Shown here piece after piece: positions 1-64,000 of a stretch of DNA of 64,000 bases. The stretch is from Zygnema circumcarinatum SAG 698-1b (lineage: Eukaryota; Plantae; Zygnematophyceae), in contig CM074805.1 of NCBI GenBank assembly GCA_037447605.1, positions 2,575,361-2,639,360 on the forward strand. Direction: 5' to 3'. The notes beneath the pieces are model-generated. The model had not been told where the DNA came from, made no database searches, and saw only the letters and a list, made by a program, of their open reading frames with translations. The position numbers were made by a program, and so were the translations under genes. Within the stretch, counting starts at the first letter, position 1. The number at the start of each line of letters is the position of its first letter.

Positions 1-3000
1 ACTCGTTTGGGTCCTTTGAGTGGTGGAACAAGACCCATTTTGATAATGTCGGCATAAATATGATCCCTCCTGACAATCCGAGAGCATTCTCAACACCTGC
101 AATGAGGCCCCATTCATTGTTGAGTGAAACACCAACGGAAGGCTTCAAAAAATGGGTGCTGATGAAAGAAATGTTATCAGCTTTCATTTAGGCATTTAGT
201 CAACGCACACTATTGTGTGTGCATGCAAGCGATCTGCATTAAGAAGGTCGCTTTCCATTCTTCGGTTGCAGAGCATCGGTTGGTCAAGGCTTTGTACAAT
301 AATTCTGGCCAAGTCTGAAGAAGTCATCCAATATGAAACGGGATACTTCCTGATTCGTAGAATTAGATCATCAGGAACGTCTTTCACTTGTAATCTGAAC
401 GACCAAGTTAAGGTGAGACTCAGAAAAGGCAAAGGAAGGGTTGGTGAGGCATACTTGTTCCATAGCAGGCCGCCTGTGTGCAGTTGGCTGTATACAACAG
501 AGTGCGCAATTCCACATTCTTTCAGCTCCATCTGCACTAAAGTTGCCATATAGTCTCACGTCCACGAGTGTTCTTGGATCAGCGTTTTCATTCTGTTTTT
601 GCCAAGCCTGCATGTTAATAGTCACCACCGGAAAATAAGTCAGAATGTGCTAGATGCTGGAATCTTGCATCGGTGACTCGAAAAAACAGTTAATTGACAT
701 GGCTCGATTCTAAATCAAATTGTCTAATTTTAATGTTCGTTCTGTTGATACGTCTTGTTACTAGTACTTGTTGGCCAGTCATAAATTTTCCTGACTACTC
801 TTGTTCGACAGCTTCTACAGCTGATACGTTTTACGATTTGAGGCCACCATGTACTCACCCACTCAACCACATTAACAAGCGTTCCGTCGTTGCGGTTCTG
901 CTCAATTGGCTTCCGAGCCGTCAGGAGTTCCAAGAGGACCACTCCAAAGCTGCAGGATGATGCAAAGGTGGCAGAAGATGAGACATTCGAAGGCGCCAAG
1001 CATCACTTTAGTAATAAGAGATGAAGCTCCTCGGCTGTTGGGTATGTAAGCAGCGACAAGCCTTTTCAAGTCACATCAGTGAGAAGTAACAGAGACCCCA
1101 GGCAGTGTCCTCTATTGAGGACCTAGTAAGGCAGTCCAATTTGTCAGTCCAATTTGAGGTTGGGGGCAACAAGTAGAATGACTCACAGTGAAAGAACCAT
1201 ACGGCGAGTTAAGTGGAATTACCTATATACGTCGCTTTTCTCTGTTAGCTGGCCCGAAAAGGCGTAGTCTGGAGCCAGGTAACCAAACGTTCCCATCACT
1301 CTCGTCGATACATGGTCCACTTCGTCTTTCACCAGCCTCGCAAGACCGAAGTCTGCTACCTGCGATGGAGGTTTGTTACAAGACCTTAAGCCCTTCGTTT
1401 ATTAAAAACAACACTTTAAGTACACTACCTTGCCGTACCTGGTAAGTGACTGAATGTTTTTGAAACAACATCACTTCCGTAGTTCCTTCCTTACTATCTC
1501 CTTTCATCGTTTTCGTGGATGAGTCAGTCGAACACACTTCTTGTTGCTATAGGTCATAATGAAATAGCCAGCATCATTTCGTCGTCAACACTCAAGCGTC
1601 CACATCAGAAAATTACCTTTGCATTAAAATCTTCATCTAGCAAGATATTCATGGCCTTGATATCGCGATGAAGGATTTTTGGAGAGCAGTCATTGTGGAG
1701 ATAAGCCTGAAGCGCAAGTTCAAGAACACGGGCGATTAGAGGGTTTGGTGATGAGTTATAGCCACGTCTAAGAAAAGGCAAGGAGAACTATGTATAATCC
1801 TATAGAAAGCTTATGCTAACTTACAAGATAAATCAAGCTACTACGACGGTTCATCAAAAGAGTCTAAGTCATCCATGTCAGCTTTAATTGACTTTATTAA
1901 AATATGTGATACATGAGAAAAGGTGCATCAATGGCTGGTATTAGCAAGATTGAAATCATTTGGCTACCTAATCGCTTTCGCATTCTCACCAGACCGCGTG
2001 CAGCTCCAACTGCAATCTTTACGCGGGTGGGCCACGTCAGCAAGGGATTGCCCATTCCTGAAAAACAGAGAAACCATAGGTTAACAAATTTGTTTGAAAG
2101 TTCACTTGTGGTACATTTTGTTTCCTGTTAGACATCTGAACAAGAGAGATGTGGCATTGATCTCGCGATGGCGATGCCATCAAATATTTTTGGACATAAT
2201 CATCGTGGGGAACCACGAAGAACTAGTCGCAAAGGACCTAAGGACAAAAGAAAAAAGCAACAAGATCTCACCTACAATCTCAAAAACGCAGGCGAATTTC
2301 TCTTTTTTCTAGATGTATTGCTAGATGGGTCCAAGCCATCATTGAAGCCAAGCACATATGGCCAAGCAAATGCAGTACTCGCGGAAAAGGTTAAGCGACA
2401 CATGGATGGGGGAGGTAGGCATGCTTAAAGACCATACCGTGGAGGCGGTCATGGAGAGACCCGTTGGGCATGAACTCGTACGCGAGCATCCCTTGATCAT
2501 GATTGTCCATGCCATAACCCACGAGTCGAACGAGATTTCTATGCTGTACTCGACTGATAATCTCCATCTGTACGAATCGAACCATCAGCTAAGTTACAGG
2601 AGGAAAAAAAACTACCAAAAGAAAAGCAACACCTTGCGACAATACCCGGCAACAATGATAAGTCTTACTTGGTAGATGTTTGACTTGCCACACAGTAAGA
2701 AGCAACAAAGCTACATAAGTTGTGTAAAGCGGTGCATGTCTGTAACGACAGCTGATATTTGAACTCAGCCTTGAGTACCCCTCACCTCGGATTTGAACGA
2801 CCGAGTCCTCTCTGTACTCCTCTGAGGCCCAAGATCCGAGTGCAGCTTTTTCACAGCCACAAGAGAGCCATCCGGCAACTGCCCCCTGTAGACGCAGCCG
2901 AATCCTCCTTCCCCGAGTTTGTTTTTTGGCGCAAATCCCTCAGTAGCTACATAAAGTTCCTCCAATTTAAACTCTCGCAAGGGATAAGCGACAGTTTCTC

Positions 3001-5190
3001 TTTTGTGTGCTATTCTGTTCAGCATTATAGGAAGAACTACAAGTGCTGCGTCTGCTTCCGCGCTTGCCGTCGTGCCTGTATCAGCAAATTTAGGAAGTGG
3101 TACCGGGAGTGATCGACACTTCTGTCTGATAGTTTGAAAGTATTCTGCTCTTATCGGGGCTGGGTGGAATCCACGATCATCTCTGGGATCCGTCCAGGGA
3201 GGTCCAATCGTCGGCCGGGGTGGAAGCTGCATGTCTAAAATTGGGAAGCTGCCTAAATCAAATACCTGACTCTCTTGTCTGGTGCCCCTCAAACTATTGG
3301 TCGGCTCGGAAAAGTGAGGAAGTCCTCCAACGTCCACAACTTTACTCGGTGAGAGCGACTGATCCGACAAAGTACCTGAACTCGAAATTGGAGTCCCTGT
3401 GCTTTGGCTGGAAAATAGGTTTCTCTTCCATTGGGGAAGAAGGCTGTAGCCTCCTTGCGAAGGAAAGAGAATGTCGGTCATCCCAGGCCCGCATGCCCGT
3501 GCAGGTGGACTTGCAAGTTTTGGGAATTCGGCTCCGACATTGAGAGGATGTGTTTCTGCTGTACTTAGGAAACAGACAAAGCAGAACAGTAGAACAAGTT
3601 CCTTCCCTTAAGATGAATTGAAGATTTAAGAATTTTACCCTCCCGAATGTCAACTTCCCCTGGACACAAACGTTTTTTTTCCCGCCATGAGCTTTATTCC
3701 AAAATTTAATTGCTCCAGAAAGGGCGGAATCAACAAGCACCTGGCAGCGATGAAGATATCTGTACATCCTTCATAAAATGGCGTCCTTGCATCAATAGAA
3801 TGTTTGACATAAAGAAAACTGCTCCGGCCGTGAAAGAAAAAACAGATGAAGCGATCCAAAGTGCAATGGGAGTGTTATAGAGACCCCAGCTCTGGGCTGC
3901 CTTTTCTGCACCAATTATGGCAGTTGCTGCAGCGACAGCAATGAACATCCTGCAGCAATAAGGTGCGAGATTTCTCAGTACTGTATGTAGATCAGGAATC
4001 CGTCAAACCCCCACGATCGACACCACTTCAAACGCTAGCAATAGCGGCCGAATAGGTATTAATCAGATTCATCACTTTAGCGCCATCTTGCTAAAAACGT
4101 GCACCAGTATGTGACAAGAGCTTGACTACACGGTTTCTTCTACGGCGACCATGGAAAACCTTGGCTGTACTTAAATCATAAAGCCAAAGACTCACCAGCC
4201 AAGAGCAGAAAAAAGGAAGCTGATCCATTTATACTTTAGAGTGAGCCTCTTTCGGAAGGAGCGCTTGCACCTGAAGCAACTTATAGCGTACACAATAGCC
4301 TGCAAAGAGGAGAAGGCAGCAGACTTTTTTTTCAACCAAGACAGACAGACAGAAAGCTGGCCTTGTCCATTTCGAAACCCGGTCAACTTGCGTAGTGCTT
4401 GCTTAACTTTAACAGAGTTGCAAACATGCCTGCACAAATGCAGCCGCGCATATCAGGGCCAAAGATATCCAGCTCTTCCTTGGACTATCCTCGTCGAATG
4501 GGAAGGAATCACTCAAATAGTGATGGTTGTAATCTGGGTCATAGCCTGCGTCTTCAAAGCTGCCAAACGCTTGACATCTCTCTTGGGGCCAGCCGGCTGT
4601 GTTCGTGCACCACACTTGGAGACATGTCTGCTCACTGCACAACACGCAGCGAATGACGAAGACATGACAGGCGATTCATGTCAGCAAAGCTTAAAAGTGC
4701 ATGGAAAGTAATATCCTTGAAGCGCAATCGGGACTCAAAGCCACCTTAAGAAGAGGGTTTAAGGTGGTTTTCCTTCTGGAAATCGAAATACCAGCATCTG
4801 CATAGGCGTAACTGAAACCAATGACTAGTCTCTCGTGAATGTCAATAAGATATCCACGCATATACCACGATATATATCATATATCATATTATATATATAT
4901 GGTATATATCGATATACCACGCAGTTAAGCAGCCAAGCACACAAATGTCAAGGTCAGTTTTGGCCATGCAAGATTCACAAGCCGTACCTTGGAAATCCCT
5001 GATTATTGAATAGTCGACAAGTCGTTACTTGCCTCCTAAACTCTCCTCGATTTGGAACCCTGGCAGCGTTGATTGCCAAGATGACAGCTGAGCAGACTAA
5101 ACATCCATGAACCAAAAAGCCGGCGAGAACATAGCCATTCGTCAATATCTGCAGCTTTTTGACAAGTATTTGTTTGATTGGTGATGCCAT
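1..5190 (-). CDS. RLK/Pelle-type Ser/Thr kinase with an N-terminal four-TM (DUF1218/VCC-like) domain; 3' end lies outside the window
   Basis: Phase-consistent exons: 5190-5029, 4627-4430, 4299-4196, 3949-3741, 3558-2786, 2567-2438, 2057-1990, 1706-1617, 1359-1223, 949-859, 607-455, 96-1 (2211 nt, 737 codons, no stop). Kinase motifs [67 protein letters not shown]. Four hydrophobic segments in exons 1-4. Confidence 0.88.
2154..2258 (-). mobile_element. Fragment of the Mutator-like element family (in kinase intron 6)
   Basis: Aligns to 63062-63156 inside the MULE: 29/32 identity in the first block and about 38/44 in the ggggaaccacga...gcaaaggacctaag block, same orientation. Confidence 0.75.
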
Positions 5191-5989
5191 TCGCCTCGTT
5201 CAGGCGAAGAAGCATTAAACGCTGTCAAACCCCACACAGGTAATTCTTGTCAAGGAGCGTAGTTTGTCAACTCTCCGAACACTTAGGGGATGTAACGTCC
5301 AGTTTAAAAGTATTCCGTATACAGTAAAGCAATATTCCTATGCTCTGCTTGAGTAAATCACAACGGAAAAACCCGAATATGCCTTTGTTCTCCATTCGTC
5401 ACTTTCTTACGAGTCCTTGCCGTAATATTTTCAAAACTTCATGTTATTCAGGAGCCGTCCAACGTAGTGCTGGCTTCCTATGGTTAGAGATTGTTGTCCT
5501 GGACTAATCACGTGATTACTTCCATTATACCATACCTCTTTTCAACTTCGGCTTCAGTGACGCTCGTACACAGAGTTCACTTTATGAAGAGCCTTCTGAC
5601 AACTATTCTGCTTCGACGACTTAAAACGAACATACCTGAAGAGTGTACTGTGAAATTTCAAGCTTCAAAACGCGTATTATTTCCTTCCCTTCTCCTCCTC
5701 GTCCATTCTTATTCCCAGCCCAACATTCCTGCAAGTATGCTGATCCTGATCGCCGACTCTAGCCACTGAACAGCTGTCAGATCCTGTCTAACAATACTTC
5801 GTCAGCTGTGAGCTCCCTAAATATCAGAATATCCTAACATGTGCTCTCCAAATATCCATTGCAGAGAAATTTAGCACGAACCCCCTTGCAAAATAAACTC
5901 CGTACGCCTTCATGCAAGCCCCTGCAAGTGATACTGCGAGTCCTCGAACAAAACCCTGATTTTTTCCAACCGTTCAGGAAAATCCAAAA

Positions 5990-7025
5990 ACCTAACCCAA
6001 TCTTCAGCCATGGACCCCCTCTGTTAGAAGAGGAGCCTCCTCGCCTCCTGCAGCCGGGCCTCTCCCTCTCCCTCTCCCTCCTCTCCCTCCCGTCGCCCTC
6101 CCCCTCTCCCGCCGTGTGAGCATGTCACGCCATTCAAATTTCCCCCCTCTATACCGCCAACCGGCTTCAAACTGGCGCGCTATAGCTCTGCCGTTCCTTG
6201 TAACGGCGCTCCCCGACTGGCCGCCGTCCCGCGTGACGCCCAATGGGAGGCCGTCATCGCACCACGTCGGCGGCGTTACACATGGAACGGCCCGTTCCGC
6301 GGCACTCTCCCTCCCGTTCCCACGGTGTCGATTTTCCCGCCCGGCCCTGAGCGCGGCCGCGCCCCCCCGCACGTGTCAGCGGGGGGGCTGCCGCCCCGTC
6401 AACCAACGGCCCACTTGGATTTACACCACGTGGCTATATGTTATAGGGCCACGTGGCTCGCTGTGTGTATAGCGGTGGCACCGATTGGCGTCGCGAAGGG
6501 AAGAAAACCTTCGTTGGGGCCGTCGATCGTACGGAACCAATGGGGGCCGAGAACTGCGGCCCCGCAGGTGCGGAGCAAGGGCGGGCGGCGGTTGAGTCGG
6601 TCACTTGTACGGACGGATTCCGGCAGGCGCAGCCGGCGAGCTGCACGATGCCGACAGGCGGCCCCGTCGGCTTCGGCGACTGACGCCGCCAATTGGCTGC
6701 CGTGGTCCTACGTGGCATGATGACATGGCGCTCTGTGCGGGCGGTTCCTTGTCCTGTTTGACTGAACTGGCGCAGTGCAACTGTGTGTAGGTGCATGGAA
6801 AGCCGTTAGGGTTTGGGCCGGCCTGGCGGGCGGCAGGCCGGGAGGCGCGGGCCACCACAAGCGCGCGATCGCAGCCTTGTGCGGCCGCGAGCGCTCTGCG
6901 ACTACGCACTCGCCATGGCTGCGTGGCGCCTCGACTTGCTGGTGCTGGGGGGGAGGACGAGTCGGCCCGGCAGGACGGTCTTCACGCCGTGAGATGCGAC
7001 CGTGGTCGAAGTTCTGAGCGCGGGC
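5990..7025. promoter_or_regulatory. GC-rich divergent promoter region between the kinase (-) and ABC1K1 (+)
   Basis: Head-to-head genes. CT/GA tract at 6060-6110. CACGTG at 6370, 6427 and 6450 (CCACGTGGCT twice). GTACGG at 6529 and 6607. Confidence 0.6.
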
Positions 7026-10000
7026 ATGGCTACGGGCATGGATATGGGCATGGCTAAGGGAGGGGGTATGGCGATGGCGTCGTTAAGCGACTGTGCTGAG
7101 GCTGCTTCGCGCTCTTTCCAGTCTGCTTGTTCCCCGCCTCGATGCTCCCTCTCAAGAGGCTGCTTAACGGTTTCGCAGGGTCATGCTTTGAAAAGGGGTA
7201 GGGAAGGGCTTGTGTATAGGAGCTTAAGCAAACGGGGTAATAAGTTGGGAGTTAGTGTCAGTTTTCCCGGCGGATGGAAGACTAGGGTGACGTCTGCTGC
7301 CTCAACTGCGCCTGTTCCAGGCTTGAGATCACGTCCTAGCAGTCGGCCAGCTAGCCGGCCGAGCAGTCCTGAGAGTACCTCTAATTCAGCGTATTTGACG
7401 AGTGATGTTACAAGAACTCCCTCCTCTGTTAACCTGAGTACGCAGGAGCTACTGGAGCTGGAGAGAGGCGTGTGCAATCCTTTCAGCAAATATTCTCCTG
7501 AGGCGGTGAGTGGACTCACGTTTTGCACTTTTAAATTTTTTAATTTGAGTCACGGGGTAAAGTAGGCGAACCACTAGTTTCAAAACGATAATGGTCTCAT
7601 GGACGTTTTTTTATCGTCCAGAGTAAGAAGAATGTAGGAGTTCAGCATTCTGCACTCTCCGTTGACATCGAGTCCATGAAATCGTTTTACGGAGCTTTTC
7701 TTAAAAAGCCAGTTTGGCGTTGGTGAGAGAATCTCGTCTTTAGCGACGAAGTGAATGAATATGTGAATGCTGCAGTGAAACACGTAATCTCTTCGAAGAA
7801 TTGCTGGATGACCTTGTTTGAAAGGCTTTCGGATAAGCCTGTTAATCAGGAAGCGGCTCCATTTTGCAATTTAGTCTGTTTTTTGGGTGATAGCTTACAA
7901 CCACGTTTCCAATGATTAGTTTTCACGTAGACCAGTTTTTCTTCCATTAGAGGCAAAGGCTTTGCGAGGGCCATATTGTGGAGCTTGCATTCCCATTTAG
8001 AGCTCTTTGGCTTTTTTTGCGAGTTTAATCGGCTGAGTTTAGTTTAGCCAAGGGTTTGAAGTGGTCGGTATGGAAAAATGGCTGCGGATATTGTGATTGT
8101 ATTATAGTTTAAGTTGATTTCTTGAGGTTTTGCAATAATTTTAGCTTGCGATGTTGCTTTGACTTCTTACAGGTTCGAGCGCGGACAATATCCTCCCCAG
8201 GGGCTGTCGTTGGAGTAGTTGCCAGAGGTGTAGAGATTGTGTGGGCTCTTGCATATTACTGGGCAAGTCTGTCTATCGACTTCTTTTTGGGCAGAGGGGA
8301 GGAGATGGTACCTAAACGGGCCGAGCAACTCCGAACCCTTCTCTGTGATTTGGGCCCTTCCTTTGTGAAAGCGGGACAGGTACCTTACAATTTACGCTGA
8401 AGTCCTTTAAAGAATTTGCTACTTGTAGTTCTTCTGTAAGCAAAGTTTGTCTCATTGACAATTCTGGTGCAGCCTCGTCGGGTCCTTACCCAAGCTTACA
8501 GTTTAAAGCTCCCTCTAATGTATGGCACAGGTGCTTGCCAATCGACCTGACATTGTTCGAGAAGACTATATGAATGAGCTGTGCATCCTTCAAGATGATG
8601 TTCCGGCGTTTCCAAGCCAGGTTGTATTTCTCAGCCTGAAATGGATTATTTTCTTGACCTAGTTGTGGAGAATATCTTCTCCTCCTAGAGACCTTCTCTT
8701 TTTTTCAATTACTCTTCACAGAAAAATATGAGAGACTGGTTACTTTGTGAGGGACTTATTTGGAAGCTATGTTACCCCCATTAGGTCCGTGGTCTCTTTT
8801 TACAACGTTTTCTGGAACTTTTGTCACATGCCATTGGTAGCTCATTAACTAAACCTGGCCGAAGAACGGATGATACATTTCATAATGTAAATGGCGGGAT
8901 TCTATCTTTACGAGTGGTTGCGTACATCATGTTCTCATCATTGTTACACTTTGACACTCTTCAGAATTCTTCAATTCTGAAGTGAATTGTTTTGGGTTCC
9001 TGTTAGCAAAGCCTGACCTGCTTGTACACGCTCATGCAGGAAGCTTTTGCAATAATGGAGAGTCAGTTTGGCCGGCCCCTTGAAGAAGTTTTCAGTAAAA
9101 TATCACCATGTCCTGTTGCAGCTGCGAGCCTTGGGCAGGTTTATCGAGCGACTGTGCGTGGGACTGAGGAGGAAGTCGCTGTAAAGGTGGGACCTAGCTG
9201 GTTTGTGAATCGTAAAGTAGGGAGGAAACTGTATGGATGTTGTAATGTGTTTCAGTGATTAAATTTGATGAGTTTGCCATACAAGCTGAAAAACTAACTC
9301 TGACACGTAGTGCTGGTTGAGTTGCTGGATCAAACTTATTGCTCTACGTAATGCCTCAGATTTTCCGTTAATTTCGATACTATGTTGGCTCTGCAGGTTC
9401 AGAGACCGGGTATAGAGCCTGTCATTTATCGCGATCTCTTCTTGTTTCGGACATTGGCATCTTTCCTGACAGGCATCAGCTTGCGCAAATTGGGCTGCAA
9501 TGCGGAACTCATTGTGGACGAATTTGGAGAGAAGTTGCTGGATGAACTTGATTATCGTCAGGTTGGTGTTAGATTCCTCATCGCTGATATAAGACACTGC
9601 CATATGGCTGGCCTGGAATCTTTTGCATTATAGCTTTTTTTGGGAGGGAGGGAAATACGTAGGCCCCGCTTAATTGTATTCATCCATCCATTTGCATGTT
9701 GTTGTGTTGCTGAGTGCGTCAGTGAAGTGATTTGTTTCTCAAGAGAAATGTCTAATTATGCATGTCTTATGCTCTTTATGCAGGAGGCACGGAATATTGA
9801 AAGTTTTTATGAAAACTTCCTTAACGATCCTACTGTGAAGATTCCAAAGTGTAATATAGAACTAAGTACAGATCAAGTGCTTGTGATGGAGTGGATTGAT
9901 GGTATTCGATGTACAGATCCTCAGGTGAGCATTCTACACTTTTGGTTGGTGCAACTTATTTTCCTTTTGCGGGCTTGACCATCTTCTCCATTATCGTTTT

Positions 10001-13000
10001 GTCGTCTGTTTGTTCTTTAAGTGTAAGCCTATCTCCTGTTCGAACTTGTATTGGAAGGGATAGGACGAACTTGTTCGCTAATATATGTATCCCCTTGAGC
10101 GTTGTCTTGATGTTCATGGTGCTTCAAATTTTGCTCCCATATTCCTTGCTACCCCGCTTCTGCATGCTGCTTACAGTGAGGATGCGATTTGCAAATGTTG
10201 ACAGGCGATCAAGGAAGCTGGTGTTGACGTAAAACTATTCTTGACTGTTGGCGTTAGTGCTGCTCTGCGGCAACTTTTGGAGTTTGGTCTATTTCACGGT
10301 GACCCACATCCTGGAAACATTTTTGCAATGCGGGATGGTCGAATCGCATACGTTGACTTCGGAAATGTTGCAGAGCTGAGTCAGGTAGGTGCACAAAAAA
10401 AATATTGTTTTTCACATCCTGTTTGGGCTTGTTTTTTGCTACCTACTCATACTGGCAAACTCGATCTTGTCTTTAAGTGAGTGGGCTCTGAATGGCTTTA
10501 GTAAACTTTTTTTGAGAGAAGACACTACGGAGAAGACATGCTGGGCGTAGAGACTGGTTAATTATGTCTTGCTGGACTGAGAATGCTTGACAGGAAAGAA
10601 TTAGCCAGAAGTAACTTGAGATTCTGTTTTGAAGTAGCATTTCAGGGCTGCAAAGTTTTATCCTGATATTTTCTCCTTTGAGCGATGTTGTGGCTACAGT
10701 ACAACAAGGAGATCCTCATTGACGCAGTTGTGCATGCGGTAAACGAGGACTATGTGGAGATGGCCGGGGATTTCACCCGCCTCGGATTTCTGGCGAGCGG
10801 GACTGATGTCGCCCCGATAGTGCCGGCCCTGGAAACGATTTGGCAAGACTCCACTGGAAAAGGGCTTGCGGACTTCAATTTTCGAACTGTTACAGGTGCA
10901 TGCAGTAACGAAGCAAAGTGCATGTGTACATTCGTCTTGTTTAAAAATTGTGTCTGGATGCGCCGTAAATCATTCTCTCCGTCCTTCCTCTGCAAACTGG
11001 CTGGACTGAAAGTCTTTGACATTAGGAAATTTTCGCAATCGGCATGGCAGGCAAATTCAATCAGCTCGTGTATAACTATCCCATTCGTATCCCTGAAAGG
11101 TTCTCCCTGGTCATTCGGTCACTCCTCACACAGGAAGGCATCTGCCTGACACTACAACCTGATTTTAAATTCCTTGAGGTGAGGTCGATGGTCTCCCGTG
11201 AAGCATGGTACCCATTTTCCCACTTCGTCTCGTCCGAACTTTGTGATCGTCTTTGTGACCTTCCTTACAAGGCGACGGGACATTTGAATTGGTGTCAGGT
11301 GGCATACCCATATGTTGCTAAGCGGTTATTGACAGATCCAGATCCGGCATTGCGATCACGGCTCATTCAGGTGAGAAAAAAAAACAGTGGTCCTTTGGTC
11401 AGATATTCGCCCCTTTTTCTGTCTTTCGTAGGGGTGACTATTCCCGGATATGGCATGGGGGGGAAACGATTCATGTTGATGGGAGAAAGAGTAAGAGTTT
11501 TGGATGCGGTTAGAAGCTCAGTTTTCTTCCACAGGCCTTTGGATACTGATGCATGACACTCCAGGGCTCCACTTTTTTTGCTGCTCATCTGAAAACCTTA
11601 GCCACACAGCTTACACTTGGGGTCTTGCACAAGGTACTTTAAACCTTATGTGGGTGCTACTAGATTTTTTTCCATCAATGTGAAATGTGAATGTAGGGCT
11701 TTCGTCCTCACTTTGCAGGTGTTATTCAAGGATGGTGTATTTCAGTGGAAGCGTCTTGAAAATCTGATTCAGCTTGCACGGGAGTCCGTTGCTATTACTA
11801 ACCGAGCGTTGCGGAAAGGAGGCCCGTCAGGAGGGAACCGTGCTGCTAGGTGTGTTGAGAGTGCTGCTCCAAACTGGGCGGGAAATCGTCTGTCTTAAAT
11901 TTCAGTAGGAAGGGACATTAGCAGAGTTAGCTTAAAGTGCTTCTTCAATTATCTCGGCCATGCAGCGTCTCGCCTCAACCTCTGTATTTGAACTGCATCA
12001 CGCACATTTCTCAGGAGAAGTGCTGGCGGAATTTCATGGACGTGAAGGGATAAAAAAGGAGACTGATTGTGATGCCTCTTCTGTGGGTATGTGTCTGCCA
12101 GCCGAGGAAACCATCAATCAGGGACAGGACCAAGCGAGGGATTGGATTTAAGCGAAACAATTCGTGATGGAGCAAGGGTGATGGTGACAGATGCAGCGCT
12201 AAGGCGGCAGCTCCTGATGGCGTTCACAGAGGATTCCAGATTGCATGTGCAAGAGGTGAGACATGAGGAAGACTTGTTATCGCGCTCAAAAGAACAAGGT
12301 GAAGTCGAAGGACAGACCTGTGAATATATGAAAGAACATAGGGGTTGAGTGTGGAAGGAAGGGGGAATGAGAAAAGGGAGGGGAAGGAAGTTGAAGAATG
12401 GATGAGGGGATGGGGAAGGGGTGGAAAGGGAAGTGTGGTTGTGGGTGGGAGCGACCACCTGTCGTCATAACTATTGAGAGTTGTGCTGAATTTTCCAAAG
12501 ATACCACAGATTTGTTGGAGGCACTCCGTCTTCGTCGTCCTTTCCCTTGCTTGTTAAGTCCTGCATTTTACACTTGGAGCGGTGAGGCTGACTTGTTTCC
12601 TTTGCTGATTTCTTTGGGGTTTCCCAGTTGGTAGACATCTACAACTTAGTCGCTCCAGAGATCGAACCGGGCAATCTTGTTGGGGATTTGATACAAGGTG
12701 AGCTCCATGTCCTTTCGTACAAAAACTGCATAATCGTCTGTGATTCTCTGTGCCTGCCCCCTGCAAACGTCGGAAATGGTCAAGCTTAAAACCTCTTTAC
12801 TTCTGTACGGATGCTTTTTCACTTTCTCTTTCGTATGGTGGTGTATGCATAGGGTCAAAGGATCTTCATTTAGTCCAGCCCCAGTAAATGCAAACCAAAC
12901 AGAAAGGATACGAGGAAAGGATGGATTTGTTGTTTTGGACATCTTTCTCTCTCTCTCCCCCCTCTCGCTCTCTCTCTCTCTCGTCCACTTAACTCCTCCC

Positions 13001-13141
13001 TCCCTCCCTTTCCCTGTAGAAAAATAGATAAAATCAAGCAGTAAGTTCAACCTTCGTCAAGATTGTGATGTGGCAGGAATTCCGTCAATGGGTCGTGACC
13101 TTTTGCTGCAGTGGAGCGATCGGGTCCTCGCTCGCCGATGA
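7026..13141 (+). CDS. ABC1K1: ABC1/UbiB-family atypical kinase, plastoglobule ABC1K1 (PGR6) orthologue, 14 exons
   Basis: Exons 7026-7505, 8173-8379, 8531-8620, 9040-9186, 9397-9561, 9784-9924, 10205-10384, 10700-10895, 11051-11178, 11299-11370, 11719-11849, 12102-12255, 12628-12697, 13077-13141. Motifs LELERGVCNPFSKYSPE, LGPSFVKAGQVLANRPD, AAASLGQVYRA, VMEWIDG, FHGDPHPGN, YVDFG, C-terminal WSDRVL match Arabidopsis ABC1K1 as recalled. Ser/Arg-rich transit-peptide-like N-terminus. The start ATG is ambiguous (7026-7074). Confidence 0.95.
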
Positions 13142-13725
13142 AAGGCTGTTACTGACGTGGTAAATTTTCATAGCCTGTTGTTGTGGTCCCGATATCAAAC
13201 TGTGTAGGTGTGCCGCAGCTCAAACGGGCTGACATGTTGTCGGCTTGTCTGGAGCGAAAAGGCGCTTGACGTATATTGGCAGACATCTTTGTAAATTTTA
13301 GTAGTACTTGGCTGGAAATTTTGGTATTAATTCTTAAAAATAGCAATCGCCTTAGAACTGCCTGTCAAGCTTTAGAGTTGCAGCACCTTGGCTATATCGT
13401 AGACAGTTTCTGTTGTAGTTTGCTAGCTTTACTGATTGAAGCCATAGTAATCATGTTGTAGCTATTGTGCTCACTTACAAGCAGTTGGAATGGACGGGTA
13501 GTTCATTCCAACTACGTGATTTGTCTTTTTCGTACCTCTCAAGGCTCTCCTTTGTAGTAATATTAGCTTAGTGCTGAAGTGATTTCAGTGAGTCCCTCTC
13601 CCTTCCACATCCTCGTGTTGTGCACTTCCCTCAGAGCAATGGGTCTTAAGTTGACAATAGGATGGACAAATCGACAATTGACCATGCCATTCATATGGCC
13701 AGGCCCGAGCCAGCCTGTGGGGATG

Positions 13726-15752
13726 TCACTGAGGGATGTCAATGGTGAAAGTAAACACGTGGTCTTTCCACAGCCCTCCTTCCAAATACCGTTCATGAAA
13801 CTCCACTTGCCCATTCTTATTAACTGCAATGGCAATACAGCTCCGGGTACCGTACCGCCCCTGCAGACGCGAAGCAACTAGGCATCTGAAATAAGTAGGC
13901 CGCCTTCAGAGAGATAGTAACATAAGCTTCGACAACATAACCTGCCATTTGATGGCATCGCCATCGTGAGTTCAATGCCTCTTCCGTTCTTCCGACAACA
14001 GGGACAATGATGGACTCTAGGGGATATGCAAGGACATGCACGAGACGAAATCTGCATACAGTAAGTCACGCACAATGAGGACTCTAGATTCGTCTGTTAC
14101 TCATACATTTTAACAAAATGAAAGGACATGCCGTGGAGCAGCGAAAGTGGTCAACGAAAGCTCACATGAGGCGTTTCACACTCCACAAACGCCGGACTAA
14201 GCTCCCGCTCCCATTCAATGCTGCAACCCGTCGAAGGCAACAAGTGGTCTTCACACTTCTCCCGGTCGTATAAAACATTTTCAATCACCTCCACCAGCGG
14301 CACTGCTCGAGTGCCGTGCGTATCCAGCAAAGCTTTTAAGCGCTTCTTGGCAAGTTCTACCTGCAGTAAAGCGGACTTATACATCACAATGCTGTGGAAG
14401 CCTGTCTGAGACAGCCTTCGTCGCTGCAAACGTGCATGAACTTCAATCGACAAGGAGAAAATTCTCAATATTACAACCAGTCTGAACAGAGCTTGTGTGC
14501 ATGCAGTGCAAGTCACAGCTTTTCTCCAGAGCAATTACCTTTGGCCATGGAGTATCAAGCAGTGCATTACTTAGTCCATGGATACCACATGTCAATCTCT
14601 GAGGCTGGACTTGAGAACACGTTGGCCTGTTTGGCAGGTATGCCATTTCCATTGTCACGAGGTCACCAACAACAAGGTTGAAACCGTTATAATGATTGAC
14701 TTCTCCAGCCAGTTGCTGCAAGTACTCTGTTGGAGATTTGTCCGACTGCTGTGACGAAGGACAAGGACAAAAAGGGGTGCGGAAGCGAGGGGAAGAGGAA
14801 TGATGAGAGAATTAGTAAAGTAGTTCCTCCCCTGATGTCACCCGCATGCTGCCATGAAGTGAGTGGAAGGCCAAGTCCATCATAAGAAAAGCTTATTTGC
14901 CGCATCAACAATCGAAACTAGTGAAACTGGTGTTCGCAAAGCTATTGCGCATAACGCCTTAAGGGCGGCATTACTTCCAATGCCTTGAGGAGCTCATATC
15001 TGGAAGTTGCAATTTCAACAGCAAAGTAATAAGTGGTTGCTGTTATCTAAACCGTGACCTTCAGCTACGGAGCGCATGTTTACAAATCGATCCAGCACAG
15101 GATGAGGGGAGAATCTTGCAGTCTGTGTGTTTCTTGCCATATCGAACATGCATCAGGGATTTGAAAAAGAGCATGACCTGAAGAAAATGAGTAGTAAGCT
15201 CGCCGCGTGTGAGAGCGTGGGGGTCTGATGCAGGCTCACGGTAGTTTGTCAGCAGAGCCAGGCGGCCATTCTTGTGTATGCCAAGCCATGTGCCACCCTT
15301 CTCACCATCCCTTCCGCCCAGGATGGAGGCATCATCACACCAATAATGGCTTGCAGTCGTGGGTCTGTTGCATTGAGCCCAACAAGGTGTCCAAAAACCA
15401 GTGTCAGTCTGGAGGCCCGCCATACTTGCGCATAGGATAATGTTGCCTATCATACCAACTTAATCAGCAACTGAATTTCTCAGAGCACAAACAACGACGG
15501 TGGCGACTGTGCAGGAGCTAGATGACACAAATCTTTGTTCGAAAAAACGAAACAAACGGCAAACGTGAATCGAAATCAGGAAATTTAGCCGTATTCTGTT
15601 TTTGTCACATAAAACTTCTAAATAAAATGATGTACGAAATAATCTCCTTCCGTATGGCAAGCGCTCTACCTGGAGTGAAGCTCATCTCGGTTGGAGGCCA
15701 ACAGCAGCCGATAGAGAGGATGGTCATCAAATAACCACACGCACATGCACAT
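13726..15752 (-). CDS. TANGO2: TANGO2 / NRDE-family protein, 5 coding exons, 268 aa
   Basis: Exons 15752-15670, 15364-15178, 14745-14539, 14360-14166, 13860-13726, all in phase. Motifs MC..HPLY.LLLASNRDE, GGRDGEKGGTWLG, GRLALLTN, YNGFNL, GLSNALLDTPWPK, YGTRS. Confidence 0.93.
13946..13978 (+). mobile_element. Short fragment of the same MULE family (TANGO2 intron 4)
   Basis: Reverse complement gcattgaactcacgatggcgatgccatcaaatg matches 63062-63094 at 30/33 and 2154-2186 at 30/33. Confidence 0.6.
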
Positions 15753-17720
15753 GGCTGTCGGCTGAACAGCACCAGCACCTGGTATCCTTCAATAAATAAC
15801 AAAGAATTCAACTCCTATAAATCCTGAAGCAAACTTTCAATTCCTAAACACCCTAAACACGAGAACCGTGTAATAATCCAAAGAACGAAAGTCCTCGGAT
15901 CCTTGTGACGCATGTCAGCTTTTCTTTCCTTTTTTTAACATAAAATGTGGCATCCGTCAAGGTTGTGCAACGTCAAATCCGTCAGCCCTAAAGGCTTAGC
16001 AGGTGCAAAAACTTGCTCAAGAAAACAGCAAGTTCTAATGTTCCTAGAGCAAACTCAAAGCATCGCATTCACTTTAACATGAGCCAGCACGGCCTCTCGT
16101 TGTCGTAACGAGTCAGCGGAAAGCGACGCAAATGGAAGCACAAATGGACATCTCCACTTCAAGCTCACGCAATCCACAGAATTCTGTGTTTTGAGAATGA
16201 TTGAAAAGGAGAGAGATTAATGGAAAGAGAGGAGAGCGGGGGAGCAAAGGCTATTCGTACCGAAGTTTATTGCGAGAGCTTTGTGTTTTTGGTGCTTTAT
16301 TGCAAGCTGTGATCAGTTTAGAGGAGAATCAACGGAGGCCGAGCGGAGGATGAATAGTGAACGTGCGTTCGGACTTTTGTAGGCCATGAAAGCCTTCGTA
16401 AACTCAGTACTCGTTGTTTTTTTCTTTAGATGCCAATACCTTATTCTGCAGGTGCGTTATTTGCTTTTCTATAGTCCAAATGCAAGAGCTTGACAGGCAC
16501 TGTCACCGATATCTGACACAACTGACGAGGGTAGCAGAGACTGGAGTCTATGTGTTACGAAAGCAAACGATTGAACTTTCTCCTTCTTCCCCTTCTGTTT
16601 TACACATGTTCGTTGCAGGTTCGAGTGAAGCAGGTATAACTTGTAGGAGTGAACCATACTTTAAACGTTGTGTTACTTCTCACGACGAATGTTGTTTTCT
16701 TTAATTTGTCCTTTGCCAGACGAGTTATTCTGTGGCCTTGTGTTGTATGGCCACCTCTCGAAGTGCATGAGGTGCAAATAAAATATTATTGACATAGCGC
16801 ATAACTAGCGCAAGTCTTGCATGCGAGAGATCAAGCAAACAACGACGTATAGCATATAGCTCGCATTTTTTTGGGTGCTGTTAGTTGTAACAGCATTCTG
16901 TGCACATAACTCTTGTAAGGTACAGCTCTGGTATAGACATGGAAACCTTAGTCTCTTTGTCATCTCCTTGGAAGTGTTGCTCTGATGAGATCAATGCCAC
17001 TTGTCCTCCCATTTCTCCGGCCATTGTGTGGTCTATCCAAATTCTCTGGTTACGAAAAGAAGTGAAGGTGCTGTTGGCGCAGGTGCTGTAAGTGCAGGTG
17101 CTTCATCGTCACCAGTTACATGCCCTAATCCCATACGATGATGATCTTTAGGGTTGTGGGAAATCAAGAAGATATTAATGAGCGCAAGAGGGGATTTAAG
17201 AAGAGACATTTAAACAAGTGAACTGGCGTCGACGCCATCACAGCCACACAGACAACACGGCATCATGTCGAAACCAATGTGAAGCACAAATCCCAAACGG
17301 TCACAGATCTCCTCCGACCGAAGCAAGCCGGCGACTGCGCGCCATCTCCATGGCTGCACAACAAAGCTCTCCGCCTCCCTGCCTCCTCAGAGCTCTCCTC
17401 TCCTCTCTCTTCTCCTCTGCTCTCCTCCCCTCTCCTCAGCTCTGCTCCAACAAAAGCAAAAATGGTCTGACAGAGGAACCACGAAACCCCGCCCCCCGAC
17501 AAAAGGAGAACGGCGCCGTACGGCCTCCGTTCCATGCTCCTCAGTAAAGTGCGTCATAACAGGACGTCACGGTCAGTTTACCGTACGACCTACCGAACAC
17601 AATCCGTTGCACATGTACGGACGCAAGGTCCTCTCTGGGTTCCCCCCCTCCTCCCTCTCCCTCTCCTCCGCCTTTCTCCTAGCAGGGTGGGTCCTGCTTC
17701 CAGCTGTGAGGGGGAGAGAG

Positions 17721-20700
17721 ATGGACGATGCGCACCTCCGGCTCAAGCACTCGCGAGTTGTGAGCTTAAAATTGCATTTAATTGGAGAATTTTAATAACC
17801 CTAACCTCTCTTTAAGCCTCTTGGGGTAGACCTCCATGACTTCTTCACAGCCTCTGGCGAGGCGCATTCTGCAGTCGCACAGACCGTGGAGGGAGGTCGC
17901 AGTATGGTTTGTGGCGCTGTTGGTAATGGGCCTAGTTTTACTTCAGCTTGCGGATGCCGCTGCCAGTTGCGAGGAGGTGCAGTCCTTGTGCTCCTAAAGT
18001 GACCCTCTGCTCTCGAGTGAAGTAATGCACGAAATTCTGCGAAAGGAGCTGGACATTTAAAATGGAGTTCACTAAGTGAGAAATTGAATTTTCCATATCG
18101 GCATGGGGTTTCTCAATTCTAATGCAAGCACTTGAATGCAGGCAGCTGATTTTTGTTATTTGAAGGGCTGGAAAGGGCAGGAGAGATGTTCAAGAATGGA
18201 TGGTAAAGATCGAAACGATTCAGACACGGCAGAGAATGAATGCTGGGAACTGGCTGTTTCAGAGAAGGAGGATGACTTATGGTTGCAGAAGTTGGAGGCG
18301 TCATGCTCAAGTGTAAGCATTTGAGGTTCGTTTTTCAATTGGCTTCTGCATTTTTTCGTGTTTCTTTATTCATGGAAGTGGAAGTAATGCGTATCATGGA
18401 GTATTTGCAAACACCACGCTCAGCATTACGATTACTATGTAACTTCGCAAGAAGCAGAACGTCACGAAGGCACATTTCCACAAAATGGGTAGGCGCTTAT
18501 GACTCCTCAATTCAGCGGAAGTGAAAACATTTGGCCATTTTACTACGATTTTCTCAACTTTGCCGATGTCTCAGCAGGACATTGCTGAATTTATAAGATG
18601 GAGGAAAAATGTACCCATTAATTCTGCAACAGTAGGGGAAAACAACCCAAAGATTCGTCGAATTCTTCGAAACAAACGATGGACAGGAAAGGCAGTTAAG
18701 TTCATGGATAAAGAAAAGAATCCGGAAGAGGAGGACCTCCCCGACTTTTCAAAGCTTGACCCTTTTCAACTGAAAGAGGAGCTCCTTCTGAATTCTCAAG
18801 TTCAGGTTTGTATCTTTCCTATAACAGATTTTGACAAGAATGGTCTATAGCTTTCTTGCCCAGTATGTTGTCTTTACTCGGGAACACAACGATTTTCAAG
18901 TCGATGACTAACGTTAATTTGCCTATTGCTGCAGGCACCAAAGCATCGTGTAAGTGAAGAGCTTATGGACATAACTACATTTCGTTACTATTTATGGGCA
19001 CGCTATGAAGAAGCTCACGAGTATAGAACCTACCTCAAGAATGCTATTGCGAAAGAGATAAATGTATGAAGTAGTCGACTTAAACCACACATCTACCACA
19101 AGTTTCCTTTTTTTTTTTTTTTTTCCTGCCTCGCATATACCTATTTGTTGAGCCATAGACAGGGGTGATGCTTGATGTCTAATGAACCCCGAATATTCTG
19201 CAGGAGGATGGTGACGTGACGAATGACAGCTCAACATTGTCGCGTTCGTTGGTTAATCGTCTTGCTGAATCTGATTCATGGACGACAATTAAGAACTACA
19301 AGGTGCAGATCCGTGTGGCCTGAAAGTTTGTTCAGGTTTTTGTTTAAAATACATCAGCTTATAAGCAAAGTTTTCGTCCAACTCTTTATTTAATCCCTTG
19401 TCGTACGAATTCTATTCATAAAATCTCTAGTGGCAGTTATGAAGTATTTGACTAATAAAAAATGCAATGTTTCAGCACAGTTCACTTGCGATGATGGTGT
19501 TGGGGTGGGCGGTTGATCTTTTGCCTACTTGCGTTGGGTGAATGGCTCTCGTTCGGGCTGTCATATGTTGGGCAAACGTTTCTCCTGCATGTTCTCTGTG
19601 CAGGATGTCCGAGGAGCTCATATTCTCTACGACTCTGAAACGTTTGCATGCCTGCTGGTGGTGGAGAACGCATGTAACTTTCAGCCAAATAATCAAAACG
19701 GTGGAAGTGTCTGGTTTACAATGAGCGATGACAACTTATCAGAGTAGGCTCTGAGGCACTCACAAAGTAGTGCATTGTAGGTGGCATTTGCCGCTCCTTA
19801 TCCCAGACTTCATATGAAGGATGGATGGATACTGCCAAGACTTTTGAGAGTAGATGCCTAACATATCTTTTTGTTTTCGTATCTATCTCATTAGGGAATG
19901 TCTCTACTGAGAGTTTGGCTTTGTATGGTTGTCCTTGGCTACGTCTGTATAGGCTCATAAATGATGGAGACATCTGCAAGCAGGCTTCACGCCTTGGGAA
20001 GGACCATATGGGGCTGGACGATCCACAAAACATTAGGTGAGTAAAAATTGACTTGATGAATTTGATTGATTGCAGCGTGTGCCCAATGTCCCTCTGGTTA
20101 TGCACTAACCATTTCCTTGGAAGGTTTGGCGTTCTGAGCATTGTGAGCTCCATTCCTCACAAGATTTTGAACTCAATCTTAGTTTCTATCTAATGTCTAC
20201 GACGCTATCGTGCAATTGGCGGTTGAAGTGGACATCATCATGCAATAAGCATTTTCACTGAACATCAGTAAAAACGTCCATGCAGACTTCAGTACTCTCG
20301 GCATCGGCTGTTTGAGTTGAGCAGATCAAAACATTTTGTATGCACTGTACATGCTATTGCTAAGTAGATACAAGCAGAGTCGGCTTACATGTGCGTTTTA
20401 CTGCAGAGCACGAGAACCGTTTGGTACTCTTGAGAAGGTTGCAAGGCGACACGGAACCTTCGTTTCCAAAGAAGTGGTGAAGGATATCCCTTCGCTCAAG
20501 GGGGTGAGGACCGTCCCCATTCTAAAAACATTCAAGCTTTGGTTTTTCAATAGTCCAGCGCAATCTACTGAAGCTGGTCCGTCGGTTTTACTATGGGTCC
20601 TTATGGGAGCTTCACAAAGTTCAAAAAACACCGCGCATTCTAAACCTGTTCGGATAGAAGTTGACATGCACAACAATGCCCACTATAGGTTTGTATGTCT

Positions 20701-23700
20701 TCAATAGACTGTCGCATTTTTTAACATGGATGAATCAAATTGCGATTCTTGACGGATAAGGTCCTCTCCGGCGTCCTCAGGATGTGGTCGTGGCTATTTC
20801 AAACCTTCGTGGACTTTATCCTGTTGATTCTTCAGAAGGTGCCTTCAAATCGAGTGCTTGTGGTGACTGATGACGGGGATGACAAGGAGGCTGTACGAGA
20901 TGTCGGAGCATTGGCTGGTAAACAGTGTATTGCTATAATGCGCTGAAAATGTAGCCTGCTGTTTTCCTGTGTGCATGGGATGCAATTGGAATTCATGGGA
21001 CACGGGAGTGGATGTCAGCTTCTGTCTCGTTTCTGTCTTTCTCTTTATGATAAGCAGAGTAGTCTGTTGATGTTTTGCGAGCAATCGGAACGTGGAGGGA
21101 TGCGAAGCCATTTGCATTGGACTTGATTAGTTTTGATTTCGAATTTTTTCCACTTGATGAAAAGTATATCCTCCTTTGCGCAATTGATGGAAATGCACCT
21201 GTAGAAACTCGATTCTTATATGCAATTTTGAGTTTGTGCATCCAATGTTTTGCAGAGGTTGCATATGCATTGACCAAGGCTTTCAATACGAGCATAGGCG
21301 AGAGATTGCTAGCTGATCTTCGAATTCATCTGAGCTTTGGGAGTAAAGGTACGTGGGATGCATTGGAGTCACTGCAAACCCCGACTGAATTCGGAATATC
21401 AGGAAATTATTTGCACTTGCATGCAAGTTTTTGGGCCTCTATTTACATGGCCTTTCTCAAACAGTCTCTCCCAGCTGTCTTAAATGCGTCTCTTCTCCTT
21501 CCAACTTCAGAAACAGTTTTTTCAGACAACAATTCTGAATAGAGTTTATGCAGCTTGAAGCCGTGGATCGTGAAGCAGTCGACAGGCTTTTTCATTTGTT
21601 GGAGTACAAAGGGAGTTCGTATGGAAAGCGAAACGATGGGATTCTGTTGAGTGATGATGACTGTTGTCAAAGAGCTTGTATGATACGAGAGGTTCGTGCA
21701 CCCGCTTAAAATACTTCACTTCTTGCAGGTAGTTCGTGGGTGAAGGAGGCGGCGAAAATGTTGTTTGAAGGAACGGCAAAGAGTGATGGCAGCTATGATA
21801 AGGTGAGTGAGCAAGCCTGGAACTCCTTCCATATGGAGAAACCTTCTCTGGATGACGATAAGGAATTCTATCTACCGTGATATTCTAAAGCTCGCAGGAG
21901 CGTGTTGTGTCTTAAAATGAAGAAGAGATATGACGAGAGGTGCTCCAGTTTATCCTTTTGACTGAACAAAAAATCTACAAGTTGAACGATCTTCAATTTC
22001 CCTTGTAAGAAGAATGTCGCTAAGCTGCAGAATCGTGCAAGTCTGAATGTACGATGATCCAAGTGAAACTACTCTTTATATTAATTGATTCTTCAATCCT
22101 ATAGCTGTGTGTCGGCAGAGGCTTAATACGGCAGGACACCAAGAGCTAATGCTCATTCATAGTGTCCGTACACATCCCATCGTGATCGCGCCTTAAACCC
22201 CAGGTTACAAGCTTCTGTATACTATGCACTTCGTTTCGGTTTCATAAATTGTCAACTTGTACTCCGCTTGCAGGGAGATTCGCAGTTGATCTGTGTTAGC
22301 GAAGCTATTTTTCCCATAAATCGGGCCTTTTCAAGGTGAGCTCACTTCAGACGTGTTTTCTGTTCGAGGGCGAGAACAGTATTGCAGAAAAACTCACCCG
22401 CATTGAGTCGACAAAATAACCTGCATAGGATCCAGTTTAGACGGCACAACTGAGTTTAATTATGAAAAGTTGAAGATCCCATCTACGTTTTCCAAAATGG
22501 TTTTCGAAAGCTGTGACTGGTTCGCTTAAACACATTCTCCGATGTCTGATATGTTGGCATGCATTCACTCTTTCTGCCTTGAGAAATGTTCCCAGGATGT
22601 GTAACTCGGTATCTACTTCCATAACCTTCTAAATGGAAGAAGTGGTTTGCAGTTGTGGTGTCTAAAAATGGTTTGCAGAGTTGCACTCATTTTTTTTGGG
22701 TATGTCATAGACAAAGTTGGCACTCTCCAGGTCATATAATGGAACATTGTCCGTGTGCTCCTTTGTGCACAGGGGTGCCTCCATGGAGCACTTTAGAACA
22801 ACCGCAAGTACGCTGGTTTCATATGCCTATGCTAATGTTGTGACCCCGATGAAGGCTGCCCCATGGCATCAGGTGATATAGCATTTTCCAAAAAACAATG
22901 AATGAACAGTCAGATTTCTGCAGGGCAGAGGAAAACCTTTCTATGTGTTTACAGTTTCAGGTTACCTCGTGTTTATGGAAATTTCCATTTGAAGAGTTTT
23001 GCAAGCGCTTGGGTGATGGCAGGTCACTTGGTTTTGGAATCAGGGGCCATACAAGATCAGCAACATGGAGGAAGTGCAAGAAATGCTTTTCCGGATGTTC
23101 AAGAAACTACCCATCGGTGTCTTCAACTGGACGGGAAAGGTCGACTACTTGCAGGTGGGTTTATACTATCCTTTTTACCGGAGGCTCCCAGATAAATAAT
23201 GCATGCAGACGCAGAAAGAGCGTACAGAGTGATGTCGATGTTGTCACAGTTGGTGCATCTCGCTGTTTACCCATCCTAACGACTTGATCAGGTTGCTTTG
23301 AATCGCCTATTGTAAAGCCGGCTTGCCTGACGTAATCAGCTAGGCGAAGTCCCTTATATTGCAAGGTCATAAGAAATTAGTACGCTTGTGTCGGGGTCTC
23401 TATGTCTTGTGGTATTTGTACTCTATGCATAGTTCAGAGTGTATTCTTACTCTGAACTCTGGACGTTGGAAATGTCAAGTTCAACTCCAAAGTGGTGGCT
23501 ACTGAAGAAGCTGAATGAATTTACGGGGTTGCGGAAGGGGGATTTAATTAGTTTATCTCGGTTCAACATAGAACCAAAGCCTTTCTAAATCAGTATCCTG
23601 TCTGACTAAAGACATGCGTGAAGGAGCCACTGTTTTGCTGAACCCTTTGTTCATGTTGGTGGAGGAGCCATGACGTGGTGCCAGATGGTGGATTTGATGC

Positions 23701-24113
23701 GGAGATCAGCCGTTGTCATTTTTCCCCATGGCTCGTCCCTCATGCCCCTGCTGTACATGCCATGTATGTTCGTGAACCCCTTTCTCCAGCCATGGCAGTT
23801 AATGCTGCAATGCTTCCACAATCGATTGCATGGACTCTCTGTTCGTCGACATATGCTTTCTTCATGAATTGACATCGGCGTCTGCATGCATTGGCGCGCA
23901 CCATGTGTGGAGTTGCGGTTGAGTTAACTGCGTTGATTGGTTCGTGTGTTTGTGGAGCGCCCAGCTGGAATGAATGTAGTGGAGTTAACGCCCCCAATGG
24001 TGGACTCTTGGCAAGTGCGCTCCCTAGCACGCAAGCTAGGACTGCATCACGTGCGTTGGACCCCCTCAACTTTGGAGGGCACCAACTATCCAAACAAATG
24101 CTTCAAAATGTAG
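17721..24113 (+). CDS. Multi-exon type II membrane protein with a C-terminal GT61-like glycosyltransferase domain; continuity and frame partly unresolved
   Basis: ATG 17721. Exon 17851-17976 encodes the signal anchor VAVWFVALLVMGLVLLQLA. In-phase exons follow to about 21802. GT61-like motifs occur at 22924-23150 (YGNFHL), 23291 (CFES), 23670-23763 (MTWCQMVDLMRRSAVVIFPHGSSLMPLLYMP) and 23965-24113 (NVVELTP...LARKLGLHHVRW). Links across 21803-22923 and 23560-23669 could not be made cleanly. Confidence 0.5.
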
Positions 24114-24699
24114 CGGAGCTCTCTCTCTCTCTCTCACTCTCTCTCTCCCCCCCCTCCCCCTCCCCCTCCACCTTCCCGCACTTTCTTCTCTGTTGTCCTT
24201 TCCTTCTTTTTTTGTTTGGAGTCTCGTAATTCATCTTGTACACATTTGGTTGTGCTTTAAAGCTGAGGTTGAGTGTGGCATTGGGTGGTTGGCGTGCAGG
24301 GAATGGTCGGACTTCTCTCCATCCACATGTCGGAGAAATGAAGAGTGTGCAAACTGTGTGAATGGGGGGGTTGTCAGTGCAGTGAACATAGAAGAGGTAG
24401 AGCGTATACTTCAATCCGTCCGGAGCAATGTGAAACCACTTATATACTCGTAAATATTCCATTCGAAATTCAAAATATTGTCATTTTTTAGCACTGTCGA
24501 ATGATCTTGCTAGAATCTGTCGCTATATCCACGTCCCCATAGCACAAGCACAAGCGGTAGCGTGGGGGCGAGCATTCCCATGCATGGCTATACGCAAAAA
24601 AGTATGACCATGAGCCATGCCATGCCATGCCGCCCGGTAGTCAGGCCGTGCATGATGCATGCATGTATGGGCCAACATGGACCGGACCATCGAACCGCC

Positions 24700-25330
24700 G
24701 CATGCGTACGGCATGCCACGTGGCCTACCGCGGACTGCCACGTGCGAGAGTCCTTGGATTTGCCCGTCATGTCACGTGGATTCCACTGGGTTGGCCCCGA
24801 TGCCTGAAATTTTTTTTTCGGCAAGAAAGGTTTCGGTTGCCGTTCACGCTGGCGTACGGCCTGCCACCTGCGAACCTTTGGGACTTTGACCGGTGCAATA
24901 CCAAGTACGGTATATCGTGGGCTGCCACGTGTGATAATGCCAGCTTTTGACCGTTGGATATGCCACGTATAATTTGAACTGTCCACGTACGCAGATTTTG
25001 GGTTTGGGCCGTTGGATATGCCACGTGGGAGTAGTCAAAATCTTGAATTTCCTTTTGTTTCTCCGCAGTCCGGTTTCACGGTACAGTACTGTACCGGCGC
25101 GCGCCAGTTCCGACCGTACAGCCCTCCCCTTGCGTGCCGAGTCTGCCGACTGAACTCGCCCATGGCGCCCCCCCGCCTAGCCCCGCTCATATCCCGACAA
25201 AAGCTCGCCCCGGCTCCGGCGGCGGCGGCGACGCTCCTCCGTCCGCGTCTGCCGGAAAGCATGCCGCGTGGCGCGCATTGCTCATCCCTCTGCTGACGTG
25301 GCGTAGAAGGGGCGCGCGCCACGTGGCCTG
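24700..25330. promoter_or_regulatory. G-box/MSA-like degenerate repeat cluster upstream of PLA-I
   Basis: CACGTG at 24717, 24739, 24773, 24926, 25022 and 25320. Exact 18-bp direct repeat CCGTTGGATATGCCACGT at 24951 and 25009. 18-bp perfect palindrome at 25079-25096. Confidence 0.55.
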
Positions 25331-25662
25331 CAATAAGAAAAGTGACGGTTCGCGCACAGGGGCCGGTCAGCCAATTCGCGGAAACCTCGCCGCCAAGGTT
25401 GATCCGCCGTGTTGACCAACTGTTGATCCACTGCAAAAGCCGTCGATCCCGAAGGATCGCCCGGTGGAATCGCGATGGAAGGTTGAAGCCGAGCGGCCTC
25501 CCTCCCTCCCTCGCCTCCAAGCGCCGCTCCAGCGCTGCAGCCCTGCCTCACTCCCCTCTGCACTCGTTCGGAGAAGAAGGAAAGGAAAAGGGAAGCAGAA
25601 GGGTCTGTCCCGGAGAGAGGTGGAGGTCCATTAGGGCTTCTGCCTCGCCTTCCCGCGGCACC

Positions 25663-28600
25663 ATGTCGTGGATGCCAAACTGGAAGCGGCAAGCCGACAG
25701 CTATCGCCTCATCCTCGGCTATGGCGACGGCTACCAGCTGGCAACCACGGTTATCGATTCAGCAGCCCCTCCGCCCCCCCCTCCCCCTCTTCCAGTGAAG
25801 AATGGACAGCAGGCCACCTCAGACCCTAAAGCGCCCACTGCGGCTGCAGTACCCGCCGCGCCCCCTGCGCCAGACCCTAGCGAGGGCTGCAAGTACAGGA
25901 TTCAGGTGGATTGGAGTGCGGGAGAGGAGGACGAGCAAGTTGCTCTGCGTTTGCAGTCGCAGCTCATGGTCACTTTGCCGCCTCCGCATGACATGGTGCA
26001 AGTGAAGACACGTGTCGTCCCTGCACACGTGGCTGATCTTGCAGAAGAGGATGGCTCTATTCCGGAAAGTCCTTCGCCGAGCAGCACAAACAGTCGAGGC
26101 GGTAAACCTAACTTTGGAGCAGCAGCCGCGCTTGCATTTGCAGCTGCGACTCGGAACAAGAAAAAAGGGGGTGCCGGGAACGTCTCTCCATTAAGACCCT
26201 CTAATTTAGGGGTAGGATCGACTTTGAAACCTCGGCCGGTAGACGGCGCGCAGGTATCTTCAGACGAGCGAGTGAAGTTAGAGTTTAAGGTTATTAAGCA
26301 TAGGGAGCCTCTCAAGGTGGTGTGCTTATCTCGCACCCAGATTAGTGGAGGCCCTCCTGCCGATGGACTTGGGTTGCTTACAAGAGTTTTGGATCCCGGG
26401 TCTCTTGACAAGGTTCCTCACATAACAGTCACAGAGGAGCTACTCGGTTATACACAGCATTGGCGTTCCTTGTCAGTTTTGAGTCTTGCCAATTGTGGCC
26501 TCATGGTGAGTTTCTCCGGTTCTCCCCTTTTCCTTGCCCTCTGCCCTCTTCCTTTCTTTTTTTCTGTTGGTCACTTTGTTTTCTTTCAGCTTCTTTCCAT
26601 GTTTCTCGTCTTTCTATGCAGTGGTTATTTGGTTTTCACTTTTTTTATTATTTGGTCGGTCTTGCTTGTACTTTTGTGCTGGTGCTTAAATGGCGAGTCC
26701 TTGTTTATTGATTGCAACACCCTGTGCCAGCTGTACTAGAAGAGCACAGGATGCTCTGCTTTCCAAGTTCACGGAGTTTTGAAGGTAAAATGGAGATGCA
26801 ATACGGTCGCAGTGTCATTAGTGTTAGGAAAAACATAGAGGTACATGTTGTTACATAGAGGTAAATCAAAACGAACCGTTGAAAAGTTTGGATAAAGAAC
26901 TCTTACAACGTTTTCTCCCGAGTCTCCTCTTTTTAAACCAGGGGTCCGTCAAGGTGGAAATTTTTTATTTTCTCTTCCCTTATGTACTTGTATGTTTTCT
27001 TCCTTATTGGTTTTATACAGAATGTACCGCCAGAAATTTATCGCTTACCAATGCTGGAAGCACTGTATCTTGACAACAACAAGATTTCGCAACTGCCTGC
27101 GGAGCTGGGGACACTGACGAATCTGAAGATCCTCAGAGCGGATCAGAATCAGTTGACAACTGTGCCAAGTACGAGATCAAACATTTCTTTTTGGTCCCAA
27201 ACTCTTTAGAGCAGATTTTTTTTTTTTTAAGTGGAGCTAATCATAACTTTGGATAATGGGCTCATTAACGCAGCATCCATTAATTTATGAACTTAACGGG
27301 ACAAAACCACCTTACAGTGGGGATTTGAGGTATTTTCAAGGCCTCATGGGCCTTAGCAACTTGCTGGATCATTTTAACGGAAAGACTCAACTGAAAATGA
27401 ATGGATTAAGTTAAGCACATATATTTATTATGGTTCGACACATTTATACACGCATCGGCTCGTCGTATGGCCCAATGCCGGCGTGGCTTTTAGATTGTAG
27501 TGACCATTTTTTTTCTGTTGTAGTAATAATATAATTTCAGAAGGAGACGAGTTGGAATAGCACTGTCCCTTCAAACACCGTTTATGGTATCTGAGATTAT
27601 CAGGTGTTAGGTTTGGGTCCTGTCAAGATAAGCTTGCGTTTTCAAACCTTCGAGCTTGGCTGGGGTTTTTGTTGATTCACTTGCAGTTGAACTAAGGCAG
27701 TGTGATGCGCTCGTCGAGCTATCGTTGGAACACAATAAGCTTGTCAGACCGCTTCTTGACTTCAGGTCCTCTTCGAAACCGTGGCATTTTGGATTGTGTG
27801 GAGGTAGGAATGGTCAATTATTGTCAGGTTTGCCGACATTTACATGGTGGCTTGTGATTAGCAACCTAGCAAAAAATGGCAGGTATCACCCCAATATCTT
27901 GTGGGAAGTTGGAGTCCATCAGAATAGGAAAACAAGTGCCTCTGAAATTTGGCCGTGATGGTGTAAGTTCAAGAGTCAAGGGTGGCATGCCTTAGGGAAA
28001 GTCACGCTGCACCGAGGAGTTATGCTGCACCAACCATCGCTCAATAGCTTATTGTGTAGAGTGAATGTCAAGTGGCTGGCTCTCCTTGTCCTAACTAGCG
28101 CCATAGCTTGGATTGGATGGGACAGAGCACTTGGGCAGCTGAGGGTGCTGCGGCTATTTGGCAACCCCCTTGAATTCTTTCCTGAAATTTTGCCATGTAC
28201 GAATCTGCGACATTTGTCCCTCGCGAACGTCCGGATCGTGAGCGACACCGCCTTGGCCCACGTGGAGGTCACAATTGCGGTGAGGCGATAGCTTAAATGC
28301 CTGCCCATTCAGTAACCGGCTGCATTGTCAAAGTTACATACTCGGGGCATCATCTTTTTTTAATATGAACTATCACAGCTATCAGGATATTTTGCGGTTT
28401 TTCCTTAAAGTTAAAAAAAAAAAATCCTGATTCTTGGCGGGGTGCAATATGATGTGACATTAGTTTGCCAGTTTTACATTGATTTGGCATGGCAAGGTGA
28501 ATGCAATAGAGCATTGTTAAACAGTAAAATGGCATTGCCGTTTTTCTGGTTTGGATGTAGGTTGTTTTGCAGCTCTTATTGTGTTGGGTGGGCTGTGGCT

Positions 28601-31600
28601 GGGTGAATGGGCGAAGCAGTCTGAAGCCCAATCCTATTTTGCAGCTTCCAAGCATAAGCTGAGCGCCTTTTTCGCACTTATTTTTCGTTACTCCTCTGTT
28701 CATCACCCCTTACTAGCTTCAACTCTCGCACGAATCTGCGAAGACCCAGAAAATCGGACAGCTATTGGAAAGGACGAAGGAGCCATTCGACAGATAGTGA
28801 GCATGGTCTTAAGTGACAGCCAGCACGTGGTAAAGGGGCCCTTCGTTTTCATCTCCTCAAAACCATTTTCATAATGTGGATCCTTCATCGTTTCATTGAT
28901 GTGCCCCTTCTTCTGAAAGCCAAACTCGAACAATGAGGAAAGTTTCTCTATTAGGTACAATAGAGCCATGTTCTCTTTCCCTTTTTGGGGTCGTGCGCAT
29001 CTAATAGAAGCATGAGGAGCTTGCAGGTGGAGCAGGCATGCCTGGCATTGTCGGCCCTTGCATCCGATGCAGCAGTGGTGCTGCGCCTTATGAAGGCCGA
29101 TGTCCTACAGGCCATCTGCCAGCTGCTGCGCTCCAAGGAGACGGAAATTCTTGTTTCCGTTCTCAGGGTGGTCTCCAACATTGCTTTCTCTTCCGATGAA
29201 GTGTCAGCGCGTCTCCTGAATCGCGACACGGTCATGCTGTTGCAACAACTCTGCACTCACCAACACGTGCTGGTGAGAATTGTAAACGTTATTGAATTGT
29301 CTGGGTCCCTTGTTGAACCTTGCCCTGGGCTCGCTAGGTTGACGAGGGACTGAGTATGAACCACGGGTCTGGTGCAGTACTGAAGCTCAGAAATACGGAA
29401 TTTTGTCTTCCTCCCAGGTCCAAAAGGAGGCTCTGATCGCGCTTGGCAGCCTTGCCTTCTGCTGGGAGAACCGCCGCGTGCTACTTGCGACTGAGGGCCT
29501 GAGGGACCTCCTCCTCCACCTCAGCGCTGCTCCCGAGGGAGGTGTTCCCGCAGCCGTCCCCGTTCGCCGCGCTGCCGTGCGCTGTCTGGCCATTCTCGGT
29601 GAGCTCTCTTTTGTAGCGCAGGCAAGTGCAGGTCTCCTCACGAAGCCATGTAGCGCAGGCAAGGTTGTAGGATTGCGGTTCTCCGCCTGGAGAGGGAATG
29701 TGCAATGGGTACTATAGCATAGAAGACAAGCCGGTAGAGTTGATGAGAAGTGAAGGCGTTCTCTACGTGTTGTCCCTCTCGCGAGCCTCATTTGCCTTCG
29801 TCAGTGAGGTATGGTCGTCACGGTGTGGTGGTCAGGTTTTCACGTCGGGGCCTCCCTATTTGTGTCAATGTCTTGTTTGACATAGACGTGTGCCTTGAAG
29901 AATTTAACTTGTCTTTGACGCTCTTTAGTTTGTTTTTGTCCTGTCGTGGTTGTGGCACGCCACCCGTTATGAGTGACCGAATTGTATTGAGCACGCTTTG
30001 CTATCGTGAATGTGAACTGCCTTAGTGGAGAGAAACAAAAGAGATGTTGTCTACTGCTGACCTGTCACGAAGTTGAGTGGTTCTAATGGGGTTGAGCCGC
30101 TCGGAGCCTTCTCAGTATCATTAGCACTGAAACACACTGAGAATGGATGAATCAGGGGAGAACGAGTATTTGAGGCGCGCAGTTCGAGGACACCATATTG
30201 GCAAACGTGGTGTACGCGTTCTCTCCATGGATGGGGGCGGCATGCGAGGCATGGCAACAGTTCAAATGCTCGCTGAGCTGGAAAGGTCCACCGGAAAGCG
30301 CATCCATGAATTGTTCGATCTCATCTGCGGGACGTCGACTGGCGGCATGCTGGCAGTTGCATTGGGAATCAAGAAGATGAGTCTAGAACAATGCGACGAC
30401 ATATACAAATCATTAGGTGGGTGCTCTTTAGGTGGGCTCTGTTTGTGGTGGCATTCCGTTACAGTGACATCCTTGAGCTTGGGCATCGCGCAGAGGGGGT
30501 CATCTCTAGGTGTTGCTGCTGCTTACTGCCGTTGGGTTCGTTTGGGGGCAGGCAAACTTGTCTTTGCCAATGTGGAGCAAAATGAGAGTGCAACGTGGCG
30601 GGAGAAATTGGACCAGATTTACAAAAGCTCCTCACAGAATTTGAGAGTGATGGTGCACGGGTCAAAGGTGTGTATTGTGCTTCCTCTTCAATCCCCTTTT
30701 TTGTTGCGACTGTGGTTAAAGACTTCCATAGCATCAATATTTTTTTTTATTTGTTACAATTGTAAAACATCTAACACTGCCTGCGAGGTTCCCATGAATC
30801 GGACAGCAAGCAAACTCAGTGGTAGCTTATCCTGCTTGACTCAGTACATTTAGAGGCTCGCTAAGGTATGGGCTCTGTACATGTTTGGCTTGTGTGCCTC
30901 AGTCCGCTGGAAACAGCTCGTGTAGAATCAAATGTGCAGTTCTGAGCCCACAGATGCCTGTTCTCTAGTGCAGCACAGCGCTGAGGAGTTTGAGAGACTG
31001 CTGAAGGAGATGATTGGGGATGAAGACGGAGACCTTCTGATCGACTCCGCTGTGAAGGGCGGTCCGAAAGTCTTCGTCGTGTCAACACTTGTCAGCGTGC
31101 TGCCTGCCGCTCCTTTTGTATTCCGTAACTATCAGGTGGGCTTCCCTTCTCCCTCCAACATGATCCCACATGGCCTACCCCTCCCATCTGACTTCTCAGA
31201 CGCTCCTGTATTGGACACTTGTTCTGCCATGTTTGTGTTGACACGTGGCGGCTGCTCATTTGGCTGCAGTATCCTCCGGGTACACCTGAGGTGCCCCTAT
31301 GGACCTCGGAGGGCCCTACCCAGACCGCCGGAACTCCGGCCCCTGCCTCCACTCTAAGCTCGCAAGTGGGCCCTCGGAAGGCGGCCTTTGTGGGCAGCTG
31401 CAAGTTCCGTACATGGGAGGCCATTCGCGCATCCTCTGCAGCGCCGTACTACCTGGATGATTATTCCAACGGTGAGTGCTGCTCTGGGCTTAGTGGGACC
31501 ATGGGGGAAGAATTGGGGTGGGTTGTCTGCTGTGAGGTGGCAGGGTAGGATGTGGGGTGAGTTTTAGTTCACGGCACTTGTTCAAGGGAAGTCCTGAAAT

Positions 31601-34600
31601 TGAAGGTCTTTCTAGTCGGCCTAGCCTTAGGATTGAGACGTGCGCGATGGTTTTGGGTCAGCGAGGAACGTGCGTAAATTTGTGGCATAGTTTGCGGAAG
31701 AACACGTGATGGAGGTCCATCCTGTATGCAATTTTCAAGCTGATTTGGAGAGCATCCATGTAGTATTACTGACAAAGCTTGGAATGAAAGGTAAATCTTG
31801 CTTAGGAAGTTACAAACTAGCATACTCTCTTGAATTAAGCAACTCAGCAGACAGTGCAATCCCATCCCAGAGGCCTGCCTTTCTCCTGGATTCCAGAATT
31901 CAATTATATCTGACGTTCTATACCCTCGGTAGCGTAGTCACCCTGCTCTACCCCATTGTGTTCAGCCTATCTCGAGCCCTGCCATGCCATGCATGTTGAG
32001 TTGCTGCCGTCAAGAGGGAGGGGTGGGGGCAGGCACCAACAGGTGGCAGGATGGCGCCATAGTGGCCAACAACCCCTCTGTGATAGCAATGCGTGAAGCT
32101 CGCCTGCTTTGGCCCGACCTGCCCATCGACTGCCTCGTCTCCATGGGCTGTGGGCTGTTGCCAGCCAAGGTGGGGGAATGAGATGCATGTCTCTTCGTGG
32201 CCTGTTTTTTGCAAATCATGGCATGCAGGAAGGAGGGATCGACTTGAAACGTGTGTTTGAGGGGTGGGTGCGTGCCATATGCAGGTGCGTGGGAAGGGAG
32301 GGTGGAGGTTGGCGGACACAGGACAGGTGCTCATTGAGAGTGCTTGTTCAGTGGAGCGAGCAGAAGAAGCACTTGACACATTTCTGCCCCTTGTGCCAGA
32401 CATCAAGTACTATCGGATCAACCCAAGTAAGCTCTATCGTAGTGCAAAAATGCCCCTTGTCCTGTCAGCGGGACGAGTCATGGACTAGTTTTGCACTAAG
32501 TGTCTCACCGGAAGCTGCTGATCAGTATAATTTTTGATTATGCAACGCACTTCCAAATACAAAACGATTCTATTGCTCCTGCTAAAGACTTTGTTTTATC
32601 AGCAACTCAGTACAGGGATTTCGCACGAAACCACGCCCAGCTGGCAGAAGCTTTGGTTTGTCATGCTCGATGTTTTCTTTAGTGTTTCCTTACCAGGATG
32701 TTGCTGCTCGGGTGGGGTCGATTTCATCTGAAGTCAACGCTCGAGGGGAACGCTCCAAGGAAATGATGCATTTTTATCTGTTTTTTTCTCTGCAGTTGAT
32801 GACCGTTGTGGCATGGAACTCGACGAAACAGACCCCGCAATGTGGAAGCGCTTGGAGGCTGCGACTGCCGATTACATCAATGTCATTCGACCAACCCTGG
32901 ATGAGCTTTGTCTGAACCTCCTGCCTGAGCCAAAGCAGGAGGAGAAGATGGAGGCCTTGTTGACCTCCAAAGAACCGTCATTTAGGGACCAATTCATGCC
33001 ACCTGTGATGGAGCCCTCAAGTGAGACACTAGCCTTGTGTTTCATTTCTTTTTTTCTCATTAACTGAGCCGATGGTTGTACTTACGCCCTCTGTACTTGT
33101 TTCCGTATTGGTTTCCTCAAGCACTGACATCTGATGAGTATTCCCTCCGCAGCTGAAGAAGCAGACAAGCCTTCACCTATGCTTGGTTATAGGCGGCGTG
33201 TCCTTCTCGTGGAGGGCCGACGCAGCCCTGAACTCACCAAACCCTTCCGCCATACCCGAGCTTTGGAAACATTCTGCCTCCGCCGAGGTGTTAAAGTGGA
33301 GCTTCTTGACAGCAATCCAGGACCTGCAGGTCTCTCAGGGCCCCTCCCCGCCTCTCTGCACCCTCCCACAGCCCCAATTAGCAGTCCTTCTAAGGGCATC
33401 CCCATGAGCCCCAACAGCCCACCAATGAGTGGAATTGGCCAACCAGTGACCCCTCGCAGAGGTGGAAGCCCCGAACCCGATGGCCGTGGAGATCGCCACT
33501 TTTCGCTTGATGTTGGGCTTGACAGCAGTGGAGTGGATTTGTACCGCAGTTCCGGAGGAGGGGGGGGGTCGCCCATCTGGGCTGGGAGTGGGGCAGGGAT
33601 GGCCTTTCAGCTGTCAGCGCCTGCACAGGAATTGCTAGACCGACTGGAAGGCTCGTCGCATATTGGGTTGGTGCATCTCGCACTGCATTGCGACAATCAG
33701 GGGTTTATTTTGAGGTAAGACTGGGAGCGTCAAACCAAACTTCAATTCGCAATTGTCTGAAGCTCGTCGTGTCCCCCATGGCTCCCCTGCCATTCTCTCT
33801 TCGCGTATTGTCTAGTCTCGCTCGTCCTCATAGAAACGACCCCACTGTACCTTGTTTCACTTACGTGAGTGAGGAGTGTCTCTCCCTGCAGTTGGAGAAG
33901 CGACATATTTGCAGTAGCGGAACCTGGAGATATGGCGGAGGCCTTTTTAGCGCAAGCCTCTGGTAGCGTGCGCGCTGCGCAGCGAAGGTCCCACCAGCGA
34001 TTCGTGGGGCGAATTCACACTATGGCGGACCTCGTGCAGGCAGCTCCGCGCTTCATTATGGGGGGGGCACTGCACCGCTTCATGGGCCGCCACACGCAGG
34101 TAGCGCGAAGTTCCTCCTTGCAGAGCTCTGCTAGCTCAGTCCCATTTTGAATTAAGTGTGTCAACAGAGGAGGGTATAGGTAGGGTATGGACCGCAGGAT
34201 GAATGAAACGTGAGCTTTGTGTGATTCTAAAGAAGAGGGACATGTTAACGAGACTACGGTGAAGACAAGTTCAGAAACAGCTGTCCATGTTTTTCTGTCA
34301 ATTGCCTTAGCAGTCAACGCTGCAGTTTAGAAATGGGTTCTGCAAACTAAAGGCTGCAGGTTTTCATGCGACTTTTGCATGGTGGCTTGGTAGTCGGCGA
34401 CGACCTTGAATTGTTTTGACAATTTAGTCCCATGAACGGTAGAAAGATGCGTAGTGAAATAGCCTCCTCATGGTTGGCATAGGCAGGCTCGACCAGTAAA
34501 AAAGCAGCACGCATTTCTTCTAACCTACTCTCTTGCTATTGCTGCGGCGAATGCTGTTTGCAGGTCATGCCTGATGGCAATGAAGTCGGGGCATATCTGT

Positions 34601-35266
34601 TCAAACGAACTCTTCCTGCTTCGCGAATAACACCGGATGATGCTCGATGGATGGTAAGACGCCTGATGACGAATAAGCGTTCTGCTTTGAGATATGAGCA
34701 TTCAAAGGATAAAGCTGCACGTTTTTGTTGTTGTGAACTCTGCATACGGCTTGAAAACGCACGCCACTCACATTTCTTTGTCATTGTGACGTTTCAAATT
34801 TGTGCAGAATGGAGCGTGGAGGGACCGAGTGATTGTTTGCAGCGGAGTCTATGGTCCCCCCACCACTTTGGTGGATGCCATGTTGGATTCCGGGGCCAAG
34901 GTGGTGATAGCACCTTCAAAGGAGGCGCCTTTGCATCTCACACAGCCCAGCGCTGACTTCTTAAGAGCAGATAGCTGCCCTTCTCCAAGCGACGCTCGAG
35001 AGGAGGGAGATGCAAAACATGGCCATGAAGGCGGAGGGAATGATGAAGATGAGGATAATCTCGGTGGTGATGAGTGGGAGGATAGGAGTGAAGCGGGCCT
35101 GGAAAGTGATGACATGGGCTCTCAAGCAGAGGAAAAAGATTTGGCCGATTTCTTGGCGACGCTCTACGACGGAATTTACACAGCTGGGCTCGATGCAGTC
35201 ACAGCGGTGAAGCAGGCGCTGGAGGAACATCCCAAGCAGCATTTTCAGTGTCACGTGCCCAAGTGA
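25663..35266 (+). CDS. PLA1: Phospholipase A-I (LRR + ARM repeats + patatin domain), about 18 exons
   Basis: MSWMPNWKR start. YRIQVDWSAGEEDEQVALRLQSQLMV, LRR exons (LYLDNNKISQLP, LSLEHNKL, LFGNPLEF), ARM exons, patatin motifs DGGGMRG and GTSTG (exon near 30153-30417) and WQDGAIVANNP (32043-32169), C-terminal HFQCHVPK. Colinear with Arabidopsis At1g61850 as recalled. Confidence 0.95.
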
Positions 35267-38016
35267 GCGAAGGGTTATCGTCAGGTGACTCGAATTTCCG
35301 AACTTTAATTTTTGAACTCCAAGGTAAGTTGGGCCCGTGGGCATGTACAGCCAGAAATGTAAAATAACGGTCGAGAAAACAAGCCTAGGGACACGATCTA
35401 TAGCCGACACCACGGGCTATGTTACATTGCTTTTATTAGTATTGCGGTATGGCACTTTACATTGTGGGCCTTCGGGTAACGACTCTGTATATTTGTTATA
35501 CGGCGAACCATAGGACGACGTTGCACATAAGAGTGTCGATTCGTCATTGTTTCGGTTCTCTTTTTAGGCATAAGCTGGTAGGCATAACATAGTTGGATCG
35601 CATACAGCAAGAATAATCCCAGGGAGTTCTGGAGCATGAGGGGGCAGTAACGGTAGAGATATACGAGCGGGTAACTTGGCGCCTTGGGTGGGGTGCAAGT
35701 CAGAGAGGAGAGAACCATGAGAACGCCCCCTTGATATGTACACGGAGGGGAAAGTCAGGGAGGGAGCCACGTCTCTGAGGGTCCTTTAGAAGGGTACTGT
35801 TTTACTGCGTGCATTCAATTTTCTGGCAGCCAGGTGACTTTTGCCCACTCGTGAATCATTTTCACCGCCATCTGTCAGAACATTGTGCCAAAAGCACGAA
35901 TTCCGAAGGCTTTCAACTCATTATGTAGAGCTCGAAGAGGAACCCTGAGCGAAGGTGTGGCGGTGAACATCTTCGTGGCACACGTTGCTCTTACTGCAAT
36001 ACACATTCCCTCGTATATCACATCCTCACTTTGCATCTCTTCCTTCACAAATGCCAATGTTACCCTATGGAGTGAAAATTGAATGTAATGAGATGTATAT
36101 TGAACATCAGATCCGTACCATGGCTAGCACACTTCGTCACTGGGCCTGGAATACTCTCAATTTTTAGATGTTATTTCCATGGAGGGCTTTTCGTGTTATA
36201 ACTTATTGGTGTTGGCATGCTGCATGTGGTAACACAAGGCCTCCTGTATGTAAAGAGTTTTGTGGTCGTTTAACCGCTTGTGTGCGAGCGAACCGAAAGA
36301 GTTACCTACAAGCCGAACGACCCTCAGCTTGCAGGCTTCAGTTGTGTTCGCAAGCGCACTGATGGCAATTTTCGTGCGTCGTGTATGGCCGGCACTGAGG
36401 TTCACTTCCAGTTCGTCTGTTTTCATCACTTGACTCGTTGAGATTTTCGGTTGCCTCGACGCCAGTGCGGATCCAGGATTTGTGCTGAAGGGATGGTTAG
36501 CTCCCTCTCAACATAATAAAATACATAAAGCACATGAATAAAATCAAATAAAAATAAAGTAAAATTTTCAAGATTTGAGGGAGGGGTAAGCACTTGCTCG
36601 ACGCCCGTTCGATTGCCTTCCTCCGCCAGTGCGCGCTATGCGCACACGCCCCCCTCCTCCGGCCACGCTCGCTCGCTCGCAGCCAGCGAGCCCTCCATCG
36701 ACAGACAACGCTCCTTCCACGCGCCGCGGCTGTTGGGGACCGTCCGATGGCCTCCCCCCTTCCCTCCCTGCGCGCCACGTGGCTCCCACTATGGGCGACC
36801 TACCTTCGCGGCTGGCTGCCTCCCGAGCCGGCCGTGTCGTTGTTGTTGTCAGGCCTACAGCAGGCCGAGGCAGGCAGGCACCCCCGCTCCCATCATCTTC
36901 TTGTCCTCTCGCTCCTTGTCCTTAGCGACCCACTCCCCCTGCCTCCCGCGTCGTCCTTGTTGTATTCGTCCCTCTCCCTCCCTCCCTCCCTGTATCATCG
37001 GCGCAGGCCGTTCAGTAGGGCCGCGCACTTTCTCGCCGCTCGGCACATTTAAAGGCGACAAAGAAGTCCCCAAAATCGGAATCCGCCATTCGCGGATCCG
37101 CGCCGCTCTGGCCCTTCGGCCCCGCCCGACGCCACGCTCCGTAGAACTGCCCCGCCGCATGGAGCGCCCCCCGCCCCCGCCCTCTCGTGGAACACTCCAA
37201 TGACGCGCGCGTGCCGCCGCGCGGGACCGTTATTTCGGTTACCGCGCGCCGCCCAGCGGTTGGACCCGTTCGTATGGATCCCTCCGTACAGTGCGTCCGC
37301 TCGGCATTACACGACTGCCGTCACGTCACGTCCTGCCGTCTGCGACGCCCACCAGCTGGCCACGCCCAATCGCCGCCCCGGAACGCGTCGCAATCTATCG
37401 CACACGTGCGACATCGCGCCCAGGTTTTTGTTGCATGTGCGACCCGGCGAATTCAATCGCCGTCACCCGCGCGTCAATGCGTGCAAGTGCGCGCCGACAC
37501 GCCTTGTCGTCTAGGGCACCGACCTATTCAACTTCTGCCGTCCGTACCTACCTTCTCGCCGTTTTCCCAGCCATCGATCTTGCCGGCCGTTCCTTCTCCG
37601 CGATCCTCGGAGACGATCTCAGCCGCCAGATCTCGATCCCACCGCCGGCCGTTGACCTCCCGGCCGGTCAACCGCGACCGGCCGGCCACCTGAAGACCGG
37701 CCGGTCGTCGCGTTCGCCGCAGCCCGCCCGGCCCTCGCCGGTCCGGCCAATGGCCGGCCGTCCTTGCGCGTGCGGGACGACTGCCAGGGTGGCCGCGCAC
37801 TGAGGCGCCCGCGCACTGCGGAGGGCGCCGTTGCCCGTCCGTACGGGGGCCGGGCGGGACAAGAAACGGGAAGAAGAGGGGAGGGGGGCGCGATAAGGGC
37901 CGGCGGGAGGGAGGGAGGGAGCGAGGGAAAGACAGCGATCGAGGGAGAGAGAGAGAAAGAAGGAGAGGACGAGAGAAAGAGAGAGGGAGGGACTGGAGGG
38001 AAGGACCGGAGTCTCC

Positions 38017-41000
38017 ATGGCGCACTGCCGGCCACCGATCGCTCTCCTCCTCCTCCTGCTGAGCATTGCGATCCTTCCACGCGGCGGGCTGGCGGCGAGC
38101 CTGACCCTGGACACGAGCGACCCCTCGCAGGCGGTGCTGCGCAACGACGAGGTCGCGGTGACCCTCCTCCGCCCCGCGGGGCGCATCGCGGGGCTGAGCT
38201 ACGCGGGGAGGGCGAACCTCCTCGCGGAGCTGCCCGCGGACTACGACGCGCCGTCGCGGCCGGAGGGCTACTCCGCGACCAACGCGTTCACGTTCGGGGC
38301 GGCGGGGGGGGCGCCGACCAACCGCGGGTACTGGGACGGGGTCTGGCGCGACGCGGACGGGTCCTCCAGCTACGACGGGATTGAGTGCGAGAGCTTCGAG
38401 GTGAGGGAGGGGGGGAGGGAGGGAGGGAGGGAGGGACAGGGGGAGGGAGGGAGGGGAGGGAAAGGAAGGAGAGGGAGGGAGGGGGGGGAAAGAGAAAATG
38501 TAGGGGCGGGGAATGCGGGAGATGGTTGAAAAAGAAGAGGGAAAGGGCGGGAGTGTACTGTGAAGGAAAAGGCTTCAGAGAGCTCGGTCCCTGGGAAGGA
38601 AAAACGTTCTTTTGAGGATATGTAGCCACAGAAGGGTCTGTGTGATCGGCTTTCGTGTGCATCAGATGGGAGGGGTTGAGGATTAATTGTCACGATGGTT
38701 GAAGGAATCAAGATTGATCGCTTTGATCAATACCGTATCCTGCACGAATCAAGAGACTGCGTCTGGTCGATACTTTGGATCCACCGCGTCGAGCAAATGT
38801 CATAGAGTCAATGTGGATCACCAGCAATGCTTGTACCAGAAGTACCGCAGTACTTATTGCTCGCGCATGTTGTCCAGTTTCATCGATTCAATCCTGGAAG
38901 CTGATGAAGAACGTGCAATGCCGTGCAGGTAGTGAAGGAAGACTCCAACCTCGTAATTGTCAAATTTTCGCACGTGTATTCCCCCGAAACCGATGACCCC
39001 GGCAGCTTTCCTCTTGATATCGACCTGTACTACGCGCTGGGGAAGGACGACACGGGCTTCTACTCATGGGCGGTGCTCGGCCACCAATCGACCTATCCGG
39101 CCATGTCACTTGTGGAGCTTCGCTTCACCATGAAGCTCGATGCGGTGCGGCTAATTACACGCATGCAGCAGCAAACTAGATAATGAGGTAGCGCAGCTTT
39201 CGATTGATGACTTCATGCATAAAGAGTACTCGCCTCTGAGGTTTTTGTTGCCACTACTTTTGCTTGGCAGGCGTTCCGCTGGACTTCTCTCGGAAAGGAT
39301 AGGCAGCGGGTGATGCCGGAGTGGAGCGACAGATATCAAGACAACAGTGACCCAACTTTTATCACTGAAACTCGCCTCCTGAAGAACCCCACAAATCCGG
39401 AATTTACAGTGAGCCCCTTCATTTTTAACTCAGCTCCGTGGACGCTTTTGTTGCTTTTCTTGCCAAAGTTCATACCCCCCGACTTCTCCGACAATGGAAG
39501 CGACTGTAAAGAATACGCAAAGAATCGAAGGAGGTTGACGCGAGAAAGGAGCGCGGCGGCTGACTGGCTCTGTGCTGCATCCCTTGCAGAATGAATACGA
39601 CACAAAGTACAACTACCTGCTAGACATCGGCGACCAGCTCGTGTACGGATGGGCGTCCAACGACAGTGAACCGATCGGCCTGTGGTGCATGAACCCCTAC
39701 AAGTACGAGTACACGCCCGGGGGACCCACCAAGCAGGAGCTCACAGTGCAGGTGGGCTACGCAACTCATTCCCTTGCTACTACTCTATCAATGGTTTTTT
39801 TTTGTTTTCTTTCCAAGCGTAAAAGGAAACATGGCACCGACATTCTTGTCATTGTCCTGTTGATCTTTTTTTATGCAGACGGGGCCATATCTGCTGAATT
39901 ACATGCATTCGCAGCACATCGGAACTCCAAGTGTAGACATTGATGCCAACGAGACCTGGTCGAAGACCTACGGCCCTTTCAGGATTCACTTGAATCAGAA
40001 CACAGATACGAGCTCCACCCGCCAATGGAAGGAGCTCTTCGAAGATGCGCGTGCTTTCTCTACACAAGAATACTGGCAGTGGCCCTACGAGAAATTCGCA
40101 GACTCCACGTACTACCCGAGCCAAGGTGAGCAGAATGCTCCCTCCACTCCTATTCTGCTTCTGCTTCTGCTCTCTGCCATTCTCTATTCTCTTCTTTTTT
40201 AGTGCATCACCCCTGACTCCAACACCTGTGATCTTGCTGCAGAGGAGCGCGGCATTTTGAAGGGGCGTCTTGTGCTGTCCGAGTCCTCGGGGGTCGACCC
40301 CGACAACATCGACTTCAAGCGCGACGGCTGGGTGGGATTGGCTCCGGTCGGCCACGGGGGGTCCTGGTCGTACGAAGTGAAGGGCTACCAGTACTGGTCG
40401 CACTTCGCCAACACGCGGTCCCCCAACTTCCAAGTCTCCGATGTTCGGCCCGGGGACTACACTCTGTACATCTACATCATGGGGATTTATGGGGACTATG
40501 CGTCAACTAGTGCAATCACTATTCGAGCCGGTGAAACACTCGACATAGGAGAGGTGCATTGGAGCCCGCCAAGGGCAGGCCCGACTCTTTTTGAGTTGGG
40601 CTATCCAGACCGTAACTCGGAGGAGTTTTACATTCCGGACATCAATCCCCTGTCGGAGTATCCGTACAGCCAAACCAATCCAAACAAATTTCGAGATTAC
40701 GGTGTTTGGAACGCATATGTGAAGGCATTCCCTGATTCTGATCTCTTTTATGATGTCAGCTCTTCAGATTGGAACCTTGATTGGTGGTACCTTCAAACTG
40801 CTCGGTACAAGGATGATCTCTCGTCGGCTAAGCCGACAGTTTACACCATACACTTTGAGCTTGAAGAAACCCCTTCACCCACGTCTGTCTTCACTCTGAG
40901 AGTTGCTTTGGCCGGAAAGAACGAAGCAGTGCTTCAAGTGTTTGTGAACACCAAAGATTATGAGAGCACTCCTGCCCTCGACACGAGCACATATCCTGTC

Positions 41001-41198
41001 CCCTACTCGAGCGATGACAACGGCATGGCGCGTTCTGCAGCACATGGGGCGTACTACAAATACGATGTGTCGATTCCGGGATCTGCATTGGTTAAGGGAA
41101 TAAATCACTTGTACTTCCGACAACGGCGTACCAGCGACAAATTTATTTATGTTGCCTATGATTATATTAGATTAGAGGGGCCAGCTTCGACTAGTTAG
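38017..41198 (+). CDS. Secreted rhamnogalacturonan endolyase (polysaccharide lyase family 4), 6 exons, 700 aa
   Basis: Exons 38017-38400, 38929-39144, 39271-39408, 39590-39751, 39879-40125, 40243-41198, all in phase. Signal peptide (PIALLLLLLSIAIL). Motifs NRGYWD, YDTKY, HSQHIG, WSKTYGPF, WPY, GSWSYEVKGYQYW, PPRAGPTLFELGYPDR, YDYIRLEGP. Confidence 0.93.
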
Positions 41199-43439
41199 TG
41201 CTCGCCCTTTACCAATGTCCTCGTTGCCATCTCGCCTTGTTCTGTACAACGGATGGGGTAGCGGTAGGTGGCCGGTCATGCAATGCGGTGAATTGGCACG
41301 AAACTGGATCGCATCCGCCTTCAAATGTCTTCATATTGAGACATGCTCCGTTTCTTGTATCATAGGCCAGCGCGTGCTGAGGGAGATACGGCACTGCGGG
41401 CACTAGACTGGGACTGAACTCCCGGAATTTTTTTGAATGTCGCAAGTGGTGGGAATTCGTTTAGTATTTCTTAGCTCAGGGGAGGGGGGAGGGGCCGAAG
41501 GGCCCAATGGTAGATTATTTGGTCAGCATCGCCATTGGTTACGCGGTGCTCGATTGTGCAGTTCACGTAGAGGCTTTTAGATGTGGGGTAGGTCGGGGCA
41601 AAGGATTGGTCTGAGACTTATTGGAATGAGGCGAAGGGAGCGAGGCAACAATGGCGGACGGAGGGAGGTGGGGAGGAAGTGGACGGCTTGAGGAGAAGGC
41701 TTCAGAAAAATTAGGAGGTTTTGAGGCTAATGGCACTCCTTCCCTCCGACAGTCAATTCATAGATGGGAAAGAGGGCTGCTTCTGTCACAGTCCTTTCGT
41801 TCTGTTTCTTTGGAACTTTAGAGGGAATTTCTTTTCGAAGAGTTTTCTGAATATCCATGCGCTCGTAAAGCTTTAGTGAAGGAGGTAGAGTTATGCCTGT
41901 GTTCTTCTTGAATCCAATGGAGGAGAGAAGACAAATAAGGAATTGGAAAAGAAGGGCATCGGTAATAACGTTCAGGTGTTGTGCTGGACTAGAAGTTTGA
42001 AAGACCGAAATGTGCAATGTAAGCTTTTTCCAAATATTCCATAAGCCGCATCATCGCCTCCAATACCTTTGTACCGCGATGGAGTTAATAAATGGATAGC
42101 ATGTTTTGCGTGGTAATGATGGAGCAGTAAATCCGGTCAGTGTTGTAGCATTGTCATGGAACATGGACATGTCCAAATTGCAGTCCGAGCCAACATGCTG
42201 TACGTGCACGCCCCCGTCCATGACCGACCATGGCAGCCATGGCATGCCCACCATGACCCCATGCATGCCGCGGGGCCATGCATGCATTCATGTGTGTAGG
42301 AAGACAGGCAGGTACACGTGTCGGCCGACTAGTGGTAGTAAAGTGCACGACCTAGTTACCTGACTAGTTTCTAACGGGAGCTGACTAATCGCTGACTAAT
42401 GACAAATCGGAAGTTTTGGCCATTTACTAGTGACTGATAGTCGATCGCAGCCGTAAACTAATGACTTATTAAAAAGTTAAATGGCTAACCACGCGCTGGT
42501 AAAGGCTGGTTAGCTTCTGAAATATCTGTTCCGTATCGAACAGAAGAAGACTGCTCAACTGCCAAGCTACTTTTTACTCACATTTTATTTTTATATATGT
42601 TTCGTTCGGCAGTAATAACTCTCCCTGGTTAGAGATTCTCAACTTATGTTCATGCATGCACCGAAACAATGCACACGTCCACATGCATGTCTATTCGGAT
42701 GTGCGCTCACCCACGTATGCCCATGCTTGTGCTTACATGCACACAGATGCACATGTGCTAAATATGGATGAACTTTGTGCCAATAATCACAATGACGAAC
42801 ATGTTTACGATGGCCTCCATGTCGATGTTCATGTTCATGTTCGTGTTTGCCCTGACGGCACTCAGTCAGAGACTAACTACAACGCAATTTTGATGCGAAG
42901 CTTCGATCCACATCGACATGTTCACTTCATCCACTTTGTTTGTGTACAAAGACGAGGACCGTCCTGTTGGACCGAGTCAACATTGCAGGGACACTGGCAA
43001 TTGAGAATATGTGCGATAATAGGATAACATGACACCAGTTGCAACGAGTCTCATGCCACTGATCTGCATGTGGGGGCTGTCCTTTCATGCTGGTGCTGTT
43101 GTTCCGCAGAAGTTTACTCAACAATGGGTTCATTTCAAAACACATCTTGGGCCCTTAAGAAACAGTGCTTTATTTGCCCTTATCCTGCCACGCCTCTCAG
43201 CCTATCACTTGCTCCAGCAAACCAGCCAACCCCCATGCCCTCTGTGTCCAGAGCTCCAACACGACCGCCCGCAGGAGGCCTCCTCTCCGTGCCCCGGTGG
43301 ATGCTGTTCGTGAATCTCTACACCAACGAGTCAAACACGCGTCTTCTTCTACCAGCACGCGCACCGGAGACAGCTGGCCTCCATATCCAGCACCATCACA
43401 ACGCGAGAATCACGTCGAATCTCCCTCATTCAGAACGCC

Positions 43440-43718
43440 TCCCCTTCTCTCCTCTGCGAAATCCCCTCCCTCTGTCAGGACCGCGCCGCCATGGCCCATG
43501 CGCCCCATCCTCCCCTCTCCATCTCCCCCCTCCTCCCCCCAATCCCCACCCCCTCCTCCTTCCGCACCCCCCCCTTCCCCCCCCCCCCTCACCTCCCACC
43601 CTTCCTCCCCTCCGCCTCCCCCATCCCCCTTCCCACCCCCACTCTCCTCCCCCCCCACCCTCCTCCCTCCCCACCCTCCTCCCTCCCCATCACCTCTCCT
43701 CCTCCCGCTCCATCCCCT
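43440..43718. repeat. C/T-rich low-complexity tract next to an assembly gap
   Basis: Near-pure CCCT/CCTC runs. These generate the spurious Pro-rich and Gly-rich ORFs in the ORF track. Confidence 0.85.
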
Positions 43719-43728
43719 NNNNNNNNNN
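43719..43728. other. Assembly gap (10 N)
   Basis: Ten consecutive n characters. Confidence 1.
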
Positions 43729-44842
43729 TCCCCCCCCCCCGCGCAGTGCCCCCCGCCCGCCGCCCGCCGCCCGCCGTCACGTAACGGTCAGCGTAATCCC
43801 TCTATCGCCCATTGAAATTCGCCGCGCGGCCGGGCCGCCGTTGAAACTTTTCGTCCATGTGCCCGCGACAGAACCCAATGGAGCGACGCCACGTGGCCAG
43901 AAGGCGCAGGCGCTTTTATGTTTCCAGGCCGGCAGAGCCCCCGCCCAGGCCCCGCCACTGCTGCGGGGCGAACCTTTCTCCGCGCGACGCGTGTCGCGAA
44001 AAGCCGTTTCGTACAGGCCCGGACTGTCCACCTGTCACTCCTTCTCAAGTGCGGTGTTGTTAGTGCCAGAAACTGCCGGCCGCCTGTTGTCGCGTGCTTC
44101 TCACGCAGGTGCCATACGGACCGAATCTTTCTAAAAGCGACAGCATGGTCCGTACGTCTGTCCGTTGCCTCCGTCGAATTTTTTCCCCAGCCCGTAGATG
44201 TCCTGGCCCGTTCCCATTGGCCATCGGCTGGGAGATCTCTTTTCCGGGCAGCCCGTTGTCCGCCCCCGCCTCCCCGTCCGTACGGCAAGTTACCGCCCGC
44301 CCGCCGTATGGCCTGTAACGGCGACCTGAAATCTCTCCCAGGCAGCGCCCGCCAGCTGGCGCTACGCGACAAGCCAGGGCGCCCGCTGCTGCGCCTCGCG
44401 CGCGCCCTTCTGTCGCGTAGCGGCGCGCCCGCCGCAGCGCAGGGCGGGCTTGCGACCCCTCCGCAGGCCTCCCGCGCAGTCGCCCGCGCTCTACGACGGC
44501 CCTTGCGACGTCGCAGCGAGGCCTGCGACGTCGCAGGGGCCGTCGGACCGGGCGGGCGGGGGCGGCGGTTTGGGCGCGGGGGCGGGCTGCTGCATATCTC
44601 CCCCGCGGGGCCAGAGGACGGGAGGGACGGCGAGGGACGGCCAGGGACGGCCAGGGACTGAGCGTGGGCAGGCCGCTTCCGGGGCTGCATTAGGGCCGCC
44701 GTCCGCATTGGAGCTAGGGCTGGTACTAAGAGTGAAGGAGAGGGGAAGCAGGGAGAGGGAGAGAGAGTGAGAGAGAGGAGAGGCGAGGAAGAGGGAGGAA
44801 GTTAAGGCAGAGGGAGGTTTACCCTTGAAGGTTAGTTTTTTT

Positions 44843-46339
44843 ATGGCAGGAATTTTTCTCTGGATGGAAGACTTTGGATATGTGGGCGAGGGGTCTTTCA
44901 TGGAGCAGCTGGGTTCGGGCGTTCAGGCCGCCAACCCGCACCCTCCCATCGGGCGGAAGCCGCGCCCTTCGATGCTCATAATTCCCTCCATCGAGTCGCC
45001 GGTCGCGACCCCGAGAACGCCGCCAGCTAAGAAAGCTCCAAAGATGATGAGCTTCGACTTCCTGCAGCCGAGGAAGAGGAGCTCTCTGTGGGAGGAGCTG
45101 CCCATGTCGCCCCTCGACCTCGACAACTGCGACCTCAGCCCCGCGCTGCTCGCCTCCTGCTTCGGCCGGGAAGAGGCCCGCGGCGCAAGAGTGCGAGCCA
45201 TGAGAGACGCTCCGCCAAGCAGGGCGTCAAAGTGGGAGACACGGGGCGAAGCCTTTCCGGAAGAGCAGCCCTGCGTGACGTGGGCAGACAGCCGGGGAAC
45301 CACCGCACGCGTAAGGAAGCTGGAGAGGATGATGGCGGGCGGGGCAGACTTTGGGACCCAGAGAGTGGGGAAGGAGTTTTTGGAAGCAGCAGCGCCGATG
45401 TGGAGGGACGTGGGACAGCTATCATCGAATGGATATTGGCAGTGCAGGTGAGGATGGTTTGGAGTGACTTGATTGTATGGAGCGAGGGGTGGGACTCTGC
45501 AGCTCAGAGAGAACCTTAGGGCCACTAAAGTTGTCTTATGTGACTCGAGTGAAAGTCCCTACTCGTTGAGCTTCTTTAGCAGGACGATTGAAATTGCTAG
45601 TGGGATGGTCTTCCACGTAAGTTTAACCTAGCTTAGAATTTATTTGGGGTCAGTTGACATGCATGTCTAAAAATTAGTCAAACTGATTTGTGTACGCTGC
45701 TTGTGCAGGCCTGATACTTCAGTAGACATGCGGAAATCATGGCAAAGTGGGAGGAATCAGGAGGCTGAGTCAGATTCCTCTTTCCTCGGCGCATTGCTCA
45801 CACCTGAGCAGTTGCCTGCGACCAGCGGTCACGCCTCTCTACTGGTAAGAGAACTTTGACTTTGAGTCTGTGTGAAAGGCTCGTACTGATTTGGGTGAGT
45901 TGGTAAAGGGAGGTCTGGTTGCCGTGTGGAACCAAACTGGCTGCCCTTTAGTCCGTTTGGGCGCTACTCAATCTGAAAGATAGGAGGCAGTGAGAGAGGG
46001 GATGATGGGGTTACTTTGTCCTTGTAAGTGCTTTCATTGACTTGTAGTGAAAGCGCCGTGTCGCAGAATAGCGAGGAATGGAAGGGACCGCCGAAGAGCT
46101 ATCGAGATCAATGCTATCCCTCTGCCACGGAAATCACCTCCGCAGTTTCAGGCGCGCTCATGTGGCTCTTGACCGGGGACAACAGTGTGAGAACTCCTAC
46201 GGATAAAACGAAAAATGCGCCATCAAGCTCACTGAAGGCAGAGGAGAAGCAGCGGGACTCAAGTCCTGTCTCCGTGTTTTCACCCTACTTAAGCTCCGGT
46301 GAATCATCGGGAACATCTCCCACGCCTTTGGAGTTGTAA
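44843..46339 (+). CDS. Uncharacterised Ser/Pro-rich, probably disordered protein, 3 exons, 337 aa
   Basis: Exons 44843-45447, 45709-45844, 46067-46339 join in phase with canonical GTGAG/GTAAG donors and GCAG acceptors. GA-rich leader at 44735-44815. No family motif recognised with confidence. Confidence 0.7.
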
Positions 46340-48063
46340 TGGACGGTGTGGCGATCCGCTGTAATATTATACATTATTGTTTTTCTCCTTACCATCGTCG
46401 TCATTGTTAGATGTTCGACCCGCCACCAGCTGTATTTGTTTATGCTTTCACTGAAGGCAGGAGGCGCAGTGGGCAGGACCTCACTGGCCTGCCTGACTTG
46501 CAGTGATCCGAAACAACCGTATGTCTAAACGCGCGTGGAACAGATGTATAGAAACTGAGGAGACGGCATGTAAGCTTTCCTTGGCAGGCAGTGACCTTGG
46601 TCCTGCCTTCTGAAGGAGGAGTGCGATGCAATGCGGTCGTAGGTTAGAGCAACAGCGTGTCGTTGTCAGATCAGGTCAGATAACATTTTTTGCTTCAAAC
46701 AGCCATAAGAGGCTCCCCGTGAAAGCAAGGAGTTGTAGCTATAGCGTAGACCACTGCCCACCCAGGCGGCGGCAGTCAGTAAGTTGACGAGAGCCGTGCC
46801 TTGGGTCTAGTGTTCCTTTTCTTCAGTAGCAGTAGTAGGGGGGGGAGGGAGGGGGTGCATTCACCGCGCTGCAACGTTGCGGAAACTTGCAACCATTTGT
46901 AGCCTTTTTTTTGTTCCCAAAAATCGCATTTGAGCGGGCGAGGTTCCAGCCATGACCATGCATGCATGCTTGCAGCCTTGTGCGGATATACGTGGGCAAT
47001 GTCGTCGTGGCCATGCGATCATGTTTGCATTCTCCTTTCTTTACCTCTATCCCAGTTAACGACTTGAAAAACAAAAACAAAACTAGCGTCCTGTTGAGAT
47101 CCTTCCTTCTGTGTCTGTAATGAAATCCATCCGATTTGTCATTAGCGCGCTCATTACAATGCGCCAGATCTGTACGGCTGCAAGGGCTGGCTCTTGAAAC
47201 GCGTGCGAACGTGTCCTTCGTGCACTGGGAAGGAAAGGGAAGAAAATAACTCGCCACGCGGCGGCCACGCTGGCAGGAAAAGGGCGCTTTGGCGGTCAGC
47301 AGAGTCCACGTGACTCTGCAGAGTCACGTGGCGCCTCCTTGTGGCCTCCCTGCGCCGAGTTTTTACCGTTGTTGCCATCTCCCGCGGCTGCACACGTGGC
47401 CGCTGGCAGTTGCGAGCACATGAAGGTGACGTCACACCCCCCCTTCCGGCGCAACAGAACGACCTAGAAAAGCCCCTGCCTTCTTGTCGTACACCTGATG
47501 GGCTGTGGATGTACGGAAACGTCCGCTCCCGTTTCGCCGGGCGCCGGTGCCCACGTGGCGCGCATCTGCGAGAGGGCTAGGCTTTAGACGGACGGCTGCG
47601 ATCTCTCAGAAATTCGAGCTTTCTGGTTTTATTCGTCGGGGCCGTACGACTCGCCGGCAGGGACCCGCCCGGAGGGAACAGACGGGTGGGCCGGGGGGTG
47701 CGGCTCGAGGCTGCCCGTGGTTTCGTGTTCACTTTCGGTTCACAATCGCTCGTCCCATGGGGGCCCATGGGCCCATGGGTGGCATGGAAGGCTCCCGAGG
47801 CTCTCGCTAGACTGATGTCCCCTCCTGTGAGACCGTTCAGGCGTCCAAGGAGAGCATCCACTGTTGCAACGACATTTGTCTGCTAGACGTTGCTGACTTT
47901 CTTGCACAAAAGGACGCTGCAATTGGTGGTATCAATGGTAAAGGGTGCGTTTTTATGGTCCAACTTTAATCAACTTCGTCAACTTTTATTACGTGGCAAA
48001 ACTTAGCTGATGTAATCTCGCACATGCAGACGGTTGAACTACTTGGAGACTTGCACAGGTCGG

Positions 48064-48302
48064 AACATTGGATCAACCATTGGAATGGTTGCGAACCATT
48101 GATACGCGACCCAGCCAACCATTGCCAATGGTCGTAAGCATTGGATTCAATGGTTGCCAGCCATTGCCAATGATTCGAACCATTGATTCACGACCCGAGC
48201 AACCATTGCCGTTGGACCGAAACAACCATTGCGAATGGTTCCATCCATTGGATGCAATGGTTGCCAACCATTGGACGTCCAACCATTGCCATTCAATGGT
48301 TG
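48064..48302. repeat. Array of about 19 (C)AACCATTG / CAATGGTT(G) units in mixed orientation
   Basis: Units read directly, e.g. 48074, 48084, 48093, 48116, 48126, 48148, 48177, 48200, 48223, 48255, 48265, 48280, 48294. Longer direct repeat gaaccattgat..cgacc...caaccattgcc at 48093 and 48177. Confidence 0.85.
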
Positions 48303-48339
48303 CCCGATCCAGTGGTCCGACCTCGGAATAGGTTTCATA

Positions 48340-50254
48340 TATGGAGCTGCAATTTCATGGGTTGAATCCCAAAAAAGGATTCAGAACTTTGCAAGATTAC
48401 TACTCCAGAGACAGCCCAAAAGCAGCAGGCTTAAATGTTCAGCAAAGCAGTTCGGAAAGAGAAGCACAAGCTCTCAACAAAGGGCCATCTGAATGACACA
48501 AACTCACTTCAACCTTGCCATTAGTTCTGCTCTGGAGAGGAAGATGAAACTTGTAAGCTCTCAAGTACTCCACTCCCGCCTGTCCGTTAGTCAGTGCCAC
48601 CTTAATAGAAAAAATGAAGTCCTTTGATACCCACGAAAAAGGTGATGAAGCTGACTTCATTCAGAAGTCGAAACATTTAGTTCACGCACTCCCGAAAATC
48701 TATGTCAGGACGCCCATCACTGTGGAGAACCACGCAGCTTTTAACCGAACTGTAATAAATATTATTTGTAACTGAAATGCGCTTCATGAAGCTTACCCGA
48801 TCCAACAAGGTCACAGCTAAAGGAGCAGCACTGTAAAGCCACTTCACGGGGTCGGGCAACTGTGCATAGTTGTCTCCATGACGCAAAGGACTCACTGGAC
48901 CATCTAGTGCTCTTTGATACTTTCTCAAAATTTAAAAAAGGGTCGCATTTGAGCTTTCGAAGGTTCTCTCCTCCGGATTGTTTGATCACTAACTCTCTCC
49001 GACGAGGCTTCTGCTTGTTCGAAGATCGGCTTGGTAGAAGCTGTCCGTTTAACTAACTCTTCATTCTTGCCAACTTGCGCTCCCCAGCCCAGGGAGCCCC
49101 ACCAAGCTCATCCTCCAACAGTCTTCTGAACTGACGCTTCTCGAGATCCCACAAAGTAGTCCGAGTCCACCAGACCAACCAGGTCCGACCCGTCCGCCGA
49201 ATTCACAGAAATGCGAGATGCGCAAGCTGCCACGAAGGAACGAGTTTCGCTATAAACATTCTTCACTGATAACACCACCTCCAACGAAGTTTGAATACGC
49301 ACAACAGTAATGCGGCAAGAAACATCACAGCTCATCCATAAGGTCTAATCGAAGAACCTTCCACCGCTTCCAAAACCACCTGAAACGATAAAACAACAAA
49401 CGCAGTCAGAATCTCCAAAAAAGGGTGCTAACGTAAAATTAACGACCATGAACTTCAATCAATATTGGCTGGCCAGCCGCAAACCTACATTGCAATAAGT
49501 GCTTAATATTTTGCCGCTGCAGAACTCCCGGAAAACGACGGTCAAACGTTTTTCCTTCGCCTTGAAAAACCTTTCAACAAAATATCGCTAAACGATCGTA
49601 GACCTTCCTTGCTTCCCTCTCATGGTTGCTCGCATGAAGCAGGTTCATTCTCAACACTTTGGAAAACCGGCACCACTCCTCCAGCGAGGTGAGCCCCTCT
49701 ATTTCCAAACCATTCGCTGCGGGAAAGAGCGCCTCCTCAACGCCTCTATTCCACATTTAAGGTCGAAAAGAGGTAACTCGGGCCTCATCAACCACCAGCC
49801 ATTTCCTGTACTCAGCTGAGCCGCTATCAAACCTGAAGTACAAACAAGGTTCAAGAAGACGCTGCCAAATATTTCCTGCAAGCGGCGAGCTTCGGCGACT
49901 TCAGGATCTTCAGCGACTTCAGGATCTTCTTCTGCTTCATCCCAATAAGCGGACTCATTCTGCATTGCATTGCCTCCTGCTCCATCTTCAACCGGCGAGT
50001 AGTCGTCCACCACTGATTATCTTTCTCTATTTATCCCCTGCCCTTACAAAGCTACAAGAATCCCTTTTCTGCCCGCCCCTTGACGACATGCAGCTCTCTC
50101 TCTCTCCCCGACCTCCCTCTCCAGCCAAACAATGCGACATCCTGTACAGAAACAGCACTCCCCTCGCCTCTCCTGCGCTTCCCCTGCCTGCACCACCGCA
50201 AGCCAAGACTAAAGCTGCCCGCACGCATGCCAAGCCTCCCCACACGGCAGCCAT
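48340..50254 (-). pseudogene. Fragmented ORFs with splice-like signals, head-to-head with RPL4; decayed gene or non-coding transcript
   Basis: Protein-like pieces (50013-49699 acidic; 48925-48790; 48603-48511 bounded by a strong acceptor and a GTGAGT donor) do not join into one open frame. Confidence 0.25.
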
Positions 50255-50270
50255 GGCGGCAGCCCCAGAA

Positions 50271-50416
50271 TTAGGGTTCAGCAGCTCCGTCTCCGCCTGC
50301 CGCGTGTCCTGAACGCGGAACCCTTTTGATCGGACGGCGGAGAGCGACCGACCTCCGATCGGACGGCGGGCCGCGCCGCTACATACAGAATGGCGGCCTC
50401 TAGCTCGCCCTCTTTC
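50271..50416 (+). promoter_or_regulatory. RPL4 proximal promoter with telo-box
   Basis: TTAGGGTT (telo-box, typical of plant ribosomal protein promoters) at 50271-50278. GATCGGACGGCGG direct repeat at 50328 and 50357. Pyrimidine tract CCCTCTTTC near 50408. Confidence 0.55.
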
Positions 50417-50463
50417 AGCGCCTCTGAGGCAGCGAGCGGCGCCGGCTCCTGCAAGCTTCAGCC

Positions 50464-53400
50464 ATGGCGGCCTCGCGCCCGCTTGTGACAGTGCAGCAGC
50501 TCGATGGCGAGGGCAAGGAGGCGACCTCCGCCGCCCTCCCCGCCGTCTTCGTGGCTCCCATCCGCCCCGACATCGTGCACTTTGTGCACTCCAACATGGC
50601 GAAGAACAAGAGGCAGGCCTACGCCGTCTCTGTGAAGGCTGGCCATCAGACTTCTGCCGAGTCTTGGGGAACAGGGCGCGCTGTTTCTCGTATTCCGCGT
50701 GTGCCGGGTGGAGGTACGCACAGGGCTGGGCAGGGAGCCTTCGGGAACATGTGCAGGGGAGGAAGAATGTTCGCTCCCACCAAGGTGTGGAGGAAGTGGC
50801 ACAGGAAGATTAACATCAACCAGAAGCGGTACGCGGTTGCCTCGGCCCTGGCAGCTAGCGCAGTTCCGAGTCTAGTTCTGGCACGCGGCCACAGAATTGA
50901 GAAGGTGCCGGAGGTGCCATTGGTGCTGAGCAACGAGGTGGAGGGAATTGAGAAGACTTCGTCGGCGGTGAAGATTTTGAAGAAGATTGGTGTGTATGCC
51001 GATGTGGAGAAGGCCAAAGCTAGCCGAAACATCAGGGCAGGAAAGGGAAAAATGCGCAACAGGAGATATATTTCGAGGCGTGGACCCCTTGTGGTGTATG
51101 GCACCGAGGGTGCCAAGCTTGTGAAATCCTTCCGCAACATTCCTGGTGTGGAGGTATGCATCTGCTAAGGCCATGTCTTTCCCATCAATATTTGGCTCAA
51201 TCAGAGACGATGTTACGTGGACATCCCTATCAATAAGACAGTAAACATGTTTTAGGGTTAAGATTTTTTTCAAATTTCGCTAGTGGTGAGAGTTGAAGTG
51301 ATGGGATGATGACATATGTCAAAGCAGTAGTTGTCTCATGAAGCTAGATAGTAGGTTTGGCGTCAATAGAGATTGCCCTCGGGTGCTTTCTTTTTATAGA
51401 CCTTCCATGAAGCACCATGAAGTATGACCTTCCTTTGATATTGAAGGTCACGTTTTCTTAATAGATGGTATGAGGTTGAAGGTGACAACCTCATTCTTTG
51501 CGAAATAATGGTAGTTGGGGTTGATGATTCCTCTAGTGGAGTGCAGGAGCTTACCCTGCTTCTCTGATCAGTCACAGATGCCTTAATAATGTGCACAATG
51601 TTAATGATGCGAAGGCTCACTGTACGCACATGACCATTTTTTTTTTTCCAAAGTATTAATCTCTGGCAATGACGATGTCTATTGTGTTTGCAGATTTGCT
51701 CGGTGGATCGCCTCAACTTATTGCAGCTGGCACCTGGAGGCCATTTGGGGCGATTAGTTGTTTGGACCCAAAGTGCATTCGAGAAGCTAGACTCCATCTT
51801 TGGCACTCAGGATAAGCCTTCGGAGTCAAAGAAGGGCTATACTCTGCCACGATCAGTGATGGCTAATTCTGACTTGGCCCGCATCATCAACTCAGACGAG
51901 ATTCAGGCAAGCTCGGATACCATCAATTCGCTTTCAAAAAACAATTAGACACTTCAGTAGCACATGTGTCTGTGTGGTTTTGTCAAGCTAAATCTGACTA
52001 TGAATTGGATATTCGCACCTGTTACAGACTGTTGTACGCCCCACGAAAGAGAGCTCAAAGCGCCGTGTGCTGAAGAAGAATCCATTGAAGAACTTGGGCG
52101 CCATGCTGAAGTTGAATCCGTATGCAAAGACTGCACGACGCATGGACCTTTTGGCCCAAGAACGGCAGATGAAGGCCAGGGCAGAGAAGCTGGACGCAAA
52201 GCGCAAGGTATGCAGACCTCATCTCTTTCCTGTGGGTTTGCCTTTTGTCCAAGTGCGCAAAGGCGCCTGAGAAGCTATAAGCCTTTTGCCATTTACATTT
52301 GCATTTTCTTTCCTGCAAATGGCTTGAACTTTGAAACTTTTGAACTTTGGCTTCCGGGGTTTCCGGGATTGGAACCTGGGTGGTCAGGGGGAGGGAGGGG
52401 AGGGTAGACTGAAAGTGTGCATTATTGAGGCTTATGGTCATGGTTTATTCACAAATAGAATTTTCACACCATTATACCGTCATCGTGTCCACTAGCAACC
52501 GTTTCTACTCTTACAACTTAGAAGCCTGGCATGAACACTGTGAAGTGAACAGGTTCACAGTTGAGAAAATCAATAGATGTAGAAGTAGTGTTATACAGCA
52601 GTGAGGTCTTGAACTAGGGCAAGGGAACAAAATGGACCATCCTGCATTCAGAGGGCTAGTATATGCCGTTGTTGAGAACTTCAGTGTTTTGGTGGGTACA
52701 GTTAGCTATTGATACTGTTTGGAGTTACTGCAAGGTAGTTGAGTGTGGGGATTTTGCTCTATCTAGTTTCACAGAGCAAGCTGAGTAAACGAAGAATTGA
52801 TATGGTTTCACAGTAGGGGGTGGACAACTTGTGATGGTTATAATTGCCAGGGCAAGGGAAAGTAGGGGCGCTTAAAATTAGAACGTCAAGGAATTATTAA
52901 AAGTTATCTTAAGCTATTGTGTTCATGTATTCATGCAAACCCGTCTTTATACCGTCCCGAAGTAGCTTGGCACATATTGAGTTTCCAGGGTAATAGTTCG
53001 TGTATGAGTTAGAGATATGGTCATTAAGATCTTGCCATAGTCTTCAATTGAAAACGAATTTGAAGTTTGAGGGAAGCTGATGAAACATACAGACCATGTA
53101 GAATTCACCCTCATGACTCTTTTAGGGCAATTTTTTTCATGTCTGCTTTAGGATTGCGAGCATGGTTGGCTGCCGGTTCTGCTTTTATGTCATCAGTACT
53201 GCCTTGGGCCATGAATGGAAGCGTGAGAAAGAGCCTTGGTCAGTGGTTTTTTGTTTTTAGAGTTTACATTTACATATTATACTTAACACTCGGAGCTGCA
53301 CATTTCTAATTTAGGTCGACTTGGCTATGATTGCCAATGAGGCGCTTATGATACAGCAGGAAAGACAAAGTACTTCTGATGCTGAGTTATTGCTCTCACC

Positions 53401-53748
53401 TAGATGCCGTAGGCATTTCTGTGACTGTAAGAGGGCATATAATCAAGAAGCACTGCTGTTTTGAATGCTACAGTGATTGTAGTGACTTTTAATCGTAGGG
53501 AAAGTTTTCAGCGATTCCGTAGTAATCTTGGAGGAGGCTCTTATGTGTCATAAGTATGTCTAGTTTAGGACAACCTTCGTTATCTCGAAGGAACTGTTCA
53601 TCAAGGTACACATGGCTGTAACTGGGATGTGCAGGAGGTGGACCCGAAGGCAAAGGAGGCGGGACGTGCATGGTACAAGACCATGATCTCGGAGTCCGAC
53701 TACACGGAATTCGACATTTTCAGCAAGTGGCTGGGCGTGACGCAGTGA
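50464..53748 (+). CDS. RPL4: 60S ribosomal protein L4 (uL4), 4 exons, 398 aa
   Basis: Exons 50464-51153, 51694-51906, 52028-52207, 53635-53748. Motifs [80 protein letters not shown]. Confidence 0.98.
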
Positions 53749-55006
53749 GGGATGTGCTGGCAGTGAGAGGGGAGGCAGGCGCTTGTGGAGGACTTCCAAT
53801 TGGAAGGATCACACCGTGGTTGTCGCCGGAGAAATTGCACATGGAAGAGAATGCGCTGAAAGTATTTTGCCACTTCCTGTGTGAGCTCTATGTCTTGTGT
53901 GACAGTGTGCATGTTTTCACTCGTCAGTCTTGGCTGCTGTCTCCATCCTCCTGCCGTTGGGAGAGGAGTCAACTTACTTAAAGGCCTGCTGTATGTTTCT
54001 TGGAGCGAATTCTTCGAAGGCTAACATAAGGATGAACTCCTTTACGATGTGCATATTTGAAGGACGGAGTACATGGGTCGGTTTCAGTCGCATTGACCGT
54101 GCATAAGTTCGAGGGGTGGCTTCTGACTGGAACTTATAGATTGGCTTAATTGTTCTGCATGGCCATTGCTGCACCTTTCCCTGGCATTGTAACCTCCTTC
54201 CGTTTTCGGCCTCTCTCTCCCTCTTCAGTCATTATCAAGAGTACTCCCAAAGTACTTAGGACAAGCCAAGGGTGGCGACTACAAGGTACTAATGACTATT
54301 TCGAAAGCGTTTCGTCAAAGTAAGGAAAGGTCACAGTTAGAAGACCCACACTTTGGCTTCATTGGAGGGAATCGAAAAGGCTCGACCAATGAACATAATC
54401 CTAGCATAATCTTGAACATTTAAAATTTGTTCAATTTCTCAACCTGCTTTATTTTCCGACATGCGTTTGGCCGTGTACTTCTTTAACGATCGACTCCATC
54501 CAAACCAACGAATTCACTGAAAAATTACTGTCCATTTCTCTGAGGAAACACTTTCGAGGTGCGGATTTTGTCCACACGGGTGTTGGCGCGTTCGGCAATC
54601 GCCACCAACCGCTTGCCCAAGGGCGCGCGGGACCCTTGAGGCAACGCAATCACTGTCAGCTTTCAGCCAATTTGATGTTAATCTGCTGTACATTCTGCCG
54701 TAAAGAACGGAAACCTCCTTTTTTTTTAATGCAAGCAATCATGCCTTATTGAGAGTTGACTCGCATTCTTTTGGGCTTTTGAGCGAAATCCATCAGCTGG
54801 AAAGAACGGTGGGGCATCACACGGGCGTTGCTCAAGTTCTCTTATACGACCGCATGTGAATTCACTTTCTCCTTTCCTTTTTAAGTGATAGTGATCACAT
54901 TTCACATTTGATTTTATAGCGACGATGAATGCAGCATCGCCAGAAATGGACAAAAAATCAATGGAAACTTTTGCGGCTCCTGTTGTCTTGCATGTTCCAC
55001 TATTAT

Positions 55007-57037
55007 TCAGTCACTGGATGGTTGGCAAAGAGCAGGGCAAAGAGTAGGATCATTTGTCGTCACAGCTTGCACACCCAGTGCCACCTGTTGCCTTAGAAGG
55101 AGAAGGGTGTCTGTAACCCATGAAATGATGGGCCGCTCTCCTGTCATCGCCTCAACTAGGGAGTCATGTGCTGCGGCCCAGCCAACCCCCTCGTGCCACA
55201 TGGCGGCCGTAGTGTTGTCACGGGGACCAAAGATGTATGCGAGACCTGCAAACCAGAAAGTGTTCTTTCTGTCAATCGTGGAATGGGCAGGTTGAAGCAC
55301 TGTGTCTCTGCCTGAAAGAAACAAATTGAAGCGTCCAAATAACAAATTGAGCACTTTCCAGGGAAGTTTTTAAGGCTTGCAGTCAATAAAGCTCAACTTA
55401 CTACTGGAATGAGTTATGCGTTCCAGGTTCCTCCTGTCAGTTTAAGGAACTCTATCTTTTCACAAACGCGAACTTGGTGAACTGGTAAAAGACTTACCAA
55501 ACACGTTCTCTGACAAAGGGCCTAATTTGTTCCGGTGAGTGGCGAAAGCCTCAGCCACCTCGTCTATCAAGCGATGGTTAAACGACGAGAAAATCAAGCC
55601 AAGCTGAGGTTGATAGTAAGGCATCGGTCTTTTGAATGCCACCAGCCAATCAACCAGAGTCTTGGCATATATGCGTTCCCAGTCTCCATCCGCCATGCAG
55701 TTTTGTGAAGCACGCTGTGAAGCCCCGTCTTCGCTGTTTTTGTGTCCAATCGCAGACAGCTGCCTCGACCGTGAGACTACAGCTTCATTAAACTCCTTAT
55801 TCTGGGAGTCTGCTACCTCTGTGTGCCCCTGGTACCTAGCTACAGATATTGAGGGGTTCACCTCTCTGCGCATCTGTATCAGTTTCTCAGGAAAAAGTTG
55901 AATGTTTGCTTGCCCAAGCGCAGCCCCTTTGGCTTCGTTCACTAATCTCCTGCGTGCTCCGGCACCTTCATCTTCACATTGCTCATGTTTCAGCTCCACC
56001 ACCACTTGGACTGGCCGATCCCACAACATCTCAACTACCTCTTCCAAAGAAGGAATTCTCTCCCCAGCGAAATCAGAAGAGAACCATGATCCTGCGTCAA
56101 GTTGTCTCAGAATATCCCAGCCGAGATCTTCCACTCGCGAAGGAGTTGTGAGCATGCGCTCTCTGATTGTGCGACCATGACCGACTGCTAAGCGCCTGTC
56201 ACTCGTTACGTGCACATCCAACTCAATGCAGTTTGCTCCCACCTGCACATAGTCCTACGCAGACTGTGTCATACCCTCACTAAACCTTAGTCAGCTGACT
56301 GTGTCCAAAAGAGCGATCTGTGGCTCTGCCGGCAGAGGAGCAATGAAGACAAAGATAAAGACTGCGATTGTATGCATGCGCTCACATTCAGCAAACTTGA
56401 CACTGATTTCAATGCTGGAATCACACGGGTGCATACTTGGTGTTTGGTATGCCTTTCAGAAATATTAAGTGAAGTTGAATTCGTACACAGCAGATAAATT
56501 CCTTACATGATGATGTACCGGCCACTACACTACTGGAGAGTGAGGCATCACTATAGTTTACAGTACTGTACTCAAGCGCCAATTGAGACCCACTTTTTTG
56601 TATGCCGCGGCTGGGCAAGCAGCTTAACGAAAGTGACCTGACCACGTCAAAGCAAGCCATGCGGTTAAGCAATGGCCATGGCGCACCTCCAAAGCCTTCT
56701 TGAACGAGGCTAGCGTGTTCTCTGGCGACAGACGCCGCGCTCCTCTGTGTCCACAGCATGCAAGCCGTGGAGGCTGAGAAGGCTGCACGAAGGAGCACCT
56801 TCCACCTCCATTCGTGTTGCTATCTCTATCCTTCCAGGAAGAGGAGCGCGGCCGAGAATCTGAAGCTTTTGGGGTATCGGCTTGCAGCGAACTGCTGGTC
56901 AGCCAGAGCGCCGCAAATAGAGCCGAAAAGAGCAGCGCTGCAACAGGCAGCCATGGCTGTCTCTCGGAAGAGCTCCGAAGCCATGCGAGGCGCAACTGGA
57001 AGGGTGGGAGGAGGGAGAAAGGCCCACCACCAGCCAT
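55007..57037 (-). CDS. Membrane-anchored glycerophosphodiester phosphodiesterase (GDPD family), 3 exons, 466 aa
   Basis: Exons 57037-56687, 56242-55498, 55311-55007 in phase. Motifs GHRGARRLSPENTLASF, GANCIELDVHVTSD, LDAGSWF, IPSLEEV, VVELK, FSSFN, WVTD...GVQAVTTNDP. N-terminal hydrophobic anchor LPVAALLFSALFAALWL. Confidence 0.9.
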
Positions 57038-57402
57038 TCTGTGACTGGCAAGGGTTTGAGGAAAGCTTTTGCTCACTTCCTTCCTCTCTTGCACCTTTTT
57101 ACTTTCGACGCCGCATAGGCGAGACAGCGGTCTGTGAACGGCATCTCTTTCATCCGCGCGAGACTCTGCAGAAATCTGCAGTGTCTTCGCTAGTGGCTAG
57201 CCGTTGTTTGCAGTGGTCCCTGAACGACAAGCGCGCGAGGTGCGGGCAGACTTGCAGCGGCCTTCCTTGCGGCCTGGAGACGGCGCGAGGCATCGTCAGC
57301 ATCATCACCATCATCAGGCTGCTGCTGCTGTGCACAATGGCGCCCGACCTGCTCTTCAGCGCGAGTGCGAGTCCAGGACTGACTCGCGCCGCGCGGCTCG
57401 CT

Positions 57403-57441
57403 CTGACTGATTGACTGATTGATTGACTGACTGACTGACTG

Positions 57442-57473
<32 letters not shown>

Positions 57474-57492
57474 ACGGACGGACGGACGGACG
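57403..57492. repeat. Compound tetranucleotide microsatellite (CTGA)n(CGGA)n
   Basis: Read directly: TGAC/TGAT run changing to GGAC run. Confidence 0.95.
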
Positions 57493-57575
57493 AGCGCGTC
57501 CGAATCGGGAGGGACGTCACGCGGTGCTTCTCGAAGGCGGGTGGACGCAACCACCCGACTGGTCGCGCCAAGGAT

Positions 57576-58119
57576 CTAAACCCTAACCCCTGACCCCTCA
57601 ACCCCTCAACCCCGAACCCTAAGCCTTAAGCCCTAAGCCGTAAGCCCTGAACCCTCGACCGCAAAGCTAAAACCGTAAATGCCAAACCTCAAACCCTAAA
57701 CCATTAAATCTTATACTAAAACTTAAACCCTAAACCCTAAATTTCAAAACCATAAACCACAAAACATTAAACCATCAAACCTTATACTGAAACTTAGACC
57801 CTAAATCCTAAATCTCAAACCCTAAACCATTAAACCTTATACTAAAACTTAGACTCTAAACCCTAAACCTCAAACCCTAAACCATTTAACCTTATACTAA
57901 AACTTAGAATTCTAAAACCTAAAGCGCAAACCTCAAACCCAATTTCTAAACCTTTACCCTACACTTCAAACCCGAAATCCCAAACTCTAAACCCGATAAC
58001 CTCAAAGCCTAAACCCTAAATCTCAAACCCTAAATCTTACACCCCAAAGCTTACACTCAACCGTAAACCCTGAACCTCAAACCCTAAATCGTAAACCACA
58101 AACCTCAAACCCTTAAACT
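57576..58119 (+). repeat. Interstitial degenerate telomeric repeat (CCCTAAA)n with a higher-order unit
   Basis: About 545 bp of 7-nt-period CCCTAAA variants. The marker CTTATACT recurs at 57710, 57781, 57836 and 57891. Confidence 0.9.
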
Positions 58120-59605
58120 CGAGTCCAGATTGCAAGGCTAAATAATTTACCCTTCAGCTAAGTGTGGGGCACACTCATCGCAATCTCGTTCCTTTTTGCG
58201 GTTTCCGTGTGTCGAGCACAGCGTGGGTTGAAGTCCACTTTGTAATTCGATGCGCAGCCCACCCTAATTGCGCCAATTTTGACTTGCAACAATTACTGTG
58301 GGGCACACTTCTGAAGTACTCAGACGAGTTGCGTATCCATGTTGAATCGCACATTTTCATGTTGCATTGTCCAGCACGTCGTTTATGGTCGCCCCATCGT
58401 GTACCATTTCCCTCATGGGCTGCATTGGTCTGTCTGACCCCTATTGCTTCTGACTGAGATACCACGCGGCGCTTATCGGACCTGTCAGACTGAACGAGTT
58501 CAGTCTCCTGCCTCCCACGCCGCAGACTTCGATGTCCAATGTGTCAAGGACTGGTCAGAGCCATCCAAGCCACGTTGGTCGTATGTCGCAATGGTCACGT
58601 CATCACATCATCTCATCATCACCACATCACATCATCATCGAATGCCAATTGAACGGACATTGCTGAGTACCAAACATCGTCCTTTCCACCACACAGATTC
58701 GGATGTCCTCCACTGCATGGGCGACGAGTTGCCGTAAATCATAACCACCACATTACAGCTTACATGGCAGACTAGAGCATAGCCAACATAGTGAAGTCCT
58801 TCGCAGCTCGCTATTAAAGCGGAGAAGATGATTTGCTGCCTAAAAGGCAAAGTGGGAATGGCAGTACCTATACAGATTGAGAGGACAGTAAGCTGCAGGC
58901 GTCTACATGTCTTCAAAAACGCATCCAAGGCACACAAAACTAAGATCTTTATCTCTGTAAATAGCCCTAATTATTTGGAACCGACGCCAGGTTACCAGCG
59001 GAGTAAACAGTTGTGCTCAATCCTATTCGTGCTCCAACACTCCACCCAATCGTCCACCCTGCACTTCCAATGACTTGCAGTGCTCCACGAGCATCTCTGC
59101 TGTCCTCTGCATGTCCGACATCTTTCAGTGCAGTCCTAACGCAAGCCCAGGGCTGCATCTGGATGCATCGGCAAGGCCGGGTGATCCAATGGTGCACCGC
59201 TTGCTAGTGTATGCCACCATCCATCGAGTTCTCGGCACCAACTGCGCCACCTGGACTACCTTCAGACCGCAAGAAGCAGGAACCTATTTGCAGCAACTAA
59301 TTACCGATGAGAAGAAAAACGAGGTTGGCGAGTACAGTAAAACCAGGCTAGCTCGCCTGTTCTGTGATCTCCCTCTCGTCCATCAGCTGCTCCCAGGAGG
59401 CAAATCCTCCCCTGTCCTTCACTGCTCTAACATTTCCCATTTCCTCAGGCCCGAGCTAGCAAAGCAAGGAGGTCGAGAGAAACTGGAAATGGCCAGAACA
59501 GCTCTAGGAAGAAAAAGTGAGAACTCGCCAAGCACTTCCTGTTCAGTGAATTAGATACCCTTGGCCCAGCGACAAATGTAATAAAATCTCATCAAATATG
59601 AGGGC

Positions 59606-61555
59606 TCATGCTTCACCCGTCCCACTGTCCCCTGTTGGTGATGAAGTTGAAGAACCAGCGTCTATGGATGGCTGCGAGGAAACTTGCCGCTCGTCTCTTC
59701 CGTCTGAATTCTCCTCCTTGAGTGGCTGGCTGGTAGGCATGATTGCGAGGGCTGGCGGGTTAGGAGCAGGCAAAGGTTTAAGATCATCTGGCACAGCAAT
59801 AGCTGGCCTGCCACCTGCTGAAAACACCACAATGGGTGCATTGTTTCCTGGCACTATAGGATGAGCCCCGCAGCAGCTATCCCCACCAATCGAATCCCCA
59901 GATTCCGAGGCATCTGCCATGTACGGAATCAAGTCACGAGTCGAAAGCACAGCAGAACCAGGAGCTCCAACTCGGACGAGCAGGCGAATATGGCCGGCTG
60001 GCTCGCTGTCGCAGTTAAGGAAGGGCACAGTGATGTCGTGGAGACCAACAGCTCGAGTGAGGTCGAGAGGGACTTTTGCAACAGCAAGGAGTCGTTCTAG
60101 GTAGGGGCGATACTTTCCGTACAAGAACAGCTGCAAATATCGCGGACTATTGTTTGGGAGTGGGAGGCGAAGCTCCTGATAAACATGACCCTCGGGGTGA
60201 GAAGCTGTAACAAGTGGAGGTGTGCAGTGGACAGCGTCTCCTAGCTGCAGGGTACAGCAAAGGCGACACAGCATTCCCACAGAAAATTAGGTCGGCTTCT
60301 CCTTTCCGCCTTATATCTGAACGACCGAAAAGGTAGCTTAAAACCACAGAATTCAAAACCTAATGCCACTCTGCTTCCTAGGAGGTCAAACTGCAGTTAA
60401 AATTTTGCAAAAAGAGATTCAGAAGCCCTATTAGACAAGAGCAGGATTTTATAGACTTGGGTTTTCTGCCGTATACCTGCACCGCAATGAAGGTCGTCGG
60501 CGCTTTTGGCCCAGCGACCTCCACAATGACGGCGTCTAAAGTGCTCCTGTCCGCCCTGTAGGCCATAATAGCAAAACAATGAAGGAAAGTCAAGAAGTTG
60601 AAAACCGGCGAGAAACGAAAAGCGACCACCAAATAGCCGAGAAAAACGCAAGACTCTGAGTGAAATCGACTTTTATAACAGGAACGAATCTCCACCAGCA
60701 CAAAATCAAACTCCTTCGAAGCAGCATGCGGACCGCCCCTAATGCTTTCAATTGGCACTAAACACTCTCGCTTCTCGCAAAAGGAGATCTTCTATGGTCA
60801 CCAAAGTATGTGCGCTTCAGTTGCCGAACTATTCTAACAAGGAGACAGCATAAACGCTAGAAGAATTCCAGTTTCACGAGCATTAAAGGCGACCCCAAGC
60901 AGTCAACGAAGTGGCACACGGACGGAATTTCAGTGATTGTAAAGAAGCAATCTTTGCGCTATTTTTCCAAATCAGAAATTCCTCCATATTTCTCCCCTTT
61001 GCAGCTGACTCTTTACTTACGTTCCCTACACGCGAATCACTGTTTTCAATGAAAGAGGTGAGACGAGGCTCTTCATTCCAGACACAAAAACAAAGAAAAC
61101 TTTAAACTTTGCTTCGTTTCAGTAAATCTCAAACCGGTACCAGCCATAGAAAACACTCTTTTTCCAACAGATGTAACTTGCAAATTAAGCACCCGCCCTC
61201 AAAGAATTTCAACCACCTTATCCTTCTTTCACTTTCCTTTCTTTTCAGAACCACACTCTACCAAACATGTTCCACCTTTTAACCTCCAAAAAACCCTAAT
61301 ATCAGCCTCACTAGCGAAACATAGCCATGATTGAGCATGTATATACCTCGGGAGGCCGCCTTCAAAGAGGTCTTCAGGAGGGCCGTAGCTGAAAGTGAAG
61401 GTATTTCCGCCCGAGTCATGCCGGCAGTAGTAGCGGAAGCCCCGGCAGTCGCAGCCAAAGTGATGGAGGGGCCCCATGCTCTCCCACAGGTGCCTCTTAC
61501 AGCTGTCCGTCCATACTATGGCAAGAACCAGGGCTAATCCTAGAGCAATGGCCAT
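59606..61555 (-). CDS. C2-domain protein with a hydrophobic N-terminal leader and a Cys/His-rich segment, 3 exons, 308 aa
   Basis: Exons 61555-61347 (ends phase 2), 60555-60477 (starts phase 2 after a long pyrimidine tract), 60244-59606. C2-like beta pattern TLDAVIVEV...FIAVQLG...LQLFLYG...LLAVAKVPL...GHIRLLVRV, followed by a Pro/Ser tail. Confidence 0.65.
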
Positions 61556-62875
61556 CACCCTGCCCTTCTCCGCTCTCCTCTACCTTCTCCTCCGTGCTTC
61601 TCACTCCTTTTATATTCTCTCGCTCTGCCTGCTGACTCCTCTGCCCTTCTCCTCTTTCTTCCTCCTTCCTCTCCCACTTCCCTCTCACTCTCTCTCTCTT
61701 TCTCTCCCGCCCTCGTGTCTCTCTCCCTCCCTCTCTCCCGCACCCTTTCTCCCGCTCGCTCAGACTCTGAAGGAAATTCAAAGTTCTTGGCACCTTCATG
61801 CAAGCAACCCCTGCGCAGGTTCCGGATCCACCCTGCGGTTCAACCACGACCCCTCACATGCCTTCCACCGCACTCATTGGCTGTATTTGGATCGAGATCA
61901 ATCGATGTGTACCCGATGGACGCGGTTGATGCGCGGCCCATGATAAGGACCCCCGCTCCGGCCGGCAGGCGAGCTCTCAGATTCTTATAACTGTCCACGT
62001 GGTGACCTGTGATACGCTGAGCGACTGGCCTTGGCTGTCGCACGCTGCGACAGTCACCTTGCGACGGCACGATCCCCGGCGGTTGCGGCGGAATTCGTAC
62101 GGTACGGCACCGGCCTGGGAAGCGTCCGTACATCCATCCACCAGTACGACAGTTGATTCTTTGCTCCAAAAACTGAGCGAGTCGGCCACGTGGCGCCCAT
62201 CCGCGCAGTTCCGTTGGGCAATCCACGACCGGTGCCGCCGAGCTCGCCACATGCCCCCCCGCTGGGACCGCCACGTTGGACAGCCTCACACGTGTTTCCC
62301 CTCCATTCGCTGGCGCCTGTGCCAAATCTCCGCCGGGATGGGCCGCGGCGGGCGGGCGGGCGGGCGGGCGGGCACGTGGCCGCACCTATAATAGTGAGCG
62401 CCGCTTTGTGCGCGGGGACACGTGGCGAGCGGCGACTGGCGGGGGGAGGGTGAGGGACGGTACGGCGGGCGGCAGGGCGGGCCGCTGTCCTTAGGCGCGG
62501 ATGAGGGTGGCAGTACGAGCAGTACGGTCAATGACATGTCAATGGGTTGAGGGTTAGGTTTACCGTACTGTACGGTGGTCGTTCGGTGTGTCGGCCCGCG
62601 GCGATCGCGGATCAACTTCTTCGCCCCTGCTTCCGTCTGGAGGGGGGGTCGGCGGTTGAGCCTCGCGCCGCAGTGGGTGGATCTCGACATCTTGTTCGCG
62701 AGGATGGTTGATTCCCTGCCGTTGATTCCACTTTGATTGTCGGATTTCGTTGCACTGATCATCAATTGAATTTTCGCAGTGAAAAAGGCGCGTTTCCATG
62801 GTCCAACTTGGGATGGCAAAAAGTCCGTACAAGGGACTTTCAGAGTTTTAGATTCCAGAATCAGAACGGTCTAAT

Positions 62876-63692
62876 GAGAATGATACTGCACCCCCCCCAA
62901 TATGGATATCCCACCCCCTTTCTGAAAACTTTGCCCTCCCATTTTGGTGATCCCGCACCCTTGTTTTGGATGTTTCACCCCTATTTTGGATATCCTACCC
63001 CCTTGTTTTCTCGATTTCACTACTGACTTCCAACATTGTGCAACGAAAGAAAAGGGGATTTGCATTGATCTCACGATGGTGAGGCCATCAAATGACCATG
63101 ACATGGGGAACCACGAGAAACTGGTTGCAAAGGACCTAAGCACAAAATAAAAAAACTAAGTGCAAAAACCTTAAAAAGAAACTAAACGAAACAACCCAAA
63201 TTTCCTTCTTTTTGGAAAACGTCGCCTTGATCTTGAAAGGGCAATTTTTCAAGCTGCTGGAGGTATGCCTCTTCTTGCTACTCTCTTCCTGACCTCTATT
63301 CCCGTAGGTCCCCCCGCTGAAGCATTGCAGGTGGAGTCGCCGGCTGTCGCTATGCCTGCCGATCTTGATGTCAACTCCTTCGTGCCTGTAGTGCTCGGTG
63401 ATGACTTGTACGAGCTCATCGCGGGTCTCATACTCAGTTGGTAGCATTTTTGTGGACATTGCAAACCGAGAAGAGGAGAGAAGAGGAGGGGAGGGTAGGG
63501 GAGGGGAGGGGGGGAGGGGAGGGGAGGGTAGGGGATATCTCCTCTCGAAATATCCAAAACAGGGGGGGGGGATATCCAAAATAGGGGGTGGAATATCCAA
63601 AATAAGGGGCGGGATAACCACAATGGAGGGCAAATTTTTCAAAAAGGGGGGTGTGGTATCCAAAATGGGGGGGGGGGTGCAGTATCATTCTC
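62876..63692 (-). mobile_element. Non-autonomous Mutator-like element (MULE), 817 bp, long TIRs, 9-bp TSD
   Basis: Ends GAGAATGATACTGCACCCCC... and ...GGGGGTGCAGTATCATTCTC. TIR similarity extends about 135 bp. Identical flanking CGGTCTAAT at 62867-62875 and 63693-63701. Confidence 0.95.
63190..63459 (-). pseudogene. Truncated MULE transposase N-terminus (FAR1/WRKY-GCM1-type Zn DNA-binding domain)
   Basis: MSTKMLPTEYETRDELVQVITEHYRHEGVDIKIG...LQCFSGG...SSLKNCPFKIKATF...EIW fits the FAR1-type pattern. No DDE catalytic domain fits inside the element. Confidence 0.7.
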
Positions 63693-64000
63693 CGGTCTAA
63701 TAGGGGGTGTCAGACTTAAAAAATTCTCGTAATACTAAAAATTCGATATTCGTAACATTTCGAGTCAACGTCAGTAAAACTAAAATTCTCGAGCGTAGTT
63801 TTTCGCACTCGCTAAGCATGGGTCCTCGCTCGCGACCGCTGACGCCGCCTTCGCGATCTTCTCCAAACGCCGTTCGCGAATCCTCGCCTCGCTGCTAGGC
63901 CCCTCGTGACTTTCAACCGCCACGGCTGCTGGAGACCGCTATCGTTGTAGTCGTTGCTGTCACGGGCGGATATGGCGCGCCTGCGAAGCCTGAAAACAAC

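Follow-up and report, generated by a model that had tools for sequence, protein, structure and literature searches.

In the plant lineage, signalling at the cell surface depends mainly on the RLK/Pelle family, whose members are treated as either single-pass or cytoplasmic kinases. At the beginning of the 64,000-nucleotide stretch of Zygnema circumcarinatum SAG 698-1b DNA analysed here (the window), exons encoding several hydrophobic segments lie next to exons encoding a kinase of this type. A first-pass annotation read them as one gene, in which a four-pass, DUF1218-like membrane domain is fused to the kinase. The locus therefore raises the questions of whether both parts belong to a single transcript, what the membrane part is, and what kind of protein would result.

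Gene structure

The gene was read from the sequence as 12 exons on the minus strand, proceeding from 5190 to 1 and running off the window start (Table 1). When joined, they give a stop-free translation of at least 753 residues, with the C-terminus beyond the window, and the exon phases are mutually compatible throughout. Exon 12 is open at the window edge; the first 31 residues of the C-terminal tail are inside the window, and one RNA contig (X1 contig 1) extends 1782 nt past window position 1. Introns are GT-AG in all cases but intron 2, which is GC-AG. The start codon at 5190 is the first in-frame ATG past a stop at 5202-5200. The leader exon was placed from loose ends of X3 and X4 contigs at 5224, whose sequence is found on the minus strand immediately upstream of 5636. 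An out-of-frame upstream open reading frame of 59 codons, beginning at 5215, is also present in exon 1.

Searching the window with the gene model (tblastn) revealed no paralogue, Rfam gave no match above noise over positions 1-6000, and exact look-up of the exon-5 open reading frame returned no record. The window also contains a uL4 gene, 88% identical to that of Mesotaenium endlicherianum.

Table 1. Features of the gene, in window coordinates
Feature	Positions	Strand	Content
5' leader exon	5636..5800	-	upstream limit not fixed; two short uORFs within
Leader intron	5635..5222	-	GT..AG; joins leader exon to 5221
Exon 1	4988..5221	-	leader remainder, start codon, TM1, beginning of loop 1
Exon 2	4430..4634	-	bulk of loop 1 and first half of TM2; followed by GC-AG intron 4429..4300
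Exon 3	4196..4299	-	end of TM2, juxtamembrane Cys pair, basic loop, start of TM3
Exon 4	3741..3949	-	remainder of TM3 (to 3904), loop 3, TM4 (3867-3796), 18 post-membrane residues
Intron 4	3559..3740	-	182 nt; seam between membrane module and linker/kinase
Exon 5	2786..3558	-	linker, juxtamembrane segment, kinase N-lobe
Exons 6-12	2567-2438, 2057-1990, 1706-1617, 1359-1223, 949-859, 607-455, 96-1	-	remaining RD kinase

Transcript evidence

RNA contigs came from four runs (X1-X4) of two studies (2019 and 2024). Expression is seen in every run, at modest RNA depth, and with the four runs pooled all 11 predicted junctions are present in the contigs. Those between exons 1 and 2 (4634/4988) and between exons 3 and 4 (3948/4195) occur in 4/4 runs. 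The junction between exons 2 and 3 (4297/4428) is found in X1, X3 and X4; it has a 7-nt ambiguity, and its sole canonical placement is GC..AG, corresponding to the 4430>4299 junction that had been proposed for checking. The second junction so proposed, 3741>3558, joins exons 4 and 5 and was recovered in two of the four runs (3558/3741 in X1 and X3), with 83 nt on its shorter side in X1. Exons 3, 4 and 5 are joined in X3 contig 12, and X2 contig 6 (2150 nt) extends from exon 2 as far as exon 9 or beyond; single contigs thus connect the transmembrane exons with the kinase exons. Compatible frames, RNA junctions and bridging contigs agree with the original proposal that the first four exons are spliced in phase to the kinase exons. 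The four-helix membrane module and the RLK/Pelle RD kinase are encoded together, as a fusion, by a single transcribed gene.

Linker and kinase domain

The linker (residues 223-425) contains 12% Pro and 11% Ser and matches no family. It had been described as Ser/Pro-rich and about 190 residues long; its presence stands, with a length of about 200 residues and an only moderate Pro/Ser content. In exon 5, the kinase has GxGxxG at residue 456 and VAVK at 474 (K477). The alpha-C Glu is located at about 498, the HRD motif at 577 (D579) and DFG at 597-599 (D597). An activation segment of the [10 protein letters not shown] type occupies residues 617-626, with APD in place of APE, and RPAM is found at 716. 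The earlier call of a complete RD kinase is borne out by these motifs, including the APE-like segment, and the catalytic motifs expected of a eukaryotic protein kinase are intact.

Kinase exon pieces give Pkinase and PK_Tyr_Ser-Thr matches in Pfam. The nearest solved kinases are BAK1, LecRK, BRI1, BIK1, RIPK, PBL2, FERONIA, Pto, SOBIR1 and LysM-RLKs, with IRAK4 after them; for the activation-segment exon, the best solved matches are RIPK, BIK1 and PBL2. Library neighbours are land-plant RLKs of the LRR-RLK, CRK6 and PERK types, at 40-45% identity. Plant RLKs and RLCKs together with animal IRAKs thus rank ahead of other kinase groups, and, judged by its sequence, the kinase is an RD member of the RLK/Pelle (IRAK-type) family, as had been proposed. 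Identities of 40-45% extend to several land-plant subfamilies and, by this identity-based measure, none of those sampled includes the kinase.

The membrane module

Four hydrophobic helices are predicted ahead of the linker, at residues 19-41 (TM1, positions 5136-5068), 123-145, 162-186 and 199-222. They are the only segments of the whole protein in which 19-residue windows reach a Kyte-Doolittle mean of at least 1.6 (peaks of 2.38, 2.34, 2.15 and 1.85), and they include all four segments quoted in the first-pass annotation. The TM1-TM2 loop is acidic and contains four Cys residues; the Cys content had been foreseen, but the loop is 81 residues long rather than about 65. A juxtamembrane Cys pair is situated just after TM2. 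The TM2-TM3 loop, correctly anticipated to be basic, has 8 Lys/Arg in 16 residues and no Asp/Glu, and loop 3, between TM3 and TM4, has 12 residues. Because the number of helices is even and the TM2-TM3 loop has this positive charge, the kinase would be cytosolic, in line with its earlier placement, and the N-terminus would also be inside.

Possible relationship to DUF1218 proteins

Pfam recognised no membrane module in the four N-terminal exon pieces (67, 68, 34 and 69 residues). PF06749, the DUF1218 family, was unmatched on each of these pieces, which were scanned separately, even at E<=10, whereas the same scan detected kinase pieces of 30-45 residues from this gene at 19-24 bits. This makes it unlikely that the module is a typical DUF1218 domain. 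The DUF1218/VCC label was not upheld and, as far as these sequence comparisons reach, any relationship would be a remote one.

Such a relationship would make the module a divergent DUF1218 domain and the gene a DUF1218-kinase fusion, a reading that we regard as doubtful. The TM2 and TM3 segments may resemble DUF1218 motifs, which serves as a lead and not as a test. DUF1218 proteins have a similar layout, being plasma-membrane proteins of 163-257 residues with four helices, the first of which is often called a signal peptide (PMC4773003); they are stand-alone proteins without a kinase. A 2026 preprint traces the family to charophyte algae (10.64898/2026.08.17.745377), so it could occur in this lineage. 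Apart from the missing PF06749 match, the reading is weakened by ESM-Atlas look-alikes of three N-terminal pieces that are noise (scores 0.48-0.69), and neither DUF1218 nor PF06749 appears in the text-format supplements to the publication on the Zygnema genome. Four helices and first-loop Cys residues in a small membrane protein are shared with other tetraspan families and do not discriminate.

A bolder form of this idea, to which we give little credence, is that the module is distantly related to DUF1218 and the gene a natural 'Rosetta-stone' fusion, in which an RLK kinase is joined to a DUF1218-type tetraspan protein associated with walls and plasmodesmata. If so, stand-alone DUF1218 proteins of land plants would serve receptor kinases as co-receptors or scaffolds in the membrane, which would fit the MWL1-CRK19 interaction found by split-ubiquitin (PMC4773003), and the gene would establish a tetraspan class among the receptor kinases of the plant lineage, one that is discarded by survey pipelines built for single-TM proteins. 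Any DUF1218 kinship of the module would turn the fusion into a testable hypothesis for the biochemical role of DUF1218, namely receptor-kinase partnership.

Signal peptide or first helix

TM1 might instead be a cleaved signal peptide. The mature protein would then cross the membrane three times and carry, at its N-terminus, a free ectodomain of about 80 residues with four Cys, the kinase still being cytosolic. The positive charge flanking TM1 is similar on both sides (3 Lys before; 4 Arg and 1 Glu within 15 residues after), small residues are present downstream of the hydrophobic stretch, and in Arabidopsis a signal peptide is predicted in the corresponding place for almost every DUF1218 protein (PMC4773003). 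However, the hydrophobic core of TM1, at 22-23 residues, is long for an h-region but has the usual length of a membrane span, and we consider cleavage unlikely.

Origin of the fusion

When the exon-5 piece was compared with 1.84 billion representatives by phmmer, every one of the 2936 matches fell on the kinase N-lobe; none matched the linker, and there was no self match. A local phmmer search in which the spliced N-terminus was compared with the top 150 gave nothing. The word-indexed search, for which the open frames of exons 4 and 2 were the queries, yielded no candidates, those considered being at most 157 residues, below full-length or DUF1218 size. A scan of metagenome contigs found no relative of module or linker, and a PDB sequence search with the exon-2 and exon-4 pieces found nothing significant.

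With no homologue of module or linker found in these collections, the fusion may have arisen recently and be specific to this lineage. That it is an exon-shuffling product without conserved function, a reading with which the modest RNA depth would also agree, seems distinctly improbable: the reading frame is intact across 12 exons, the catalytic residues are complete, and the gene is expressed in all runs of both studies. Moreover, the searches used short pieces and length-filtered candidates, and the absence of relatives is weakly supported. Were the module an orphan, its interest would be mainly evolutionary, as another example of kinase domain shuffling.

Products of the locus

The locus might also yield mainly two products, a four-helix protein and/or a soluble kinase, with the fused mRNA as minor read-through. 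X2 contig 6 still contains intron 4, an X4 contig enters it by 46 nt from the exon 5 side, and the exon 4/5 junction is missing from the X2 and X4 contigs. Retention closes the frame at 3733 after three extra codons, giving a 243-residue product with the four helices only, and an in-frame ATG is available downstream at 3481. Yet in X1 the depth of the exon 4/5 junction (7.2) is similar to that of the exon 1-4 contig (6.35), and X3 has the junction too. The X2 contig that keeps intron 4 keeps intron 2 as well, like unprocessed pre-mRNA; intron 4 is too short for a terminator and a promoter; and contigs can show presence, not absence. We judge this reading very unlikely. Two separate genes are ruled out by the exon 4/5 junction and the bridging contigs, and a pseudogene because the open reading frame is intact and expressed.

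Proposed protein and mechanism

The locus is probably a single functional gene whose product is a polytopic membrane kinase, made up of the module encoded by exons 1-4, the linker of about 200 residues and a catalytically complete RLK/Pelle RD kinase. In such a protein, the four-Cys loop of 81 residues and the 12-residue loop would be outside, and the N-terminus, the basic TM2-TM3 loop and the kinase inside. The membrane module may serve as an anchor and as a sensing or partner-binding unit, in place of the usual signal peptide, ectodomain and lone helix. If the helix bundles or the Cys loops associated laterally, kinase domains could meet and the activation loop be trans-phosphorylated, as for other RD RLK/Pelle kinases. 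The Cys pair following TM2 is a plausible palmitoylation site, which would favour membrane nanodomains. We have identified no family for the module; its large first loop and short second loop recall DUF1218 and claudin-type tetraspan proteins. Pfam recognised no ligand-binding domain, and we use 'receptor' as a presumptive label.

Comparison with known systems

A literature search covering multi-pass RLK/Pelle kinases, DUF1218-kinase proteins and zygnematophyte domain combinations found no publication describing this architecture, in keeping with the first-pass annotation. The multi-pass design is unusual for the RLK/Pelle family. Its presence in an alga closely related to land plants would mean that RLK/Pelle kinases have also been coupled to polytopic membrane modules. 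A recent RLK survey defines its subjects by a signal peptide, exactly one transmembrane helix, an ectodomain and a kinase (PMC12757656); this protein, with four predicted helices and no recognisable ectodomain family, falls outside that definition, and a one-helix filter of this kind would discard genes of this design.

Single-pass RLK/Pelle proteins (BAK1/SERK3, BRI1, FERONIA, CERK1) share the kinase family, the RD motifs and a cytosolic, C-terminal kinase. They have an ectodomain and a single helix, whereas here there would be four helices with exposed loops of only 81 and 12 residues, and their short juxtamembrane segment is replaced by the long linker. DUF1218 proteins (VCC/DEAL, MWL1/2, TVA; PF06749) likewise have four helices, small loops, first-loop Cys residues and a plasma-membrane character, with a streptophyte distribution including charophytes (10.64898/2026.08.17.745377), but they stand alone without a kinase, and PF06749 is unmatched on the exon pieces here. 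The RLCKs BIK1, RIPK and PBL2, the best matches of the activation-segment exon, are also without a ligand-binding ectodomain; they are soluble or lipid-anchored, unlike the integral four-helix protein predicted here.

Claudin/PMP22-type and tetraspanin proteins have four helices with both termini inside. Claudin/PMP22-type proteins share the arrangement, with a large Cys-bearing extracellular first loop and juxtamembrane Cys after TM2, and are likened here by layout; neither family is known to carry a kinase. Polytopic sensor kinases include bacterial histidine kinases and the GPCR-PIPK fusions of Dictyostelium and oomycetes. Their kinase classes and membrane domains are unrelated to those of the Zygnema protein, and the analogy is limited to the fusion of a multi-pass sensor to a cytosolic kinase.

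A single gene joins membrane module and kinase

On the minus strand, from position 5190 to 1, twelve exons can be joined via splice signals with all phases compatible (see table). Their translation is stop-free for at least 753 amino acids and still open where the window ends, the C-terminus lying beyond it. The ATG at 5190, the first in-frame one downstream of a stop, is the start codon. Ten introns are GT-AG; intron 2 (4429..4300) is GC-AG.

Exons of the kinase gene and of neighbouring genes (window coordinates)
Feature	Position	Strand	Basis or remark
Exons 1-6	5190-4988, 4634-4430, 4299-4196, 3949-3741, 3558-2786, 2567-2438	minus	splice signals
Exons 7-12	2057-1990, 1706-1617, 1359-1223, 949-859, 607-455, 96-1	minus	splice signals; exon 12 meets window edge
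Patatin-like phospholipase exon	30143-30853	plus	
Polysaccharide lyase family 4 (PL4) exon	40257-41198	plus	rhamnogalacturonan lyase type
Ribosomal protein uL4 exon	50464-51168	plus	
GDPD exon	55460-56248	minus	

Contigs from four (X1-X4) of the eight sequencing runs available for the region, all of one organism, were compared with positions 1-5600; they are spliced and therefore RNA-derived. All 11 coding junctions are present, and eight of them recur in three or more of the runs. X1, with 83 nt on the shorter side, and X3 contain the exon 4/5 junction (3558/3741), where the membrane module passes into the linker and kinase. The intron 2 junction appears as 4297/4428 with a 7-nt ambiguity, being canonical in the GC..AG placement only; the mRNA is identical under every placement. 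Both junctions named by the first-pass annotation, 3741>3558 and 4430>4299, are thus seen. Exons 3, 4 and 5 are joined in X3 contig 12 and the leader and exons 1-4 in X1 contig 3; X2 contig 6, 2150 nt long, spans exon 2 to at least exon 9 and retains introns 2 and 4. Given the 3558/3741 junction and the bridging contigs, the transmembrane and kinase exons belong to one gene and one mRNA rather than to separate mRNAs. This is a genuine gene with an unusual architecture.

Removal of intron 4 (3559-3740) looks less efficient than that of the other introns: besides its retention in X2, an X4 contig enters it for 46 nt from the exon 5 side. Retention is predicted to stop translation after 243 amino acids, which would give a stand-alone four-helix protein.

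An additional 5' leader exon, with its end at 5636, was recognised from a loose contig end at 5224. Three upstream ATGs lie in the leader (minus strand, within 5215-5036 and about 5710-5680); at one of them begins a 59-codon out-of-frame reading frame that overlaps the main start codon. The context of this ATG is weak and the main one carries G at both -3 and +4; translational control through leaky scanning is possible.

Other features of the locus

X1 contig 1 (2727 nt) extends 1782 nt past the window start, which may reflect a long C-terminal extension, a long 3' UTR or reach into a neighbouring gene. On the plus strand, one X2 contig has a GT..AG joint at 410-810, skipping about 399 nt, which suggests a spliced antisense transcript over the exon 10-11 region. 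Intron 6 contains a short dispersed repeat (2058-2244), where RNA contig depth is 900-2200 versus about 10-50 for exons and many contigs continue into unrelated sequence; two more partial copies lie at 63062-63154 and 13947-13979 (79% and 94% identity). Positions 4860-4925 of intron 1 are AT-rich and microsatellite-like; a mir-1277 match there (Rfam score 23.9 bits, gathering threshold 81) was treated as noise.

The surrounding genes are ordinary in kind, and no paralogue of the kinase gene occurs within the 64-kb window. The uL4 exon is 88% identical to Mesotaenium endlicherianum, its closest named match, and 76-84% to Spirogloea, mosses and liverworts, which puts the host among streptophytes near Zygnematophyceae.

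Membrane topology and kinase

A Kyte-Doolittle scan bears out the four transmembrane segments proposed earlier: exactly four membrane-length hydrophobic segments (residues 19-41, 123-145, 162-186 and 199-222), with none in the remaining protein. The first loop (81 residues) is acidic and contains four cysteines, and TM2 has a cysteine pair at its cytosolic end. The TM2-TM3 loop has eight Lys/Arg and no acidic residues among its 16, so it is assigned to the cytosol; four helices should then place the N- and C-termini there as well, together with the kinase, whose position the first-pass annotation had likewise inferred. Because the charge flanking TM1 is ambiguous, this segment might instead be a cleaved signal peptide, leaving a three-helix mature form with the kinase side unchanged. 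In the proposed mechanism, the membrane-embedded module would control the RD kinase through lateral association.

The linker (residues 223-425; 12% Pro, 11% Ser) matched nothing searched. In the kinase domain (about residues 433-722), all catalytic motifs are present, with APD replacing APE, and exon pieces (single-exon translations) match Pkinase/PK_Tyr_Ser-Thr in Pfam. The closest solved structures are BAK1, LecRK, BRI1, BIK1 and SYMRK for the N-lobe and, for the activation segment, RIPK, BIK1, PBL2, BAK1, FERONIA, Pto and SOBIR1, then IRAK4. Against 1.84 billion representatives, the exon 5 piece, carrying linker and N-lobe, matched on the N-lobe only. The best full-domain neighbours, from angiosperms, are an LRR-RLK, tandem-kinase proteins, a CRK6 isoform and PERKs (40-45% identity). 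On these sequence grounds the proposed RLK/Pelle RD assignment is sound; no subfamily can be assigned.

Comparison with DUF1218 proteins and receptor kinases

The proposed DUF1218 identity of the module did not find support. None of its four exon pieces (at most 69 residues) matches PF06749 at E<=10, whereas kinase pieces of 30-45 residues from the same gene score 19-24 bits in the same scan; a typical DUF1218 domain, cut alike, should therefore have shown. DUF1218 membership is unproven and, in the typical sense, appears rather unlikely; a remote relationship is possible. Weak searches for relatives of the N-terminal pieces (queries of at most 69 residues, word-indexed candidates of at most 157; the single exhaustive search used exon 5) found none.

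As the first-pass annotation had supposed, the architecture appears undescribed: our literature search found no DUF1218-kinase fusion and no multi-pass RLK/Pelle kinase. A recent RLK survey demands a single helix (PMC12757656), a criterion that would discard genes of this architecture. DUF1218 proteins, whose origin a 2026 preprint traces to charophytes (10.64898/2026.08.17.745377), are stand-alone four-helix membrane proteins of 163-257 residues (PMC4773003), whereas here four helices are fused to a kinase.
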